Shown here: in pieces, positions 1 to 64,000 of the stretch
How the letters are laid out: the number at the start of each line of letters is the position of its first letter
Numbering within the stretch: the first letter of the stretch is position 1
Assembly: GCA_045636445.1 (NCBI GenBank)
Contig: JAZTXO010000124.1
Span: 15,941-79,940, forward strand
Source of the DNA: Eubacteriales bacterium
Lineage (GTDB): Bacteria; Bacillota; Clostridia; Oscillospirales; CAG-272
DNA: 64,000 bases
Reading direction: 5' to 3'
Made by a program: the position numbers and the translations under genes
The notes under the pieces: model-generated
The model's database searches: none
Told to the model about the DNA's origin: nothing
What the model saw: the letters and a program-made list of their open reading frames with translations, nothing else

Positions 1-438
1 TACGCCTCGGAGATAGTATATGCCGAAGCGATACCAGAAGCGGTCGAAATAGCCGGAGAAAAGTCCTATTTCAATAAAGGCGGACAGAAGTCCGAAAATG
101 AAGGTTAAAAGAACTGCAAAGAGGGCAATAATCCAGCGGTTCTTTATTTTTATCCGTCCGAAAATCCAGAAAACAAAGGCAACAAAAGGCCAATAGACGA
201 AGTAAAGCACCACCCAGGTGTTGACTCCCCAAATTAGCGGCTCGATACACACGAAAATCACAGCGGCAATGACTCCGAAGCCACCGAAAGCATAGCCGTA
301 AAGGGCGCAAAGCAGGGTTACGACCTCAATGTTGGGCAAGAGGGCAAGGGCAAGTTTTCCGCACTCGATGGTAGCAGCCGCAATGCCAACGAGCGCGATT
401 TTCTTTGCCGCACCGCCCGAAAACGAGCGATTTTTCAT
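1..438 (-). CDS. Multi-pass membrane protein, 3' end outside the window; likely ECF-type S component or B12 uptake membrane protein
   Basis: ATG at 436-438 on the minus strand, 4 nt after the stop of the upstream lipoprotein gene. Reverse translation begins MKNRSFSGGAAKKIALVGIAAATIECGKLALALLPNIEVVTLL and is hydrophobic throughout. It is the second gene behind a cobalamin riboswitch. It is absent from the ORF track because it runs off the edge. Confidence 0.5.
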   Translation of the reverse strand, partial: MKNRSFSGGAAKKIALVGIAAATIECGKLALALLPNIEVVTLLCALYGYAFGGFGVIAAVIFVCIEPLIWGVNTWVVLYFVYWPFVAFVFWIFGRIKIKNRWIIALFAVLLTFIFGLLSAFIEIGLFSGYFDRFWYRFGIYYLRGV

Positions 439-442
439 ACAG

Positions 443-889
443 TTACCAGCTTATATATCCGATATAAATAACGCAACCGTCCTCAATACGCATTTCGTTT
501 GCGCCAACGCCGGAGCTTGTCAGGGTTTTGCCCTCATACTCCACCGTCATAGCATATTGCGACACGTCCATATCCGAAGTGACAGAGGTGTAAATATAGA
601 TATATTTCCCTGCCGCCCCGTCATTTTCAAGCTCACCTACTTTGTTAAGGTAAGTGCCGGAGATTTCATATTCAAGTCCCTTTTCTCTTTTGAGATATTC
701 AAAGACGGACACAAGCCCCTTTTTTATCTCAATTTCGCCAAGGTCTACTTCGTATGTTGTAAGACTGTCCCCTGCTAAAACAAGAGTCATTTTACCCGAA
801 CTATCGCTCTCGTTTTCACAAGCGAAAAGGGATAGCATCATTACTGCCAAAAGCAATATTGCTGTGATTTTGTAAAGTTTTCTTTTCAT
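443..889 (-). CDS. Lipoprotein, DUF4430-like (transcobalamin-like beta domain), putative B12-binding
   Basis: Internal ATG at 889 gives MKRKLYKITAILLLAVMMLSLFAC with an LFAC lipobox. The C-terminal pattern (VGANEMRIEDGCVIYIGY) resembles DUF4430. It lies directly downstream of a cobalamin riboswitch. The upstream part of the tracked ORF (to 1120) overlaps the riboswitch and is not coding. Confidence 0.6.
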   Translation of the reverse strand: MKRKLYKITAILLLAVMMLSLFACENESDSSGKMTLVLAGDSLTTYEVDLGEIEIKKGLVSVFEYLKREKGLEYEISGTYLNKVGELENDGAAGKYIYIYTSVTSDMDVSQYAMTVEYEGKTLTSSGVGANEMRIEDGCVIYIGYISW

Positions 890-933
890 TTTGTTCGTTT
901 TTGCCTTTCGTTTTCTGAAAATTAGGCTAAAAC

Positions 934-1212
934 CAAAAAAATCGCCCTGCCGGGCAGGACGAAAAAATATGCACGAAAAACCCCCGTACACACCTTTGGC
1001 CACCCCCTCTATTGCCCAAGGGATGTATATCCAAAATATCCGTTTGACAGGTCTTCCGACTTTGGGGGCGGCTGCTCCCCGTTTACGGTAATGGCTGTTG
1101 CGGCGGATTTTCACCGCCATTTCCCTGCTTAAATGGCTTGACGCATCGAAAGCCGCTAAAAGGTTTCTCCGTAAGACTTGTTAGTTCGATTATCTTACGG
1201 CTTTGCAAACGG
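934..1212 (-). promoter_or_regulatory. Cobalamin (B12) riboswitch with terminator expression platform
   Basis: Minus-strand motifs: CAGGGAA (1121-1127), GGCGGTGAAAATCCGCC (around 1105-1115) and the B12-box-like AAGTCGGAAGACC (1050-1062). A P1 candidate pairs CCGTTTG (1206-1212) with CAAACGG (1040-1046). The hairpin CGTCCTGCC/GGCAGGGCG plus a U-run at 934-962 is the terminator. Confidence 0.7.
1135..1201. repeat. 67-bp segment 65/67 identical to the right end of the MITE-like element at 34485-34551
   Basis: Direct comparison of the two stretches shows 2 mismatches (ggtTtcTccg versus ggtAtcAccg). The segment contains the 19-nt terminal repeat agttcgattatcttacggc. Confidence 0.9.
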
Positions 1213-1226
1213 TTTGGGATGAAAGT

Positions 1227-1255
1227 ATTATAGCACCCTCATCCCGATTTGTCAA
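1227..1255 (-). promoter_or_regulatory. Sigma-A promoter for the riboswitch operon
   Basis: Minus strand reads TTGACA (1250-1255), a 17-nt spacer, then TATAAT (1227-1232). Confidence 0.65.
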
Positions 1256-1259
1256 TATT

Positions 1260-1655
1260 TTATTGTTTTCTTCTTCCACGCTTCGGTTTTTCCTCACCGA
1301 AAGCACTGATGTAGAGATTTATCGTTGCTTCAAGATTTTCTCTTAACGCCACCTTTGCGTTTTCGGGAAGAAGTCGGCTCTTTCTGTATAGCTTAAGGAG
1401 AGATAGCTCGTCGTCTGAAAGCTCGGATGTGTCGTTTCGGATAGGCATATCCAGAATTTCACCCACGTTGACCGAAAATTTTTCGGAAATGGCTGGAAGT
1501 ATTTTCATAAAGGAAGCCGAACGACCTCTTCGCCAATTGTTTACCGTTTTTTCGTTCAGCTCCATATCTCTTTCAAAGGCTGCGTCGCTTTCGTACTCCG
1601 CGCTTATGAGTCCGAGAATTCTTTGCCTTATTTTTTCGGTTCTTTCGTTTTCCAT
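1260..1655 (-). CDS. XRE-family helix-turn-helix transcriptional regulator
   Basis: 131 aa. The HTH-like N-terminus is IRQRILGLISAEYESDAAFERDMELNEKTVNNWRRGRSASF. The start codon abuts the stop of the upstream flavin reductase gene. Confidence 0.6.
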   Translation of the reverse strand: MENERTEKIRQRILGLISAEYESDAAFERDMELNEKTVNNWRRGRSASFMKILPAISEKFSVNVGEILDMPIRNDTSELSDDELSLLKLYRKSRLLPENAKVALRENLEATINLYISAFGEEKPKRGRRKQ

Positions 1656-2534
1656 TTATCCTCTTTCTCCCTTTGATTTTTTGCCGTGAGGTCTGCCTTT
1701 GTCCTTGTTTTGCTTCGGATTTTTCTTTTTTTCGAAAGTTCTCGGAGCGTTTTTGTAAAAAGGCTCTTTTCCCTCTTCCTTTTTTTCAGGTGCAGGCTTT
1801 GAAGGCTCTTTCTTATTCGACAAGGTCTTTGAAGACTCCTTTTTTTCCGTCAAAGGTTTTGCAGACTCCTTTTTTTCCGTCAAAGGTTTTGCAGACTCTT
1901 TTTTATTCGTCAAAGGCTTTGCAGACTCTTTCTTATTCGACAAGGTCTTTGAAGACTCCTTTTTTTCGGACTTTTTCGGCTTGTCGGTGCTGAAACCGAA
2001 TCTGCCTACTCTGTCGCCAAGACGGTAATATTCTCCGTGAGCATAGGCTAAAAGGTCGGCATTTTCGAAATGGATTTTTCCATCGCCGTCAATAAGCTCT
2101 TCCTTGCAGGAAACGCTTAATATATCAGCCATAAAAACATCGTGCGACCCCATAGGTATTACCTGAAAAACTCTGCACTCCAAGGCTATTGGGCACTCGG
2201 CAACAGTCGGTGGCAAAACCGTTTTGCTTTCCTTTGGAGTAAGTCCGGTTTTCTCGAACTTATCCATTTTCGCGCCGGTATAAATGCCCACGAAATCAAC
2301 CTCTTTTGCAAGAGATGCGGGGGGAAGATTTATAACGAACTCCCTTCCCACCCCAAGCATATTATAAGAATACCGCGAGGGGCGAACCGATATATAAGTC
2401 CTTGGTGGTACGGTTGAAAGTATGCCCGTCCAGGCAACGGTCAGCATATTGTTTTTTTCCATATCTCCGACAGTTACGATGCATGGCGGAAGCGGAGCGC
2501 TTAATGCTCCGGGGGAAAGATTTTTTCTTTTCAT
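1656..2534 (-). CDS. Flavin reductase-like (flavoredoxin) domain protein with a Lys-rich tandem-repeat C-terminal tail
   Basis: The ATG at 2534 has an AAAGGAG ribosome-binding site. Domain motifs are LLTVAWTGILSTVPPRTYISVRPSRYSY and ALECRV. The tail consists of KKESAKPLT(N/E) repeats. Confidence 0.65.
   Translation of the reverse strand: MKRKNLSPGALSAPLPPCIVTVGDMEKNNMLTVAWTGILSTVPPRTYISVRPSRYSYNMLGVGREFVINLPPASLAKEVDFVGIYTGAKMDKFEKTGLTPKESKTVLPPTVAECPIALECRVFQVIPMGSHDVFMADILSVSCKEELIDGDGKIHFENADLLAYAHGEYYRLGDRVGRFGFSTDKPKKSEKKESSKTLSNKKESAKPLTNKKESAKPLTEKKESAKPLTEKKESSKTLSNKKEPSKPAPEKKEEGKEPFYKNAPRTFEKKKNPKQNKDKGRPHGKKSKGERG
1801..1980. repeat. Six in-frame 30-bp tandem repeats encoding the KKES(A/S)K(P/T)L(T/S)(N/E) tail
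   Basis: Units start at 1801, 1831, 1861, 1891, 1921 and 1951. The outer units pair with each other (1801 with 1921, 1831 with 1951). Confidence 0.9.
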
Positions 2535-2738
2535 AATGCTCCTTTTTGGGGATTTTCGTCTTTTTTTCTTTATTTTACAGCATTTTTTTCGTAATGTCAA
2601 GCAATTTTTCGTAAATTTGACGAAAGAGCTTATATTATAAAATTTTTATAAAATATGTCTTTTATTAACAACAACTTAACAATATTGTTGTATACTTAAA
2701 TTAAAATGACTTATTTTCCCTATTTTAAGGAGATTTTT

Positions 2739-4040
2739 ATGAATAAAAGAAAAATAGCTTTGTTTATAATGTCTGTCGCTTTGGTTATAGTCTGTCTTGT
2801 ATCCACAAGCTCTTGTATGTATGCGATGGATATTCTTAAGGGCGAGGACTCCACCGAAAATCAAGGTGACTACATAGGAAAGGACAAAAATCCCCCCTCT
2901 TTAAGCAACGGAGTAGGCTCGGGAAGTCAAAATTCCACTACCGGCGACCCCATTTTCCACCCCGATGCCGAAACAGACGCAGAGAGTACGGTTCGTCCCG
3001 AAATCAAGCCTTTCCTTTCCACGGTTGCAATAATTACAAAGTTCGACATTATAAGCGCCTATCCTTATTACGACGACACCACCGAATACACCTCTTTCAG
3101 CTCGGGTGTTATATACAGTCTTGACAAGGAAAAGGGCGACGCTTTGGTTATCACCAATTACCACGCAGTTTATAACAAGGGCGAGGTCGCAAAGGGCGGA
3201 TTCAGCGACAGTATTTCTCTCTACCTTTACGGTATGGAAAATGAGCAGTACGGAATTCCCGCAACGGTTATCGGCGGCTCTATGAATTACGATATTGCGG
3301 TACTTCGTGTCAGCGGCTCGGAGGTTTTGAAAAACAGTATGGCAAGAGCAGCCGACGTTGGTTCTTCCGAAGGCGTACAGCTTCTTGACGACGTTCTTGT
3401 TGTCGGTTATCCCGAGGGACTTGGCATTTCGGCTACTGCCGGTATGGTAAGCGTTGTCAGCGAAAATCTTACAATGACCGGCGCTGACGGCAGAACGGCT
3501 ATTACGTTAAGAGTAATCCGCACAAGCGCCGCAGTAAACGAGGGTAACTCCGGCGGCGGCTTCTACTCGGCTGACGGAAAGCTTATCGGCATAGTTTGCG
3601 CAAAGCGTACGGGAGCTGAGGTTGATAATATCGGCTACGCTATTCCTATCGACCTTGCGGTAAAGGTTGCTAATAATATTTTAAGAAACTGCGACGGCGG
3701 AGAAAATCTTTCGGTTAAGAAATGCACCGTTGGCGTCGGCCTCGGAGTTGCTTCATCGGGACTTGTTACCGACGAGGAAGGAAATATTATTATTGTTGAA
3801 AGAATATGCGTTGCTTCTATCGAGGACAACTGCATTACCACCGATTTTAAAGTGGGCGACATAATCACCGCTATAAGCGTTGACGGTGTGAAAACCGAGG
3901 TTACAAGGTCCTACCACATAGTCGACAATATGCTTAACGCAGCGGTAGGCAGCACCGTTGTGTTCACTGTTGACCGAGGCGGTGAAGAGGTTACGGTTTC
4001 GGTTACGCTCCCCGAAAGCTGCGAGACTACGGTAAAATAA
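2739..4040 (+). CDS. Trypsin-like serine protease, HtrA/S1C-like with a C-terminal PDZ-like region
   Basis: The ATG at 2739 follows AAGGAG. There is an N-terminal TM/signal segment. Triad context: ITNYHAV, NYDIAVLRV, NEGNSGGG. Confidence 0.75.
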   Translation: MNKRKIALFIMSVALVIVCLVSTSSCMYAMDILKGEDSTENQGDYIGKDKNPPSLSNGVGSGSQNSTTGDPIFHPDAETDAESTVRPEIKPFLSTVAIITKFDIISAYPYYDDTTEYTSFSSGVIYSLDKEKGDALVITNYHAVYNKGEVAKGGFSDSISLYLYGMENEQYGIPATVIGGSMNYDIAVLRVSGSEVLKNSMARAADVGSSEGVQLLDDVLVVGYPEGLGISATAGMVSVVSENLTMTGADGRTAITLRVIRTSAAVNEGNSGGGFYSADGKLIGIVCAKRTGAEVDNIGYAIPIDLAVKVANNILRNCDGGENLSVKKCTVGVGLGVASSGLVTDEEGNIIIVERICVASIEDNCITTDFKVGDIITAISVDGVKTEVTRSYHIVDNMLNAAVGSTVVFTVDRGGEEVTVSVTLPESCETTVK

Positions 4041-4051
4041 TTTTTTTGCAA

Positions 4052-4099
4052 GAAAAAGGCTAGCTCCAAGTTTACAATCTTGAGCTAGCCTCTTTTTTC
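4052..4099. terminator. Bidirectional intrinsic terminator between convergent genes
   Basis: The stem ggctagctc (4058-4066) / gagctagcc (4082-4090) is flanked by an A-run and a T-run. Confidence 0.7.
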
Positions 4100-4117
4100 T
4101 TTTTGTTAGATAAATTT

Positions 4118-6127
4118 TCAGCTTTTTCTTCTGCCCACTCTTCTGACGTCCGAAGTCGAAAGAGCCTTGCCCTGCTTAAAGGAAAGGAGGGCGTTTTTTA
4201 TTTTTTCTTCGTTTTCGGTAGAGAAGATAAAATGATAGGAGCTAATGCGGTTTTTGTCAAGAAGCTGACGCTTGTCGCCCATATAGGTAATTTTCGAGTT
4301 CAAAATCAGGCTTCGGTGGTCAAATTCTCTTATCATAGGGAATTTTTCGCCCTTTCTGTCCTCAAGAGAAAGCTTGGAGCAACGGCCGCAGCCGCCGTTA
4401 TCCTTCATAAAGCACCTTTCGGTTATCATAAGTGGGATTCTGCCGTAAACGATAACGCTTCCGCCAATATCTCTCGCCTGGGGCAGAGTTATTTCGGGTG
4501 AAAGGATTATGTTCGACACGCCCATTTCCGAAAGAGTCTTATATGTCAAGCGGTTGGTTACGTTGAGTCTGAAATCGCAGATTGGAATTAGCGAAAATTC
4601 TTTTGCAAGAGCTATTTGCCCAAGGTTTGAGACGAGGGCGTATTTTATTTGTTCTTTGTCAAGCGACGATAGAGCATTTCTTACCGAGGAAAGCTCCGAG
4701 TTCATAACCACAGGCGGCAGGTAAACACCGTTTGCGCACCCCTTGTTTTCGGCAAAGAGGGAGACGAATACGGCATCGAAGTCCTCTATGGCCTTTGGCA
4801 GACTTGGGTTGTAGCCGAGTATGGTCGCCGTTGTCATTTTTCTTTGGTTAAATGAGAATTTCGGCAGAGTGTAGTCAAGAGAAATTTCCTCTCTCGAAGT
4901 ATCTTCAAAGGCTTCTGCCGCAGCTCGACGCAAAGCGTTTAATGCGGAGGGTGCGAGATTTAACCCCTCGTCAAGAGTAAGATTTATATCCTCGGCGGCA
5001 AGAGAAAGATAGGTGTTGCCCATTTTGGAAAGTCTTTCCTTTACACCGCCCTCACTAAGAGGAGCGTTTTCCGCTTTTTCGGGTGTTTGTCCCTTGACGG
5101 ACACCTCTTTGCCCTCGCCGTCAAAGAGAGTCATTTCGGCAGGGTGGCCGTTTAATATTTTAACGGTAGCAAAGACCTTTTTCTTGTTTACGGTGAACGG
5201 CTTTTCGTTTTCACGGCTTTCGGCTTTGTTTTCTTCGCTTCTTATGCCAAGCTCCACACTCTGCGGCTTTCCTTTAAGGTAGCCGTCGGTAAATCCGCCT
5301 CTGGAAAAGGCTTTTTTAAGAGCTTCCCATTCCCCATCGGTTGCACTTCTTCCCTCGTCAAGCAGACGGCGGAAGATTTTTGTTACGGTGTAAACGTAAG
5401 TGGGGGATTTCATTCTTCCCTCGATTTTGAGAGAAGCAACGCCCGACTTAATGAGGGCAGGAATATGCCCTGCGTAAGAAAGGTCTTTCAAGGAAAGAGG
5501 ATATTTGCCGCCCGCAAAGGGAAGTCTGCAGGGTTGGGCGCACTCGCCTCGGTTGCCGCTTCGACCGCCTACCATAGAGGAGAAAAGGCACTGTCCCGAA
5601 TGGCAAACGCAAAGAGCTCCGTGCAAAAAGACTTCGATTTCGGGCTTTGATTTTTCTGTAATTTCGGTTATATCTTCAACAGAACACTCTCTTGCAAGTA
5701 CAACTCGCTCACAACCGAGAGAAAACGCCTCGTCAGCTCCAAGGCTGTTGTGAACAGACATTTGAGTCGATGCGTGAAGAGGAAGTGAGGGAACGTGTTT
5801 TCTAATCTCACGAATTGCTCCAAGGTCGGCAATTATAAGAGCGTCAACCCCGATTTTCCAAAGGAAAGCGGCATATTCGACCACGTCCTTCATTTCAAGG
5901 TCTAAACACAGGGTATTTACGGTAACGTAAAGCTTCACCGAGTGAAGATGGCAGTATTTTACCGCCAAAGACAGCTCTTCGCTATCGAAATTTTTCGCAA
6001 ATGCCCTCGCCCCGAAACGCTTTCCGCCAACGTAAACGGCATCTGCCCCCGCCTCAACGGCAGCAACAAGAGCTTCAAAGCTGCCCGCCGGGGCAAGAAG
6101 CTCGGGAAGGTTTTCTTTTCTTTTCAT
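4118..6127 (-). CDS. Peptidase U32 family protein (collagenase-like)
   Basis: 669 aa. The N-terminus PELLAPAGSFEALVAAVEAGADAVYVGGKRFGARAFAKNF and the Cys-rich GALCVCHSGQCLFSS are typical of U32. Confidence 0.8.
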   Translation of the reverse strand: MKRKENLPELLAPAGSFEALVAAVEAGADAVYVGGKRFGARAFAKNFDSEELSLAVKYCHLHSVKLYVTVNTLCLDLEMKDVVEYAAFLWKIGVDALIIADLGAIREIRKHVPSLPLHASTQMSVHNSLGADEAFSLGCERVVLARECSVEDITEITEKSKPEIEVFLHGALCVCHSGQCLFSSMVGGRSGNRGECAQPCRLPFAGGKYPLSLKDLSYAGHIPALIKSGVASLKIEGRMKSPTYVYTVTKIFRRLLDEGRSATDGEWEALKKAFSRGGFTDGYLKGKPQSVELGIRSEENKAESRENEKPFTVNKKKVFATVKILNGHPAEMTLFDGEGKEVSVKGQTPEKAENAPLSEGGVKERLSKMGNTYLSLAAEDINLTLDEGLNLAPSALNALRRAAAEAFEDTSREEISLDYTLPKFSFNQRKMTTATILGYNPSLPKAIEDFDAVFVSLFAENKGCANGVYLPPVVMNSELSSVRNALSSLDKEQIKYALVSNLGQIALAKEFSLIPICDFRLNVTNRLTYKTLSEMGVSNIILSPEITLPQARDIGGSVIVYGRIPLMITERCFMKDNGGCGRCSKLSLEDRKGEKFPMIREFDHRSLILNSKITYMGDKRQLLDKNRISSYHFIFSTENEEKIKNALLSFKQGKALSTSDVRRVGRRKS

Positions 6128-6264
6128 TTTTCACTCTGCCCCTTTCTTTTTTTGTAAATAATTATTTGCATTTAAGGAACACCTAAACGCTGTCCCCGCT
6201 TGTTGCTTAAGTAAAAAGGAAAATCAAGTTCATTTTAACGATTACAGGATATGTTTTTGCTTGG

Positions 6265-6461
6265 TGTCATCCCGAAAGCACAGATATAAACCGAAGACTA
6301 AAACACGCATTGAGTGATCTCCTTTTACGAACCGCCCGGAATTAAGACTCGTGCAGGTAGGTGTCTTCGTTTGCCAAAGTCTAAAAGATATAAGGCTCCA
6401 AAGAGAAGATTCCTCAGTCCTTAGTATCGTCTCCGAATCAAGTTTGCGGTTTCGGAATGAC
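6265..6461. repeat. ~200-bp palindromic dispersed repeat, copy 1 (related to 26765-26964)
   Basis: Terminal inverted ends are gtcatcccga and tcggaatgac. Blocks shared with copy 2: ctccttttNcgaaccgcc, gtcttcgtttgccaaagtct, aaggctcc, gattcctcag, tttcggaatgaca. Confidence 0.75.
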
Positions 6462-6518
6462 AAAATAATCTACCGCAACGTAGAACGGTGGGATTTTTGA
6501 TGAAGTGCAAAGATTTTT

Positions 6519-6643
6519 GGTACGTCGAGGCGCCGTCCCCTACGATTTTTGATAATACAAAATCCATAGAGATTATGTTTTCACAAACAAAGCAAAAGCA
6601 ATAGTTGTAATTGCATTTGTAGGGGACGGCGCCTCGACGTACC
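6519..6643. repeat. 25-bp perfect inverted repeat flanking a 75-bp AT-rich spacer
   Basis: ggtacgtcgaggcgccgtcccctac (6519-6543) is the exact reverse complement of 6619-6643. Confidence 0.95.
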
Positions 6644-6883
6644 GTAAGAATCATTCTTGACGAAATTACCTCATCCGTGAGGCTTTGCCTGCCACCTTCC
6701 CCAAGGGGAAGGCTATAACGCTCCGAAGCCGTAGTCACGACCGAAAACTCTGCCGCAATTCGCAAAAATCACCGCTGACGAGGAAGATTTTGAGGATAGA
6801 GCGTTGGTTTTGCCCCGAAGCTGTAGTTACCTACTGCGAGTTTGGGCAAAAACGGCGGTATATACCAAAAGCTTTCCGTCAGA

Positions 6884-8428
6884 TTATCTGCGCCAGTATT
6901 TGCGGTCCAAACTCCTATACATTATCGCTTCGGCTATATGGTCTTCGTTGATTTGCTCCATACCGTCAAGGTCGGCTATTGTTCTGGCTACACGAAGGAC
7001 TCTGTCGTGTCCTCTGGCAGAGAGACCGAGGGATTCGAAGGCTTGACGCATCAGGTCAGAGCCTTCTTTTGTGGGAGTGCAATATTTGCGGAGAAGGTCG
7101 GTGGACATTCGGGCGTTGAGGACTCCGGGTTTGTCACCGCCACGCTTTAGTCTGTCATCGGTAAAGGCACGAGATGCGTTTACACGCTTTCTTATTTCGG
7201 CTGAAGGCTCACCGGGTGCGGTCTTGCCGGAAATTTCGTTGTAGGAAACCGAGGGAAGCTCTATTTCAATGTCAATTCTGTCGAGAAGAGGGCCGCTTAC
7301 ACGCTCGAGATATTTGGAAATTGCCGAGGGTGTGCAGGTACACTGTCTGTTAGGGTCTCCGAAATAGCCGCAGCGGCAGGGGTTCATTGCACAAACCAGC
7401 ATAAAGGTAGAGGGATAGGTGATTTTTGCGGCGGCTCTGGTTACTGTTACAACTCCGTCCTCAAGAGGCTGACGGAGAGATTCGGTTACGGATTTTGAAA
7501 ATTCGGGAAGCTCGTCAAGGAAAAGCACTCCGTTGTTGGAAAGGGAGATTTCTCCGGGACGGGGTACAGCTCCGCCGCCGACAAGTCCCGCAACGCTTAC
7601 AGTGTGGTGAGGAGAACGGAAAGGACGCTCGGTGACAAGATTTGTTCTTAAAGTTCCGGTTACCGAGTGAATTTTGGTAGTTTCAACCGCCTCGTCAAAG
7701 GTCATATCGGGAAGAATTGTGGCAAGTCTTTTCGCAAGCATGGATTTTCCCGCACCGGGAGGGCCTATCATAAGAATATTGTGGCCGCCTGCCGCTGCAA
7801 TCTCCAAGGCTCTTTTTGCCTTATACTGTCCTCTGACGTCTGCAAAATCCGCGCCGCCCGCATGAGAGGTAAGGTCAAACTTCGAAGCGTCAAAGCACAT
7901 AGGCTCGATAGGATTTATTCCTTTTATATGCTCGATAAGCTGACGGAGATTTTTCACTCCATAGACTCTGACTCCCTCAACGACAGCCGCTTCGCCTGCA
8001 TTATCATAGGGTACGAAAACCTCTTTTCTGCCGTTTTTCTTGGCGGAAACCACCATAGAAAGAACACCGCCGATAGGTCTTACCTCGCCCGAAAGAGACA
8101 GCTCGCCGATAACGCACTTGTCCGAGAAATCGTAGTCGGAGGGAATCATACGGTCGCACTGCATTATTGCGAGGGTTATTGCAAGGTCAAAGGCAGAGCC
8201 TTCCTTTTTCACGTCGGCAGGAGCGAGATTTATCATAATATCAATAGGCGGAAAGGCAAATCCGCTGTTTTCAAGGGCGCACCTTACTCGGTTTTTCGCC
8301 TCTTTAACGGCAGTATCGGGAAGTCCGACAAGCTCAAACTTGGGAAGTCTGTCCCAGGCGCTGCACTCAACGGTGACTTCAAAGCCTTCTATTCCGAAAA
8401 CACCGGAGCTGTATATCTTGGAGAGCAT
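6884..8428 (-). CDS. comM: YifB/ComM family Mg-chelatase-like AAA+ ATPase
   Basis: 514 aa. It has a Lon-protease-like N-domain, the Walker A motif GPPGAGKS, and the C-terminal RGHDRVLRVARTIADLDG. Confidence 0.85.
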   Translation of the reverse strand: MLSKIYSSGVFGIEGFEVTVECSAWDRLPKFELVGLPDTAVKEAKNRVRCALENSGFAFPPIDIMINLAPADVKKEGSAFDLAITLAIMQCDRMIPSDYDFSDKCVIGELSLSGEVRPIGGVLSMVVSAKKNGRKEVFVPYDNAGEAAVVEGVRVYGVKNLRQLIEHIKGINPIEPMCFDASKFDLTSHAGGADFADVRGQYKAKRALEIAAAGGHNILMIGPPGAGKSMLAKRLATILPDMTFDEAVETTKIHSVTGTLRTNLVTERPFRSPHHTVSVAGLVGGGAVPRPGEISLSNNGVLFLDELPEFSKSVTESLRQPLEDGVVTVTRAAAKITYPSTFMLVCAMNPCRCGYFGDPNRQCTCTPSAISKYLERVSGPLLDRIDIEIELPSVSYNEISGKTAPGEPSAEIRKRVNASRAFTDDRLKRGGDKPGVLNARMSTDLLRKYCTPTKEGSDLMRQAFESLGLSARGHDRVLRVARTIADLDGMEQINEDHIAEAIMYRSLDRKYWRR

Positions 8429-8643
8429 AGTTTTCTCGCTTTCTTGGCAATTTTAATTACTATGTTATATTATACATAATTTTTACACGTAAATCAATAG
8501 TTTTTTCAAAGGGTATTTTCGTTGACTTTTTTTGCCGAAAGTCAATTTGTGAACAAAATCTATTGCTTTTTTGAACAAACTGTGATAAAATGTAGAATAG
8601 CCCCCCAAAAACGTCTTAAAAAAGACAGGAAAGGCCTAGTTTT

Positions 8644-9942
8644 ATGAAAATCAAAATCATCGACACGACCTACGATGAGGCTATGAAAATAAAGCCGCCC
8701 CATCACAAAAAGCCCTTAAAGCCATCTATGTTTTTCCGCATTTTGATGAAGCTTCTTTCGGTACGCGCCATACGCAAGACGCACTTCACCTGCGAGAAGA
8801 TAGGAATGGAAAAACTTGGCAAAAAAGAACCTGCTTTTTACCTTATGAACCACTCCTGCTTCATTGATATGAAGATTGTTCCAACCCTTCTTTTCCCCCG
8901 CCCCTTTAACATTGTTGCGACAAGGGACACATATATCGGAAAAGAGCTTCTTATCCGCCTTATCGGCTGTATTCCGACCACGAAATTCGTTGCGGATACC
9001 ACTCTTGTAAGAGACATTATTTATGCTATAAGGAAGCTTAAAAGCTCGGTTGTAATGTTCCCCGAGGCAGGATATTCCCTTGACGGCAGGGCTACCGTTT
9101 TGCCCGATTCTCTCGGAAAAATGATTAAAATGCTTGGCGCTCCCGTGGTTACGATACACACCGACGGAGCTTTTGCAAGAGACCCTCTTTACAACAATCT
9201 TCAGCTTCGCCGCGTTGACGTTCGGGCAACCGAAAAATATCTTCTCTCTCCCGAAGATATAAAGAAGATGTCAGCCGAGGAAATCGGTGAGCTTGTGGCA
9301 AAGGAATTTGCCTTTGATAACTTTAAGTGGCAGAGAGAAAATCAAGTAAAAATTACCGAGAGCTTCAGAGCCGACTGTCTGCACAGAGTTCTTTACAAAT
9401 GCCCCCACTGTCTTGCCGAGAACAAGATGCTCGGAAAAGGCACAGAGCTTGTTTGCCAAAAGTGCGGTAAGGACTACCACCTTGACGAATACGGCGCTCT
9501 TAAGATTACCGAGGGCGAGGGTAAATTCGACCATATTCCCGATTGGTTCGATTGGCAGAGAGAGTGCGTCCTCGAAGAAATCAACAACGGCAGCTACAAA
9601 ATGGACGTGCCTGTTGATATTATGATGGTTATTGACTCAAAGGGACTCTATCGAGTTGGCGAGGGCAGACTTGTTCACGACAAGGACGGATTCGTTCTTG
9701 ACGGCTGCGACGGAAAGCTCCACTACGAGCAAAAACCCCTTGCTTCATACACCCTTAATTCCGAGTATTATTGGTATGAGATTGGCGACGTTATAAGCAT
9801 TGGCACTCTTGACAGACTCTACTACTGCTTCCCCAAGGGCGAGGGCGGCAACGTGACAAAGGCTCGACTTGCTACCGAGGAAATTTACAAAATTGCTCTT
9901 GCCGAAAAGCAGACAAACGACTCGCAAAAGACTGCGGAATAG
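8644..9942 (+). CDS. Lysophospholipid (PlsC-type) acyltransferase family protein with an internal Cys4 ribbon
   Basis: The NHSCFID (HX4D) and MFPEAGYS motifs are present, plus CPHC...CQKC. Confidence 0.6.
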   Translation: MKIKIIDTTYDEAMKIKPPHHKKPLKPSMFFRILMKLLSVRAIRKTHFTCEKIGMEKLGKKEPAFYLMNHSCFIDMKIVPTLLFPRPFNIVATRDTYIGKELLIRLIGCIPTTKFVADTTLVRDIIYAIRKLKSSVVMFPEAGYSLDGRATVLPDSLGKMIKMLGAPVVTIHTDGAFARDPLYNNLQLRRVDVRATEKYLLSPEDIKKMSAEEIGELVAKEFAFDNFKWQRENQVKITESFRADCLHRVLYKCPHCLAENKMLGKGTELVCQKCGKDYHLDEYGALKITEGEGKFDHIPDWFDWQRECVLEEINNGSYKMDVPVDIMMVIDSKGLYRVGEGRLVHDKDGFVLDGCDGKLHYEQKPLASYTLNSEYYWYEIGDVISIGTLDRLYYCFPKGEGGNVTKARLATEEIYKIALAEKQTNDSQKTAE

Positions 9943-9981
9943 GCGTTTTTGTAAGGTTTAATTTGCATATTTTATTAAAAA

Positions 9982-10017
9982 GGACGAGGAATTGCAATAA
10001 TTCTTCGTCCTTTTGTT
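9982..10017. terminator. Intrinsic terminator hairpin
   Basis: The stem GGACGAGGAA / TTCTTCGTCC is followed by TTTTGTTGTT and preceded by an A-run. Confidence 0.6.
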
Positions 10018-10082
10018 GTTGGCTGTCGCCCTATATTATTAAATTTTAAAGGGGTATTAAGAATAGGTCGTTTGCCCTTGTT

Positions 10083-10820
10083 TCACTGGGAACAAGAGTT
10101 TAGATCCGTTTGTTTTGCGATGTCTTTTATTACCTCGCCGCCTATAATAAGTCCCATAACCGAGGGAACGAAGGATATACTGCCGGGAGCTGCTTTGCCG
10201 TCGCATTTTTGAGCGTCGGCTTCGGGGGAAGCTACGGCAGGCTTTTCCTTTGAATAGACCACTTTTAAGTGATTTATTCCTTTTTTGCGAAGAGCGACTC
10301 TTACGGCTCTTGCCAGAGGGCAGACCTCGGTTTTCGAGATGTCGGAGACCTCAAAGCGTGTGGGGTCAAGCTTGTTTCCTGCTCCCATTGCCGAAATTAT
10401 GGGTGTTGCGGCTTCTTTTGCAAGAGTTATAAGCAGAATTTTTGAAGAAAGGGAGTCTATCGCGTCAACTATATAATCAAAGGAAGAAAAATCAAAGCTT
10501 TCTGCGGTGTCCTCACCGAAGAAGACGTTGTAGGTGAAAACCTTTGCGTCGGGATTTATTTCGAGGATTCGCTCCTTTGCGGCTTCGGTTTTATACTGTC
10601 CTGCGGTTTTGTGGGTGGCAATAATCTGGCGGTTGATGTTGGAGAGAGAGACTCTGTCGGCATCGACAAGGTGCATCTCACCTACCCCTGCTCTTGCAAG
10701 AGCTTCAACGGCATATCCGCCAACGCCGCCAATGCCAAAAATAGCGATTTTTGAGTTTTTAAGCTTCTCAACGGCAGCTTCGCCAAGCATCATTGCCGTT
10801 CTTATATCCTGTTCACGCAT
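10083..10820 (-). CDS. tcdA: tRNA threonylcarbamoyladenosine dehydratase (ThiF/E1-like)
   Basis: The N-terminus matches the TcdA/CsdL pattern: FGIGGVGGYAVEALARAGVGEMHLVDADRVSLSNINRQI. Confidence 0.8.
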   Translation of the reverse strand: MREQDIRTAMMLGEAAVEKLKNSKIAIFGIGGVGGYAVEALARAGVGEMHLVDADRVSLSNINRQIIATHKTAGQYKTEAAKERILEINPDAKVFTYNVFFGEDTAESFDFSSFDYIVDAIDSLSSKILLITLAKEAATPIISAMGAGNKLDPTRFEVSDISKTEVCPLARAVRVALRKKGINHLKVVYSKEKPAVASPEADAQKCDGKAAPGSISFVPSVMGLIIGGEVIKDIAKQTDLNSCSQ

Positions 10821-10983
10821 AAAATTTCTCCCAAACTAATCTTTCATAGTAATTATATATCTTTTCGGGGTAAATGTCAATATTCCCATAAACTCGTCTT
10901 TTATTTTTGATTGTGCATTTTATTTCTTGACTACCGAGTGAAAAAATGCTATACTAGAGAAAACTAACTTTTGGAGCTTACAG

Positions 10984-12105
10984 ATGAAACTAGAGCTTGT
11001 GGCGACCTGCCTTTTCGGCCTTGAAAAGCTGCTTTCGGAAGAGATTGAGGGGCTGGGTTACGAGAAAATTTCAACGATTGACGGCAGAGTGACATTTCTT
11101 GGCGACGAGGAAGCGGTTGCTCTTTCGAATATATTTTTAAGATATGCAGAGCGTGTGTTTATAAAGGTCGGCTCTTTTCGCGCTGAAAGCTTTGAGGAGC
11201 TTTTCGAGGGTACGAGGAAATTGCCTTGGCCTGATTTTATCGGACGTGACGACGCTTTTCCGGTTAAGGGACACGCAATAAAATCGGCTCTTCATTCTAT
11301 TCCCGACTGCCAGGCTATTACGAAAAAGGCGGTTGTGCGGTCTATGACCGAGCGTTACGGAATCACCGAATTTCCCGAGACGGGAGTAAAATACCAGATT
11401 GAGTTCTTCATTTTAAACAACGAGGCAACGCTGATGATTGACACATCCGGTGTGGCTTTGCACAAAAGGGGTTACAGAAAGGATTCGCTTGGCGCTCCTA
11501 TTCGTGAAACTCTTGCGGCGGCAATTGCGGCAACCTCACGTCCGAGAGAAAACGTTCTTCTTTGGGACCCTATGTGCGGAAGCGGCACGATTGCCATTGA
11601 GGCGGCAATGAAGATGAAAAACATAGCTCCCGGCAAGTCAAGAGTCTTTGCGGCAGAGGAATTTTCATTTATTGACAAGAAAATCTGGCAAAAGGCGAGA
11701 GAAGAGGCGATCGACGGTGAAATAAAAACCGATTTTGAGGTTTTCGCTTCGGATATTGACTCTGCGGCAGTGGAATTGGCAACGAAAAACGCCCGTCTTG
11801 CAGGTGTTGATGACGTTGTAAAGGTCTTTTCTATGGACGCAAGGAAGATTTCTGCTCCCGGCAGGCGAGCGACCATAGTTACAAATCCACCCTACGGCGA
11901 AAGGCTTGGAACACTCCGAGAAGCCGAGGCTCTTTACAGAGAAATCGGAGTCCATTTCCGTTCTCTCTCCCCCTGGCAGGTTTACGTTATAACCTCGCAC
12001 CCTGCTTTTGAAAAGTTTTACGGCAAAAAGGCAGACAAGGTGAGAAAATTATACAACGGTATGCTGCCCTGCTATCTTTATCAGTATTTTAAAAACAACA
12101 AATAA
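10984..12105 (+). CDS. THUMP-domain class I SAM-dependent RNA methyltransferase (UPF0020, RlmL/YpsC-like)
   Basis: An N-terminal THUMP-like region, DPMCGSGTI (SAM motif I) and TNPPYGERLG (motif IV) are present. Confidence 0.8.
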   Translation: MKLELVATCLFGLEKLLSEEIEGLGYEKISTIDGRVTFLGDEEAVALSNIFLRYAERVFIKVGSFRAESFEELFEGTRKLPWPDFIGRDDAFPVKGHAIKSALHSIPDCQAITKKAVVRSMTERYGITEFPETGVKYQIEFFILNNEATLMIDTSGVALHKRGYRKDSLGAPIRETLAAAIAATSRPRENVLLWDPMCGSGTIAIEAAMKMKNIAPGKSRVFAAEEFSFIDKKIWQKAREEAIDGEIKTDFEVFASDIDSAAVELATKNARLAGVDDVVKVFSMDARKISAPGRRATIVTNPPYGERLGTLREAEALYREIGVHFRSLSPWQVYVITSHPAFEKFYGKKADKVRKLYNGMLPCYLYQYFKNNK

Positions 12106-12145
12106 ATTTAATTACGGTCTCAAAAAACACGAAAGGATACGAAAA

Positions 12146-12637
12146 ATGAGAAAAATCAAAGTTCAAGCACTTACAAAAGACGCCTTTGCTCCCTATGGCG
12201 AGTATTACAAAATGGACGAGCCGCAAGGCTACCCCCTCTCGGGCGAGATTCACCGCTTCTTCCCCGACAGAATAACTACCTATTCTTCGGGCAAACTCTC
12301 TTTCTCTCCGATTCTTGTAAAAAAGCCACAGGAAATGAAGATTACCCAAGCCGAGTACCACACCACAACAGCCGAGCTTATTCTTCCCTTAAACGACGAT
12401 ATGATAATTCACGTTGCACAACCCTCGGCAGGTGTGCCTATTCCCCAATATACCCAGGCGTTTCTCGTTCCGAAAAACACCCTTGTGAAAATGAACGCTT
12501 GTGTCTGGCATCTTGCGCCCCTGCCCGCAAATGCAGAGGAGCTTTGCGCTATGATAGTTCTTCCCGAATGTACTTATATCAACGACTGCACCGTAGTTGA
12601 CCTTAAGGAAGAAGAGCAGTTCTTAATCGAGAAATAG
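12146..12637 (+). CDS. Ureidoglycolate lyase-like cupin protein
   Basis: The pattern LTKDAFAPYGEYY ... HTTTAELILPL ... CVWHLAP resembles the AllA family. Confidence 0.5.
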   Translation: MRKIKVQALTKDAFAPYGEYYKMDEPQGYPLSGEIHRFFPDRITTYSSGKLSFSPILVKKPQEMKITQAEYHTTTAELILPLNDDMIIHVAQPSAGVPIPQYTQAFLVPKNTLVKMNACVWHLAPLPANAEELCAMIVLPECTYINDCTVVDLKEEEQFLIEK

Positions 12638-12667
12638 TTTTTTCAAAAAAGGTTTGGCGAGACGGAA

Positions 12668-12864
12668 GGATTTACAAAAAGTCACCCGGCTTCGCAAAAA
12701 AGGAGCGATTTACAAAAAAATTTCCGAGCTTCGCAAAAAAGGAGCGATTTGCAAAAAATCTCCGAGCTTTGAAAAAAGGGAAGGATTTGCAAAAATCTCC
12801 GAGCTTCGCAAAAAAAAAGGAGCGATTTACAAAAAAATCTCCGAGCTTCGCAAAACAAAAAAGG
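12668..12864. repeat. Five tandem ~39-41-bp repeats (consensus gatttacaaaaaaatctccgagcttcgcaaaaaaggagc)
   Basis: Units start near 12668, 12707, 12746, 12784 and 12824. There are no unique spacers. The array lies between convergent genes. Confidence 0.9.
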
Positions 12865-12899
12865 TTGCCCGACTCAAAGTCAAAAGGCAACCTTTTTTA
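12856..12899. terminator. Bidirectional terminator
   Basis: The stem aaggttgcc (12861-12869) / ggcaacctt (12886-12894) is flanked by A- and T-runs. Confidence 0.7.
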
Positions 12900-12902
12900 T
12901 AT

Positions 12903-15023
12903 TCAGGCAAAAATGCCGTAAAGAGTCACTTCGCTGCTATAAGCCAGACTATACTCCTCTTCCTTAACGGGAAGATAGAAGCGTACTTCCTTTACCGCAA
13001 CGTCGGGGCGACGGTTTTTGAAGCTTGCGGCGTAAAGGGTACGAACGCCCTCTTTCGTTTTCACCGGATATGCGTCGGCAAAGGCTGTAATACCGTCAAA
13101 CCATTTGTCGGCAAATTCGCAGGATGCCGCAGGCTGTATAAGCTCGTTTTTGTTTTCCGTACCACTCTCGTCCTCAACGTTTTTCACAAAACGGTCCTGG
13201 GACAGAGGGGTAAAGTCGCATCTTACGTCACCGATATTGTAGCCGTACTCTACGGGATAGGAATATACGAGTCCGTCCTCGTACACCACCGAGTAATATC
13301 CCATAACACGAGGTTTTTTATCTCTGAAGAACCAGGTGTATTCTCTTGAAGGGGGATTGCCGTCTCCGAAATCTACCGAATGAAGTACGGTAATATCTCC
13401 GACCGCTCTTCCGACAGAAACAACCGCATTCTTTGCGCTTACAGCGGAAAGTTTGTTATCGAATATCTGACAGAGGAGACTTGAGCGTTTGGAATTTTCT
13501 ACTGCCGAAATTGCGTCAGCGTCGGTCTCCACCGAGCAAAACTCTTTTTCAAGATATTCGGCTACCCTTGAAGAGTTGAAGAAGGCGCGAAGCTTTGGCA
13601 TATAATCGTTTGAACGAAGCGCAAAGTCAGAGCGCTTATGGTCATCGTAATCCTGCTCCCACAAAACGGCTGAAGAAAATACGAAGTCGTAGAACCAACC
13701 GTTTCTGCCAATCTCGTTATAATCGGTTACGCACCAGGTAGAAACCTCCGCGCCGAGAAATCCTTTGTTCTTTACAAGGGTTTGCCAATGGGTAATATTG
13801 CAACCGTGGAAATTTCCGTAAAGGAAGGAAATTCCCCTCTCGGAAAACTCCGAGGTAGAGTAAATACTCTGCCCCCACTGCCAGTCAAGCATCGTAATAT
13901 CTCTCGGAATCATATCAATGGCATCGTGGGTTTCGTCCAACTCCCAGCTTCTGCCGTATCTTCCGTCACGGTATACGCTTTCGCCAACACGCTTTCCGCT
14001 TGAGTTGATATAATTTTGCAGACTCTCGCCCCACATAAATATTTTAACGCCCATTTTTTCATAAATGCTATGCAGGCGGTTTATATCGTGAGCCAAAAGC
14101 TCCGCGCCGCTTTTGCCCTTGCATCTTGGGCATTTTCCCAAAATTCTAATCTCGTCGTGACCTATTGAAACCTTGTCAAAGCCTAAAAGCTCGTGAAGCT
14201 CCAGGGCAATATCCTCGTAAAGCTCGTAGCTCTTTTCGTTCATAGGACACCAGGTGTCGGGGTACGGCTCAAAGGTCTGCTCGGCAATCTCGGGGTGGGC
14301 AAGGGTAAGATAATATGCGTGGGAAAGGCCTTGAATTTCGGGAATCAGCTCCATACCGAGGAAGCGAATGTGAGAAACTATCTCCAAAAGTTCGCACTTT
14401 TTAAGGCAGTGACCGCCTGCAAGCTCCACGTGAGTAGAATCCTTCCAGTTTGCCTCGGACGCTTGAAGTCCCTGGGGGCCGCCGTAATAATCTCTCGCCT
14501 CGCGGCAAAAACGCTTCCAAGCAACGTTTATTTCGGGGTGGCTTTCGTATTCAACTCCGCCGCCTATTTCAAGAAATATTGTGTTGTATTTAAGCCTTGC
14601 AAGAAGGTCTAACACACGCAAAAATTCGCCGATTGCATCAGCAGGCGGCAGATACAGATGTACTCCTCGTATTTTGCAAAGAGGCTCGTCGTAAAGCTCC
14701 ATTTCGGGAATACTTCCGCCCTCGGCAAGCTGTGCGAGAGTTCCGCCGGCACAAACGAAGCCCGAAAGACTTTTCGCACGGACTATAACTCTGCCCCCCT
14801 TTGCTTCAAGGGCATATCCCTCCTCGTTTTCAATGCTCCTATCAAGCACAAGACGAACGTTGCCGCTCTCTGTTTTCGAAAGTCCGCTTCCCTCTGCGGC
14901 ATAAATGAAGCTTTCGAGCATTTCTTCTGCTCCCGACTCGGCAAAAACACCGAGAAGCTCGACCGAGCCGCAAAAAACCTTAATATTTCGAGGTGTCGGG
15001 TAAATTTTTTCTTGAATATTCAT
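12903..15023 (-). CDS. GH20-like glycoside hydrolase, specificity unknown
   Basis: 706 aa. KIRGVHLYLP ... KYNTIFLEIGGG and SIGHDEI (a D-E pair context like the GH20 HxGGDE) are present. Confidence 0.45.
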   Translation of the reverse strand: MNIQEKIYPTPRNIKVFCGSVELLGVFAESGAEEMLESFIYAAEGSGLSKTESGNVRLVLDRSIENEEGYALEAKGGRVIVRAKSLSGFVCAGGTLAQLAEGGSIPEMELYDEPLCKIRGVHLYLPPADAIGEFLRVLDLLARLKYNTIFLEIGGGVEYESHPEINVAWKRFCREARDYYGGPQGLQASEANWKDSTHVELAGGHCLKKCELLEIVSHIRFLGMELIPEIQGLSHAYYLTLAHPEIAEQTFEPYPDTWCPMNEKSYELYEDIALELHELLGFDKVSIGHDEIRILGKCPRCKGKSGAELLAHDINRLHSIYEKMGVKIFMWGESLQNYINSSGKRVGESVYRDGRYGRSWELDETHDAIDMIPRDITMLDWQWGQSIYSTSEFSERGISFLYGNFHGCNITHWQTLVKNKGFLGAEVSTWCVTDYNEIGRNGWFYDFVFSSAVLWEQDYDDHKRSDFALRSNDYMPKLRAFFNSSRVAEYLEKEFCSVETDADAISAVENSKRSSLLCQIFDNKLSAVSAKNAVVSVGRAVGDITVLHSVDFGDGNPPSREYTWFFRDKKPRVMGYYSVVYEDGLVYSYPVEYGYNIGDVRCDFTPLSQDRFVKNVEDESGTENKNELIQPAASCEFADKWFDGITAFADAYPVKTKEGVRTLYAASFKNRRPDVAVKEVRFYLPVKEEEYSLAYSSEVTLYGIFA

Positions 15024-15038
15024 ATAAAACTCCTAATT

Positions 15039-15824
15039 TTAGGTTATATCCTTCTTTTCGTACTTAAAGTACGCAAGAAAGACGGATACGGCAATCAGAA
15101 TCGCTCCCACCGCAAGGTATTTGAAGTTTAGCGAATTTTCGTTGACGATATATCCTACGTCGGTGTAGCCGTAGGGCGTGATGAACTTGAGGAATTCAAG
15201 CTCTTCCATAAGATTTGAGAAAATATTGATAAAGTAGAAGCCGAAAGCAGCTCCGAGTCCTATAGCAAGTCCGCCGCCTCTGATAAATGCCGAAATAGCA
15301 AAGGTTATAGCGGCAACCTCAAGCTGCATTATGTAATAACCGAGGAACACAAGGGCGATTTTTCCCACTTCTACCTCTTCGCCGATAGCAAGAATACAAG
15401 CCGAGCTTACAGCCACCACCGCAAAATTCATAATTGTTATCTGCGCCGCAACCGCAAAAAGCTTTTCGGTTATTACTCTTCTTCGCGATACGGGATGAGT
15501 CAGGAGAAATTCTGCCGTTCCGTCCTTTTCTTCCTTGGAAAGAGCCGCAATTCCTAAAAGCGCGGCAAAGAAACCGCCGCCGAGGCCGAGAACGTTTCCG
15601 CACTCTGTGCCGAAATAGCCCATAAATTCACCGAAATTAAGCTGGTCCATACCGAATGCGGCAGTGAAATTGCCCATATTTGCAAACATATCGGTCATTT
15701 CGGACAGTTGCGACTTCATTTCGGGGTAAATTATTGCGGTCACGCCTAACATAAAGGAAATAACCGCGCACCAGACGATAAGAAACAGTCTGTTACGACG
15801 AAGCTCGTGTAAAAATATAGTCAT
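15039..15824 (-). CDS. ABC-2 type transporter permease
   Basis: Six predicted TM segments. The ATG at 15822-15824 overlaps the ATPase stop (ATGA). AAGGAG lies upstream. Confidence 0.7.
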   Translation of the reverse strand: MTIFLHELRRNRLFLIVWCAVISFMLGVTAIIYPEMKSQLSEMTDMFANMGNFTAAFGMDQLNFGEFMGYFGTECGNVLGLGGGFFAALLGIAALSKEEKDGTAEFLLTHPVSRRRVITEKLFAVAAQITIMNFAVVAVSSACILAIGEEVEVGKIALVFLGYYIMQLEVAAITFAISAFIRGGGLAIGLGAAFGFYFINIFSNLMEELEFLKFITPYGYTDVGYIVNENSLNFKYLAVGAILIAVSVFLAYFKYEKKDIT

Positions 15825-16699
15825 CACACATTCTCCTTTGCATAAAAGTGCATAAACACCTCGTCAAGGTCGGGGTTGCTTACGCTGAAGTCCTCAAAGG
15901 AAAGCTCCGTAAGCATCGAGGCAAGAGCCTTTGCGCCACCTCCGTAAAGGAAGCTTACGGTGTCGCCCTCGGTTTTTATGTTGCTGATATTTTCATTTTT
16001 CGGAATACTTTCTATTCCTTTCAGCAAAACACGCTTCACACCTGTGTGGCCAAGCTTTTCAACACTGTCAACAGCCAGAAGTCTGCCTTCTCTTATAACT
16101 GCGGCGCGTTTGCAGTAACGGGCAACCTCGGAAAGAACGTGAGAGGAAAGGAATACAGTCGCGCCCTCGGAGCATCTTTCCTCCAAAACCGAGTAAAATT
16201 CCCTTTGCATAAGGGGGTCAAGACCGCTGGTCGGCTCGTCGAGAATATAAAGAGGGGGACGGTGAGCAAGAGCGCAAACGATACCGACCTTTTTTCTGTT
16301 ACCCAAAGACAGCTCCTCGACCTTTCTTTCGGTATCAAGCTCAAACCGTTCGCAAAGGCCGTTTACTTCCGACTTTGAGCAGCCGCCTCGAAGCTTTGTT
16401 GAAAAATCTATGATTTCCCTAACCCGCATACCTCTGTAATACGCAACCTCTGACGGAAGGTATCCTACCATTTTAAGTATTTCTTGACTACAATTATTTA
16501 CATTTTTTCCAAAAACCTCGGCTTCTCCGCTTGTTTTGCTTATAAGGCCGAGCAAAGTTCTTATGGTCGTGCTTTTTCCTGCTCCGTTAGGTCCGATGAA
16601 TCCGAAGAACTCACCCTCCCGAACTTCAAGGTCCAGGTCAACTATACCTCTTGCAGAGCCGTAATATTTCGTTAGCTTTTTGGTTTCTATTACGTTCAT
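15824..16699 (-). CDS. ABC transporter ATP-binding protein
   Basis: Walker A GPNGAGKST, signature LSLGNRKK and Walker B LYILDEPTSGLD are present. The ATG at 16699 has an AAGGAG site. Confidence 0.9.
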   Translation of the reverse strand: MNVIETKKLTKYYGSARGIVDLDLEVREGEFFGFIGPNGAGKSTTIRTLLGLISKTSGEAEVFGKNVNNCSQEILKMVGYLPSEVAYYRGMRVREIIDFSTKLRGGCSKSEVNGLCERFELDTERKVEELSLGNRKKVGIVCALAHRPPLYILDEPTSGLDPLMQREFYSVLEERCSEGATVFLSSHVLSEVARYCKRAAVIREGRLLAVDSVEKLGHTGVKRVLLKGIESIPKNENISNIKTEGDTVSFLYGGGAKALASMLTELSFEDFSVSNPDLDEVFMHFYAKENV

Positions 16700-16796
16700 A
16701 TATTTCTCCTTGATTTTATCGCACAATACGTACTAAAGACATTATATCACACATTTTAAGCTTTTGCAACCAACCTTAAGTTGAATGTTAAATTTC

Positions 16797-16834
16797 TCAA
16801 AAAATACCCCGCACGGAATTTTTTCGTGCGGGGA
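16797..16834 (-). terminator. Terminator after the coat protein gene
   Basis: The stem ccccgcacg / cgtgcgggg is followed by a U-run on the minus strand. Confidence 0.7.
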
Positions 16835-16839
16835 TTCTG

Positions 16840-17292
16840 TTAATACATATTGTTGCAGGACATATAGTTATAGAGCTGTTCTCCGTGGTTTTGCTCTTCC
16901 TTTTGAATATGGGCGAGAGTATCTCGAAGAATGGGGGAAGAAAACTCGAAGGTTGCAGTGTTGTAGACCGAGGAAACGTGCTTTTCCATAGCCAAAGCGT
17001 CCGAGCAAAGGTAGGCGTCGTTTTTCTTCTCCTCTGCCGTACAATTTGACATTTTGCACTGAAGCTTTGCCTGTGCCGCAGAGGGAGCCTGGGGCATTTG
17101 CACCTCCGCTCCGCCGAGAATCTGGGTTACGGTGTCAAGATGCTTTTGCTCGTTGTTTTTAAGGTTGGTAAAAAGCTGCTTCAATTCGGGGTCGTGAGCC
17201 GCTTCTGCATACTTGCCGTACTTTTCAATGCAGATTTGCTCCTGGGATTTAAGGTCGTTTAAGAGGTTTGTTTCTTTTTGTGTAAGCGTCAT
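16840..17292 (-). CDS. Spore coat protein, CotF-like
   Basis: The ATG at 17292 has an AAAGGAG site. LTQKETNLLNDLKSQEQICIEKY ... EQKH and a second ferritin-like half are present. Confidence 0.65.
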   Translation of the reverse strand: MTLTQKETNLLNDLKSQEQICIEKYGKYAEAAHDPELKQLFTNLKNNEQKHLDTVTQILGGAEVQMPQAPSAAQAKLQCKMSNCTAEEKKNDAYLCSDALAMEKHVSSVYNTATFEFSSPILRDTLAHIQKEEQNHGEQLYNYMSCNNMY

Positions 17293-17439
17293 AAAAATTC
17301 TCCTTTTCAAGAAATACAACTAAAGTGTAACCGAAAAGGAGAAAAATATTCACTTTAAATTAAATCTCCAACCCCAACTCCGAAAATTTCAGCAAGAGCC
17401 TTCAATTCAATATCGGTAATGCGAAGGCGGGTAAACATT

Positions 17440-18645
17440 TTAATATTCTTTATTTTTCACCGTCTTTTTATTATTTAATATAAACGTAGCAAGAACCCCG
17501 ATAACGGCAATCGAACTCCACATAATTACAACACCGTCCCAACCGAACCACCCGACAGCGTATGATACAAAGAGGTTACACACAGACGCAACGGCATATC
17601 CCGTAAAATCCAAAAAACCGTTAAGACTTGACGTAAGACCGCTTTCAGCCTGGTTTGGAATATAGTTGCTCCACACCATGGTTGATGCCATTCCTATACC
17701 GATAAGAGCAACAAGCATCATCAAAACATCAAAGTAATCGAAGTTAACAAACAATGCTGCAGTTATAGCCAAAGCTGCTATTATGTAAACAATTCTTATT
17801 AACAATCTGTCGTTATTCTTTAACAGCTTTAAAGCGAACAATGCAATAAACGGAGTAAATGCACGTATAAATGACATTACAGAGAATATAATTCCTGCCA
17901 ATCCCGACTCAAAGCCAAGTTTTTCGGTAAAGTATGTGGGAAGCCAGAAGCCTATAGCGATATAAGCGGTTTCGCATACCATAACCACCGCAAGATAAAA
18001 AGGAAATCCACAGAGCTTAAAAATGCCGAGAAGATCCATTTTCTTTCCTTTTTTCTTTTCGCCATAGCGGATCAATCCACGCATTTCGAACACAGTAAGC
18101 AAAATATAAATACAAACAGCAAATCCGACTCCTATAATGCCGGAAGCAACAAAGGCTGTCTGCCAACCAAAAATCAGCGACAACAGGCTAGCTCCAAGAG
18201 GACCAACGAAGCTCGAAAACGAGAGGAATACACACGCAAGCTTAGCAATTTTTGAATCTGTATTTTCACATATTGTTTTTACTATAGGACCTCTAAGCAT
18301 TGAAAGTGAAAAACCCATAATTCCGAAAAGGACAACTCCCAAAGCTCCTGCCCCGCAAAAAGCGAAGCCGACAGACGAAAGCGATGCCGTAGCAAGGCCC
18401 AATGCTACCATATATTTCGCTCTTATTATTTCGCCTACATATCCGTTAAAGAGCTGACCGCATGCGTATATAACGTAATAAACCGAAGACAAAACACCGA
18501 TATACTCGGTTTCGTAACCTGAGGCTATCATATCCGGAATTACAACGCTTAAAATATTTCTTAATATGTAACAGGCAATATATGCGCTGACGCAGGTAAC
18601 CGAAAGAGTTACGGCGCTGCCCGTCGTTTTCGTTCTTTCACTCAT
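17440..18645 (-). CDS. MFS transporter
   Basis: 401 aa with about 12 hydrophobic segments. The start overlaps the DeoR stop (ATGA). Confidence 0.75.
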   Translation of the reverse strand: MSERTKTTGSAVTLSVTCVSAYIACYILRNILSVVIPDMIASGYETEYIGVLSSVYYVIYACGQLFNGYVGEIIRAKYMVALGLATASLSSVGFAFCGAGALGVVLFGIMGFSLSMLRGPIVKTICENTDSKIAKLACVFLSFSSFVGPLGASLLSLIFGWQTAFVASGIIGVGFAVCIYILLTVFEMRGLIRYGEKKKGKKMDLLGIFKLCGFPFYLAVVMVCETAYIAIGFWLPTYFTEKLGFESGLAGIIFSVMSFIRAFTPFIALFALKLLKNNDRLLIRIVYIIAALAITAALFVNFDYFDVLMMLVALIGIGMASTMVWSNYIPNQAESGLTSSLNGFLDFTGYAVASVCNLFVSYAVGWFGWDGVVIMWSSIAVIGVLATFILNNKKTVKNKEY

Positions 18646-19415
18646 TCTTTTTCACCTATGATAATTTTTATTCCGTTTTCGTCATAAAGGCGCTTTATCT
18701 CATCGCTTAGCTCCCCGTCGGTTACGTATGTGTATTCGCTTTTAGTCTCAGACCTTTTATACAAAGCACGTTTTTCAAATTTGCTGCTATCGGCAAGAAT
18801 CACAACCTCATCTGAGTGCTCCATCATTTTATTCGAAAGTGTGCAAAAATCCTGCGAGAATCCACTTATTCCATTTTCAAGCGAAACCGCCATCGGAATA
18901 ATAAATGCTTTTTTCATATACACAGTGTCAAGTGCATTAAGCGCCAATGGCCCGCCAAAATACCTCTCGTTACTGTTATAATCTCCACCAATAAGAATGA
19001 CTTTGATTCCCTGACACTTACTAAGCACCTCAAAAACATCGTATGAATATGTAACCACCGTTAAAGATGAGAACCTTTTTGCAAGTTCCTCGGCAAAGGG
19101 AACAGCAGTGCTTCCCGCATCAATACCTATAATTTCTCCCTCTTCCACAAGGTCTGCCGCCGCCTTCGCCAGCATTATTTTTTCCCTGCTAAAGCTGTGA
19201 ATGCGCTCTTCAAGCGGCATTCTGTGCATAATCTCACCAATAGCAACAGCTCCGCCGTGAACTCTGCGCAAAATCCCCTCCTTTTCCATCGCAAGAAGGT
19301 CGCGCCTTGCAGTCTCGGTAGAGACTCCAAACTCCGAAACCAGTCGGGAAATAGTTACCGCTCCGTTCTTTTTTATAATTCCATGTATTATTTTTTGTCT
19401 TTCATCTGCAAACAT
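18642..19415 (-). CDS. DeoR/GlpR family transcriptional regulator
   Basis: The internal ATG at 19415 gives MFADERQKIIHGIIKKNGAVTISRLVSEFGVSTETARRDL, followed by a sugar-binding C-terminal domain. Confidence 0.8.
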   Translation of the reverse strand: MFADERQKIIHGIIKKNGAVTISRLVSEFGVSTETARRDLLAMEKEGILRRVHGGAVAIGEIMHRMPLEERIHSFSREKIMLAKAAADLVEEGEIIGIDAGSTAVPFAEELAKRFSSLTVVTYSYDVFEVLSKCQGIKVILIGGDYNSNERYFGGPLALNALDTVYMKKAFIIPMAVSLENGISGFSQDFCTLSNKMMEHSDEVVILADSSKFEKRALYKRSETKSEYTYVTDGELSDEIKRLYDENGIKIIIGEKE

Positions 19416-19627
19416 TTCCACAAAAACCTCACTTTCCAAGAGGATTATAACACACAACAGCACAAAAGTCAACATAATTCCAAATTTTGTTGAAATAAAA
19501 AACTGCAAAAAGAAATTACTCCTTTTGCAGAAATTTTTTATGAGTATTATCTCTATATCAAATCTTAAACACTAACTCCGGAAATCTCAGCAATATCCTT
19601 AAATTCAATATCTTATACTCGTGTTTT

Positions 19628-19656
19628 CGGCAGAGAAGAAAAACTCTTCTCTGCCG
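19628..19656. terminator. Strong hairpin between GH2 and DeoR genes
   Basis: The stem is cggcagagaaga / tcttctctgccg. The U-run is only on the plus-strand side, so its role for the minus-strand GH2 transcript is uncertain. Confidence 0.4.
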
Positions 19657-19671
19657 ATTTGTTTTATTATA

Positions 19672-21921
19672 TTACTTTGCGGGCTTCTTTATTTTATTAA
19701 GCTTTGCGTTAATATCAAGAAGCTGTTCTTTTGTAAGATTTATGCCCATTGTGCCAATCATACCTGCAAGACGGATAAAGGTGAAGCCGCCCATCATCTG
19801 CATCATAGCGTCGTTCATTTCAAAGCCGCCTGCGACCTTGTCGCCCTTTTTGGGGAGCATTGAAGCAAAAACAGAGCTGAACATCTGCATACCTTCGGGA
19901 GTTGCCATAATGTCGGAGAGCTTGTCGTTGATAGAGAGGTATCCCTCCACCTCGGTAATGTCAAACCAGTTAAGAATTGCGCTCTTTTCTTTGAGTCGGT
20001 ATTTTTCGTTAAAGCTATCCACCTTATTGATAACAGAGCTGTCGGAACATTCGCCTGCAACCGCCAAAAGCTCTGTTTTGCCCTTGTTAGGCACGTCGAA
20101 GTAGAAGAAGTGGTCGGGGGCCGTCTTTTTGCCGAGGGAAACGCCGTTTGCAAATAGCTCAACTTCGGGAAGGTTGGAGTAAACTGTAACCTTGGTTACA
20201 TCCTCAACTCTGTCGATATATCTCTTGCCGCAAAGGTGAACGAAAGGAGCGTCCTCGGGGGAACGAAGCCAAGCCTTGTAAGCATAGAAGGAGTCCTTTT
20301 TGTACTTTCTGTCAAAGGTAACAAGGCCCTTATGGTTCTGTCCGTTTTCACCGCCCTCGGAACGTGCGTCAGCACCGAAGTCAAACATATTCCAAACGTG
20401 GGTTGCCCACATATATTTTCTGGTGAAGAGCTGTTTTATAAGCTCCTCGTGGTAGTATGCCTGATATTCCTCGGTATAGCCCCCCTGGGTAGGCTTTGAG
20501 GTGTGCCAGTCAAGAGCCTCGCAGCCGTATACCGAACAACCGATTGGAATATTTGGGTGAGTTTCGTGGAATTTATCGAACCAAGGGCCGTTCATAGAGG
20601 TGTCGCCGCCATACCAGCCGAAATAGTGGTTATAGGAAACGACGTCGGGAATCTGAATATAGGGACTGTCGATAGGACAGGGAGAAACCGCGGCTATGGT
20701 AGTGAGCCTGGTTTTATCCATTTCGTGACAGAGGTCGTTTAATATTCTGTGGTTTTCAAGAAGGTCGGGGTCGGAGTCGCCCTTCATCGTGATTTCGTTG
20801 GAAAGTCCCCAAACTACGATAGAGGGGTGGTTGTAATTCTGAATTATAAGCTCCTTCATCTGGGAGACTGTGTTCTCTCTGGCTGTGGGCATATGCTGTG
20901 AAATATAAGGAATCTCCGCCCAGATAACAAGTCCTCGCTCGTCGCAGAGGTCGTAGAAATATTGGTCGTGCTGATAGTGAGCAAGACGAATGGTAGTACA
21001 ACCCAGCTCACATATAAGATTCATATCCTCTCTGTGATGCTCGGGAAGAAGAGCGTTACCGATGCCCCATCTGTCCTGGTGGCGTGATACGCCTCTTAAG
21101 GGATATTCCTCTCCGTTAAGGATAAATCCACGCTGGGGGTCTATTTCAAACGAGCGACAGCCAAAGCGGGTACAAACGCTATCAAGAAGTTTATCGCCCT
21201 CGTAAATTTCCGCCTCACAGCAATAGAGGTAGGGGTCGGCAATTCCTCGCCAAAGATGAGCGTCTTTGATTTCAAAGGTAGCCTTTGTATCGGCGGATTC
21301 TTCCGACATAACTGCCTTTTCTTCCTTATCATATATTGTATATAGGATTTTCTGCCCTGCTTTGAGGTTCTTTACGAAAACCGAAACGTCTAACTTTGCG
21401 TTTTTGCCCTCAACTATGGGAGTCACCATAATACCCGAACCGCCGTAGTATTCGAGGTCGAAGTGCGTTTCGTTTACGCAGATGATATTTACGTCTCTGT
21501 AAAGACCGCCATAAAACGTGAAATCGGCAACCTGGGGGTAAACTCTGTCGTTTGCAGAGTTGTCAACGGCAATAACGAAGAGGTTGTCTCTTTCAAGGGC
21601 GTCTGTTATATCAACTCGCCACGTAGAATATCCGCCGTCGTGGTGGGCAAGATTTTTTCCGTTAAGATACACGTCAGCCGAAGAGTTTGCGCCGTTTATT
21701 TCAAGATAATATCTGTCCGCTTCGGGAAGGTCCATTTTGTCAAGAGTCTTTGCGTAATAGGCTGTTCCTCTGTAATAATCGTTTCCGCCGTCCTGACCGT
21801 CAATTGCGTTCCAGGAGTGAGGAAGATTTACAAAATTCCACTTGGGTGACACCTCACAGGGAACAGAGGTTGCTTCCTTGGAAAACGCCCACTTGGTATT
21901 AAAATTATAAACTGTTCTCAT
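19672..21921 (-). CDS. Glycoside hydrolase family 2 (beta-galactosidase/glucuronidase-like)
   Basis: 749 aa. LPHSWNA, the GH2 sugar-binding and Ig domains, and WGLSNEI (acid/base NE) are present. Confidence 0.8.
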   Translation of the reverse strand: MRTVYNFNTKWAFSKEATSVPCEVSPKWNFVNLPHSWNAIDGQDGGNDYYRGTAYYAKTLDKMDLPEADRYYLEINGANSSADVYLNGKNLAHHDGGYSTWRVDITDALERDNLFVIAVDNSANDRVYPQVADFTFYGGLYRDVNIICVNETHFDLEYYGGSGIMVTPIVEGKNAKLDVSVFVKNLKAGQKILYTIYDKEEKAVMSEESADTKATFEIKDAHLWRGIADPYLYCCEAEIYEGDKLLDSVCTRFGCRSFEIDPQRGFILNGEEYPLRGVSRHQDRWGIGNALLPEHHREDMNLICELGCTTIRLAHYQHDQYFYDLCDERGLVIWAEIPYISQHMPTARENTVSQMKELIIQNYNHPSIVVWGLSNEITMKGDSDPDLLENHRILNDLCHEMDKTRLTTIAAVSPCPIDSPYIQIPDVVSYNHYFGWYGGDTSMNGPWFDKFHETHPNIPIGCSVYGCEALDWHTSKPTQGGYTEEYQAYYHEELIKQLFTRKYMWATHVWNMFDFGADARSEGGENGQNHKGLVTFDRKYKKDSFYAYKAWLRSPEDAPFVHLCGKRYIDRVEDVTKVTVYSNLPEVELFANGVSLGKKTAPDHFFYFDVPNKGKTELLAVAGECSDSSVINKVDSFNEKYRLKEKSAILNWFDITEVEGYLSINDKLSDIMATPEGMQMFSSVFASMLPKKGDKVAGGFEMNDAMMQMMGGFTFIRLAGMIGTMGINLTKEQLLDINAKLNKIKKPAK

Positions 21922-22028
21922 TTATATTTCCTTTCGTTTTTTGTATTATAGACATATTTTTTCGCTGAAATACGGCGTCCGACGAAAATTATACCGTCAG
22001 ACGCCGTATATATCACTTATTATTAAAT

Positions 22029-23621
22029 TTAAGCTTCTTCCGCTACTGAAGCGTCAGCTACCGCATGGCGAGCAGAGAGATCGGAATCCATCTTTTCAAG
22101 AGTTTTCTTGTCGATGTTATAAATAAACGCAAGTCCTACGAATTGGAGAATTGCAGAGAAGAGATAGAGTCCTGCAACAAGCCAACACATATTGTGAGCG
22201 GTCTGCAAACTCTGACCTGCCGCGCCCTTTTCGGAAACGTAACCGAGAACGCCCATAAGAGCAAGAGCGATAGTAGGGCCGACACCCTGCGCCAACTTTC
22301 TGAAGAAGGAGTGAAGAGCGTAAACCGTACCTTCCTCACGAGTGCCGAATTTCCACTCGTTGTAATCGATCGCATCACCCATCATAGCCCAGGATACGCA
22401 GGTGTAAACACCCATACCAACACCGAAGAATACGAGGCCGATCATATAAACGACAAGAGCTGTTCCGCTATCCTTCATCAAGGGGAATACCATCATAATA
22501 AGACCGCCCACAAGAGAAACGAGCGTTCCCATAACGGAAGCTTCTTTTTTACCGTACTTATCAACTATCTTCTTAATGAAGGGAATGAATAGGAGCATAG
22601 GAAGGAATCCGATTATCATAACGACACCGGAAAGCTCTGCCTTACCGAAGTATGTAGCAAACATAATGGTGTTTGCGGTGGTTGCAGACTGCATACCGAG
22701 GAACATACCCATAGCGGCGAGAGTAACACCGACTGCGGGGCGGTTCTTCATAAACTTTCCAAAAGAAGTGATTATGTTGATTTTCTCGGAGCTTTCACTT
22801 GCCTTAACGGCATTTTCGTCAACACGAATGGTTATCTTCTTAATCATAAAGAGGAAAGCTGCAAATCCGAGAATACCCATAATAAGAGCAGCAAGGAATG
22901 CGTTTCCGCCGATAAGCTCCTGGGCATCACCGAGAGTTTCGGGGTTTATCATCTGTTCGCCCATTTCATAGGGTTTGTTGGTCAGGGGATTTGTGTGGAA
23001 CACACCGTCAAGACCGAGAATCTTACCCGAACCGTCATAAGTAATATCCTTCCAGATAAGGAAAGGAAGAATTATACCGGGAACCATATTTCCTGCCATA
23101 GAGCCGATAGAACGCCATGTGGAAAGCTGCGCCTGGTCACCCTTGTCAGGGCTAACGAGAGAGAGCATAGAACCGTAAGGAACGTTAGCTACGGTGTAGA
23201 ATGCGTCCCAAACAACGTAAGCAACGATGAATATTGTGGACTTAAGAACAACGTGGAAGGTTTCCTGGCTCATTCTGATAGATTCGGGAAGAGGAAGGAA
23301 CACCAACGCGCCCGCAACGAGCAAGCCGCAAGCTCCGAAGAAAATATAGGTCTTGAATTTGCCCATTTTGTATTTTCTCTTGTCGTTGTCTATCATAGAT
23401 CCGATCATCGGATCGTTAATAGCGTCCCAAATCTGGGTTACAAGAACGAGCGCGGAAAGCAAACCTATCTCCATATACATATACACAAGCCAGAAGGTTT
23501 GTACAGTGCTCTTCAGCGCAAAGCTCATATTGCAACCAAAGTCACCCGCAGCGTATGCCAACTTATCCAGCATACCGAATTTACGCTTGCCGTTTTGGTC
23601 AAGCTGAATTTCTTTTTTCAT
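22029..23621 (-). CDS. GPH-family glycoside/pentoside/hexuronide:cation symporter
   Basis: KLAYAAGDFGCN near the N-terminus and 12 TM segments. The ATG at 23621 is preferred over the GTG at 23633. Confidence 0.75.
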   Translation of the reverse strand: MKKEIQLDQNGKRKFGMLDKLAYAAGDFGCNMSFALKSTVQTFWLVYMYMEIGLLSALVLVTQIWDAINDPMIGSMIDNDKRKYKMGKFKTYIFFGACGLLVAGALVFLPLPESIRMSQETFHVVLKSTIFIVAYVVWDAFYTVANVPYGSMLSLVSPDKGDQAQLSTWRSIGSMAGNMVPGIILPFLIWKDITYDGSGKILGLDGVFHTNPLTNKPYEMGEQMINPETLGDAQELIGGNAFLAALIMGILGFAAFLFMIKKITIRVDENAVKASESSEKINIITSFGKFMKNRPAVGVTLAAMGMFLGMQSATTANTIMFATYFGKAELSGVVMIIGFLPMLLFIPFIKKIVDKYGKKEASVMGTLVSLVGGLIMMVFPLMKDSGTALVVYMIGLVFFGVGMGVYTCVSWAMMGDAIDYNEWKFGTREEGTVYALHSFFRKLAQGVGPTIALALMGVLGYVSEKGAAGQSLQTAHNMCWLVAGLYLFSAILQFVGLAFIYNIDKKTLEKMDSDLSARHAVADASVAEEA

Positions 23622-23813
23622 TTGATTTCTCACTTTCTTGGATTTTTAATGCTTTACAGTTACATTACGCTTTATTATATCATATTCAAACACAAAATAG
23701 CAAGGGTTAAAACGGCTTTTCCCCACTTCCGACAACAAAAATTTACTTACAAATATGTAAAAATTATACAAAAAAACGCCTGTGCCAAAGAAAACTCCGC
23801 ACAGACGCTTTTT

Positions 23814-24701
23814 TTATTTGCTTATTCGCATATCGTATTTTGACGCTACGTCTTTTGTTATGGAAATAAGCCGCTTCATTGGAATTGTCAGAATTTTATC
23901 CGGCTTTACCGATATAGCAAGCTGACGCGCGCATTCGGGTACTATCGGAACAAGCTGAACCTCTGCATCCTTGCCCTGCAAAATAAGCTCGGAGAGCATA
24001 CTTATACCGAGATTATGCTCAACCATCGAAATTATTGCCGGGTCGTCAACGTAGGTCTGGGTTACAAAGGGACGAATGCTGTACTCCGAAAATACCGCCC
24101 CTATATCATCGTCAAAGCCAAGACCGGGCATAAGGAATTTCGTGCCGTTAAAGCCGCTTATGGGAAACTCACCGTTTTCAACCGGATAACCCTTGGGAAG
24201 AACCGCATAAAATCTGTCCGAGCCGAGAGTAGTCCACTTAAAGTCGTACTTTGAATTTTTAGTTCCGAAGCAAATGTCAAATCTGCCCTCGTCAAGTCCT
24301 CCGTAAAGCTCGGTAAGAGTACCCGTCTGAATGTTGACGGTTATGTCGGGAAATTCCTCGGAAAGTCTTTCAACGACCGGGGGCAAAACCGTTCCCGCAA
24401 GGCTGGAAAACGCGCCTATTCTTATAACGTTGTCGCCATAAGCCTTTAAAAGATCGATTTCTGCCGCGAGAGCGTCCTCACAAGCCACAAGAGCGCGGAT
24501 TCGGGAAATTATTCTCTCGCCACCGGGGGTAAGCTTAACACCGAAATGCCCTCTTTGAAGAACCGGAAATCCAAGGTCATCTTCAAGCGCATTCATCATA
24601 TGAGTAAGGCCCGATTGAGTATATCCCAATTTCTGAGCTGCCGCAGAAAAGCTTCCGAGATCCACAGCGGCAAGAAGCGCTTTGTATTTAGAAACGTTCA
24701 T
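23814..24701 (-). CDS. LysR family transcriptional regulator
   Basis: The HTH is LLAAVDLGSFSAAAQKLGYTQSGLTHMMNALE, followed by a LysR substrate-binding domain. Confidence 0.85.
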   Translation of the reverse strand: MNVSKYKALLAAVDLGSFSAAAQKLGYTQSGLTHMMNALEDDLGFPVLQRGHFGVKLTPGGERIISRIRALVACEDALAAEIDLLKAYGDNVIRIGAFSSLAGTVLPPVVERLSEEFPDITVNIQTGTLTELYGGLDEGRFDICFGTKNSKYDFKWTTLGSDRFYAVLPKGYPVENGEFPISGFNGTKFLMPGLGFDDDIGAVFSEYSIRPFVTQTYVDDPAIISMVEHNLGISMLSELILQGKDAEVQLVPIVPECARQLAISVKPDKILTIPMKRLISITKDVASKYDMRISK

Positions 24702-24803
24702 TTAACCACCGTTTTGTAAACCTTTATTTTCATTTTCGAGAAATAAGTTCATTTTTCATTCCTCATTTCTCATTTTTCATTCCCACTATGAGAAATCTCA
24801 CAC

Positions 24804-25886
24804 TTAATTAAAGTATCCCTCTCTGTAAAGAAGCTCTGCGATAAGAACTGCTCCGCCCGCAGCGCCGCGAAGAGTGTTGTGAGAGAGGCCTACGAACTTG
24901 TAGTCGTAAAGAGTGTCCTCACGAAGTCTGCCCGCAGATACACCCATACCGCCATAAATGTCACGGTCAAGCTTTGCCTGGGGACGGTTATCCTCTTCAA
25001 AGTAGGTAATAAACTGTGCGGGAGCAGAGGGAAGCTCAAGAATCTGGGGCTTACCCTTGAAGTTTTTCCAATCCTCAAGAATCTGCTCCTTGGTGGGCTT
25101 GTTTTCGAACTTAACGAAAACTGCAGCGGTGTGGCCGTCGGTTACGGGAACTCTGAGGCACTGGGTAGTGATTACGGGAGTGGTTGCGGGAACGACCTTG
25201 CCGTCCTCAACCTTACCCCATACTCTGAGAGGCTCTTTTTCGCTCTTCTCTTCCTCGCCGCCGATGAAGGGAATGAGGTTATCTATCATTTCGGGCCACT
25301 CCTTGAAGGTCTTACCCGCGCCGGAAATCGCCTGATAGGTAGTAGCAACAACTTCCTTGATGCCATACTTAAGAAGGGGGGTAAGCTCGGGAACGTAAGC
25401 CTGAATAGAACAGTTAGGCTTAACCGCAATAAATCCACGCTTTGTGCCGAGTCTCTTTCTCTGGGCCTCGATAACCTCAAGGTGAGAATCGTTGATTTCG
25501 GGAATTACCATAGGAACGTCGGGAGTCCATCTGTGAGCAGAGTTGTTGGAAACTACGGGAATTTCAGCCTTTGCGTATCTTTCCTCAAGAGCGCGTGTTT
25601 CGTCCTTGTTAAGGCTTACCGCACAGAATACGAAATCGCAAAGCTCCTTTACCGCATCAATATCCTCGGAAGAAATAACGGTCATATCAGCGATTTTTGC
25701 AGGACACTCGGTCTGCATCTTCCATCTGCCCTCTACCGCATCGGAGTACTTCTGCCCTGCGGTTCTTGCACTTGCAACAAGCGCGGTTATTTCAAAATAG
25801 GGGTGTTCGTTAAGGAGCATAATAAATCTCTGACCTACCATACCGGTAGCACCCACGATACCTACTCTCATCTTTTTGTTTTCCAT
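24804..25886 (-). CDS. asd: Aspartate-semialdehyde dehydrogenase
   Basis: VGIVGATGMVGQR, NCSIQ (active-site Cys context) and RVPVTDGH are present. Confidence 0.9.
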   Translation of the reverse strand: MENKKMRVGIVGATGMVGQRFIMLLNEHPYFEITALVASARTAGQKYSDAVEGRWKMQTECPAKIADMTVISSEDIDAVKELCDFVFCAVSLNKDETRALEERYAKAEIPVVSNNSAHRWTPDVPMVIPEINDSHLEVIEAQRKRLGTKRGFIAVKPNCSIQAYVPELTPLLKYGIKEVVATTYQAISGAGKTFKEWPEMIDNLIPFIGGEEEKSEKEPLRVWGKVEDGKVVPATTPVITTQCLRVPVTDGHTAAVFVKFENKPTKEQILEDWKNFKGKPQILELPSAPAQFITYFEEDNRPQAKLDRDIYGGMGVSAGRLREDTLYDYKFVGLSHNTLRGAAGGAVLIAELLYREGYFN

Positions 25887-25951
25887 TTTTTACCTAGCCT
25901 TTCTCTGCGACTTTCGCAGATATAAATATTTATAAAATCTAAGTGCCTATA

Positions 25952-25980
25952 ATTCTATCATATTAAAAATTCTAAGTCAA
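25952..25980 (-). promoter_or_regulatory. Candidate sigma-A promoter for asd
   Basis: Minus strand reads TTGACT, 17 nt, then TGATAGAAT (extended -10). Confidence 0.5.
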
Positions 25981-26149
25981 TGCTTTTTAACTTAAATTTA
26001 TGAAATTTTCTCATATTCGTCACTTTTCACTTATACGTATTAAAAAATCCCATTACCCTTGTGCGATTTGCCGTTATATCTTCCGTCAAAGCACCTCTCG
26101 GAACGCTTCTTTTTTTATTAAGAGTCAAGGGTAAATAGTCCTAACGAAT

Positions 26150-26191
26150 GAAAAAATACGAGAAACCTTACGGCATTTCTCGTATTTTTTC
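26150..26191. terminator. Bidirectional terminator hairpin
   Basis: The stem aatacgagaaa / tttctcgtatt is flanked by A- and T-runs. Confidence 0.65.
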
Positions 26192-26214
26192 TCGTCCGTC
26201 TGCGTTTTTTAAGT

Positions 26215-26535
26215 TTATCGAGAAATTCGAGGTGCTTCAATCTCCCTGATTTCTTCTTCGTTTTTTAGATCGAATTCGGGGAAACAGATCAAATAGTAGT
26301 CACACTCATCGCAACAACACTCAAAGCCTTGCTCGCCGTTGCCAAGACAAACGGTAGGCTCTCCGGGCGTGAGTTCTATACCGGTAATATCTATTACTCT
26401 TTTTTGAATATTCTTATCCAGATTTTCTCCTATCGACATATAAAAAAGGTGCGCAACCGAAGCCACGCACCGAAAAACGCAAACTTCGATTGCTGCTACA
26501 CAAAACCAGATAAACGGGATAATGGAATCCGACAT
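26215..26535 (-). CDS. Hypothetical small Cys-rich protein (start uncertain: 26535 or 26439)
   Basis: The ORF has a hydrophobic N-terminus and a C-terminal GFECCCDECDYYLICFPEF. Ribosome-binding sites are weak. A terminator lies downstream. Confidence 0.35.
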   Translation of the reverse strand: MSDSIIPFIWFCVAAIEVCVFRCVASVAHLFYMSIGENLDKNIQKRVIDITGIELTPGEPTVCLGNGEQGFECCCDECDYYLICFPEFDLKNEEEIREIEAPRISR

Positions 26536-26764
26536 ACTACCTGCTCGAATTTGCGTTTTTACCAAATTCAAAAGTAGTATGCCAAAAAAGGGTATAGTAT
26601 ACCCATATAAATAGAAAGACCATTAGCCCTAAAGTTTATTCGGTTTTGTGTAGCGAATTTATTATATCACAATTTTTGATATTTGTAAATGCATTTAGCG
26701 AAATTAATCAAATTACATTGCGTAAGGTAGCAAAAAGCCTCCTCTGTGTAAAGGGTAGCCTAAT

Positions 26765-26964
26765 TTGTCATTCCGAGCGGTAAGAATTAAAAACGGAGAC
26801 ACAGAGCCGAAGTCGAGGAATCTCCTTTTCCGAACCGCCTAAAGTCAAGGCTCGTGCAAGTGGGAGTCTTCGTTTGCCAAAGTCTGCGCCGCTTAAGGCT
26901 CCGAGTGGGAGATTCCTCAGTTTTAGGTACCGTCTTCGGGAAGTGTTCGCGATTTCGGAATGAC
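26765..26964. repeat. ~200-bp palindromic dispersed repeat, copy 2 (related to 6265-6461)
   Basis: Ends are tgtcattccga / tcggaatgaca. There is an internal inverted pair gaggaatctcc / ggagattcctc. An extra partial end, tttcgggatgaca, lies at about 26988-27000. Confidence 0.75.
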
Positions 26965-27009
26965 AGATGCGGGGCAACACATCACGGTTTCGGGATGACA
27001 GATTTGCGA

Positions 27010-27050
27010 AAAAGCAAAATACGGCATACCTCTTTGGAGATATACCGTAT
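27010..27050 (-). terminator. Terminator of the spoIIIA operon
   Basis: An imperfect stem AATACGGTATATCTCC / GGTATGCCGTATT is followed by UUUUGCUUUUU on the minus strand. Confidence 0.55.
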
Positions 27051-27109
27051 TTCTGAAAACTATCCTTTAGAGTGATGCTCTAAACGTCCGTTCTTTTTGT
27101 TCGGTTATA

Positions 27110-27661
27110 TTACGCCTTATTTACGATGCTGATTTTCTCGGGGGAGATGCCTGTGGTCTCGTAAACGATGGTGAAGATTTGAGCGGCTTCCGCAGCCTTA
27201 AGGCTTTCCGCTTTTACGATAACGCTTACCGCTCCGTCGGAAATTACCGCAACGCACTCTTCAAAGCCCTTTGCCTTAACGAGAGACTCGATATTCGCCT
27301 CGTTCTGAATGTCAACGGCTATCTGGGAAATCTTTGCGGTAGCCTCGCTCTTTGCTTCCTCGGTGGACTCGTCGCTTTCTGCAACGAGCTTGAGTACGTC
27401 GAGAGCCTCGTCTCTTGCCTCTTCTCTGTTAAGCGCGGTGGCGGTGAAGTAATTTGAGCCGTCTGCGTCACTGCCTGCGCTTTGGCTGTCGGAATAATTA
27501 TTTTCCATATTATTCTCGCCATAGCCTAAAGCCGAGGTGGGGTCGTAGAACCAGCGGTAGTTAAGATAAACCGCAAGTCCGATAAGTAATGCGCAGGACG
27601 CAACTATAATGCCCTTGGCGCTTTTGGTGGAAAGAAACTGTTTGATTTTTTCGTTTGTCAT
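27110..27661 (-). CDS. spoIIIAH: Stage III sporulation protein AH
   Basis: Last gene of the operon. The ATG at 27661 has a GGAG site. It has an N-terminal TM, an acidic linker and a YscJ-like C-terminal domain. Confidence 0.7.
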   Translation of the reverse strand: MTNEKIKQFLSTKSAKGIIVASCALLIGLAVYLNYRWFYDPTSALGYGENNMENNYSDSQSAGSDADGSNYFTATALNREEARDEALDVLKLVAESDESTEEAKSEATAKISQIAVDIQNEANIESLVKAKGFEECVAVISDGAVSVIVKAESLKAAEAAQIFTIVYETTGISPEKISIVNKA

Positions 27662-27730
27662 TGTATGTTTTCTCCTTGAAATTTGATGCTTGATAAAAGA
27701 TATGCCGTAAAGCACGGATATATTCCCTTT

Positions 27731-28081
27731 TTATTCCGAGATTTTTAATACCGAAATTCTGTTGTACCCCAAGCCGTAAAGACTGCTGATGAGCTTATAG
27801 AGTTTTAAGCGTACTTCGTCGCTTTGCGCCCCCTCGCAAAGAACGGCAACCGCCACGACCTCACCGTCATCACCGTAATTTATTACCGCCCGGCACTCCC
27901 CGACGCCCTCGACCGAGGAGCAAAGCCGACTTAAATCGCTAAGGCTTTCTTCGGAATGGGCGACCTCTTTGCTCCCCGAAATAAATATAAGAACCGCCCC
28001 GACAAGGGCAACAAGGACTATGCCCAGCGATTTTTTTCCTTTTAAGAACTCCAAAAATTTGCTATCCGATTTCAATTTCAA
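27731..28081 (-). CDS. spoIIIAG: Stage III sporulation protein AG (short form, TTG start)
   Basis: Assigned by position in the operon. It has an N-terminal TM and VEGVGECRAVINY ... AVAVLCEG. A GGAG site lies 9 nt upstream of the TTG. Confidence 0.55.
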   Translation of the reverse strand: MKLKSDSKFLEFLKGKKSLGIVLVALVGAVLIFISGSKEVAHSEESLSDLSRLCSSVEGVGECRAVINYGDDGEVVAVAVLCEGAQSDEVRLKLYKLISSLYGLGYNRISVLKISE

Positions 28082-28520
28082 CCTTACATTCTCCTATATC
28101 CATACCGTTTACGTATTTTTCAATCTCACGATAGTCCGAAAGTGCCGCCCCGCCCGAAAGAATTACCCTTACTTTCTTGGCTGTAAAGTCTTCTTTGGAG
28201 AAGCTTTCCGAAAGGACTCTTACTTCATTATAATTTAAGGAAAATTTCTCGCAAACCGCTCTTTTCACACCGTCGCAAAAGGCATTTTCAAATACTTCTT
28301 CGCCACTTCCCTCTTCGGCAGGGGGCATTTCGGGAAAAATATCATTAAAAGCTCCCTGCCAGCCGTCAAACACCGAAAAAAGAGGCGTACAGACCACCGA
28401 AAAAAGCAAAACTCCAAAGGCAAACCGCCTGAATGACTCAAGCCGTGAAGAATAGGCAATATGCGAGAGCGCCGAAAGAAAAGCCGAGGCTGAAAAAATT
28501 GAAATCATATATTCCTTCAC
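28062..28520 (-). CDS. spoIIIAF: Stage III sporulation protein AF
   Basis: Assigned by position. It has two N-terminal TM segments. The start is GTG at 28520 (overlapping the AE stop) or ATG at 28508. Confidence 0.6.
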   Translation of the reverse strand: MKEYMISIFSASAFLSALSHIAYSSRLESFRRFAFGVLLFSVVCTPLFSVFDGWQGAFNDIFPEMPPAEEGSGEEVFENAFCDGVKRAVCEKFSLNYNEVRVLSESFSKEDFTAKKVRVILSGGAALSDYREIEKYVNGMDIGECKVEIEIG

Positions 28521-29587
28521 GCGGAAGCAACCCCTCCCTTCATAAACATTACAATTTCAATTATATACACTAAAAGCGACAGAGCGTAGAGGGCAATCAT
28601 AGCGTCCATTGAGCCTTTAAAGGAATTAAGCATTCCCGAGGCTCTTCCTCTGCCGCAAAAATCCGCAAAAGAGGAAACTGCCGCAATACAAAAGCGGTAT
28701 GAAAGCAGCATAATTAAAGGTGAAAGAGCCATAATACCAAGTGTCCATATTGCCCCTACTCCCACAACGCCCTTTGCGTAAGCCAGTCCTGCTACAATAG
28801 TTGAAAGAGCGCCCGAAACCGAGCTTCCCACAACCGGAATAAGTCCCGAAGCCGCATATCTTGCCGCTCGCATAGCCGCATTGTCGGCAGCCGAGGCAAC
28901 TATCGTTTGAAGGGCAAAAACAGCGCTTAATACAGAACAGACCGCGCCGATAAAGAACAAAAAGAATTTCTTTATTCCCAAGCTTAAGCGAAGCGCCGAC
29001 TCGTCACCGAATGAGGATATAAGAGCCATAGCTAAAGAAAGTCCAACCACCGAAATGAAAATTCCGCACCCCTCGCCGCCGAGAAGCCAAAGGGTTAAGG
29101 TCATTCCCGAATTTTGCGCCAGCGAGCTGCCGGAGCTGCCCGAAGCCAGGCTAATTCCCGTCATTATAGGTACTGCTGCCGAAAAGAAGTCTGAAATTTC
29201 CGAAAGGCTGTCTGCTATCTCAACAAAAAGTCCGCCGATTTTCGAAAATACAAGAAGTGTGCAGGCAACGCTGACCGAGGTTTCGCAAACCCTTGATATT
29301 TCCCCCTCGCCCATTCCCGCAAGTGAGGAAAGAAGCACACAGCCCAAAAGTATAAGAAGGAAGGAAAATATCTCTCCCTTTTTGTCTGTCACAGAGGCAA
29401 AAATCTCGGAAAGAAGAGCATCAACACCGAGAGAGGAAAGAAGCTCGTCCCCCTCGGAAATTTCCACCTCTCCGGGAAGTATATCCTCAAACTCCTCTAT
29501 GTACTCTTCGGCTTCTTTGCCGTAGGTTGGCAGGGTAAATATGGCGATTATGCCAACTATTATTAACATTTTGACTAGTTTTCTCAT
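28517..29587 (-). CDS. spoIIIAE: Stage III sporulation protein AE
   Basis: 356 aa with a signal peptide and a polytopic membrane domain. ATGA overlaps occur on both sides. Confidence 0.8.
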   Translation of the reverse strand: MRKLVKMLIIVGIIAIFTLPTYGKEAEEYIEEFEDILPGEVEISEGDELLSSLGVDALLSEIFASVTDKKGEIFSFLLILLGCVLLSSLAGMGEGEISRVCETSVSVACTLLVFSKIGGLFVEIADSLSEISDFFSAAVPIMTGISLASGSSGSSLAQNSGMTLTLWLLGGEGCGIFISVVGLSLAMALISSFGDESALRLSLGIKKFFLFFIGAVCSVLSAVFALQTIVASAADNAAMRAARYAASGLIPVVGSSVSGALSTIVAGLAYAKGVVGVGAIWTLGIMALSPLIMLLSYRFCIAAVSSFADFCGRGRASGMLNSFKGSMDAMIALYALSLLVYIIEIVMFMKGGVASA

Positions 29588-29961
29588 TTTATCAGCGATA
29601 TTCCAAGATTTAGTATATCGTTAAAATACGGCAGGACAATAAGAAGTATTTCTATTTTTCCGAAAGACACAAGGGCCTTTGAAACAAAGCTTTCGCCAAG
29701 CTCTGCCGCCATATCCGAGCAAATTCCGAAAAGGTAACCTGCGCCTATGACCTTTGCAGCCGATGCGGCTATTTCGCCTATTCCCGCCCCCTTGGCAAAA
29801 CCGATATATTCACCGAAAAGCTTGTCTATATCCTGAGCCAAGGCGGCAAAAAGCACCGCCACACAAATCAGGGAAACCGTCTTTTTGCCCTTAAAGCCTA
29901 CCTCCGAGAGAAGAGCCAGGCAAAAGAGCATTATCATAGCCGAGCCGATAAGCTTTATCAT
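29584..29961 (-). CDS. spoIIIAD: Stage III sporulation protein AD
   Basis: 125-aa membrane protein in the canonical operon position. Confidence 0.75.
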   Translation of the reverse strand: MIKLIGSAMIMLFCLALLSEVGFKGKKTVSLICVAVLFAALAQDIDKLFGEYIGFAKGAGIGEIAASAAKVIGAGYLFGICSDMAAELGESFVSKALVSFGKIEILLIVLPYFNDILNLGISLIK

Positions 29962-30152
29962 AAGGAAAATACGTCCCTTAAAATTTTTATAACCTCTCCG
30001 ATACGCTGGGCAAGTAGCATAAAAATCACCACCATTCCCACAAGAGACACCATAGTGGACTGCTCGTCACGCCCCGCCTTTGAGAGTATTTGACAGACGA
30101 CCGCAATTATCATTCCGACTCCTGCCGCCTTAAGTACAAGCTCTATTTCCAT
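29958..30152 (-). CDS. spoIIIAC: Stage III sporulation protein AC
   Basis: The internal ATG at 30152 gives a 64-aa product, MEIELVLKAAGVGMIIAVVCQILSKAGRDEQ, typical of SpoIIIAC. Confidence 0.75.
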   Translation of the reverse strand: MEIELVLKAAGVGMIIAVVCQILSKAGRDEQSTMVSLVGMVVIFMLLAQRIGEVIKILRDVFSL

Positions 30153-30163
30153 AAAATCCCCTA

Positions 30164-30655
30164 TTATATAATCAAAATTATAATGCCGAGGGCAAAGGAT
30201 ACGGCAAGAATACCTGCGATTTTCAAGTCTTTTTCGCTTTCGGTCTTTTCTTTTGCAAGACATTTTTCAAGAGAGGAAATTCCTCGGTCAAGCTCTTTAA
30301 GAGTTCCCTCTCTGTAATCTCTTCCAAAGCCTAAAAAGAAGCTATGAAGAATTTCCTTTACCTCGGTGGGCAGACCAAGTTTTTCTTCTATTTCAAAATA
30401 AGCTTCCCCGACACCCCTTTTCACTGCTCTTTCAAGATAGCCGCACTTTTCGAGAAAATCCTCTCTGAAATCGCAAAGGAGTCTGTCCGGCGGAGTAAGA
30501 TAGCAGTCGATTTGCCTGCGGATATGAGAAAGAAGAGACAGAAATCCTTGGCAAAGGCCGTATCTTTGTTCAAGCTGCTTTTTGTATTCCTTAAAAAAAG
30601 CGATAGCCGAGGCGGCAATAAGTCCCATTCCGAAAAACCTTAAAAGAGTTGTCAT
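30164..30655 (-). CDS. spoIIIAB: Stage III sporulation protein AB
   Basis: 163 aa with TM segments at both ends (GspF-like). ATGA overlap with the AA gene. Confidence 0.75.
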   Translation of the reverse strand: MTTLLRFFGMGLIAASAIAFFKEYKKQLEQRYGLCQGFLSLLSHIRRQIDCYLTPPDRLLCDFREDFLEKCGYLERAVKRGVGEAYFEIEEKLGLPTEVKEILHSFFLGFGRDYREGTLKELDRGISSLEKCLAKEKTESEKDLKIAGILAVSFALGIIILII

Positions 30656-31539
30656 ATCCTGATTACCTCAAGCCTACGCCTGCCGTTTTCCAAAACTATT
30701 CCCGCTGCAACGTCAAACGCACCTGCGTCAAAGAGAGGCTTTAGGCTCGGCTTTGAAAAAAGCTCGTCCGAGGTAGAGGCGTGGGCGCTTGCCGCAATCC
30801 TTACGCCGCATCTTGCGGCAAGAGCTAAATTTGCAGCCTCTTCACCGCCTATTTCGTCGATTATTACCGCATCTGGCGAAAGCGTTCTTGTTGCGATTTC
30901 AATACCGATATGCTTTTTGTAGCCTTTCAGCAGGTCGATTTCGCAATCGGAAAAGTCCTCGCAGGAGAACTCTTCCCTCTCGTCTATTACACAGACTCTC
31001 AAAGGATTGTCTCCGCCGCCAAGAGAGCGTGAGAGCGACCGCAAAGCAGAGGTCTTTCCGCCGCCGGGCGGCGCGTAAACAAGCAATCCGCGCCTTGCAA
31101 GTCGAAAAGCCGAAAGCAACTCTTCCGAAAGTTCGCATTGTTTTGTCGGAAGCCTGAAAACGAGAGAGCTTATTTCCTCGATTCCAACAGTTCCTCCGCC
31201 CTCGTATCTTGCCGAGCCGACAACGCCGACTCTTATTCCGTCGGTATAGGGAATATAGCCTTTCGAAATGCAATCTCTGTATGCGTAGATAGCGCCTGAG
31301 CAAAGTCTTTTTACCGTTTCTTCCATTTCCTCACGGCTGATTTTGTAGGAAAGACCGACTCCTCTGCCGCCAAGTCTTAGCGAGCATCGCCCGAAGGCTC
31401 TGAGCCTTATTTCGCTAATATCCGACGCAGCTCCCGACCGTTTGAGGCAAAGAGCCGAGATTTCTTCTTCAAGTCCCCTTGGCAAGAGTCGCAGGGCTTT
31501 TTTCAGCCTTTGCTCTGCATTTTTTGCTATCATAGACAT
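30652..31539 (-). CDS. spoIIIAA: Stage III sporulation protein AA (secretion-type ATPase)
   Basis: Walker A is PPGGGKTS. It is the first gene of the eight-gene operon. Confidence 0.85.
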   Translation of the reverse strand: MSMIAKNAEQRLKKALRLLPRGLEEEISALCLKRSGAASDISEIRLRAFGRCSLRLGGRGVGLSYKISREEMEETVKRLCSGAIYAYRDCISKGYIPYTDGIRVGVVGSARYEGGGTVGIEEISSLVFRLPTKQCELSEELLSAFRLARRGLLVYAPPGGGKTSALRSLSRSLGGGDNPLRVCVIDEREEFSCEDFSDCEIDLLKGYKKHIGIEIATRTLSPDAVIIDEIGGEEAANLALAARCGVRIAASAHASTSDELFSKPSLKPLFDAGAFDVAAGIVLENGRRRLEVIRI

Positions 31540-31606
31540 CCCTCTTTTTTGTTAATTTACATTTCACATCTGTTTGTTTAACAACTCAAAATAAATATTT
31601 TTTCTA

Positions 31607-31635
31607 TTGACAACCGGGTTTCTTTGTGCTAAAAT
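31607..31635 (+). promoter_or_regulatory. Sigma-A promoter for abrB
   Basis: TTGACA (31607-31612), 17 nt, then TGCTAAAAT (-10 at 31630-31635). Confidence 0.65.
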
Positions 31636-31695
31636 GTAGTTAATTTTTCGTCAGGAAACGGCGAAAAACACAAAACGCATGAAAGGTCGAGTACA

Positions 31696-31938
31696 ATGAA
31701 ATCCACCGGCATTATAAGAAACGTTGACGAACTTGGGCGTATTGTTGTTCCCAAAGAAATTCGTAAAAAACTTGGTATCGAAAACACCGATCCTGTTGAA
31801 ATATATGTTGAAGGCGACAGAATAATTCTCACAAAGTATAACTCTGCCTGCCACTTTTGCGGCAGCTCCGAGGATGTTTGCGACTTTAAGTCTAAGAAAA
31901 TTTGCGCAGCCTGCATTAACTCCCTTAAAGAACTTTGA
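31696..31938 (+). CDS. abrB: AbrB-family transition-state regulator (SpoVT/AbrB looped-hinge helix)
   Basis: MKSTGIIRNVDELGRIVVPKEIRKKLGI is the classic AbrB N-domain. The C-terminus carries CHFC...CAAC. Confidence 0.85.
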   Translation: MKSTGIIRNVDELGRIVVPKEIRKKLGIENTDPVEIYVEGDRIILTKYNSACHFCGSSEDVCDFKSKKICAACINSLKEL

Positions 31939-31948
31939 CAATAGGTTT

Positions 31949-31985
31949 TCCGCAGAGCCTTTTAGGCTTCTGCGGATTTTTTTGT
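31949..31985 (+). terminator. abrB terminator
   Basis: The stem TCCGCAGA / TCTGCGGA is followed by a T-run. Confidence 0.7.
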
Positions 31986-32005
31986 TGTAAAAATAAACAA
32001 TTCTC

Positions 32006-32034
32006 TTGATTTTCAATTTGTCTTATGATACAAT
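32006..32034 (+). promoter_or_regulatory. Sigma-A promoter for kdgK
   Basis: TTGATT, 17 nt, then TGATACAAT. Confidence 0.55.
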
Positions 32035-32079
32035 GTATGCGATAGGAAAATAAATTTATAACCTGAAAGGAAAAATAAA

Positions 32080-33105
32080 ATGAAAGTTGTAACTTTTGGT
32101 GAGCTTATGCTCAGACTTCAGCCCTACAATTACGAGAGATTCGTTCAGTGCGACCACGTTGAATTCACCTTCGGCGGCGGCGAGGCTAACGTTGCTGTTT
32201 CTCTTGCTAACTACGGTATGGACGCTGCATACGTTACCAAACTTCCTGCTCACGCAATCGGTCAGGCGGCTGTTAACTCTCTTCGCAGATATGGCGTTGA
32301 CACTACCAAGATCGTTCGCGGCGGCGACAGAGTTGGTATCTACTTTAACGAGAAGGGCGCTTCTCAGAGAGGATCTGTTTGCATTTACGACAGAGCTAAT
32401 TCTGCAATTGCAAAGGCTTCCAGAGAGGACTTCGATTGGGACGCTATCTTCGAGGGCGCTGACTGGTTCCACTTCACCGGTATCACTCCCGCGCTTGGCG
32501 CAAACGTTGTTGAAATCTGCCGCGATGCTTGTAAGGCTGCAAAGGCAAAGGGCATTAAGATTTCCTGCGACTTAAATTACAGAGGTAAGCTTTGGACCAG
32601 AGACCAGGCAAGAGAAGCTATGACCGACCTTTGCCAGTACGTTGACGTTTGTATCTCCAACGAGGAGGACGCAAAGGACGTATTCGGTATCGAGGCTGAA
32701 GCTACCGACATTTACGGCGGTAAGCTTAACCACGAGGGTTACAAGTCTGTTGCTAAACAGCTTGCTGACAAGTTCAATTTCGAGTACGTTGCTATCACTC
32801 TTCGTGAGAGCCGCTCGGCATTCGATAACGGCTGGTCTGCAATGCTCTACAACGTTAAGGCTGACGAATACTGCTTCTCCAAGAAGTACGACCTCCACAT
32901 CATCGACAGAGTTGGTGGCGGTGACTCCTTCGGCGGCGGTCTTATCTACTCTCTTATGAATGGCAAGACCACCCAGGGCGCAGTTGAGTTCGCAGTTGCA
33001 GCATCTGCTCTTAAGCACTCTATCGAGGGTGACTACAATATGGTTACTCTTGCAGAGGTTGAAAAGCTCGCAGGCGGCGACGGTTCGGGCAGAATCCAGA
33101 GATAA
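32080..33105 (+). CDS. kdgK: 2-dehydro-3-deoxygluconokinase (PfkB family)
   Basis: MKVVTFGELMLRLQP ... GGGEANVAVSLA ... DRVGGGDSFGGG matches the KdgK pattern along its whole length. Confidence 0.85.
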   Translation: MKVVTFGELMLRLQPYNYERFVQCDHVEFTFGGGEANVAVSLANYGMDAAYVTKLPAHAIGQAAVNSLRRYGVDTTKIVRGGDRVGIYFNEKGASQRGSVCIYDRANSAIAKASREDFDWDAIFEGADWFHFTGITPALGANVVEICRDACKAAKAKGIKISCDLNYRGKLWTRDQAREAMTDLCQYVDVCISNEEDAKDVFGIEAEATDIYGGKLNHEGYKSVAKQLADKFNFEYVAITLRESRSAFDNGWSAMLYNVKADEYCFSKKYDLHIIDRVGGGDSFGGGLIYSLMNGKTTQGAVEFAVAASALKHSIEGDYNMVTLAEVEKLAGGDGSGRIQR

Positions 33106-33365
33106 AAGAACGAGGGGAATGCAAAACCTTTTTGCAAAAAGGTTTCACTCTTCAAAAAAAATCTCAAAAAAGTTTTAAGAGAGGTCGATTATTCGGCCTC
33201 TCTTTTTTGTGAGCTTCATCCTCTCCACCACCGCAAAGCGGCGTTCCCCCGTCTCGCCTCGACTCGGTCACAGAACGGCTCTGACTATTAACGTCATTCA
33301 CTACCGTTCTGCCACATCGCCACCCCTATCTTGGGGAAGGCTACAAAGGGCATCGCTCCAACAAC

Positions 33366-33394
33366 TTGACAAAATTTAAGCAAAGTGATATAAT
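33366..33394 (+). promoter_or_regulatory. Sigma-A promoter
   Basis: TTGACA, 17 nt, then TGATATAAT (consensus extended -10). Confidence 0.65.
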
Positions 33395-33423
33395 TCATAT
33401 ATAAATTAAAAGGAGAGTTTTTA

Positions 33424-33918
33424 ATGAAAAAGCTTTATACCGTAACAGTTGTGTTCGTTCTTGTTTTGCTCATAGTTGTTGTCCTTGCAGGGGCGGCTCT
33501 TTTCGGCTTTTATCAGCTTTATCTAAAACCCCAGCCTGCCGATTTCGAATTTTCGCAGACTGTTGACGATAGCACAATAGTTGAAATAATTCAGGTTAAA
33601 AAGGTTTCGGACACCGAGCTTTCGCTTATTCCTCTTCAAGAGATAAAGAACACCGACGAATTTTTCGAAGACTTCAACAGCCTTGAATGTACTTCGGGTG
33701 TTTCTATTGAGGCGCTATCTACCTTTGCAAATCTTGATTCTCTTGACGCAATTAAAATTACATACGCTGACGGTAATTTTGACGTTATTACCCCCTACGG
33801 AAACATCGATTCCACCGTATTCACCCCCGATATTACTCTTGAAACGCTCATGAATGAGAAATATTTCTTCTTCGACCCCACAGAATTCGGAGCGCTTATT
33901 GATAAATATACGGAGTGA
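33424..33918 (+). CDS. Hypothetical membrane-anchored protein
   Basis: It has an AAAGGAG site and an N-terminal TM (VTVVFVLVLLIVVVLAGAALFGF). I recognise no family. Confidence 0.6.
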   Translation: MKKLYTVTVVFVLVLLIVVVLAGAALFGFYQLYLKPQPADFEFSQTVDDSTIVEIIQVKKVSDTELSLIPLQEIKNTDEFFEDFNSLECTSGVSIEALSTFANLDSLDAIKITYADGNFDVITPYGNIDSTVFTPDITLETLMNEKYFFFDPTEFGALIDKYTE

Positions 33919-33960
33919 TAAGCAGAATTTTTATATAAAAAACGAAGAACAAAATATAAC

Positions 33961-33993
33961 AAAAAAGTGCGGAAATCAAATCCGCACTTTTTA
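33961..33993. terminator. Bidirectional terminator
   Basis: The stem agtgcgga / tccgcact is flanked by A- and T-runs. Confidence 0.7.
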
Positions 33994-34618
33994 TATTTCC
34001 TTTTCTATCCACGCCATAAGGAGATTAACAATTCTCTCCTGCTGACTTTCCGTAAGAGCTTTTCCCTGCTTCACGTTATACCACTTTTCAAGGCAACCCC
34101 GACAACAGCAGGCACAAGCGTGCTGGGCAACGAATACGGGGTGGCCTCGCATCGGAGTTTGTCTGCCGTCGTTTGGTATTTCGGCAGGGGCAAGACGCTC
34201 TTTTACAAAGTCGGTTGCGTGGCGTCTTATGGTTTCTCTGCCCTTTTCGTTATAGTATGCCTTTTCTTTATGGTTAGCCGTAAGATAATCGAACTCATAA
34301 GGTTTTGAAAGATAGATTTCTCCCTATCCGTCACCGAATTTTTCTTAAATATCCGCATATTTCTCAAAAAATTTGGTTTGTCTATGAAAAAATCTATTCT
34401 TTCAAAACTGCTTCGCATCTTACGGTGAATAAATTTTTGATGGATTTTGATGCGACAAGTCGCAGTCAAGTGCGGACTTTACAAGGCTTGACGCATCGAA
34501 AGCCGCTAAAAGGTATCACCGTAAGACTTGTTAGTTCGATTATCTTACGGCTAAGGTGAAATTTTGCTCTGAAGCTTGACTTTTTGAGCCTGGAGAGAGT
34601 TTCGTCAATAGTTGGCAT
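33991..34618 (-). pseudogene. DUF4186-family gene split by a 275-bp insertion
   Basis: The 5' part (ATG at 34618, TAATG overlap with the metH stop) reads MPTIDETLSRLKKSSFRAKFHL, then runs into the insert and stops. The 3' part reads ...KEKAYYNEKGRETIRRHATDF...GHPVFVAQHACACCCRGCLEKW...WIEKEI*. Removing 34277-34551 plus one TA restores one 116-aa ORF (351 nt). Confidence 0.85.
34277..34551. mobile_element. MITE-like non-autonomous element, 19-bp perfect TIRs, TA target duplication
   Basis: The TIRs are gccgtaagataatcgaact (34277-34295) and its exact reverse complement (34533-34551). TA flanks the element at 34275-34276 and 34552-34553. It contains no ORF. Confidence 0.8.
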
Positions 34619-37014
34619 TACCCAAAAAGCTCCTCTGCATAGCGTACTGCTTCCATAGCGTCGGCAGCATACTTATCCGCGCCTATTTTCTTCGCATATT
34701 CCTCGGTTATAACAGCGCCGCCGACTATTACCTTTACCCGCGGAAGCTCCTTTTTAAGAAGAGCGACGCTTTGCGCCATTGCGGGAGCGGTGGTGGTCAT
34801 AAGGGCCGAAAGTCCAACCAAAGGAGCTGCCGTTTCCTTTGCCGCAGAAAGAATAGCTTCGGGAGAAACGTCTCTTCCGAGGTCAAGCACACGGTAGCCG
34901 TAATTTTCAAGCAGAAGCTTTACGATATTTTTGCCTATATCGTGAATATCTCCCTTTACGGTAGCAATAACAACGGTAGACTTTTTGACCTCTTCACCGC
35001 TATTTGCCATAAATTCCTTAACGCTCTCGAATGCCGCAGCCGCAGCCTCGGCGCTCATAAGAAGTCCGGGGAGATATACCGTCTTTTTCTCAAATCCCTC
35101 GCCTTGAAGATTAAGGGCGGGGATTATTTCATTATTTACTATATCAAGGGGAGCGACGCTGCAAAGCATTTCCTTTGTCAAGGCTGCCGCTTTTTCTTTA
35201 AATCCCTTGATTATTGCATACTGAAGAGACGAGGAATATTTTTCTTCCGCTTTGCTTGGGATTTGTGACGAAGCCGCCTGAGAGGTGGCAAATTCCTCTA
35301 TATGAGAAATATAATTTGCGCAGTTTTCGTCAAGAGCCATAAGGGCAAGATAGCTGTAATAAACCTTCATCATATCTGCCGAATAGGGGTTCATTATAGC
35401 AGCCGAAAGTCCTCTCGCAAGAGCAAGAGAGAAGAATGTTGAGTTTACCGCATCTCTTGCAGGGAGTCCGAATGAAACGTTTGAAACTCCGAGAGAGGTG
35501 TGACAGCCGAGATTTTTGCGAATATGCTCCATAGCCGAAAGAGTTACCTTTGCGGCATCTGCTTCGGCGCTTACGGTCATTGCAAGGGTGTCGAAAATTA
35601 TGTCCTTTTTCTTTATTCCGTAGGATGCGGCGGTTTTGATTATTTTTTCGGCAATTTTTATTCTTCCCGAAGCGTCTTTCGGTATTCCCGACTCGTCAAG
35701 GGTAAGGGCAACCACAACTCCGCCGTATTTTTTCACCAGCGGAAAAACAGCCGCCATACTTTCCTCTTTGCCGTTTACCGAATTTATCATAGCCTTTCCG
35801 TTGTAAAGACGAAGAGCCGCTTCCATAGCCGAATAATCCGAGGTATCAATCTGCAAGGGCAGGTCACTCACCCCTTGAAGCTCTTTTACCGCCAGAGTAA
35901 GCATTTCCCTCTCGTCGATTTCGGGCATTCCAACGTTGACGTCGAGAATATGTACGCCCTTTGCTTCCTGGTTTGCTCCCTCGGTGAGTATATAGTTTAT
36001 ATCCCTTTCAAGAAGTGCTTGTTTGAAGCGTTTTTTGCCGGTAGGATTTATTCTTTCGCCAATAAGTACGGGGGAATTACCAAACGCTACCGCGTGAGTG
36101 TAGGAAGAAACTGCGGTAATGTTTTTCTCGGTTATTTTTTTGGGTGTAATGCCCTTGATTTTTTTTGAAAGAGCCGCAATATATTCCGGAGTTGTGCCGC
36201 AACAGCCGCCAACGACTCTGACGCCCAGGGGCAAAAGCTCGACAACCTCGTCGGCAAATTCCTCGGGGCTAACGTTATACACCGCCTCGCCGTTTTTAAT
36301 TTCGGGAAGTCCTGCGTTAGGCTTTAAGACAATGGGGGTTGAAGAGACTTCGGAAATCCTCTTGATTATATCTCGAAGCTGATTTGGCCCGAGAGAGCAG
36401 TTTGCTCCGATAGCGTCAGCTCCCATACCCTCAAGCAAAGCCGTCATAGCTATGCCGTCAGCTCCCGTCATAAGCTTTCCGTCATCACCGTAGGCATTGG
36501 TTACGATTACGGGAAGGGTAGAATTTTCCTTTACAGCAAGAAGCGCCGCCTTTGTTTCATAGGAGTCGTTCATCGTTTCGACAGCAACAAGGTCGGCTCC
36601 GTATTTTACGCCTAACCTTACGGTTTTGGCAAAAATCTCCACCGCAGACTCGAAATCCAAGTCCCCGAGAGGTCGAAGAAGTCTGCCCAGAGGGCCTATA
36701 TCAAGAGCCACGAACATAGGGCGGTTGGAATTTACCTCTTCCCTTGCCCCTTTTGCGTTTTCTATGGCGCACTTGACGATTTCCTCAAGCTCCTCTTCCG
36801 AAAATTTCAGAGAATTAGCGCCAAAGGTATTTGCGTAAACAACGTCAGAGCCTGCTTCAAAATAGGCTCTGTGAACGCTTTTCACTTCCTCTTTATGAGT
36901 TATATTCCAATATTCGGGAAGCTCTCCGGGCATAAGTCCCTTTTTCTGCAAAAGAGTGCCCATACCACCGTCAAGCAGAATGATATTTCCGTCTAAAAAC
37001 TCTCTGAAATCCAT
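34618..37014 (-). CDS. metH: Cobalamin-dependent methionine synthase (Hcy-, pterin- and B12-binding domains; no activation domain)
   Basis: The ATG at 37014 follows GGAG. A homocysteine S-methyltransferase N-terminus, a pterin-binding domain and GDIHDIGKN (the B12-binding DxHxxG) are present. Confidence 0.9.
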   Translation of the reverse strand: MDFREFLDGNIILLDGGMGTLLQKKGLMPGELPEYWNITHKEEVKSVHRAYFEAGSDVVYANTFGANSLKFSEEELEEIVKCAIENAKGAREEVNSNRPMFVALDIGPLGRLLRPLGDLDFESAVEIFAKTVRLGVKYGADLVAVETMNDSYETKAALLAVKENSTLPVIVTNAYGDDGKLMTGADGIAMTALLEGMGADAIGANCSLGPNQLRDIIKRISEVSSTPIVLKPNAGLPEIKNGEAVYNVSPEEFADEVVELLPLGVRVVGGCCGTTPEYIAALSKKIKGITPKKITEKNITAVSSYTHAVAFGNSPVLIGERINPTGKKRFKQALLERDINYILTEGANQEAKGVHILDVNVGMPEIDEREMLTLAVKELQGVSDLPLQIDTSDYSAMEAALRLYNGKAMINSVNGKEESMAAVFPLVKKYGGVVVALTLDESGIPKDASGRIKIAEKIIKTAASYGIKKKDIIFDTLAMTVSAEADAAKVTLSAMEHIRKNLGCHTSLGVSNVSFGLPARDAVNSTFFSLALARGLSAAIMNPYSADMMKVYYSYLALMALDENCANYISHIEEFATSQAASSQIPSKAEEKYSSSLQYAIIKGFKEKAAALTKEMLCSVAPLDIVNNEIIPALNLQGEGFEKKTVYLPGLLMSAEAAAAAFESVKEFMANSGEEVKKSTVVIATVKGDIHDIGKNIVKLLLENYGYRVLDLGRDVSPEAILSAAKETAAPLVGLSALMTTTAPAMAQSVALLKKELPRVKVIVGGAVITEEYAKKIGADKYAADAMEAVRYAEELFG

Positions 37015-37029
37015 TTTTTTCTCCAAAAA

Positions 37030-37584
37030 TCAATCTATACCCACGAATGCGGTAACCGACTTTGTGGGCGACATTAAAAGGCTTTCGTTTAAGGTGACTC
37101 CGATTCTTTTTTCAGGCTCAAGGAGCGAAAAAATCTCCCTTTGAAGCTCCAGGGGCAGGTCTCCGTAACCCGGACTGAATCTCGGGCGGAGCTTTACTCG
37201 GTACTCCTCTTTGTACCAATCAAGGAAGGCATCGCAAAGCGCCTCTACCCGCTCCGAGCCGACAGCGGACAAAACCACCGCCTTTGACGGCGAGAGCCTT
37301 GAATATTTCAGCGCCTCTCGGTCGAATACAGCACCTACGGTAGCGCAAAAGAGAAGCGCCCTTTTGCAACCCGAAAGGTTTTTCCTAAGTCCTAATGAGT
37401 CAGCAAAAATACTGCCGATTTTTATTCTCTCCCCCTCTTCCGATAAGGGAAGCTCCGCAAAGCAAACTGCGGGTTTTACACAAACCTCAAAATCAAGCGG
37501 GAAACACTCTCCCCCTGCATATCTTGCAACCTCTTTTTCGGATATAGGCGGCAAGGCCAGGTCTTTTTTTACTCCTACCGTCAT
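37030..37584 (-). CDS. Stand-alone methionine synthase activation (AdoMet-binding) domain protein
   Basis: 184 aa. RPRFSPGYGDLPL and LNESLLMSPTKSVTAFVG match the MetH C-terminal module. ATGA overlap with metF. Confidence 0.75.
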   Translation of the reverse strand: MTVGVKKDLALPPISEKEVARYAGGECFPLDFEVCVKPAVCFAELPLSEEGERIKIGSIFADSLGLRKNLSGCKRALLFCATVGAVFDREALKYSRLSPSKAVVLSAVGSERVEALCDAFLDWYKEEYRVKLRPRFSPGYGDLPLELQREIFSLLEPEKRIGVTLNESLLMSPTKSVTAFVGID

Positions 37585-38459
37585 TTTCCTAAAATATCCG
37601 AAAGGTTTGCCATAATTCTCTCGGCAATCTCGGGTTTGTTCATTGTATAAAGATGCACGTGGGTTATTCCGTTAGCGTAAAGGTCGATTATCTGGTCGGT
37701 AGCGTAGGCAACTCCCGCCTGCATCATAGCCTTATCGTCCCTGCCGAATTTGTCAACAAGGTTCTTAAATCTTTCGGGCATAAAAGAGCCTGAAAGAGTG
37801 ATAGCTCTTTCAACCTGCCTGCCGCTTGTAATAGGCATAATTCCCGGAATTACCGGCACGGTTATGCCAAATTCACGGATTTTGTAAAGAAAACTATACA
37901 AAATGTTGTTATCGAAGAACATTTGCGTGGTCAAAAAGTCGCAGCCTGCATCAACCTTTTCTTTAAGGAATTTTATATCATTGCGTCTGTCGGTGCTTTC
38001 GGGATGTATCTCGGGGTAACAAGCTCCGCCGATACAAAAATCATATCCCGACTCTTTAAGCTCACGGACAAGCTCTACTGCGTTTCTGTAATCCCAAAGG
38101 CTTCTGTCCTCGTTTTCCCTATCCTTTGGAATATCGCCTCTCAAAGCCATTACGTTCTGTATTCCCGCAGAGGAAATGTCCTTTATTCTTTCTCTTACGG
38201 TTTCCTTTGTTGAAGAAACGCAGGTAAGGTGAGCAATGCTCGGCACTCCGTAGCGTTCCTTTATGTTCTTTGCAATATCGAGAGTATATTTACTTGTTCC
38301 TCCGCCTGCTCCGTATGTAACGCTCATAAACGAGGGGCGAAGAGCTGCAATTTTCTCGGTCGCTTCCTTTACGCTGTCGTAGCTCGACTCGCTTTTTGGG
38401 GGAAAGACCTCAAAGGATATTGAAAGCCTCTCGTCCTTAAGAAGACTTGAAATTTTCAT
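37581..38459 (-). CDS. metF: Methylenetetrahydrofolate reductase
   Basis: SFEVFPPK ... SVTYGAGGGT ... HLTC ... LRGD are classic MetF motifs. Confidence 0.9.
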   Translation of the reverse strand: MKISSLLKDERLSISFEVFPPKSESSYDSVKEATEKIAALRPSFMSVTYGAGGGTSKYTLDIAKNIKERYGVPSIAHLTCVSSTKETVRERIKDISSAGIQNVMALRGDIPKDRENEDRSLWDYRNAVELVRELKESGYDFCIGGACYPEIHPESTDRRNDIKFLKEKVDAGCDFLTTQMFFDNNILYSFLYKIREFGITVPVIPGIMPITSGRQVERAITLSGSFMPERFKNLVDKFGRDDKAMMQAGVAYATDQIIDLYANGITHVHLYTMNKPEIAERIMANLSDILGK

Positions 38460-38525
38460 ATATTGACTCTTCCTTTCTTTTAAAGGTGAAAATTTCGGTT
38501 TCCCGAAAGCTTTTTGACTCTTTTT

Positions 38526-38945
38526 CTATATCAAAATGAACGCGAGCAGCACCAAAGCGAGTACAAAAGCCGCAGCCGAAACAAGAACGAGCGTTCTCTT
38601 AAATGCTCTTTTGGTGGCTCTGTCCGACGCTCTTTTAAGGTAAATCGAAAGGGGGTCTTTGCCCTTCATTGCAGTTTTTTTAAAGGATTTTACCCAGAGA
38701 ATATCATCTTTTGTAATGTTGTTAATATCCTTAAGAGCTCCGGGCTCGTGAGCTATGCGATTTCTTATGGCTCTGTACTTCGTAAGTCTGTGAAGAGCGT
38801 TATCCCTTCCCGGGGCGTACTTTGCCGCTGTAAGCTTGTTTATATACTCGGTAACGCCCGTCTTTGTGTCGAGTTTTCCGCACAACGCTTTATCAAGCTC
38901 AAGATATTCTCCTAAAAATTTCTGATTGATTCTGTTGTAATTCAT
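38526..38945 (-). CDS. Hypothetical protein with a C-terminal TM anchor
   Basis: 139 aa with the C-terminal LVLVSAAAFVLALVLLAFILI. I recognise no family. Confidence 0.55.
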   Translation of the reverse strand: MNYNRINQKFLGEYLELDKALCGKLDTKTGVTEYINKLTAAKYAPGRDNALHRLTKYRAIRNRIAHEPGALKDINNITKDDILWVKSFKKTAMKGKDPLSIYLKRASDRATKRAFKRTLVLVSAAAFVLALVLLAFILI

Positions 38946-38967
38946 TTTTCTCTCCGTTTCGGAAAAT

Positions 38968-41900
38968 TTAACTTTGTAGCTCGTCCCGGTCTATAAGGAT
39001 AAGCTCTCCTAAATGAAGCGAATATATACCGACCTTGTCGGGCGCTTTGCCAAACATTTTTTCCACCGCAAGGGAATAGTAGGAAAGCTGGGTCTTATGC
39101 TTCTTTCGAAGGGTTTGTCTGCCCTTTTCTCTGTCGGAAAGCTCTTCCTTTGAAAGTCGGTCGGTTTTATAGTCGTAAAGACCGATAGTACCGTCAGAGC
39201 CTACGATTATACAGTCGATTACACCCTGCACCAAAATTTCCCTGCCCGAGTAAGCCGAAATCAGCTCTTCGTCGGTGGTAAAATATTTTGCGGGAAGCCT
39301 TGTATTAAAGCGAAGCTCACGGTGAAGTCTCTGCGCTGCGAGCATTTCGGAAAACAGCTGTGAATTCCTAAACATTTCAAGCTCTTCAAGCCTTACTCTC
39401 TCTGCGTCTGTCGGTGAAATATATCCTTCCGAAACAAGCCTTGAAAGCTCCTTTTTCGCACCGTCTCGCAAGAATTTATCAAGGTCGCAGAACTGCATAA
39501 AGTAGTGAGTTGCGACACCTCGTCTTGCGCTTTCCTCAATGCGAGAGCCGCTTATAAATTTGGGAAGATAGGTTCGGTCTGTATCTGCCTTCTCTTCCGT
39601 CATATCAATAACGCCCTCGGTCGCATAGTCGAGAACTGTCGGAGAAGTTTTGGAGACCGACATCTTTTCGGGAAGCCTTGTAAGAGCCTTATTCGGATAC
39701 TCAAACTTAAATCTTTCCGAAAGCTCCATTGAAAGCTCCTTTATGTCCTCGCTCTTCTCCCCGTCGCTTTCCCCGCAGGATACGCCAAGGTCAAAATGTA
39801 ACTTTTCGTTTACAAAATCTTCGGGGAAAATCGGCTTTTTGCCGGTTGTTACAAGGATAATTTCCAGGTATGACCGAAGCTTTCTCATACTGTAAGGCGA
39901 AAGGGTCTCACGAAGATAATCAATCTCCTCAAGATAACCGTCGGTGTCTTTTTTGGGAGAAGTTCCTACGACAAAAAGTCTCTCTCTGGCTCTTGTCAAG
40001 GCAACGTAAAGCACACGAAGCTCCTCTTCGGTATATTTTTCGAAGTTGTAGCGGTTTATCAAATCGAAAATAGGGTTATTCACCACCGAAAGTCCCGACG
40101 GAGTGCGAAGTCGCATAGCGATTCCCATTTCCGCGCTGAAGGCAAGTCGGTTTTTGGAGTCCTTGTTAGTAAACGGAGCGCCTGCGTTTACCATAAATAC
40201 TATGGGGTATTCAAGTCCCTTTGATGCGTGGCAGGTAACGATACGAACTGCCGCCTCCTCCGACGACTCTCTTGCATCGTCAAAGGTCGTACGCTTATCT
40301 ATAAGGCTGTTTATAAAATGAATAAAGTTATAAAGTCCTTTAAACTCTCCGCCCTCAAAGTCACGGGAATAGTCGTAAAGAATCATAAGATTTTCTTTTC
40401 CGCCGCTCTCGGACGCCAAAGCAAGAAGTCCGGTTTCGTGATACAAGCGGAAGAGAAGCTCGTCGCAGCCGAGTCCCTCGGAAATGGCTCTGTATCTGTG
40501 AAGCTCGGAAAGGAATTTTTCGCCCTTTGAAAATTCGGGGTGATTTTTATTATAGGCTACGAGAGCATCGAAAAGGCAGGACTCCTTGTCCTCTTTTCTT
40601 ATGAGACAAAGCTCCTCGGGAGTGAAGCCGTAAAGGGGTGAACACATAAGTCCCGCAAGGTAAATATCTCTTCTCGGATTGTCAACCGAATTAAGAAGGC
40701 AAAGAGCCAAAAGCACCTCGGAAGAGAGGAAAAAGCTTTTCGCGCCCGAAATTTTTACCGGCACACCGACTCTTTCAAGAGCCTCGGCATATTTATGGTC
40801 TTTACCCTTTGCATTTCTTAAAATTATGGCAATATCCGAGGGAGCAACCGCCCTTCCGTCGGCAAGTCTGCCGTTTTCCAAAAGCTCCTTTATCTTTGTT
40901 GCTACAACAAGGGGAGCTTTTTCGTTATCCGTACCCTCTTCGTCAAATTCCTCGTCGTCGCTCTTTTTATCCAGCATACAGATTTCGGGAGAGTGATATT
41001 CAGGCTCTAAATCGTAAACCTTCGAATAGACAAGTCGGTCTTCATCAACATAACCTATGGACTCGCCCACAAGAGAAAACGCCTTGTCGAAAACAGAATT
41101 GACAAAGTCAACAACACCCTTGTCGCACCTGAAATTATCCGACATAAAAACAGCCGACTCTTCCCCCGCCTTTGCTTCCGAAAGAGGAGCAAAGCTACGC
41201 TTCATATCCGCAAAAATCTGCGGTCTTGCGTGGCGGAAGCCGTAAATACTCTGCTTTATATCGCCAACCATAAATCGGTTATCCTTACGGGAAATAGCCT
41301 CGAAAACGCTGTTTTGCAGGGCGTTTACGTCCTGATACTCGTCAATATATATTGCGTCAAAGGAACGCATAAGGTTTTCGGCAACCTCTGTGCGTTTTCC
41401 GTCCCGGACAAGACAGCGGTAGGCAAATCTTTCAACGTCAGAGTAGGAAAGCGCCCCTCTGCGAAGCTTCTCTTTTACGAAAAGGCTGTCAAAACGCTGA
41501 AGAAATCTGTAAAGAAGTCCGCATTTTTCGTAAAGGTCGGAAAGGAGCTTTTCCCAAGCCTCCTTTGTGTAAACAAACAACGGACGAAGCTTTTTTGCAA
41601 CGTCATTCTTTAAGTCGTTACGCAGGGTGCAGTAAAGCTGCATAGAATAATTTGTGTCCTTGGTTATGGAAGGACGGGTTTTAAGGGAGAAGGAGAGGAC
41701 GTTTTCTCTCATACTCTCGTAATCCTCTGCGGAATAAATTTTATCCATTACCGCAAGGTCGCATTCGGCGCATTCCGAAAGCTTTGCGGCGGTTTCGCTG
41801 CCGCCGAAGGTAGGCAAAAGCTCCTTTGCAACGTCTATATAGTGCTTTAGCATCTTCCTTGCAACGTTTATAAGGTATGCATTATGAGGAGTTTTTTCCA

Positions 41901-42540
41901 AAGAGGTGTAGTTTTCCTTATTGTAAAGCTCCCCAAGACGCTTCACAAGCAAAATTCCGTCCTCGGCGCTTTCGCACTTTTCGTAAATCAGCCTGAAAAC
42001 CTCGGAAAGCTCGTCGGCTCTTTTGGAATCGGTAAGGCAGTCGGCAAGGGCTTCAAATTCCTCCGGGGTTGCAATTTCAGGCTCTTCGCCCGAATATACC
42101 GCCTCAATAAGTCCCCCAAGAATAGATTCGGCAATAAGATGGCACTCGGCAACGTCGGCAATTCTGTAATTAAAGGGCACTCCCACTCTGTCGGCATTGG
42201 CTCGGAGAATATCTCCGAGGAAGGAGTCTATTGTTCGTATTTTTGCCTGGGGCAGCATAAAGAGCTGACGCTCAAGTCTGTGATTTTCCGGGTTTTGGCT
42301 TACCGCCTTTTCAAGAGCTGCGGATATTTTAGCCCGAAGCTCGTTTGCCGCCGCATTGGTAAAGGTTACAACAAGAAGATTTTCAACCGAAACCCTATTA
42401 TTTTCGTCCATAAGCGACTGAATTATTCGTTCGGTAAGAGTAGCGGTTTTTCCCGAGCCGGCAGCTGCCGACACAAGCAGAGTTCTGTCTCGTGTTTCAA
42501 TTGCCGTTCTTTGCTTTTCTGTCCATTTTCTTTCTGCCAT
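38968..42540 (-). CDS. addA: ATP-dependent helicase/nuclease subunit A (AddA)
   Basis: 1190 aa. UvrD-type motifs (AAAGSGKT, DEYQD) and a C-terminal PD-(D/E)xK nuclease (GVIDCIIV...LYDYKTD) are present. Confidence 0.85.
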   Translation of the reverse strand: MAERKWTEKQRTAIETRDRTLLVSAAAGSGKTATLTERIIQSLMDENNRVSVENLLVVTFTNAAANELRAKISAALEKAVSQNPENHRLERQLFMLPQAKIRTIDSFLGDILRANADRVGVPFNYRIADVAECHLIAESILGGLIEAVYSGEEPEIATPEEFEALADCLTDSKRADELSEVFRLIYEKCESAEDGILLVKRLGELYNKENYTSLEKTPHNAYLINVARKMLKHYIDVAKELLPTFGGSETAAKLSECAECDLAVMDKIYSAEDYESMRENVLSFSLKTRPSITKDTNYSMQLYCTLRNDLKNDVAKKLRPLFVYTKEAWEKLLSDLYEKCGLLYRFLQRFDSLFVKEKLRRGALSYSDVERFAYRCLVRDGKRTEVAENLMRSFDAIYIDEYQDVNALQNSVFEAISRKDNRFMVGDIKQSIYGFRHARPQIFADMKRSFAPLSEAKAGEESAVFMSDNFRCDKGVVDFVNSVFDKAFSLVGESIGYVDEDRLVYSKVYDLEPEYHSPEICMLDKKSDDEEFDEEGTDNEKAPLVVATKIKELLENGRLADGRAVAPSDIAIILRNAKGKDHKYAEALERVGVPVKISGAKSFFLSSEVLLALCLLNSVDNPRRDIYLAGLMCSPLYGFTPEELCLIRKEDKESCLFDALVAYNKNHPEFSKGEKFLSELHRYRAISEGLGCDELLFRLYHETGLLALASESGGKENLMILYDYSRDFEGGEFKGLYNFIHFINSLIDKRTTFDDARESSEEAAVRIVTCHASKGLEYPIVFMVNAGAPFTNKDSKNRLAFSAEMGIAMRLRTPSGLSVVNNPIFDLINRYNFEKYTEEELRVLYVALTRARERLFVVGTSPKKDTDGYLEEIDYLRETLSPYSMRKLRSYLEIILVTTGKKPIFPEDFVNEKLHFDLGVSCGESDGEKSEDIKELSMELSERFKFEYPNKALTRLPEKMSVSKTSPTVLDYATEGVIDMTEEKADTDRTYLPKFISGSRIEESARRGVATHYFMQFCDLDKFLRDGAKKELSRLVSEGYISPTDAERVRLEELEMFRNSQLFSEMLAAQRLHRELRFNTRLPAKYFTTDEELISAYSGREILVQGVIDCIIVGSDGTIGLYDYKTDRLSKEELSDREKGRQTLRKKHKTQLSYYSLAVEKMFGKAPDKVGIYSLHLGELILIDRDELQS

Positions 42541-42625
42541 TTTCCGCCCTCCTTATGTTTTATAAATATTTTAACATAAAAAAACCGTCATTTCAATAGA
42601 AATATTGCTTATCTTGGATTTTCTC

Positions 42626-42654
42626 TTGAACTTGACTTCAACTTGTGCTAAAAT
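42626..42654 (+). promoter_or_regulatory. Sigma-A promoter for dusB
   Basis: TTGAAC, 17 nt, then TGCTAAAAT. Confidence 0.55.
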
Positions 42655-42676
42655 AGATAAAAAAAGGAGGTGCAAT

Positions 42677-43657
42677 ATGGGCTTTAATATCGGAGAGCTT
42701 CGGCTCAACAAGGGTGTTATGCTCGCCCCTATGGCGGGATATACCGACAGAGCTATGCGACTTGTCTGCCGAGAGTGGGGCTGCGAATATTCGGTAACCG
42801 AAATGGTCAGCGCAAAAGCGGTTGTCTTTAACGACAAAAAAACCTTCTCTTTAGCAAAAATCCTGCCTGACGAAGGCCCTGTTGCAATACAGATATTCGG
42901 CTCAGAGCCTGAAATTATGGCAGAGGCGGCGTCAAGGCTTGAAAAGCCCCAAGAGGGTGCGTTGCCGGTGGCAATCGACATAAATATGGGCTGTCCGGTT
43001 CATAAGATTTTCTCTAACGGCGAAGGCTCTGCTCTTATGAAATCCCCGGAGCTTATTGAAAAAATCGTAAAGGCGGTAAAGGAAGCCGTATCAATTCCCG
43101 TAACCGTAAAATTAAGGTCGGGAATCGACCAAAAAAGCATAAATGCCGAAGAATGCGCCCTTGCCGCAGAGGAAGCGGGAGCTTCGATGATTTGCCTACA
43201 CGGAAGAACGAGAGTTCAGATGTACGGTGGCTTTGCAGACCGTGAAATCATTAAAAATGTAAAGCAAAGGTTACATATTTCCCTTGTTGCCAACGGAGAC
43301 GTCACTTCCCCGGAGACAGCTCTTGATATGCTTCGCGACACAGGAGCTGACGGAATTGCCATTGGAAGAGGAGCTGTCGGCAACCCGTTTATCTTCTCGG
43401 AGATAATTTCCGCCCTTGAGGGAAACACCTCCCCTGCCGTAACGCTCGAAGAACGGGCGAAAGTTGCCCTTTTCCAGCTTAAGACCGCAATTTTGGACAA
43501 AGGCGAGGCGGTTGCCACCGCAGAAGCAAGAAAGCAGATTGCCCTCTACCTCAAAGGCTTCAGAGGAGCTTCCGCCCTTCGGGCGCGGATAAACACCGCA
43601 ACCCGCTACGAGGAAATAGAGGAAGCCTTTGCCTTGGCTTTGAAAGAAAACCAATAA
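42677..43657 (+). CDS. dusB: tRNA-dihydrouridine synthase
   Basis: The ATG at 42677 follows AAGGAGG. LAPMAGYTD, NMGCP and VTVKLRSG are present. Confidence 0.85.
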   Translation: MGFNIGELRLNKGVMLAPMAGYTDRAMRLVCREWGCEYSVTEMVSAKAVVFNDKKTFSLAKILPDEGPVAIQIFGSEPEIMAEAASRLEKPQEGALPVAIDINMGCPVHKIFSNGEGSALMKSPELIEKIVKAVKEAVSIPVTVKLRSGIDQKSINAEECALAAEEAGASMICLHGRTRVQMYGGFADREIIKNVKQRLHISLVANGDVTSPETALDMLRDTGADGIAIGRGAVGNPFIFSEIISALEGNTSPAVTLEERAKVALFQLKTAILDKGEAVATAEARKQIALYLKGFRGASALRARINTATRYEEIEEAFALALKENQ

Positions 43658-43728
43658 CAAAAGGAATATAAAAAAGAGCACATACGCAAGACTCAAAAAT
43701 CTTGTATATCTGCTCTTTTTGTTTTATC

Positions 43729-45771
43729 TTATTCTCTGCCGATAAGGTTAATGCATCTTATTTTAAGCTGCTTTTTAAGATTTTTCACCGTTTCGGGAAG
43801 CTCGGTAAGGTTAAGTTCGATTTTCACCGGAGCTTTTGTGGTTATGTCAAAATAGTTGTCCGAGAACACCGCAGGCGTGTCGGTAAGGACAAGCTCAACT
43901 GCTCCCGCATAGGCTTCCGCAGAAAGGGTTATGCTGAACCGTCTGTCCGAGCCGGAAATTTCCGCCTTAATCTCGGGATTTTTGTACTCGAATTTCTTGT
44001 GAGAGGAGAAAATCTTCGCTCCTCTGAAGCTAAGTCCTGCCGCATCGGTAAAGATATACTCCAAAACTCTGTTGTTCAAATTACCGCTTACGTACTCGGT
44101 AAAGTCTCTTGTAAAGATTTTTCTTCCGGAGGATTCCTCGATTTCAATATCCTCTGTGTTCTTATAAATAAGATTGCACTCCGAGTCGATTATGCGGTAT
44201 TCAAGCTTACCGAAGGCTGCGGTCTGCTTATTATTGTAAGCAAAGAAGGTGACCTGCGTACCGATAATATCGGCATCTATTGCAATGGGTGCGAAAAATT
44301 CCGCTGCGTAATACTGAGCCGCTTTCCAGCCTGCTTCTATATCAAGGGCGGACTCGGAAATAAGTCTCTGCGAGCTTATGTCCGAAAATACTGCTCTGCC
44401 CCTTTCACCGAATTGACGCCTTCTTGCAAACATTTCTCTTTTGTAGTTTTCCGCCTGGGAAAGTCTTGAAAGATATGCAAAATCCGAAGAATTCGAAGGG
44501 TAAAGATAGCCGTGAGCTACGTTTGCGGCAATCTCCTCGCATCTTGCGCCGCTGTATTTTTCCATAACCGGCGAAAGCACGTTTCTGTCAGCCTTGGGAA
44601 CGAAGCGGTAAAGCAAACTGTCCGAAGGAATCGACGGCTCGCCGAAATAGACCGGAGCGCTGTCCTTAAAGGAAAGGCTCAAAACGGGAGCTGCTTCATT
44701 TAATATTGCCGTAATCTCGCTCTTTTTGTCGCTCATACCAACAAGCTCAACCATAGCAAACGAGGGGTGGTGAGCTAAAGCCGCAATGCTCGATAAAACA
44801 GACTCGTCAAAACGCTCCGTCTCGAAAATCACGCTTATGCCGTGTACGTCGCAAAGGTCGAAGAAGCTGTTTGCGGGCAGGCTGTTCTTCACAACGAAGC
44901 AGTTAAATCCTGCCATAGCCGCAGAGGTCACGTATGCCGCAGTGCGACGGCGTACGTCGTTGGGAAGATAAACTCTTTCGGGAATATATACAGAGCCCAT
45001 AGGCAAGAACACTTGCCCGTTTACCACAAGCTTTTCTCTGTCGTCAAAGGAAGCCGCAGTACAAAGACCGACACGCATTTCTACGGTGTCCTCTACCTCG
45101 AGGTCGCCGTAAAGATTTACTGCCAGCTTATAAACGTTTTGAACTCCGAGTCCCTTGGGCCACCAAAGAAGCGGGTCTTTTACGGTTATCTCGGCAACAC
45201 CGTTGGTAAAGCCGCCGTAATAAATATGTCCCGAGCCTGAAATGAGGGTTGCAACGCCTCGGCTGTTTTCGTTGTTTCCAACGGTGAAAAGCTCCACTTT
45301 CACGGTAACAAAATCGCCGATTTCCACTTCTTTAAGCTTTACTGTATCGATTATTGCATTGTCAAAACGCAAAATTTGTATAGGAGAGTGAATTCCATAG
45401 TCGCCCTCGGGCTTCGAGAAAATAAAGGAAAGCTTGTTCTCGCCCATACGAATATTATTTCCAAGGTCAACAAGATAGCTATCCCTCTCACCGTTGAGCA
45501 AGGTTATGCAGCTTCCGTTAAGCTCCACCGAGCAAGGCCCTACAACACCGCGGAGTCTGAGATATGAATATTTTGACTCGGAAATTTCCTCAACGACAAA
45601 AGAGCAGGAAAGCTTCATTTCCTGAAGAGAAATCTCTTCGAAATCAAAGCACCTTCTTTCTGCCATTCCAAGCTCCGAGAGCACAGAATAAAGTGTTTCG
45701 GGCAGCGTTACCGCATAGCCTTCAACTCCGTCGCACTCAAAGAGCATATCCTTTATCTCGCGTCTTATCAT
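43729..45771 (-). CDS. GH2 beta-mannosidase-like protein with degenerate catalytic motifs
   Basis: The ATG at 45771 follows AAGGAG. Its layout is collinear with beta-mannosidases (FFDLCDVHGISV, AHHPSF, C-terminal FSDNYFDI). The expected NE acid/base and WQLND positions are substituted. Confidence 0.45.
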   Translation of the reverse strand: MIRREIKDMLFECDGVEGYAVTLPETLYSVLSELGMAERRCFDFEEISLQEMKLSCSFVVEEISESKYSYLRLRGVVGPCSVELNGSCITLLNGERDSYLVDLGNNIRMGENKLSFIFSKPEGDYGIHSPIQILRFDNAIIDTVKLKEVEIGDFVTVKVELFTVGNNENSRGVATLISGSGHIYYGGFTNGVAEITVKDPLLWWPKGLGVQNVYKLAVNLYGDLEVEDTVEMRVGLCTAASFDDREKLVVNGQVFLPMGSVYIPERVYLPNDVRRRTAAYVTSAAMAGFNCFVVKNSLPANSFFDLCDVHGISVIFETERFDESVLSSIAALAHHPSFAMVELVGMSDKKSEITAILNEAAPVLSLSFKDSAPVYFGEPSIPSDSLLYRFVPKADRNVLSPVMEKYSGARCEEIAANVAHGYLYPSNSSDFAYLSRLSQAENYKREMFARRRQFGERGRAVFSDISSQRLISESALDIEAGWKAAQYYAAEFFAPIAIDADIIGTQVTFFAYNNKQTAAFGKLEYRIIDSECNLIYKNTEDIEIEESSGRKIFTRDFTEYVSGNLNNRVLEYIFTDAAGLSFRGAKIFSSHKKFEYKNPEIKAEISGSDRRFSITLSAEAYAGAVELVLTDTPAVFSDNYFDITTKAPVKIELNLTELPETVKNLKKQLKIRCINLIGRE

Positions 45772-45854
45772 AAAACTCTCCTTTAGCTCCGAGTCGGAGC
45801 AAAATCTCTGTTTATTACAGTATACCACAGTTTTTTAGGAATTTCAACTTTTAA

Positions 45855-45897
45855 AATAAAAAAAGGAGAGCCAAGTCTAAAAAAACCGACTCTCCCG
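45855..45897 (-). terminator. Terminator after the P-type ATPase gene
   Basis: The stem GGGAGAGTCGG / CTTGGCTCTCC is followed by a U-run on the minus strand. Confidence 0.55.
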
Positions 45898-45917
45898 AAA
45901 ATAATGTAAATATTTGT

Positions 45918-48329
45918 TTATATTTTGTTCCTTTTAATTTTGTCGGTAATTCCGAAAACAAGCCTTTTTATATCCTTTTTGAAAATCTGGATAAGAATGC
46001 CGAGAGAAAGTCCTATTCCTATCATTCCGAGAAGGAAGCCTATATTTTCAAATGCGGGTAAAAATCCTAAAATATCCCCCGGGATAGCTAAAATATCGGC
46101 AGGGATAAACGAAAGAAGCTCGTTTGCAAAAATGCTCAAAGGAACGGTCAAAGACATTGCAACACCGACTCCGATACAGACGGAAGCTCGCCATTTCGTA
46201 AAGGGCAGACAAAGGGAAACAAGGTTTACATAACCTACGAGAGTAACCACTATCATTGCCACGGCATTAAAGCTTTCTGTTGAAATACCGACTCTCAGGC
46301 TTCCGAGAATAAGTATCAGCAAAACGGGAAGATACATACCCAAAGCCGACGGTATACTCTCAAGCATAACCGTTTTCAAGAACGAGCCTTTTATCATACT
46401 GTAATTCGGCTCAAAGGCAAGAAGCACCGAGGAAATTCCTATTACGAAGAATTCCAAGAGCATAAACTGCTTCGGCTCGAAAGGATACGTCATACCCGGA
46501 ACGCATATTGCGAAGAGGGAAAGTCCGATTACAAACACCGTCTTCATAAGGAAGAGGGCGGCAGAATTACGCACGTTGTTAATGCAACGTCTGCCCTCCT
46601 TAACTACCTCGGGAAGAGCTGCGAAATCCGAGTCGAGAAGAACTATCTGGGAAACGGCTCTTGCAACCTCGCTGCCGTCAGCCATTGCGATAGCGCAGTT
46701 GGACTCTTTAAGAGCTAAAGTGTCGTTTACACCGTCGCCGGTCATTGCAACGGTATGTCCCTTCGCCTTAAGAGCTTTAACAAGCAGCACCTTTTGTTCG
46801 GGGGTAACTCTGCCGAAAACGGAGTATTTTTCTGCCGCTGCCACAAGCTCCTCATCGGAAATATCGGTGCAGGAAATATAATTTTCAGCTCCTATTACTC
46901 CAACTCTTTTGGCAATAGAGGAAACGGTTGCCGCATGGTCGCCGGAAATGATTTTAACGCTGACGCCCTGGCTCTGGAATTTTTCGATAACCTCACCTGC
47001 GTTGGGGCGGATTCGGTCGGCTATGGCAATCATAGCTATGGCTTTGCCTTGACCGTCAATAGAATCAAGCTCTGCAAGAACGAGGACTCTTTGTCCTTCC
47101 TTTGCCCTTTCGGCAATCTTTTTTTCGGTTTCAGCGTCTATTTGGCAGGGAACAAAGCCGGGAGCGCCAATTGCAAAGCTGCCCTGCTCCGAGATAGCCA
47201 CCGCTGAATATTTTCTCTTTGATGAAAACGGAATTCTGTCAAGAATTTCGCATTTTGTCTGTCCGAAATATTCTATAAGAGCCTTGGAGGTGTTGTTAAG
47301 GCTTTCCTCTGCCCCCTCGACCATAGAAACGATCTCTCTAACTCGCTCCTCGGAGACCTCCGAAAGAAGCTCAAAGCCGCAAACGCACATTGTGCCGTCG
47401 GTTATCGTTCCCGTTTTGTCAAGGCAGATAACGTCAGCCGAGGCAAGCATTTCTATGGAATACATATCCTGAACAAGAGTGCGTTTTTTCGAGAGAAGAA
47501 TTACGCTGAGAGTAAGAGTGACCGTTATAAGAAGATAAATTCCAGAGGGAATCATTCCGACTACCGAGCCTGAAGTTTTTTCTACGGTCGTAACGAAATC
47601 CTTGCCTGTATCGAAGAAATTCGTCACCGCCATAAAAGCGGTCATCGGAATCATAAAAATTCCTATATATTTTATGAGATTATTTAAATCGCGGAAGAGG
47701 TTTGACGCAGGAGCTTTAAAGCCCTTTGCCGCAGACTCTATGGTGTGAACGTAGTTGCCGTCGCCAACCGCAGTAACCTTAACGTAAATCATACCGCTGA
47801 CAAGGAAGCTTCCCGCAAGGACTCTGTCGCCCTCTTGTTTTTTTATGGCGTCGGCTTCACCGGTCAGCATACTTTCGTTAGCTTCCGCCACACCGTAAAC
47901 AACAACGCCGTCAGAAAGCACCTGCTTACCAAGCTCCACACGCATAACGTCGCCTAAAACGATGTCCTTTACGTTGATTTCCACCTCTTTGCCATCACGA
48001 ACGACCACAGCCTTCGGCTCTGTTGTAACCGAGAGCTTTTCGACCGTTTTTTTCGCTCGGATTTCCTGAACGGTGGCAATAAGAATGTTGGGAATTACGA
48101 TAAAGACGAAAGTAAGATTAGTGTAGCTTCCGCAGACTATAAGCACAAGGGCGATTATAGCCCATATCATATTAAAGAAGGTGAAAAGGTTGTCTAAAAT
48201 TATGCGAAGATAGCTTTTTCCCGCCTTTTCTTTGGAGATATTTACGTGGCCGAGAGCCTTTTGCTCCATGACCTGCTCGGAGGTAAGGCCTATGACCTTT
48301 TCCGAAAATTCTTTGTTTTCCATTACCAT
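45918..48329 (-). CDS. Cation-translocating P-type ATPase (HAD-IC)
   Basis: DKTGTIT, TGDGVNDTLALK and TGEA are present. 803 aa with 8-10 TM segments. Confidence 0.85.
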   Translation of the reverse strand: MVMENKEFSEKVIGLTSEQVMEQKALGHVNISKEKAGKSYLRIILDNLFTFFNMIWAIIALVLIVCGSYTNLTFVFIVIPNILIATVQEIRAKKTVEKLSVTTEPKAVVVRDGKEVEINVKDIVLGDVMRVELGKQVLSDGVVVYGVAEANESMLTGEADAIKKQEGDRVLAGSFLVSGMIYVKVTAVGDGNYVHTIESAAKGFKAPASNLFRDLNNLIKYIGIFMIPMTAFMAVTNFFDTGKDFVTTVEKTSGSVVGMIPSGIYLLITVTLTLSVILLSKKRTLVQDMYSIEMLASADVICLDKTGTITDGTMCVCGFELLSEVSEERVREIVSMVEGAEESLNNTSKALIEYFGQTKCEILDRIPFSSKRKYSAVAISEQGSFAIGAPGFVPCQIDAETEKKIAERAKEGQRVLVLAELDSIDGQGKAIAMIAIADRIRPNAGEVIEKFQSQGVSVKIISGDHAATVSSIAKRVGVIGAENYISCTDISDEELVAAAEKYSVFGRVTPEQKVLLVKALKAKGHTVAMTGDGVNDTLALKESNCAIAMADGSEVARAVSQIVLLDSDFAALPEVVKEGRRCINNVRNSAALFLMKTVFVIGLSLFAICVPGMTYPFEPKQFMLLEFFVIGISSVLLAFEPNYSMIKGSFLKTVMLESIPSALGMYLPVLLILILGSLRVGISTESFNAVAMIVVTLVGYVNLVSLCLPFTKWRASVCIGVGVAMSLTVPLSIFANELLSFIPADILAIPGDILGFLPAFENIGFLLGMIGIGLSLGILIQIFKKDIKRLVFGITDKIKRNKI

Positions 48330-48521
48330 ATATTTGACCGTTTCTTAAAAACAGTAAGCTTAAAATTTTCGACTTACTTTATTTTGCACAAAATAATATA
48401 GCACACAAAGCTGTTTTTGTCAACACAAAAAAGCCCTTTCTCTTGACTTAATCCCCTTTTTGTGCCATAATATATGTGTTATCGGTTTTTAACCGTGTGA
48501 AATTAAGAAAGGAGAGGGATT

Positions 48522-49013
48522 TTGGAAAGTGTTCTTTTGAAAGTCAGTAATAACCGCCGTTTATGTAAAATTCTGCGTTTTGTTTCCCACCTTGCAGGTA
48601 TTTTAGCCTTTGTTCTTTTTCTGTCGACCTTTATCTTGACTCTTCTTTCCTCACCGATTGGAGCTGTAAAGCTTTTAATTATTCTCGGTGTTTCTTATGC
48701 CCTGGTAAGCCTTTTCAGAAAAATCATAAACGCTCCCCGCCCCTATGAGCTTTACAGTTTTTATAAAGTACCGCCGAAAAGCAAGTTTGGCGTATCTTTC
48801 CCCTCAAGGCATACCTTCTTGGTATTCGCTATCGGTACGCTTTGTTTTCCTCTTTTGCCCCTGCCCTCTGTCATTCTTCTTCTTTTCGGAGTAATGCAGG
48901 CTATATCAAGAGTCCTTCTCGGCATACATTTTATCCGTGACGTCGTATGCGGAGCAATTCTCGGAATTATCTCTTCGATTATAGGACTTTTAACTCTTTT
49001 TCCCTACCTTTGA
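48522..49013 (+). CDS. PAP2-family phosphatase (TTG start)
   Basis: PSRHT and SRVLLGIHFIRDV motifs in a four-TM protein. Confidence 0.7.
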   Translation: MESVLLKVSNNRRLCKILRFVSHLAGILAFVLFLSTFILTLLSSPIGAVKLLIILGVSYALVSLFRKIINAPRPYELYSFYKVPPKSKFGVSFPSRHTFLVFAIGTLCFPLLPLPSVILLLFGVMQAISRVLLGIHFIRDVVCGAILGIISSIIGLLTLFPYL

Positions 49014-49069
49014 ATAAAAACCGGCCTCACGTCAATAATTTTCGAAAAAGACGGTGGAGGCCTTTTTAT

Positions 49070-50491
49070 ATGGCAGAAAACGAAGATATAAAAACTCTTT
49101 ATACAAGCTATGGCGAGAACGTAAATTTTATGCGTAACGCATTAAGAGTGAAGGAAAGCTTTGATATAATCGAAAGGCATCTTGCGGTTTGCTCAAGAGA
49201 TATGTGCTTTTTTTATATTGACGGCTTCACAAAGGATGCGGAAATGCAGAGAATTATGCAAACGCTCTTGGGCCTTACCGAGCCTATGTCCGCAAGGGCC
49301 TTGGAATTAAGGCTTCCTTACGTTGAAATTGCAAGAGAGACCGATTTTGATAAACTCATTCTTGCGGTTCTTTCGGGACAGACTGTGATTTTTGCCGAGT
49401 CTTTCGGGGCGGAAGCAATAATTGCAGACCTAAGAACCTATCCCGCAAGGTCAACCTCCGAGCCGGAGGGCGACAGAGTTATGCAGGGAGCAAGAGACGG
49501 CTTTGTTGAAACTCTGATAATGAATACCGCCCTTATAAGGCGAAGAATAAGAGACCCAAGGCTGACTATGGAATATTTCAATATTGGCGGCTCGTCGGCA
49601 ACCGACGTTGCGCTTTGCTATGTTAAGGGTATTGCAAGTGAAGAAAGCCTTGCCGACATAAGGAAAAAACTCTCTGCCGTAAAGCCAAAATCTCTGACAC
49701 TAGGCTATCAGAGCCTTGCCGAAACGCTTATCCGGCGAGGGTGGCTTAACCCCTTTCCGAAAATCCGCACTACCGAGCGTCCCGACACCGCCTCGGCGCA
49801 GCTTATGGAGGGAAGCATTATAGTCCTTTGCGACACCTCGCCTCTTGCGATGATTTTGCCCACTTCGATTTTCGACTACCTTGAAGAAACCGGAGATTTT
49901 TACTCTCCGCCTCTGACCGGAAGCTATCTTAGGCTTGTTCGTTTGGGAATACTCCTTTTATCGGTGATTATAACGCCTCTTTGGTATCTTGCCTTGGAGT
50001 ATCAGCATCTTTTGCCCGACGCTCTTTTGTTTTTAGTGCCGGACAATCCCGGAGCTCTTCCTATAATTTTACAGCTGCTTCTTGCCGAGGTGGCAATAGA
50101 CGGTCTCAAAATCGCATCAATGAACACACCCGACATTCTTTCAAACTCCCTTTCGGTGGTGGGCGCGTTAATTCTCGGCGACTTTGCCGTTGAGGTAGGC
50201 TGGCTGTGCGGCGACGTTATACTTTATATGGCATTCGTCGCTATCGCAAACTTTGCCCAACAAAACTACGAGTTAGGCTACGCCTTTAAATTTATGCGAG
50301 TCATTACTCTTATACTGACCGCGCTGCTTGGAATATGGGGCTTTGTTGCAGGTATTCTTCTCTTTATCCTTGCCGTTGCAACGAACAATAACGTCATCGG
50401 CAAAGGCTACCTTTATCCCCTCATTCCCTTTAACCTCAAAGACCTTGGCAGACTTATTGTAAGACAGCGAAAAACAGATTTTGAAAAATAA
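49070..50491 (+). CDS. Spore germination protein, GerA/SpoVAF family
   Basis: The internal ATG at 49070 follows GGTGGAGG. It has a GerA-type soluble domain and a C-terminal membrane domain. No GerB or GerC partner is adjacent. Confidence 0.75.
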   Translation: MAENEDIKTLYTSYGENVNFMRNALRVKESFDIIERHLAVCSRDMCFFYIDGFTKDAEMQRIMQTLLGLTEPMSARALELRLPYVEIARETDFDKLILAVLSGQTVIFAESFGAEAIIADLRTYPARSTSEPEGDRVMQGARDGFVETLIMNTALIRRRIRDPRLTMEYFNIGGSSATDVALCYVKGIASEESLADIRKKLSAVKPKSLTLGYQSLAETLIRRGWLNPFPKIRTTERPDTASAQLMEGSIIVLCDTSPLAMILPTSIFDYLEETGDFYSPPLTGSYLRLVRLGILLLSVIITPLWYLALEYQHLLPDALLFLVPDNPGALPIILQLLLAEVAIDGLKIASMNTPDILSNSLSVVGALILGDFAVEVGWLCGDVILYMAFVAIANFAQQNYELGYAFKFMRVITLILTALLGIWGFVAGILLFILAVATNNNVIGKGYLYPLIPFNLKDLGRLIVRQRKTDFEK

Positions 50492-50543
50492 AAAAGCAAA
50501 AACGGCTGCTCGATACCCTTTGGTAAAGAACAACCGTTTTTTA

Positions 50544-51500
50544 TTAAAGCATTTCGCAAATCAAATCAATATTATCCTCGTTATATTCCATCTCTTTCGA
50601 GTATAGCTTCGCAAGGTAGACGGCTCTGTCGAGGGTGAGATTTTCTTCACCGAGGAAAAGAAGCTCTATTGCTTTGAGGGAGAAGAGGGCGATTTTAAAT
50701 TTGGATAAAAAGTCTCCGTCCTCTACCGCTTTCGGCAGGTATCTGTCGAGAAAATAACAGAAGATGTTTTGTAAATAATTATTTACGCTATCTTTTTTGA
50801 ACATTTGATTTTCCCAGCTAATGGATTTTTTCAAAAGCTCGGGCAATTCCTCCGATAAAAGCTCGGAGTTTTCCACAATTTCAACAATCGTTTTGTGGGA
50901 AATTTCCTTTATTCCGTAAAGGTTTTCCGACTCCTCGTCTGCTCTTGCCTGGGCGTCTGCTATCGCACTTTCGACCTCTTCGACAAGGTAAACTATACTT
51001 TGCGTTTTTTCGACAAAAATTTCGGTTATTCTTTCACGCAAATCAAGAAAGATTTCAAGCAAATCCTTGTCGCACTCTTCCCTCTCGCCCATAGTTTCAA
51101 GGGTGATATATTCGAAAGTTGAAGAGGTTAAAACAAGCCTTGCGGCTTCCTCGCAGCAGAGTCCCACACCGCCAAAAACCGTATCTCCGAGGGTTGTATA
51201 ATACCTCGGGTGCTCACGGCAGATGTCGCAAAGGTATTCTTCGCCCATCTGGCAAATCAAGTCGCAAAGATTTTCGGAATTGAGAAAGGGGCAACGCTCA
51301 CCCTGCAAAACAAAGTGGCAAACACCGTCATCTTCGGCGGTGTTTTTTCTTATTCTGTCACCGAGAGGCGTATTTAAGGAAAAATATTTCTCTTTTGTTT
51401 CCCCGTCAATATCTATTTCCCAACCGATACAGCAGTTATCGGTACAGCAGCCGCCCTTGCATTTAAAGTCCTTATAATATTTCGGTGCTACAAGCTTCAT
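50544..51500 (-). CDS. FliB-family (flagellin lysine-N-methylase-like) Cys-rich protein
   Basis: The N-terminal FKCKGGCCTDNCCIGWEIDID..TKEKY matches the FliB/YkgJ-type pattern. ATGA overlap with the mnmG stop. Confidence 0.6.
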   Translation of the reverse strand: MKLVAPKYYKDFKCKGGCCTDNCCIGWEIDIDGETKEKYFSLNTPLGDRIRKNTAEDDGVCHFVLQGERCPFLNSENLCDLICQMGEEYLCDICREHPRYYTTLGDTVFGGVGLCCEEAARLVLTSSTFEYITLETMGEREECDKDLLEIFLDLRERITEIFVEKTQSIVYLVEEVESAIADAQARADEESENLYGIKEISHKTIVEIVENSELLSEELPELLKKSISWENQMFKKDSVNNYLQNIFCYFLDRYLPKAVEDGDFLSKFKIALFSLKAIELLFLGEENLTLDRAVYLAKLYSKEMEYNEDNIDLICEML

Positions 51501-53371
51501 TTTTTCTTACCCTGGGAAAGATAAATAAGAAGAACGCTTATATCCGCAGGATTTACGCCGCTGATACGGGATGCTTGACCAAGGCTTCTGGGGCGTATTT
51601 TTTCAAGCTTTTCGGCAGCTTCAAGGCGGAGACCGAGAATATCCTTATAGGAAATGTCCTCGGGAAGCCTTTTTTCCTCTAGCTTTTTCTGCCTTTCTGC
51701 CTCTGCCATCTCACGCTTGATATATCCCTCGTACTTCACCTGCACCTCGGCAGTTCTTACAACAGAGGAAGGAAGCAGAGGACGCTCTTTGTCTATATCC
51801 GAGAGAGCTTTATAGCTGATTTCGGGACGGCGGAGAAGCTCGGAAAGCTTTATTCCGGTGGTTATTTCGGTGGAATTGTTCTCTTTCAAAAGCTTGTTTA
51901 CCTCTTCCGAGGGTGGAACGGTAGTTTTTTCAAGTCTTGCTATCTCTTTTTCGATATTAGCCTTCTTTTCGAGGAATTTCTCATATCTTTCCTCTCCGAT
52001 AAGTCCTACTCTATGTCCTATTTCGGTAAGTCGAAGGTCGGCATTGTCCTGGCGGAGAAGAAGTCGGTATTCGCTTCTTGAAGTCATCATTCGGTAAGGC
52101 TCTTTTGTGCCTTTGGTTACAAGGTCGTCAATAAGAACGCCGATATAAGAGGAATCTCTGGAAAGAATCATAGGCTCTTCGCCCTTTTCGGCAAGAGCTG
52201 CGTTAATTCCCGCAACAAGTCCCTGCGCCGCCGCTTCCTCGTAGCCCGAAGTGCCGTTAAACTGCCCTGCTCCGTAGAGTCCTTTGACCTTTTTAAATTC
52301 AAGAGTGGGAAGCATTTCGGTAGGCTCGGCAGAGTCGTACTCAATAGCGTAGGCATATCGCATAATCTCGGCATTTTCAAAGCCGGGAAGGGTTTTCATC
52401 ATCTCATACTGCACGTCGGTAGGCATTGAGGTGGAAAAACCTTGAATGTACATCTCCTCGGTATCAAGACCGCACGGCTCAACGAAAAGCTGATGCCTTT
52501 CCTTGTCGGCAAAACGAACGAGCTTCGTTTCGATAGAGGGGCAGTATCTCGGCCCTTCACCGGTTATATTTCCCGAATACATAGCCGAGCGAGAAAGGTT
52601 ATCCAGTATTGTTTTATGAGTATCCTTGTTAGTGTAGACCACGTGGCAGCCAACAAGGTTTGTCTTTTCGGCAGACTTTTCTCCGGTGCGTACAGAATAG
52701 GGTACAGGCTCTTCTTCCCCCTCTTGAATTTCAAGCTTTGATAGGTCGATTGAGCGTCTGTGAACTCTTGCGGGAGTGCCGGTTTTGAAGCGTTGAAGGG
52801 TTATTCCAAGACGGGTAAGGGAATCTGAAAGTCCTCTTGCGGAAGTCATACCGTCAGGGCCTGCGTAGTAAACCTTGTCTCCAACGAATATTTGGCTTTC
52901 GAGGAATGTTCCGGTTGCAATAACAACACGGCTTACCTGCCACACCTCGCCAAGATGGGTAACGACTCCCGAAACTCTGCCGTTCTCGGTCAAAATATCA
53001 ACTATTTCCGCTTGAACAAGACGGAGATTTTTCTCCGCCTCAACAGTCTTTTTCATCTGCCTTTTATATTCGGCTCTGTCTGCTTGAACACGTTTGGAAT
53101 GAACGGCAGCTCCCTTGCCCAAATTAAGAGTTCTCGACTGTATGGTAGCAATATCTGCGGCATAGCCCATCTCACCGCCAAGAGCATCTATTTCAAAGAC
53201 TAAATGCCCCTTTGCGCTTCCGCCGATAGAGGGGTTGCAGGGCATATTTCCAACCGCATCAAGGCTTATGGTAAACAGAACGGTATCGCAACCCATTCTT
53301 GCAGATGCAAGGGCGGCTTCTATTCCTGCGTGACCTGCTCCGATTACCGCAATTTGTGTTTTTAGCTCCAT
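51497..53371 (-). CDS. mnmG: tRNA uridine 5-carboxymethylaminomethyl modification enzyme MnmG
   Basis: VIGAGHAGIEAA, NPSIGGSAKGHLV and a full-length GidA pattern are present. Confidence 0.95.
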   Translation of the reverse strand: MELKTQIAVIGAGHAGIEAALASARMGCDTVLFTISLDAVGNMPCNPSIGGSAKGHLVFEIDALGGEMGYAADIATIQSRTLNLGKGAAVHSKRVQADRAEYKRQMKKTVEAEKNLRLVQAEIVDILTENGRVSGVVTHLGEVWQVSRVVIATGTFLESQIFVGDKVYYAGPDGMTSARGLSDSLTRLGITLQRFKTGTPARVHRRSIDLSKLEIQEGEEEPVPYSVRTGEKSAEKTNLVGCHVVYTNKDTHKTILDNLSRSAMYSGNITGEGPRYCPSIETKLVRFADKERHQLFVEPCGLDTEEMYIQGFSTSMPTDVQYEMMKTLPGFENAEIMRYAYAIEYDSAEPTEMLPTLEFKKVKGLYGAGQFNGTSGYEEAAAQGLVAGINAALAEKGEEPMILSRDSSYIGVLIDDLVTKGTKEPYRMMTSRSEYRLLLRQDNADLRLTEIGHRVGLIGEERYEKFLEKKANIEKEIARLEKTTVPPSEEVNKLLKENNSTEITTGIKLSELLRRPEISYKALSDIDKERPLLPSSVVRTAEVQVKYEGYIKREMAEAERQKKLEEKRLPEDISYKDILGLRLEAAEKLEKIRPRSLGQASRISGVNPADISVLLIYLSQGKKK

Positions 53372-53414
53372 TTTTCTAACCTTTTGTAAAGTTTAATTAG
53401 CATATATGGTGTTT

Positions 53415-54188
53415 TTAGAATTTTACAGATGCAACAGAGGTAACTTTTCCACCGGTTGTATCGAGGGTAAATATTGCTCCGTCAGCCTTTGCCTCACCCG
53501 ATGCGGCAACGAACTTTTTAGGGAGTCTTGTTCTCATTTTTTCAACGACGCAATCGGCATCCATTCCGATAACGCCCCCCGACTCGCCGCACATTCCAAC
53601 GTCGGTAATATAACCCGTACCCTTTGGCAAAATCTGCAAATCGGCAGTTTTAACGTGGGTATGAGTGCCGAAAATTACGTTGATTTTTCCGTCGTAGCCG
53701 TAGCCTATTGCGAGTTTTTCGCCCGTTGCTTCCGCGTGTATATCAAGAACGGAGAAATCGTATTTTCCCGCTTCTTCTTTAAGCACTCTGTCAATAAATC
53801 CGAAGGGGTTGTCAAGCACCGGCTCAATATGGATATTTCCCATAGCCGAGATAACGAGAATACGGTATCCGTTGCAGTCTAAGATAGCATATCCTCTGCC
53901 GGGAGCGCTGTCACCGAAGTTTATAGGCCTTAAAATCTCCTTGGTTTCGTCAAGGTAGGTATAAGTCGCCTTGTTTTGCATAGTGTGGTTGCCGCCGGTA
54001 ATGCAGTCTGCTCCCGCGCGAAGAAGCTCCACCGCCCCCTCGGCAGATATTCCCGTAACGAAGGATGCGTTCTCTCCGTTTACGACGCAAAAGTCGATAT
54101 TATTCTCTTTTCTGAATTTCCAGAGATTTCTTTTCAGGTGTTCAAGTCCCTTTTGACTTGTTACGTCGCCAATTACAAGTATTTTCAC
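53415..54188 (-). CDS. ymdB: YmdB-family metallophosphoesterase (2',3'-cyclic-nucleotide phosphodiesterase)
   Basis: KILVIGDV ... NGENAS ... GNH are present. The tracked start at 54230 is TTG. GTG at 54188 gives the canonical N-terminus, so the start is uncertain. Confidence 0.8.
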   Translation of the reverse strand: MKILVIGDVTSQKGLEHLKRNLWKFRKENNIDFCVVNGENASFVTGISAEGAVELLRAGADCITGGNHTMQNKATYTYLDETKEILRPINFGDSAPGRGYAILDCNGYRILVISAMGNIHIEPVLDNPFGFIDRVLKEEAGKYDFSVLDIHAEATGEKLAIGYGYDGKINVIFGTHTHVKTADLQILPKGTGYITDVGMCGESGGVIGMDADCVVEKMRTRLPKKFVAASGEAKADGAIFTLDTTGGKVTSVASVKF

Positions 54189-54353
54189 ATTTTTCTTCTT
54201 TCTATGCCTTAAGATATGTTTATAATTCAAGGCACTTCTATTTTAGCATAATTTGAAAGAATTTACAATACGTTTTTTCTATATATAATATAATAAGGAA
54301 GAAAAAGAACGGCGTGATGCCGTCGCTTTACTATAAAAACTTTATAAAAGGGT

Positions 54354-54382
54354 ATAAAAAGGCTCTCCCAAGCGGGAGAGCC
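54354..54382 (-). terminator. Terminator ending the 63.4-54.4 kb operon
   Basis: The stem ggctctccc / gggagagcc is followed by a U-run on the minus strand. Confidence 0.7.
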
Positions 54383-54406
54383 AAATAATTTTAGAAATTT
54401 AGCGGT

Positions 54407-56428
54407 TTATTGAACAAACAGCACCTTAGTGTTGTCGAAGTACAGTTCACTCGAGCCGGAGTTCATATAGAATCTAAGTCTATTAAGCGTTTCACCGTTA
54501 AAGCCGATAGATTGGGTAGCGCCAACATGAACGTCATTGATATAGAAGTTTACAGTTGTACCCTTAGATTCAATTCTCAGTCTGAACCATTCGCCGCTCG
54601 GTGCTATAGGAGTGATAACATTACTATTGGAAGAATCCTTAAGATATACTGCTCCTGTTGCATCAGTGACAATGTACGCAACGATCTTTCTGGCTGTTCC
54701 GAAGAATTCAATATACATATTCGTTGCCGATATGGAATTTACCATCATATCAGACTCAAATACAAAGGTATCGGTTCCGTTGTATACAGCTGTGCCGTTT
54801 GCTAATCTGAAGTTAGTCTCTTTGCCTTTAAATCCGTAAACCTTTGAAGCGGTACCGTAAGGTGTTCCGTCGGTTATAGCGCCGGTTCCGTCATTGTCGT
54901 ATCTGAATGTGTTGAGCGCATCACCGTCCTCATAGGTTTCAACCTTTGAATCGGGAGTAAGCGTAGGAACGTAAGCATTTGCCTCATGAGCAACCTTTGT
55001 GTTGTCCAAATACAAGTCTCCAACAGAGGTAGAGGATGCTGTGATTAATATATCGTTAAGGGCGTTTACTGCGTGACGTTTGGTAAATGCCGCAGACTCG
55101 CCAATCTTCATATCATTGTAGTATACTACAACCTTTGCTTCTGTGTCGGATACGTCGATGTATTCAGCGCGGAATCTGAACCAGTTTCCTGCAATACCGG
55201 TAGCGGTTACGCTGTCAAGTCCAGAACCGGAAATCTTTCCGTTTCCGTCAGTACCTACACTGAGCTGAATTGTGTACGCAGTTCTTTGCGAAGAAGTTAC
55301 AGATTTGTTTCTGAAGTTTATCTCATAGAGGCAAGATGCGTCAGGATCTGCCATCATATCGGTCTCAAATACGTACTTTGTAGCATTAGCATAAACTGCG
55401 GTAGTATTTATGAAGAACTGGGACTGTCCGGCACTTTCACCCAAAGAAGGAATTCCAACAACCTTAGAGCTTTCGCCGTATGGAGTTCCATCTTCAATCA
55501 CGGGCGCAGAAGCACCTTGGTTGATCCAGTGATCAATTATTCCTGCGCTCTTATACTCGGCAGCGGTGCCAAGCTCGTTCCAAAGAATTCTGCCTGCGGT
55601 ATCGGTAAGGTCAGGCTTGTAAGAGGGAGTAGGAGCAGGCTCTTCGCCGCCCTGAGTTGCAACGGTGAACATGGTGAATCCGCCAACGGTATACTCAGCT
55701 GCGTTAGCAACTTCGGCAGTGGTGATTTCGCCGGTAGAGAGGTCATATACGGTTGCATTCCAGGTTGCAACACCGTCCGCCTGGGGATTGATTACGTCAC
55801 CTGCGAAGTAGATGCCCTGGTCGTACTTGCCGTCAAGAGTTCCGCCCTCAATACCAACGAGAACGTAATCGGTAATAAACTTTGTAATATCGTCTGCGGG
55901 ATCGGAGTTGCCGTTAATAAGAACTCTCTGTGCAGAAGCTCCGTAGCTGAGAAGATCCTCGTAAAGAGCCTTCTTATCGCCCTGCGCCATATCAACGTAA
56001 AGTCTTTCAAGGAGATATTCAACAACGCTGTATCTTACAACCTCGGAATAAACCTCGGTACCAACGATGTGCGCTCTTGCATAAACCTTGTCGCCAAGGA
56101 ACTTTGCAGGGAAGCCTGCGGAGAAGAATGCGGGGTATGTAACTCCTTCGCTCGTATAACCAACGTCATACGCTTCACCGTTATAAGCGGTAGCGTCGGG
56201 ATTAACTGTGGGGTCTTCGAGGTAGTAAAGAAGCTCTACTTCGTTCTCTCCTGCATTGGTGTCGTCAACTGCGAACATAACCTTTACGGTATCGTCATAG
56301 GAAACGTTCTTTGCGATAATGCTTACCGAAAGCTCTTCTTCAGCCGATGCTATAAAGCAAAGTCCAACGGCTAAAACCGCAAGGGTAAGTGCCAAGGTAA
56401 GAATTTTAAACGCTTTTGTGTTTTTCAT
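54407..56428 (-). CDS. Secreted protein with two lectin/LamG-like modules shared with the 1582-aa lipoprotein
   Basis: The signal peptide is MKNTKAFKILTLALTLAVLAVGLCFIASA. Two modules carry DGTPYG.xSKV ... FE(T/S)DMM ... WFR(F/L)R ... LY(L/F)DNTKV. Confidence 0.75.
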   Translation of the reverse strand: MKNTKAFKILTLALTLAVLAVGLCFIASAEEELSVSIIAKNVSYDDTVKVMFAVDDTNAGENEVELLYYLEDPTVNPDATAYNGEAYDVGYTSEGVTYPAFFSAGFPAKFLGDKVYARAHIVGTEVYSEVVRYSVVEYLLERLYVDMAQGDKKALYEDLLSYGASAQRVLINGNSDPADDITKFITDYVLVGIEGGTLDGKYDQGIYFAGDVINPQADGVATWNATVYDLSTGEITTAEVANAAEYTVGGFTMFTVATQGGEEPAPTPSYKPDLTDTAGRILWNELGTAAEYKSAGIIDHWINQGASAPVIEDGTPYGESSKVVGIPSLGESAGQSQFFINTTAVYANATKYVFETDMMADPDASCLYEINFRNKSVTSSQRTAYTIQLSVGTDGNGKISGSGLDSVTATGIAGNWFRFRAEYIDVSDTEAKVVVYYNDMKIGESAAFTKRHAVNALNDILITASSTSVGDLYLDNTKVAHEANAYVPTLTPDSKVETYEDGDALNTFRYDNDGTGAITDGTPYGTASKVYGFKGKETNFRLANGTAVYNGTDTFVFESDMMVNSISATNMYIEFFGTARKIVAYIVTDATGAVYLKDSSNSNVITPIAPSGEWFRLRIESKGTTVNFYINDVHVGATQSIGFNGETLNRLRFYMNSGSSELYFDNTKVLFVQ

Positions 56429-56493
56429 TTTTTCTTTCCTTTCAAAAATAATTTATTTGTTTTCTAATTTTGTTTAATTGAATAGGGTAAAAA

Positions 56494-56610
56494 TTAGGTC
56501 CAACCGTCTTGATCGACGTTTTCTTCCCACCCGGAAGAGGCTGTTATGATGTCGGCTTTGGTAAGCAGTATTACCTCAAGCTTCGCAAGTTCGTATTTTT
56601 TCTTTTCCAT
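56494..56610 (-). CDS. Untracked 38-aa ORF: MEKKKYELAKLEVILLTKADIITASSGWEENVDQDGWT
   Basis: An AAGGAG site lies 9 nt upstream of the ATG at 56610. The ORF sits 18 nt downstream of the giant gene's stop and in the same orientation. It is below the 60-aa track cutoff. Confidence 0.5.
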   Translation of the reverse strand: MEKKKYELAKLEVILLTKADIITASSGWEENVDQDGWT

Positions 56611-56628
56611 GTAATATTTCTCCTTATC

Positions 56629-59600
56629 TTACGTCCAATCGGTATCGCCAACGTTTCCTTGACCGTCGAAGGGTAAATCGCCGTTCTCGGAATCATCGGG
56701 TTCTTGGGGAGTGTCGGGAATAGGAGCTTCAAACTCCTCTGTGGAACAGGTTATTTTGGTGTTGTCGAAATAAATTTCACCGACGTGAGTGGTTTCTGTC
56801 CAAAATCTTATTCTTTCAAAGGCATAAGCGTTTCCGCCCGTCTTGTAAAGACTCGTGTCTATTCTTTCACCGTTAAGATAGAAGGTGATAGCCATTCCGC
56901 CTTCATAATCCGATCCCTTAACTCCGAATTTGAACCATTCACCGTCATTTGCAAGCTCCGCAAGCTGATTTGAGTCGGCATCGAGAAGATAAACCTTTTC
57001 TCCGTCAGCCTTTATATTGAAGCTGAACAGCTGGATATTGCCCGCCGTTCTTATTTGGAATTCGGGGCAAAGATAGCCGTTTGTGGTAAACATCATATCA
57101 CTTTCAAAAAAGGTATAATTTGCCGTGGGTGAAGAAGAGAACTTGAAGGTTACCTCCGGCTTGAAGTTTTCTACCGTCTCAAAGCCGTAAACCTTTGAGC
57201 TTTCTCCGTAAGGAGATCCATCGACTATTCCGTACCAAGAGGTGTTTTCGACAGAATCGCCGCCGTTCCAGTTGTCAAAATAGAATGTATCCAGTTGGTC
57301 GTCTGTTTCGTAGGTCTCAACCGTTGGATCGGCAGGCTCTGCCGGTTCTTCGGGGTTATCGGGAATTTCAGGCTCTTCGGGGCTCGGTTCTTCGGGATCA
57401 GGCTCACCAAACTCATATTTCGGAAGAGTTTCGGGGTCTGCATACACGGAAAGAATTCTTGTATTATCAAGACAAATCTCGCCGGTGTGGGTTGATTCGC
57501 TCCAGAATCTCACTCTGCCAACCGTAGCTACCGAAGCATCGAGAAGATAATTCAGCGCGGTTTTGATCTGTTCACCGTTAAGGTAGAAGGTGATAAGAAG
57601 ACCGCCGCCCTCGTTGGCAGAAGCGGCAACGCCGAATCTAAACCACTCGCCGTCGTTTGCAAGAGTTGCAAGAACTTTGGAGTCGGAATCAAGCAGACAA
57701 ACCTTATTGCCGTCAGCCTTAATATAGAACTTATAGATAAGACTGTTATCGGAGGTTCTGATCTGGAACTCGGGGTTAAGGAGGCCGGTCGTGGTAAACA
57801 TCATATCACTTTCAAAGCTTGCGATGTTTGCCGACTCGCCCGCGTTAAACTTAAATGTAATCTCGGGTTTACATCCGCTAAGGGAACGATAGTAATAAAC
57901 CTTTGAATCTACGCCATATTTACTACCGTTAACGATCTCAGGCTCGCAGGCGGAGGAGCCGCCGTTCCAGTTGTCGAAGGTGAAGGTGTCGATAGGGTCA
58001 TAGGACTCGTAGGTTTCAACCGTTGGGTCAGTAGGCTCTGCCGGTTCTTGGGGAGTGTCGGGAATTTCAGGCTCTTCGGGACTCGGCTCGTCGGGAGTGG
58101 GAGGAGCAACCGGAAGATTCTCGGGAAGCTGATAGGTCAGCTGCGCCATTATCATATTGTCAAAGTAAACCGTTCCTTCCGTAACTCTTTGCTTATCTGC
58201 GGCAAACTGAACTCTCTGAATCTCGGAGACTTCGGGAACGTAGCCGGAATCGTAGGGAACCGTTGACTCTGCAACAAGAGTGTTATTTGCTATTACGGCA
58301 ACGTAGGCTACGCTGTCGGAGACCTTTGCGTAACCGTATTGAAGATTAAACCAGGTTTTGTTATCGGCAAGTTTTGCTTTTGTCATTCCGGGGCCGCTGA
58401 CGTATACTCCGTCGGCTTCGGTGGAAATTGTCAATTCATACGCCTTCGGGCCGCCGAATATAAGAAGCTTAAATGCCGAGCCGGGAAGAGTGTCAAACAT
58501 CACGTCTGTCTGAATTCCGACTGCGTTATAGCTTTCTGCGGTCTTTGTTACGAATAACTGGAAGAGGTCGTCGTCCTTTTGCGCGGTGGTGAGAGCAAGA
58601 ACCTTGGATTCTGCTCCGTAAGGAGTAGCGTCAACTATTTCAAGCTTTCCGCCGGGAAGCCATCTGTCAAGCCATCTCTGGTTGTAATAAGCGCCGATAG
58701 GCTTCGACTCGAAGGTTGCAATACCGGTTTCCGCTTCGGACGGGCCTTCATCATCTTCAACGCCTGCGGGAAGCTCCTTTAAGAACTGCTCAAGGAAGAA
58801 GTTGTCAAAGTAAATGTCACCGCTTGAATTTTTGTCGGCAGAGAACTGAATTCTCTTAACCGAGGTTGCCGAAGTACTCTCTGCTCCGTAAGGAACGGCG
58901 CTTGATGTTATAAACTTATCGTTTACGAATATGTCAAGTATGATTTTACTGTAAGTAAGTCTTGCGTACTCTACTCTTAATGTAAACCATTTTTCACAAT
59001 CTGCAATCTTTATCTGCTCGTCTGTATCTACAACGGAAACGTAAACACCGTCTCCGGGTTTAGATATAAGCTGCATATTAGCCGCTTTTACGGAGGATTG
59101 GTTGCCAAAGAAGAGAAGAGTATATGTAGTTGTGGTATCGGGAACGAACATAATATCGCTTTGGAATGCGATAGAGTTATATGAGCCTTGAGACTTGGTA
59201 ATACGGATTTGAAGAAGGTCGTCACTTCCTGCAAGGGTTGTAAGACGCATTACTCTCGACGCTTCACCGTTAGAATAGCCATCCTCTACTACGACCTCGC
59301 CTTGAGGAGTCCATTTGTCGAGAATTCCGTCGTTCATAAGCTCTTCGACGCTTTCAACGTCCTCAAGATCGAGAGGCACAGGCTTTATTTCCTTATCCTT
59401 GATTATCTCGTCAAGAGATTCGAGAATAAGTCTGTACTTCATAGCGTCGGATGTGGTATAAAGGTCAACTGCTCTAAGCCCTATAAATCCGAACACGTGT
59501 CCCATAACACCCGAAGAGCAAATATAAGAGGAGTTTACGTCGCCTTCGTTCTGGTTTTCAAGAGCTACGGGAAGTCCTTGGGAAGTTTCGGAGGTTTTTG

Positions 59601-61377
59601 TCTGGAAGTAGGAGAAAGAACCCTTCGAGCCGCCGTCATCTTTACGGAAGAGAGCAAACTTTTTCGCAGTAGCTTCAATCATTGCGGGATATTTTTCTGC
59701 ATACTCGGCAGTTAACTCTTTAATAAGAGCCTTTCCTTCAGCTCCGCCATAGGTTGAAATATTTGTTGTGAGAATTGTTATAGCATACCAGGTATTAAGA
59801 ACGCAGCACACGTGGTGAGGGTCTGCCTCGCTGGTGATAGCGTCAATAGAATGCATCAGCAATTTTTCCGCGTTGGGAACGACTTTTTCGACCTTGCTGT
59901 ATGCGCTGGAAATTTTAAGAATACCGTTTACGCAGTCGTATTCATTATTTTCGTAAGGCTCCCAAAGTCCTGTTTCGGGATCTTGGAAAGAGGTGAACCA
60001 ATCCGCCATAATGTCGGCAAGTCTGTAAGTTACGCCACGCTCGGCAAGAACCTTATCTCTGGCGACAATCTGGGGAGCTATGGACTCAAGCTCGTTACCT
60101 ACCCAATAGCTGTCGGTTGCCATTTTTGCTCTGTACTTTTCAAGGTAGGCTTTAAAGTTTACGTCATTCAAAAGGTGGCTTTCAACGCCTGCGTCGGCAT
60201 CATTTGCCAATATCACCTTCGAAACCATCACAGCCATAGAGCCGCCAAGCTTTTCGGTAAGATTTGCAGATGCGGGAAGCACCGTTCCGATAGGATTTTC
60301 ACCCTTAATTCCGGTAGGAGTATCGTAAACGGGAATAGCGTCGAAATGCTCGAGAATTCTTACCGCATTGTTTATATCGCGTCCTTTTCTTGAGGGATAT
60401 TTATCGGTAAGCTCCTTGCCCCACTGGGGATGATAGAAGTGGCCGTTTTCGCCGCTTTGAAGCGATCTTGCGAAATTAACCATCTGCTTTTGCATCTCTT
60501 TTGGAATAATGTCGGCAGGGTTTCCCATTCCGGAAGAAACGATAAATCCGAGAGCCTGGTTGGTACTTTCAAGATCGGGCAGATAACCCTCGGTATTTCT
60601 TGCGGAGTTAGAGTAATAATATCCGCCTACGACCGGGTCGTAAAGGTTGGCAAACCAGCTTACAAGATCATCGGTATAAAGTGCGTAAAATTTCTTAAAC
60701 GCATCTACCGTGGATTTTGCCATCTCCTTGCCGTAATTTCCGACAAGGTCGGCTTCAATCTTTGCCCAAGACTCTTCTATTCTCTTATTGTCAATGGCTT
60801 CTTGGTACTCTATAATATTAAATCTTTCGCAAACAAGAACGCCTTTGTTTGCTTTGAAAGTTTCTTTGGAAGCATACTGCTCCATAAACAGATCTATTGC
60901 AACCTGCTCGGGATGATTTTGTCCCAGCATCCCCTCGTCGTAGGCTATTGCGATAGATTTTCCGTCGGAATAAATACAATATCCAACGTATTCCTCGCCC
61001 TCGGCTTCGATTCTCTCCAAAGCACGGTATGCCTGCCTTGAAATTTCTCTGCCCGTTCTTCCCACAACTATCTCGTGGGTGCTTTCGGGGGCTGCATCGG
61101 TATAAACAAGCACGTCTTTAGCATTTGCACCTATTTTGTAAAACAGGTCGCTAAGGTTTTCTTCCGATACGCCGCCGTGGACGTAAATTATAGAAACTTC
61201 AACATCGGGACTCCAGATAACGTCTTGGTCAACCGGCTTTTCGTCATTTTGAATATTATCCTGATTGTCGGATTGATTAGAATCGTCTGCGTTTTGATTT
61301 TCGTCCTTGTTATTACAAGACGCAAGAAGAGAAATGCAAACAATTATTGACAAAAATGCAATTAAAAGCCTTTTCAT
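56629..61377 (-). CDS. 1582-aa multidomain surface lipoprotein, function unknown
   Basis: The lipobox is LLASC. Order of parts: N/D/Q-rich linker, N-terminal domain, a ~420-aa domain paralogous to the regulator's C-terminus, four ~190-aa lectin-like modules, two Pro/Glu-rich linkers, and an acidic tail ending DTDWT. Confidence 0.8.
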   Translation of the reverse strand: MKRLLIAFLSIIVCISLLASCNNKDENQNADDSNQSDNQDNIQNDEKPVDQDVIWSPDVEVSIIYVHGGVSEENLSDLFYKIGANAKDVLVYTDAAPESTHEIVVGRTGREISRQAYRALERIEAEGEEYVGYCIYSDGKSIAIAYDEGMLGQNHPEQVAIDLFMEQYASKETFKANKGVLVCERFNIIEYQEAIDNKRIEESWAKIEADLVGNYGKEMAKSTVDAFKKFYALYTDDLVSWFANLYDPVVGGYYYSNSARNTEGYLPDLESTNQALGFIVSSGMGNPADIIPKEMQKQMVNFARSLQSGENGHFYHPQWGKELTDKYPSRKGRDINNAVRILEHFDAIPVYDTPTGIKGENPIGTVLPASANLTEKLGGSMAVMVSKVILANDADAGVESHLLNDVNFKAYLEKYRAKMATDSYWVGNELESIAPQIVARDKVLAERGVTYRLADIMADWFTSFQDPETGLWEPYENNEYDCVNGILKISSAYSKVEKVVPNAEKLLMHSIDAITSEADPHHVCCVLNTWYAITILTTNISTYGGAEGKALIKELTAEYAEKYPAMIEATAKKFALFRKDDGGSKGSFSYFQTKTSETSQGLPVALENQNEGDVNSSYICSSGVMGHVFGFIGLRAVDLYTTSDAMKYRLILESLDEIIKDKEIKPVPLDLEDVESVEELMNDGILDKWTPQGEVVVEDGYSNGEASRVMRLTTLAGSDDLLQIRITKSQGSYNSIAFQSDIMFVPDTTTTYTLLFFGNQSSVKAANMQLISKPGDGVYVSVVDTDEQIKIADCEKWFTLRVEYARLTYSKIILDIFVNDKFITSSAVPYGAESTSATSVKRIQFSADKNSSGDIYFDNFFLEQFLKELPAGVEDDEGPSEAETGIATFESKPIGAYYNQRWLDRWLPGGKLEIVDATPYGAESKVLALTTAQKDDDLFQLFVTKTAESYNAVGIQTDVMFDTLPGSAFKLLIFGGPKAYELTISTEADGVYVSGPGMTKAKLADNKTWFNLQYGYAKVSDSVAYVAVIANNTLVAESTVPYDSGYVPEVSEIQRVQFAADKQRVTEGTVYFDNMIMAQLTYQLPENLPVAPPTPDEPSPEEPEIPDTPQEPAEPTDPTVETYESYDPIDTFTFDNWNGGSSACEPEIVNGSKYGVDSKVYYYRSLSGCKPEITFKFNAGESANIASFESDMMFTTTGLLNPEFQIRTSDNSLIYKFYIKADGNKVCLLDSDSKVLATLANDGEWFRFGVAASANEGGGLLITFYLNGEQIKTALNYLLDASVATVGRVRFWSESTHTGEICLDNTRILSVYADPETLPKYEFGEPDPEEPSPEEPEIPDNPEEPAEPADPTVETYETDDQLDTFYFDNWNGGDSVENTSWYGIVDGSPYGESSKVYGFETVENFKPEVTFKFSSSPTANYTFFESDMMFTTNGYLCPEFQIRTAGNIQLFSFNIKADGEKVYLLDADSNQLAELANDGEWFKFGVKGSDYEGGMAITFYLNGERIDTSLYKTGGNAYAFERIRFWTETTHVGEIYFDNTKITCSTEEFEAPIPDTPQEPDDSENGDLPFDGQGNVGDTDWT

Positions 61378-63431
61378 TCTATACTTTTCTCCTTTTCATC
61401 AAGTATTGCTATATATCTGAGTCTGTCTGCTTCGGTAAAGAAAGGAATCATCTCCTGCTTCAGCATTACGAAGATGTGACCGACGATACCCGCAGTACAG
61501 ATATTGGTCGAGTTAAAGTCACCCTCGTTTGTGCCGCTGACAGCAACCGGCATTTCGTGAGAGGCGTGGCTGGTTCTCTCCTTAAGATATGAGAACGAGC
61601 CGTCAGGCTTTCTGAATTTTTTAATCTTTTTTGCCGTAACTCTTATCATTTCGGGATAATTTTTTATCATCTCGGCACGAAGCTGGGCAATCTGTCTTTC
61701 GGCTGCGTAATCGTTATTTTTCCTGCTGGTCTCGGCAACGTTAGTCATTATAACCGTAAGCGAATACCAGGGGTTAAGCACCCAACAAACAGTGTTTGGC
61801 TCTTCGTCGGAAACGATAACGTTTGTTGCCGAACGGAATGCCGCAACCGCATTGGGGAAGGCTCTTCCGACTCGCTGGATTGCACTTGCAACCTTAAGAA
61901 CACCGTTTATCGCCCTAAGACCAAGATGCTCTCGGTTTGCAAAGATGCCCGTTTCGGGATCTTGATATTTAGAGAACCAATCCACGAGAATATCAGCGAA
62001 GCGGTAGTCTGCTCCCGCAGCTTCAAGCTCCTTGTCTCTTGCGGCAATCTCCGATGCCTGGCTCTCAATAGCCGAGCCTGCTTCGTAGGAAGTATTAGGA
62101 TTGTTAAGGTCTATTGCAAGGGTTGAAAGATATTCAATGAAGCTCTCTTTATCCTTAAGTATGGGACTAAACACCCTTCCTGAGCTTTGAGAATCTGAAA
62201 ATTCAGGCTGTGACTGCATCGGTGAGGGTGTTCCGTCGGCAAGAAGTCCGTCTCCCTTTATGCCTGATGGCGTATCGTAGGTTGGCTTAATGCCGCACCA
62301 ATCAAGAAGTCCTATCGCCATTGTAAGGTCTCTGCCTCGACGGGGTTGAAGCTTGTCGGTCATCTCCTTGCCCCATTGGGGATGATAGAAATAACCGTTG
62401 GGGGCTTGGAGTCCCTTGATAAATTTGCCTACCTTGGTTTTCATGTAAGGCGGCAGAGCAGCAAAAATGTCATTATCAAACTTGCCCGCCATTCCAAGAC
62501 CGCGGAATGAGCCGAGTGCAAAGCGTGTGGACTCAATATCGGGAAGGAATCCCTCGTTATCTCTTGCGGAATTAGAGTAATAATATCCGCCGGTTTTCGG
62601 GTCGTAAAGGTTTGCGTGCCAATCGACCACGTCTTTTGAATAAATTGAATAAAGCTCTTTGAGGGCAGAAATGATTTCTTTTGCCTGATCTACACCCATC
62701 TCTGCGGAAAGATTTTTTTCAAGCTCACGCCATTTCTGGCGAAGAAATTCAGCGTCCTTCTCCTTTTGAATTAAAATTTTAGTATCCATCAGTGCGTTAA
62801 AGTTCACCATTTCAGAAACCATTCTCCAAACGCTTGTTCTGTCGTCACTCTCATCTTCCACAGGCTCGAAAACTCCTCGGAAGATATAAAGTCTTTTTCC
62901 GTAATTACTGTTTACTATTTCAAAAACGTACCTACGCTGATGTCTTGCGTTTTTTGCAAACTTCGGGCAATCGTCAAGTACGCATCGCTCAACGAGTCTG
63001 CCGTCATCGGTAAGCACGTTCGCAAAGCCGGAAGCCCCCGGCGCTCCGTCAAGTCTTATCATCCAGATAACGTTGAGGCAGTCGATGTTGTAGGTACATT
63101 TCATATATCCGTTGAAATCTTTTGATAAAAGCTTGTTGAGAAGCTCTGCGTGAGTTGCCGCCTCGATAGTCTTACCGATTCGAATGATCTTATCAACAAA
63201 GGATTTCGTATTTTTTACGTTTCTTGATTGCCACGCACTTTCAATAAGCAGACAGTCGGTGGTAATCCCGAATATTTCGGCAAGTTTTACAATGCTGGAA
63301 AGCTCCGGATCGCCTCTTCCCTGCTCCCACTTGCTCACAGCCTTGTCGGTTACGAAAAGCCTTTCAGCAAGTTGTGCCTGAGTCCATCCTTTTTCCTTTC
63401 TCAGCTCACATATTCTTTTACCAACGTTCAT
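61374..63431 (-). CDS. XRE-family HTH regulator fused to a large sensor-like domain paralogous to the lipoprotein core
   Basis: The ATG at 63431 follows GGAGG. The HTH is GKRICELRKEKGWTQAQLAERLFVTDKAVSKWEQG. There is no signal peptide. The C-terminal ~420 aa align with lipoprotein residues ~233-650. The stop overlaps the lipoprotein start (ATGA). Confidence 0.8.
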   Translation of the reverse strand: MNVGKRICELRKEKGWTQAQLAERLFVTDKAVSKWEQGRGDPELSSIVKLAEIFGITTDCLLIESAWQSRNVKNTKSFVDKIIRIGKTIEAATHAELLNKLLSKDFNGYMKCTYNIDCLNVIWMIRLDGAPGASGFANVLTDDGRLVERCVLDDCPKFAKNARHQRRYVFEIVNSNYGKRLYIFRGVFEPVEDESDDRTSVWRMVSEMVNFNALMDTKILIQKEKDAEFLRQKWRELEKNLSAEMGVDQAKEIISALKELYSIYSKDVVDWHANLYDPKTGGYYYSNSARDNEGFLPDIESTRFALGSFRGLGMAGKFDNDIFAALPPYMKTKVGKFIKGLQAPNGYFYHPQWGKEMTDKLQPRRGRDLTMAIGLLDWCGIKPTYDTPSGIKGDGLLADGTPSPMQSQPEFSDSQSSGRVFSPILKDKESFIEYLSTLAIDLNNPNTSYEAGSAIESQASEIAARDKELEAAGADYRFADILVDWFSKYQDPETGIFANREHLGLRAINGVLKVASAIQRVGRAFPNAVAAFRSATNVIVSDEEPNTVCWVLNPWYSLTVIMTNVAETSRKNNDYAAERQIAQLRAEMIKNYPEMIRVTAKKIKKFRKPDGSFSYLKERTSHASHEMPVAVSGTNEGDFNSTNICTAGIVGHIFVMLKQEMIPFFTEADRLRYIAILDEKEKSIE

Positions 63432-63490
63432 ACGATACACCTCCGAATCGCCTCATCTATTTAAAAATATATCACCCGTACACCCAACGG

Positions 63491-63515
63491 TCAATCTACT
63501 TTTCGTATAGATTGA
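63491..63515. promoter_or_regulatory. Palindromic operator candidate upstream of the XRE-fusion gene
   Basis: In tcaatctacttttcgtatagattga, the arms TCAATCTA / TAGATTGA are separated by 9 nt. The core ctacttttcgtata is repeated in inverted form at 63571-63584. Confidence 0.4.
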
Positions 63516-64000
63516 TTGATACTTACTTATATATATTTTAGCATTATCTACGATTAGTATACAACAAAAATATACGAAAAGTAGAGTTTTTTAAAAATTT
63601 TCTTTAAAACCCTGTAAATATTTCGTCAAGCTGCCTTTTTTGATAATATTAAAGCTTTGTCCGACAAAAAAGCAGACTCCGGCCTTAAAAATTCTCAAAA
63701 AGAGGTTAGAATTTTACTTTCTATACAATTTTAAAAACAAAAAATCAAATCAAACAAATTTTTTCTCTCCTTTTCGTTTAAATTATCCAAAAACAAAAAA
63801 AGAAACGACTCTATACAGAGCCGTTTCAAAATTACTATTATTAAATATTAATAGGTAGAAAATAGGTAGAAAATACGAAGATTAGCCAACTCACACTCCG
63901 CTTTTGATGCGGTGGATTTTAATAAATAAAGACCGCACACAGCCCGAAAGTTACATAAACCTTTAAAATCGGGAGCGAACGGTCTTTAAAACAGAGATTT

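Follow-up and report, generated by a model that had tools for sequence, protein, structure and literature searches.

An operon of an uncultured gut Clostridia lineage in which an XRE-type regulator carries a copy of the central domain of a surface lipoprotein

Four co-directional genes were called from their open reading frames on the minus strand of the analysed window, a DNA stretch of 64 kb. The first encodes a regulator whose longest frame spans 61374–63440; its likeliest start is the ATG at 63431, which has GGAGG ahead of it and gives a CDS (61374–63431) of 685 aa plus stop, comprising an XRE helix-turn-helix (HTH), an SRA-like domain and a toroid-like domain. This gene shares four nucleotides (ATGA at 61374–61377) with that of a surface lipoprotein of 1582 aa plus stop (56629–61377), which is followed after 18 nt by a small ORF for a 38-aa peptide (56494–56610) and, after a further 65 nt, by the gene of a secreted 673-aa protein (54407–56428). 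An intrinsic terminator, recognised by its stem and T-run, ends the operon at 54353–54382 on the same strand (stem of 9 bp with 7 G-C pairs, plus T-run at 54361–54382), and the gene upstream has its own terminator at 63802–63827. The initial annotation had described the tight linkage of the four genes, the ATGA overlap, both gaps and the terminator, and the coordinates bear it out on each point. It had not noted the SRA-like domain of the regulator, the likeness of peptide and lipoprotein tail, the conserved operator-like sites, or how large and how widely distributed the domain family is.

The regulator has no signal peptide, and its XRE-type HTH (aa 9–59; 63255–63407, minus strand; Pfam HTH_3, E 1.2e-12) stands right at the N-terminus. 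The HTH matches the ICEBs1 Xre regulator in a PDB search (E 6e-8) and is of the Cro/C1 type that marks XRE-family transcription factors. It is followed by a predicted PvuRts1I-type SRA-like domain (aa 81–210; 62802–63191, minus strand), for which PF18491 scores 33.6 bits, above its curated threshold of 30.2. The sole matches of a profile search with this part were the PvuRts1I structures 4oky/4oq2 (E 1.8e-4), whose C-terminal SRA-like domain it resembles; unlike in PvuRts1I, the domain is joined here to an HTH and not to a nuclease. In PADLOC the regulator matched just HTH models and, with its SRA-like part, mREase_II (E 9e-6), and thus no known anti-phage defence system, and the other three proteins of the operon had zero matches.

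The C-terminal part of the regulator (aa 219–685; 61377–62777, minus strand) and aa 189–660 of the lipoprotein (59398–60813, minus strand) are copies of one domain, with 39% identity over 488 columns in BLASTP and an E value of 1e-106, far beyond chance. Their collinearity had been noted before within narrower limits, and the domain had been left without a named family, which our searches of Pfam, NCBIfam, PDB and Foldseek corroborate: none of the first three holds a relative. The 22 invariant residues of the family are all present in both copies (22/22), and the invariant positions include numerous Asp, Glu, Arg, Trp and Tyr residues, kept inside as well as outside the cell. The AlphaFold model of the domain is confident (pLDDT 94), and a Foldseek search with it returned nothing significant (E >= 0.2, TM about 0.3 at most); the best matches, all weak, were the six-hairpin glycosidases GH76, GH116, GH88 and GH105 (E 0.2–1.5, TM <= 0.31). 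No GH or PL Pfam model matched. Weak Pfam Prenyltrans matches in 12 of 40 family members (best E 0.007), a weak match to the C4a TED (E 1.3), recurring (Q/Y/R)xPxxG(F/Y) motifs and weak internal hairpin repeats give the domain the look of an alpha/alpha hairpin-repeat, toroid-like fold. The earlier guess of an alpha/alpha toroid agrees with this hairpin-repeat appearance, on weak signs and with no significant fold match. Like the alpha/alpha toroids (prenyltransferase beta/terpenoid cyclase/TED proteins and six-hairpin glycosidases), the domain would have helical hairpin repeats with xPxxG(F/Y) loops; unlike them, it shows low Foldseek TM scores, and its invariant columns hold no DxDD motif, evident Zn site, or invariant Cys or His triad, the nearest motif being PD(L/I)EST. 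Prenyltransferases and cyclases were absent among the Foldseek matches. About 1,400 clusters at 50% identity make up the family. A TPR-type peptide-binding domain of the RRNPP kind was considered as the regulator's sensor and rejected: searches of Pfam, NCBIfam and PDB with the regulator brought up neither TPR nor RRNPP models, and among the top 50 Foldseek matches of the toroid-like domain RRNPP structures at E<0.2 were absent, while the one TPR protein was a designed consensus repeat (E 1.3).

The lipoprotein begins with a signal peptide (aa 1–21; 61315–61377, minus strand) that ends in the lipobox LLAS-C (MKRLLIAFLSIIVCISLLAS-C), and a lipobox-like motif is found in 66 of 95 large toroid-domain homologs. 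A conserved N-terminal alpha/beta domain (aa ~50–188; 60814–61230), modelled at pLDDT > 90 for residues 45–178 of the homolog P0243, precedes the toroid-like domain. Behind the latter lie four ConA/LamG-like modules, also on the minus strand, at aa 697–860 (58798–59289), 905–1075 (58153–58665), 1113–1309 (57451–58041) and 1346–1548 (56734–57342). Two more are carried by the secreted protein (aa 310–480 and 493–669), behind a Sec signal ending in ASA and a conserved N-terminal region. The six ~190-aa modules counted previously, four and two, were all recovered by phmmer with domain E values of 2e-8 to 2e-141. Their suspected ConA/LamG character was upheld by Foldseek against PDB (E 4e-9 to 1e-5), which gave CBM22, the lectin domains of Vibrio cholerae sialidase, galectins and laminin LG, with SGBP-B also among the best structural matches. 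In Pfam, 3keto-disac_hyd matched at E 2.4e-5, just under the cutoff, and some homologs carry Laminin_G_3 or 3keto-disac_hyd. A Pro-rich linker leads to the C-terminal tail of the lipoprotein, which is acidic and Trp-ending (LPFDGQGNVGDTDWT; 56632–56676, minus strand); all 42 aligned homologs keep the Trp of this tail. When a 1124-aa homolog was modelled over its full length with AlphaFold, linker and tail had pLDDT values of 27–42, giving no sign of the tail docking on the toroid-like domain in cis.

The 38-aa peptide consists of a conserved leader (KKKYELAKLEVILLTKADIITAS) and an acidic core ending in NVDQDGWT, and its ORF has a strong ribosome-binding site (AAGGAG) 8 nt upstream. More than 45 small ORFs with a ..PY..P.LEII.F...DVI.TSG leader and a ...GW(T/S/A) end were collected, so that the ORF is evidently a member of a conserved leader-plus-core family of ~40-aa peptides, which has no match in NCBIfam or Pfam. 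The peptide core was found to track the C-terminal tail of the neighbouring surface protein, a rule previously unnoticed: core-to-tail scores were 41 for cognate and 26 for non-cognate pairs (permutation p<1e-5), and for 10 of 15 lipoprotein tails the own peptide was the best match. Pairs from other loci include WTPERN/WTPERP in L013 and EGDEDNFGWA/GDEDSFGWS in L080; the pair of the 64-kb window is among the weakest, at rank 10 of 15. Gene conversion was ruled out as the source of the likeness, the matching residues being encoded by different synonymous codons. The peptide gene is missing from two regulator-bearing lineages (L006/L007 and L012) in which the regulator and the tail are kept; the peptide is therefore not an obligatory ligand. 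Moreover, the peptide lacks a signal sequence, and the surroundings of the cassettes show no recurring exporter or importer.

Upstream of the regulator gene, a candidate sigma-70-type promoter (TTGACC-17-TATATT, with TG before the -10) was located at 63466–63494 on the minus strand, and its position and -35/-10 elements are kept in related loci. The -35 hexamer is abutted by an operator-like arm (63495–63509), which forms a perfect 15-nt inverted repeat with a distal arm at 63571–63585 (TATACGAAAAGTAGA on the plus strand); a third, degenerate copy (TCTCCTTTTCGTTTA; 63766–63780, minus strand) has two mismatches to the 14-nt core. Across the 64-kb window the repeat has these three matches, all upstream of the regulator, and the perfect 15-nt inverted repeat occurs only there. 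In all five other regulator-bearing loci (5/5), the site GTATACG(G/A)AAAGTATA lies directly 5' of TTGAC, and an equivalent upstream palindrome, TCTAC-N5-GTATAC ... GTATTC-N5-GTAGA, is kept in L001, L004, L006, L011 and L012. The layout of promoter and operator-like sites is thus conserved across five related loci, and we infer that the 15-nt repeats are candidate operators at which the XRE regulator would bind DNA.

The operon is one copy of a large, undescribed and widespread gene cassette of uncultured gut Clostridia. All four genes occur in identical order in L001–L004 and L011, L004 lying at a different chromosomal site, so the expected conservation of the four genes as a unit was confirmed by the neighbourhood survey. 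The cassette is therefore found in two chromosomal contexts, and the regulator gene is always its first gene, overlapping or closely preceding the lipoprotein gene. The succession of toroid, lipoprotein, peptide and secreted protein recurs at 77–84% regulator identity in L001, L004 and L011 and, without an HTH, at 42–46% toroid identity in L008–L010. In these distant cassettes the typical partner of the lipoprotein is a stand-alone cytoplasmic toroid protein of ~470 aa without a DNA-binding domain; a large and a stand-alone toroid protein are found together in 56 of 79 loci, and 55 of 95 large toroid proteins immediately adjoin a stand-alone partner. The proposal that a regulator carries a copy of the lipoprotein domain thus holds for this locus, while elsewhere the cytoplasmic partner mostly lacks an HTH. 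The HTH fusion is confined to a narrow clade and a derived special case; it is recent, the unfused cytoplasmic paralog being the normal state. Stand-alone toroids with 66–72% identity to the toroid-like domain of the regulator exist, and HTH plus SRA-like segments are also found as free-standing ~220-aa proteins (46–49% identity) remote from any toroid gene. Since L011 holds a fused regulator, a stand-alone toroid and a lipoprotein together, the regulator is a duplicated toroid copy that became fused to such a free-standing HTH-SRA module.

We tentatively propose that the regulator is an autoregulatory one-component regulator whose sensor is a recruited cytoplasmic toroid and whose ligand is perhaps a tail-like peptide. 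The core of the cassette comprises the surface lipoprotein (alpha/beta domain, ~470-aa toroid, ConA/LamG modules, Pro-rich linker and Trp-ending tail), a cytoplasmic toroid paralog and a peptide of ~40 aa, whose leader is conserved and whose acidic core varies and resembles the lipoprotein tail. In the present lineage the cytoplasmic toroid gene was duplicated and one copy fused behind the XRE-HTH and PvuRts1I-type SRA-like module; the unfused copy was subsequently lost from this locus. Binding to the inverted repeats at and upstream of the -35 of the regulator's own promoter would be the task of the HTH, perhaps jointly with the SRA-like domain, and the toroid-like domain of the regulator would act as sensor. 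Its most likely ligand would be whatever the toroid family generally recognises, possibly the acidic Trp-ending peptide segment, supplied in the cytoplasm in trans by the small peptide and at the surface in cis as the tethered lipoprotein tail. In that case the state of peptide or tail would govern expression of the surface apparatus. The initial suggestion that the regulator senses the ligand or product of the lipoprotein is a plausible hypothesis; it had not taken account of the operon's own peptide, the candidate ligand to which the evidence points.

Such an arrangement would resemble the RRNPP systems (PlcR/PapR, Rgg/SHP, ComR/ComS, AimR) in its N-terminal XRE HTH with an all-helical repeat sensor, in a ~40-aa peptide gene at the locus whose variable C-terminal part bears the specificity, and in probable autoregulation. 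Unlike in RRNPP regulators, the sensor is no TPR domain and has no match in any RRNPP family, an SRA-like domain stands between HTH and sensor, the peptide lacks a signal sequence and a known export route, a paralog of the sensor is found outside the cell on a lipoprotein with a peptide-like tail, and most cassettes have no HTH. With LacI/GalR regulators and type I periplasmic binding proteins it shares a single ligand-binding fold that serves both outside and, joined to an HTH, within the cell, the regulator adjoining genes probably under its control; it differs from them in a distinct and uncharacterised fold, a recent fusion in a narrow clade, and an unfused paralog as the normal form.

A serious rival, to which we give a somewhat lower probability, is that the toroid-like domain handles glycans, either as a carbohydrate-active enzyme of a new (alpha/alpha) type or as a binding domain. 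A polymer would be captured or cut by the lipoprotein at the surface, with its modules serving as CBMs, and fragments taken up by the cell would be processed by the cytoplasmic paralog. The HTH-fused paralog would be a sugar-sensing regulator, in a relation like that of LacI-family sensors to periplasmic binding proteins; peptide and tail would be accessory, for example autoinhibitory or anchoring. The commonest neighbouring regulator is of AraC type (AraC_binding or PocR plus HTH_18), found at 39 of 78 loci, and GH4, GH20, GH39, GH2, DUF4838 and GFO/IDH/MocA (GH109-like) genes recur beside the cassettes; the presence of AraC-type regulators and glycoside hydrolase genes on the flanks of most cassettes speaks for a sugar, not a peptide, as the signal. 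The structural matches of the modules, the glycosidases heading the weak toroid matches and the many invariant Asp, Glu, Arg, Trp and Tyr residues also agree with a glycan, as do the dozens of loci per genome, which recall the CAZyme families of gut bacteria. Like SusE/F, SGBPs and CBM-bearing enzymes, the lipoprotein is lipid-anchored and multi-modular with ConA/CBM-like beta-sandwich repeats; a further trait shared with gut surface glycan-binding lipoproteins and CAZymes is the large number of paralogous loci in a genome, close to AraC regulators and GH genes. Unlike SusE/F and SGBPs, it has no SusC/D or ABC transporter partner here, its central domain belongs to no known family, and the unit includes a cytoplasmic paralog and a tail-like peptide. 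Against the glycan reading stand the lack of any significant Foldseek or GH/PL Pfam match for the toroid-like domain and of a recurring sugar transporter in the cassettes; furthermore, it leaves the leader-core peptide and its co-variation with the tail unexplained.

A broader reading, which we consider unlikely, is a new type of peptide-keyed surface system in which the new helical domain has specificity for, or chemically modifies, an acidic Trp-ending C-terminal segment, with an own key at each of the dozens of paralogous loci of a genome. The key would be present in cis as the lipoprotein tail and in trans as the leader-bearing cytoplasmic peptide, and would be read by the cytoplasmic paralog, here hard-wired to DNA binding. 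The HTH-fused proteins would then form a non-RRNPP, non-TPR class of peptide-responsive one-component regulators.

Maturation in the manner of RiPPs is improbable in our view. The small ORF would encode a precursor, and its leader would bring in the cytoplasmic toroid to modify the peptide, for example at the conserved Trp or the C-terminus. The toroid of the lipoprotein would work on the tail tethered to the same protein, and through the HTH-fused copy transcription would respond to modification or occupancy. LanC and prenyltransferase toroids are precedents for such action on peptides, and the weak Prenyltrans matches, (Q/Y/R)xPxxG(F/Y) motifs and hairpin repeats of the toroid-like domain fit such an enzyme. 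The peptide is built like a typical precursor: its leader is conserved, with a Thr two residues ahead of the presumed leader/core border, its core is hypervariable, and a Trp close to the C-terminus is invariant. The Y-x-x-P-x-L ... T-x pattern of the leader is reminiscent of RRE-recognised lasso leaders. In contrast to RiPP and lasso precursors, no maturation enzyme of a known RiPP class accompanies it: no RRE domain, protease, cyclase, radical-SAM enzyme or exporter was among the recurrent neighbours at 78 loci. The first core residue and the acidic positions are not lasso-like, no NCBIfam or Pfam family covers the peptide, its lack of Cys rules out a LanC-type reaction, and the extracellular copy would be without prenyl-diphosphate or ATP.

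Least probable of all is the absence of any functional coupling, with the toroid as a recruited oligomerisation or scaffold domain without ligand binding and an ordinary XRE repressor that stands upstream of a surface-protein operon by chance; XRE regulators bearing C-terminal domains of various kinds abound, but this toroid retains every invariant family residue, the regulator is kept at 77–84% identity among relatives while the surface proteins fall to 48–74%, and its gene keeps the first place, at or near the lipoprotein gene, in both genomic contexts. If the coupling is real, the cassette would represent an undescribed, highly expanded gene system of uncultured gut Clostridia (Oscillospiraceae-like MAGs from ruminants and humans), with a new ~470-aa domain family that has a confident model and no sequence or structure relative, and a new leader-core peptide family; the HTH-fused variant of this window would be the most tractable entry to what the toroid domain recognises. 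Single gut Clostridia MAGs hold 20 or more, up to dozens, of toroid loci, implying a major investment in functions of the cell surface, for instance glycan foraging, adhesion or cell-cell recognition.

The operon comprises four minus-strand genes, encoding a regulator (ORF 61374–63440), a lipoprotein of 1582 aa (56629–61377), a small peptide of 38 aa preceded by a strong RBS (56494–56610) and a secreted protein of 673 aa (54407–56428). The most likely start of the regulator is the ATG at position 63431, 8 nt past a GGAGG sequence, which yields a product of 685 aa. The tight linkage reported in the initial annotation was confirmed: the stop codon of the regulator overlaps the start codon of the lipoprotein (ATGA), the next two intergenic distances are 18 and 65 nt, and the operon is closed by a G+C-rich, minus-strand hairpin of 9 bp with a T-run (54361–54382). 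The terminator of the upstream gene lies at 63802–63827. The flanking genes have housekeeping functions (ymdB, mnmG, gerA, a P-type ATPase gene, dus, addA and metF) and, therefore, the locus is chromosomal and its host is a spore-forming member of the Clostridia.

Regulator residues 219–685 align with lipoprotein residues 189–660 at 39% identity over 488 columns (E 1e-106), which bears out the proposal that the cytoplasmic regulator carries the same domain as the surface lipoprotein. Sequence and profile searches with this ~470-aa, toroid-like domain gave no significant match in Pfam, NCBIfam or the PDB sequence set, and the best 150 matches listed in the search of a 1.84-billion-protein representative set were all strong family members, none providing a bridge to a known family. 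Its AlphaFold model (40 homologs; pLDDT 94, pTM 0.91) is all-helical, with ~19 helices. Foldseek comparison of this model with PDB and BFVD returned nothing at E<0.1, the best, insignificant matches being (alpha/alpha)6 glycosidases and designed toroids. The earlier guess of an alpha/alpha toroid is compatible with weak Pfam Prenyltrans matches in 12 of 40 family members, four recurring xPxxG(F/Y) loops and weak internal hairpin repeats (hhalign P about 1e-3), but these features do not establish the fold. Furthermore, 22 columns are invariant across cytoplasmic and extracellular toroids, the copy in the regulator included; among them are D83, E85, S86 and T87 (PD(L/I)EST), Q137 and W138 (HPQW), R149, R152 and D153 (RRGRD), and D423 (EGD motif), a pattern that suggests a conserved pocket. 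In both copies, a Ser/Gln-rich loop modelled with low confidence (pLDDT below 50) occupies the same position between the toroid halves (regulator aa ~410–421, window ~62170–62205; residues 358–381 of P0243, a 1124-aa homolog of the lipoprotein), and it is longer in the lipoprotein lineage.

The lipoprotein carries a lipobox (LLAS-C) and the 673-aa protein a Sec signal peptide. The ~190-aa module previously counted six times was indeed found four times in the former and twice in the latter. In the model of P0243, which is 59% identical to the lipoprotein, an alpha/beta N-domain and the toroid are accompanied by two beta-sandwich modules that match CBM22, sialidase lectin domains, BoNT/NTNH Hc, SGBP-B, galectins and laminin LG (E 4e-9 to 1e-5). 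Additionally, some homologs show Pfam matches to Laminin_G_3, 3keto-disac_hyd or polysaccharide-lyase-type jelly rolls. The modules are ConA/LamG-like, as had been guessed. In two regulator-bearing lineages (L006, 15519–20330; L012, 5874–10688) the secreted protein has grown to ~1,600 aa and contains about eight modules, some of which are nearly identical tandem copies, and the peptide gene is absent.

The regulator opens directly with an XRE HTH, which is separated from the toroid by an SRA-like domain. Residues 81–210 (window 62802–63191) score above the curated cutoff of PF18491, which represents the SRA-like domain of PvuRts1I, a 5hmC-dependent endonuclease. When a profile of this region was compared with PDB, PvuRts1I was the sole match (E 1.8e-4), and the equivalent PADLOC model was matched as well; PADLOC did not assign the operon to any defence system. 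Free-standing HTH-SRA proteins of ~220 aa also exist (P0124–P0128; 46–49% identity). The Rosetta-stone argument that their genes neighbour toroid cassettes was rejected, as this is not so in L083–L085, and no toroid gene was found near the free-standing gene at the one locus examined. One such gene (L083) adjoins genes for a PemK toxin, a sigma-70 region-4 protein and a DUF2089 protein.

Of the 1,382 clusters (50% identity) that the toroid profile matched among 1.84 billion representatives, 941 had E<=1e-30. When one genome was scanned for each species, 272 matches were obtained; they are concentrated in a few uncultured gut MAGs, namely Eubacteriales bacterium SGB_7875 (at least 20 loci), Clostridia bacterium RGIG4736, RGIG8750 and RGIG4040, Oscillospiraceae and uncultured Ruminococcus. 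Large toroid proteins (560–2,746 aa; lipobox-like motif in 66 of 95) and stand-alone toroid proteins (410–490 aa, lacking a signal peptide) occur together, in either order, in 56 of 79 loci. Three loci (L008, L009 and L010) reproduce the gene order of the window exactly with toroids only 42–46% identical, and their first gene lacks the HTH and SRA-like domains. Tandem arrays of paralogous toroids were also observed, with four to six stand-alone genes in L053, L054 and L059, six large genes in L071, and a further array in L072. The cassette is located between rny (RNase Y) and ymdB, which are adjacent in Bacillus, in L001–L003, L006 and L007 (L001, 8032–18714; L006, 8027–21320), and the ymdB flank is common to L011 and the window (53415–54230). 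In L004 it is inserted at another site, between an AraC gene and a GH2 gene, and therefore the cassette moves as a unit.

Within this family, the fusion of the inside toroid copy to a DNA-binding module is lineage-specific: proteins with the HTH-SRA-toroid architecture group closely in one clade (among the matches listed, 13 clusters at >=79% identity). Stand-alone toroids 66–72% identical to the domain of the regulator exist, and in L011 the regulator is accompanied by a stand-alone toroid of 478 aa, a lipoprotein of 1582 aa, the peptide and the secreted protein. The regulator is therefore a duplicate of the cytoplasmic toroid of the cassette, fused to an HTH-SRA module, the unfused copy having been lost in the window. 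Identity between the window and L011 is 89% for ymdB, 84% for the regulator, 74% for the lipoprotein, 55% for the secreted protein and 51% for the peptide; the exposed parts and the peptide are the fastest-evolving.

More than 45 small ORFs in the fetched loci form one peptide family with the 38-aa ORF, in which a conserved leader (M.KKK..PY..P.LEII.F...DVI.TSG) precedes a core that is variable, acidic and rich in Gly and that terminates in GW(T/S/A). No Pfam or NCBIfam model matches this family, and the literature search found neither a paper containing the leader motif nor a pertinent description. At the C-terminus, most large toroid lipoproteins carry a Pro-rich linker followed by an acidic tail of the peptide-core type, and the Trp of this tail is invariant across 42 aligned homologs. 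In the window the core is SSGWEENVDQDGWT (56494–56535) and the tail is LPFDGQGNVGDTDWT (56632–56676). The peptide tracks the tail of the surface protein: cores and tails read DEYVNPGEWT and DEYVIEGEWS in L009, DWTPKHT and GWTPPRT in L014, GDWTPERN and GGWTPERP in L013, and EGDEDNFGWA and GDEDSFGWS in L080, the window being among the weaker pairs (NVDQDGWT and NVGDTDWT). Such likeness was noted in the window, L001, L004, L008–L015, L018, L019, L047, L057, L068 and L080. Over 15 loci, cognate pairs scored 41 and non-cognate pairs 26 (permutation p<1e-5), and the own peptide was the best match for 10 of the 15 tails. The residues common to core and tail use different synonymous codons; therefore, the similarity is maintained at the protein level, and recent gene conversion was rejected. 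Stop-codon readthrough from the lipoprotein into the peptide was likewise rejected. In the window the small ORF shares the frame of the lipoprotein, from which it is separated by TAA and 18 nt (56611–56628) with no intervening stop; however, this relation is not conserved, as L001, L009 and L011, where the gaps measure 52, 52 and 17 nt, have the small ORF in a different frame. A lasso peptide was also discarded: the leader motif recalls one, but neither the first core residue nor the acidic positions fit, and B and C genes are absent.

Upstream of the regulator, a candidate sigma-70-like promoter (TTGACC-17-TATATT, with TG) was located on the minus strand at 63466–63494. A perfect 15-nt inverted repeat, TCTACTTTTCGTATA, occurs at 63495–63509 and 63571–63585, its first arm abutting the -35, and a degenerate third copy at 63766–63780; within the 64-kb window, matches to the repeat are confined to these three sites. 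The exact sequence is absent from the other regulator-bearing loci, and it is the layout and half-site-like elements that are common to L001, L004, L006, L011 and L012. These loci present a GTATACG(G/A)AAAGTATA site immediately 5' of TTGAC and a larger palindrome, TCTAC-N5-GTATAC ... GTATTC-N5-GTAGA, farther upstream. Operator-like repeats are conserved at the promoter of the fused gene, as candidate operators with the phylogenetic footprint expected of an autoregulated XRE protein. A position centred near -44 would suit either activation, for which lambda cI at PRM is a precedent, or repression.

We tentatively propose that the fused protein would act as a peptide-keyed, autoregulatory one-component regulator with the toroid as its sensor. 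The toroid family would recognise the acidic Trp-ending segment, recruited in trans by the leader and in cis by covalent tethering. Against this proposal, the peptide is absent from two lineages (L006 and L012) and the tail is undocked in the AlphaFold model of P0243 (pLDDT 27–42, contacts not reported), which gives no support to cis docking on the toroid. The genomic context also speaks against it and favours a glycan-sensing enzyme pair, a model that is only somewhat less probable: the commonest cassette neighbour is an AraC-type regulator (39 of 78 loci), GH4, GH20, GH39, GH2, DUF4838 and GFO/IDH/MocA genes recur, and the modules are CBM-like. Peptide and glycan sensing are not mutually exclusive. 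RiPP-like maturation of the peptide ranks below both, and no recurrent transporter or RiPP enzyme was found among the neighbours in 78 loci. A lack of functional coupling also ranks below them. The cassette is co-conserved, with the same domain as an inside/outside pair.

Returning to peptide-keyed regulation, the logic of the operon resembles that of RRNPP regulators in combining an XRE HTH, a helical sensor and a locus-encoded peptide, but those regulators are defined by a TPR sensor, which the operon's regulator lacks. As in the relationship between LacI and periplasmic binding proteins, the same fold is found outside the cell and on a regulator. The lipoprotein-borne extracellular paralog, the tail-matched peptide, the SRA-like insert and the dozens of paralogous loci per genome are without described counterpart, and the three non-HTH components all fall outside described families. 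We rate the system as new in kind, with a putative function. About 9 kb away from the operon (43729–45828) lies the gene for a GH2-like protein (Glyco_hydro_2 and mannosidase Ig-like domains), which may be unrelated but accords with the carbohydrate context of other cassettes.
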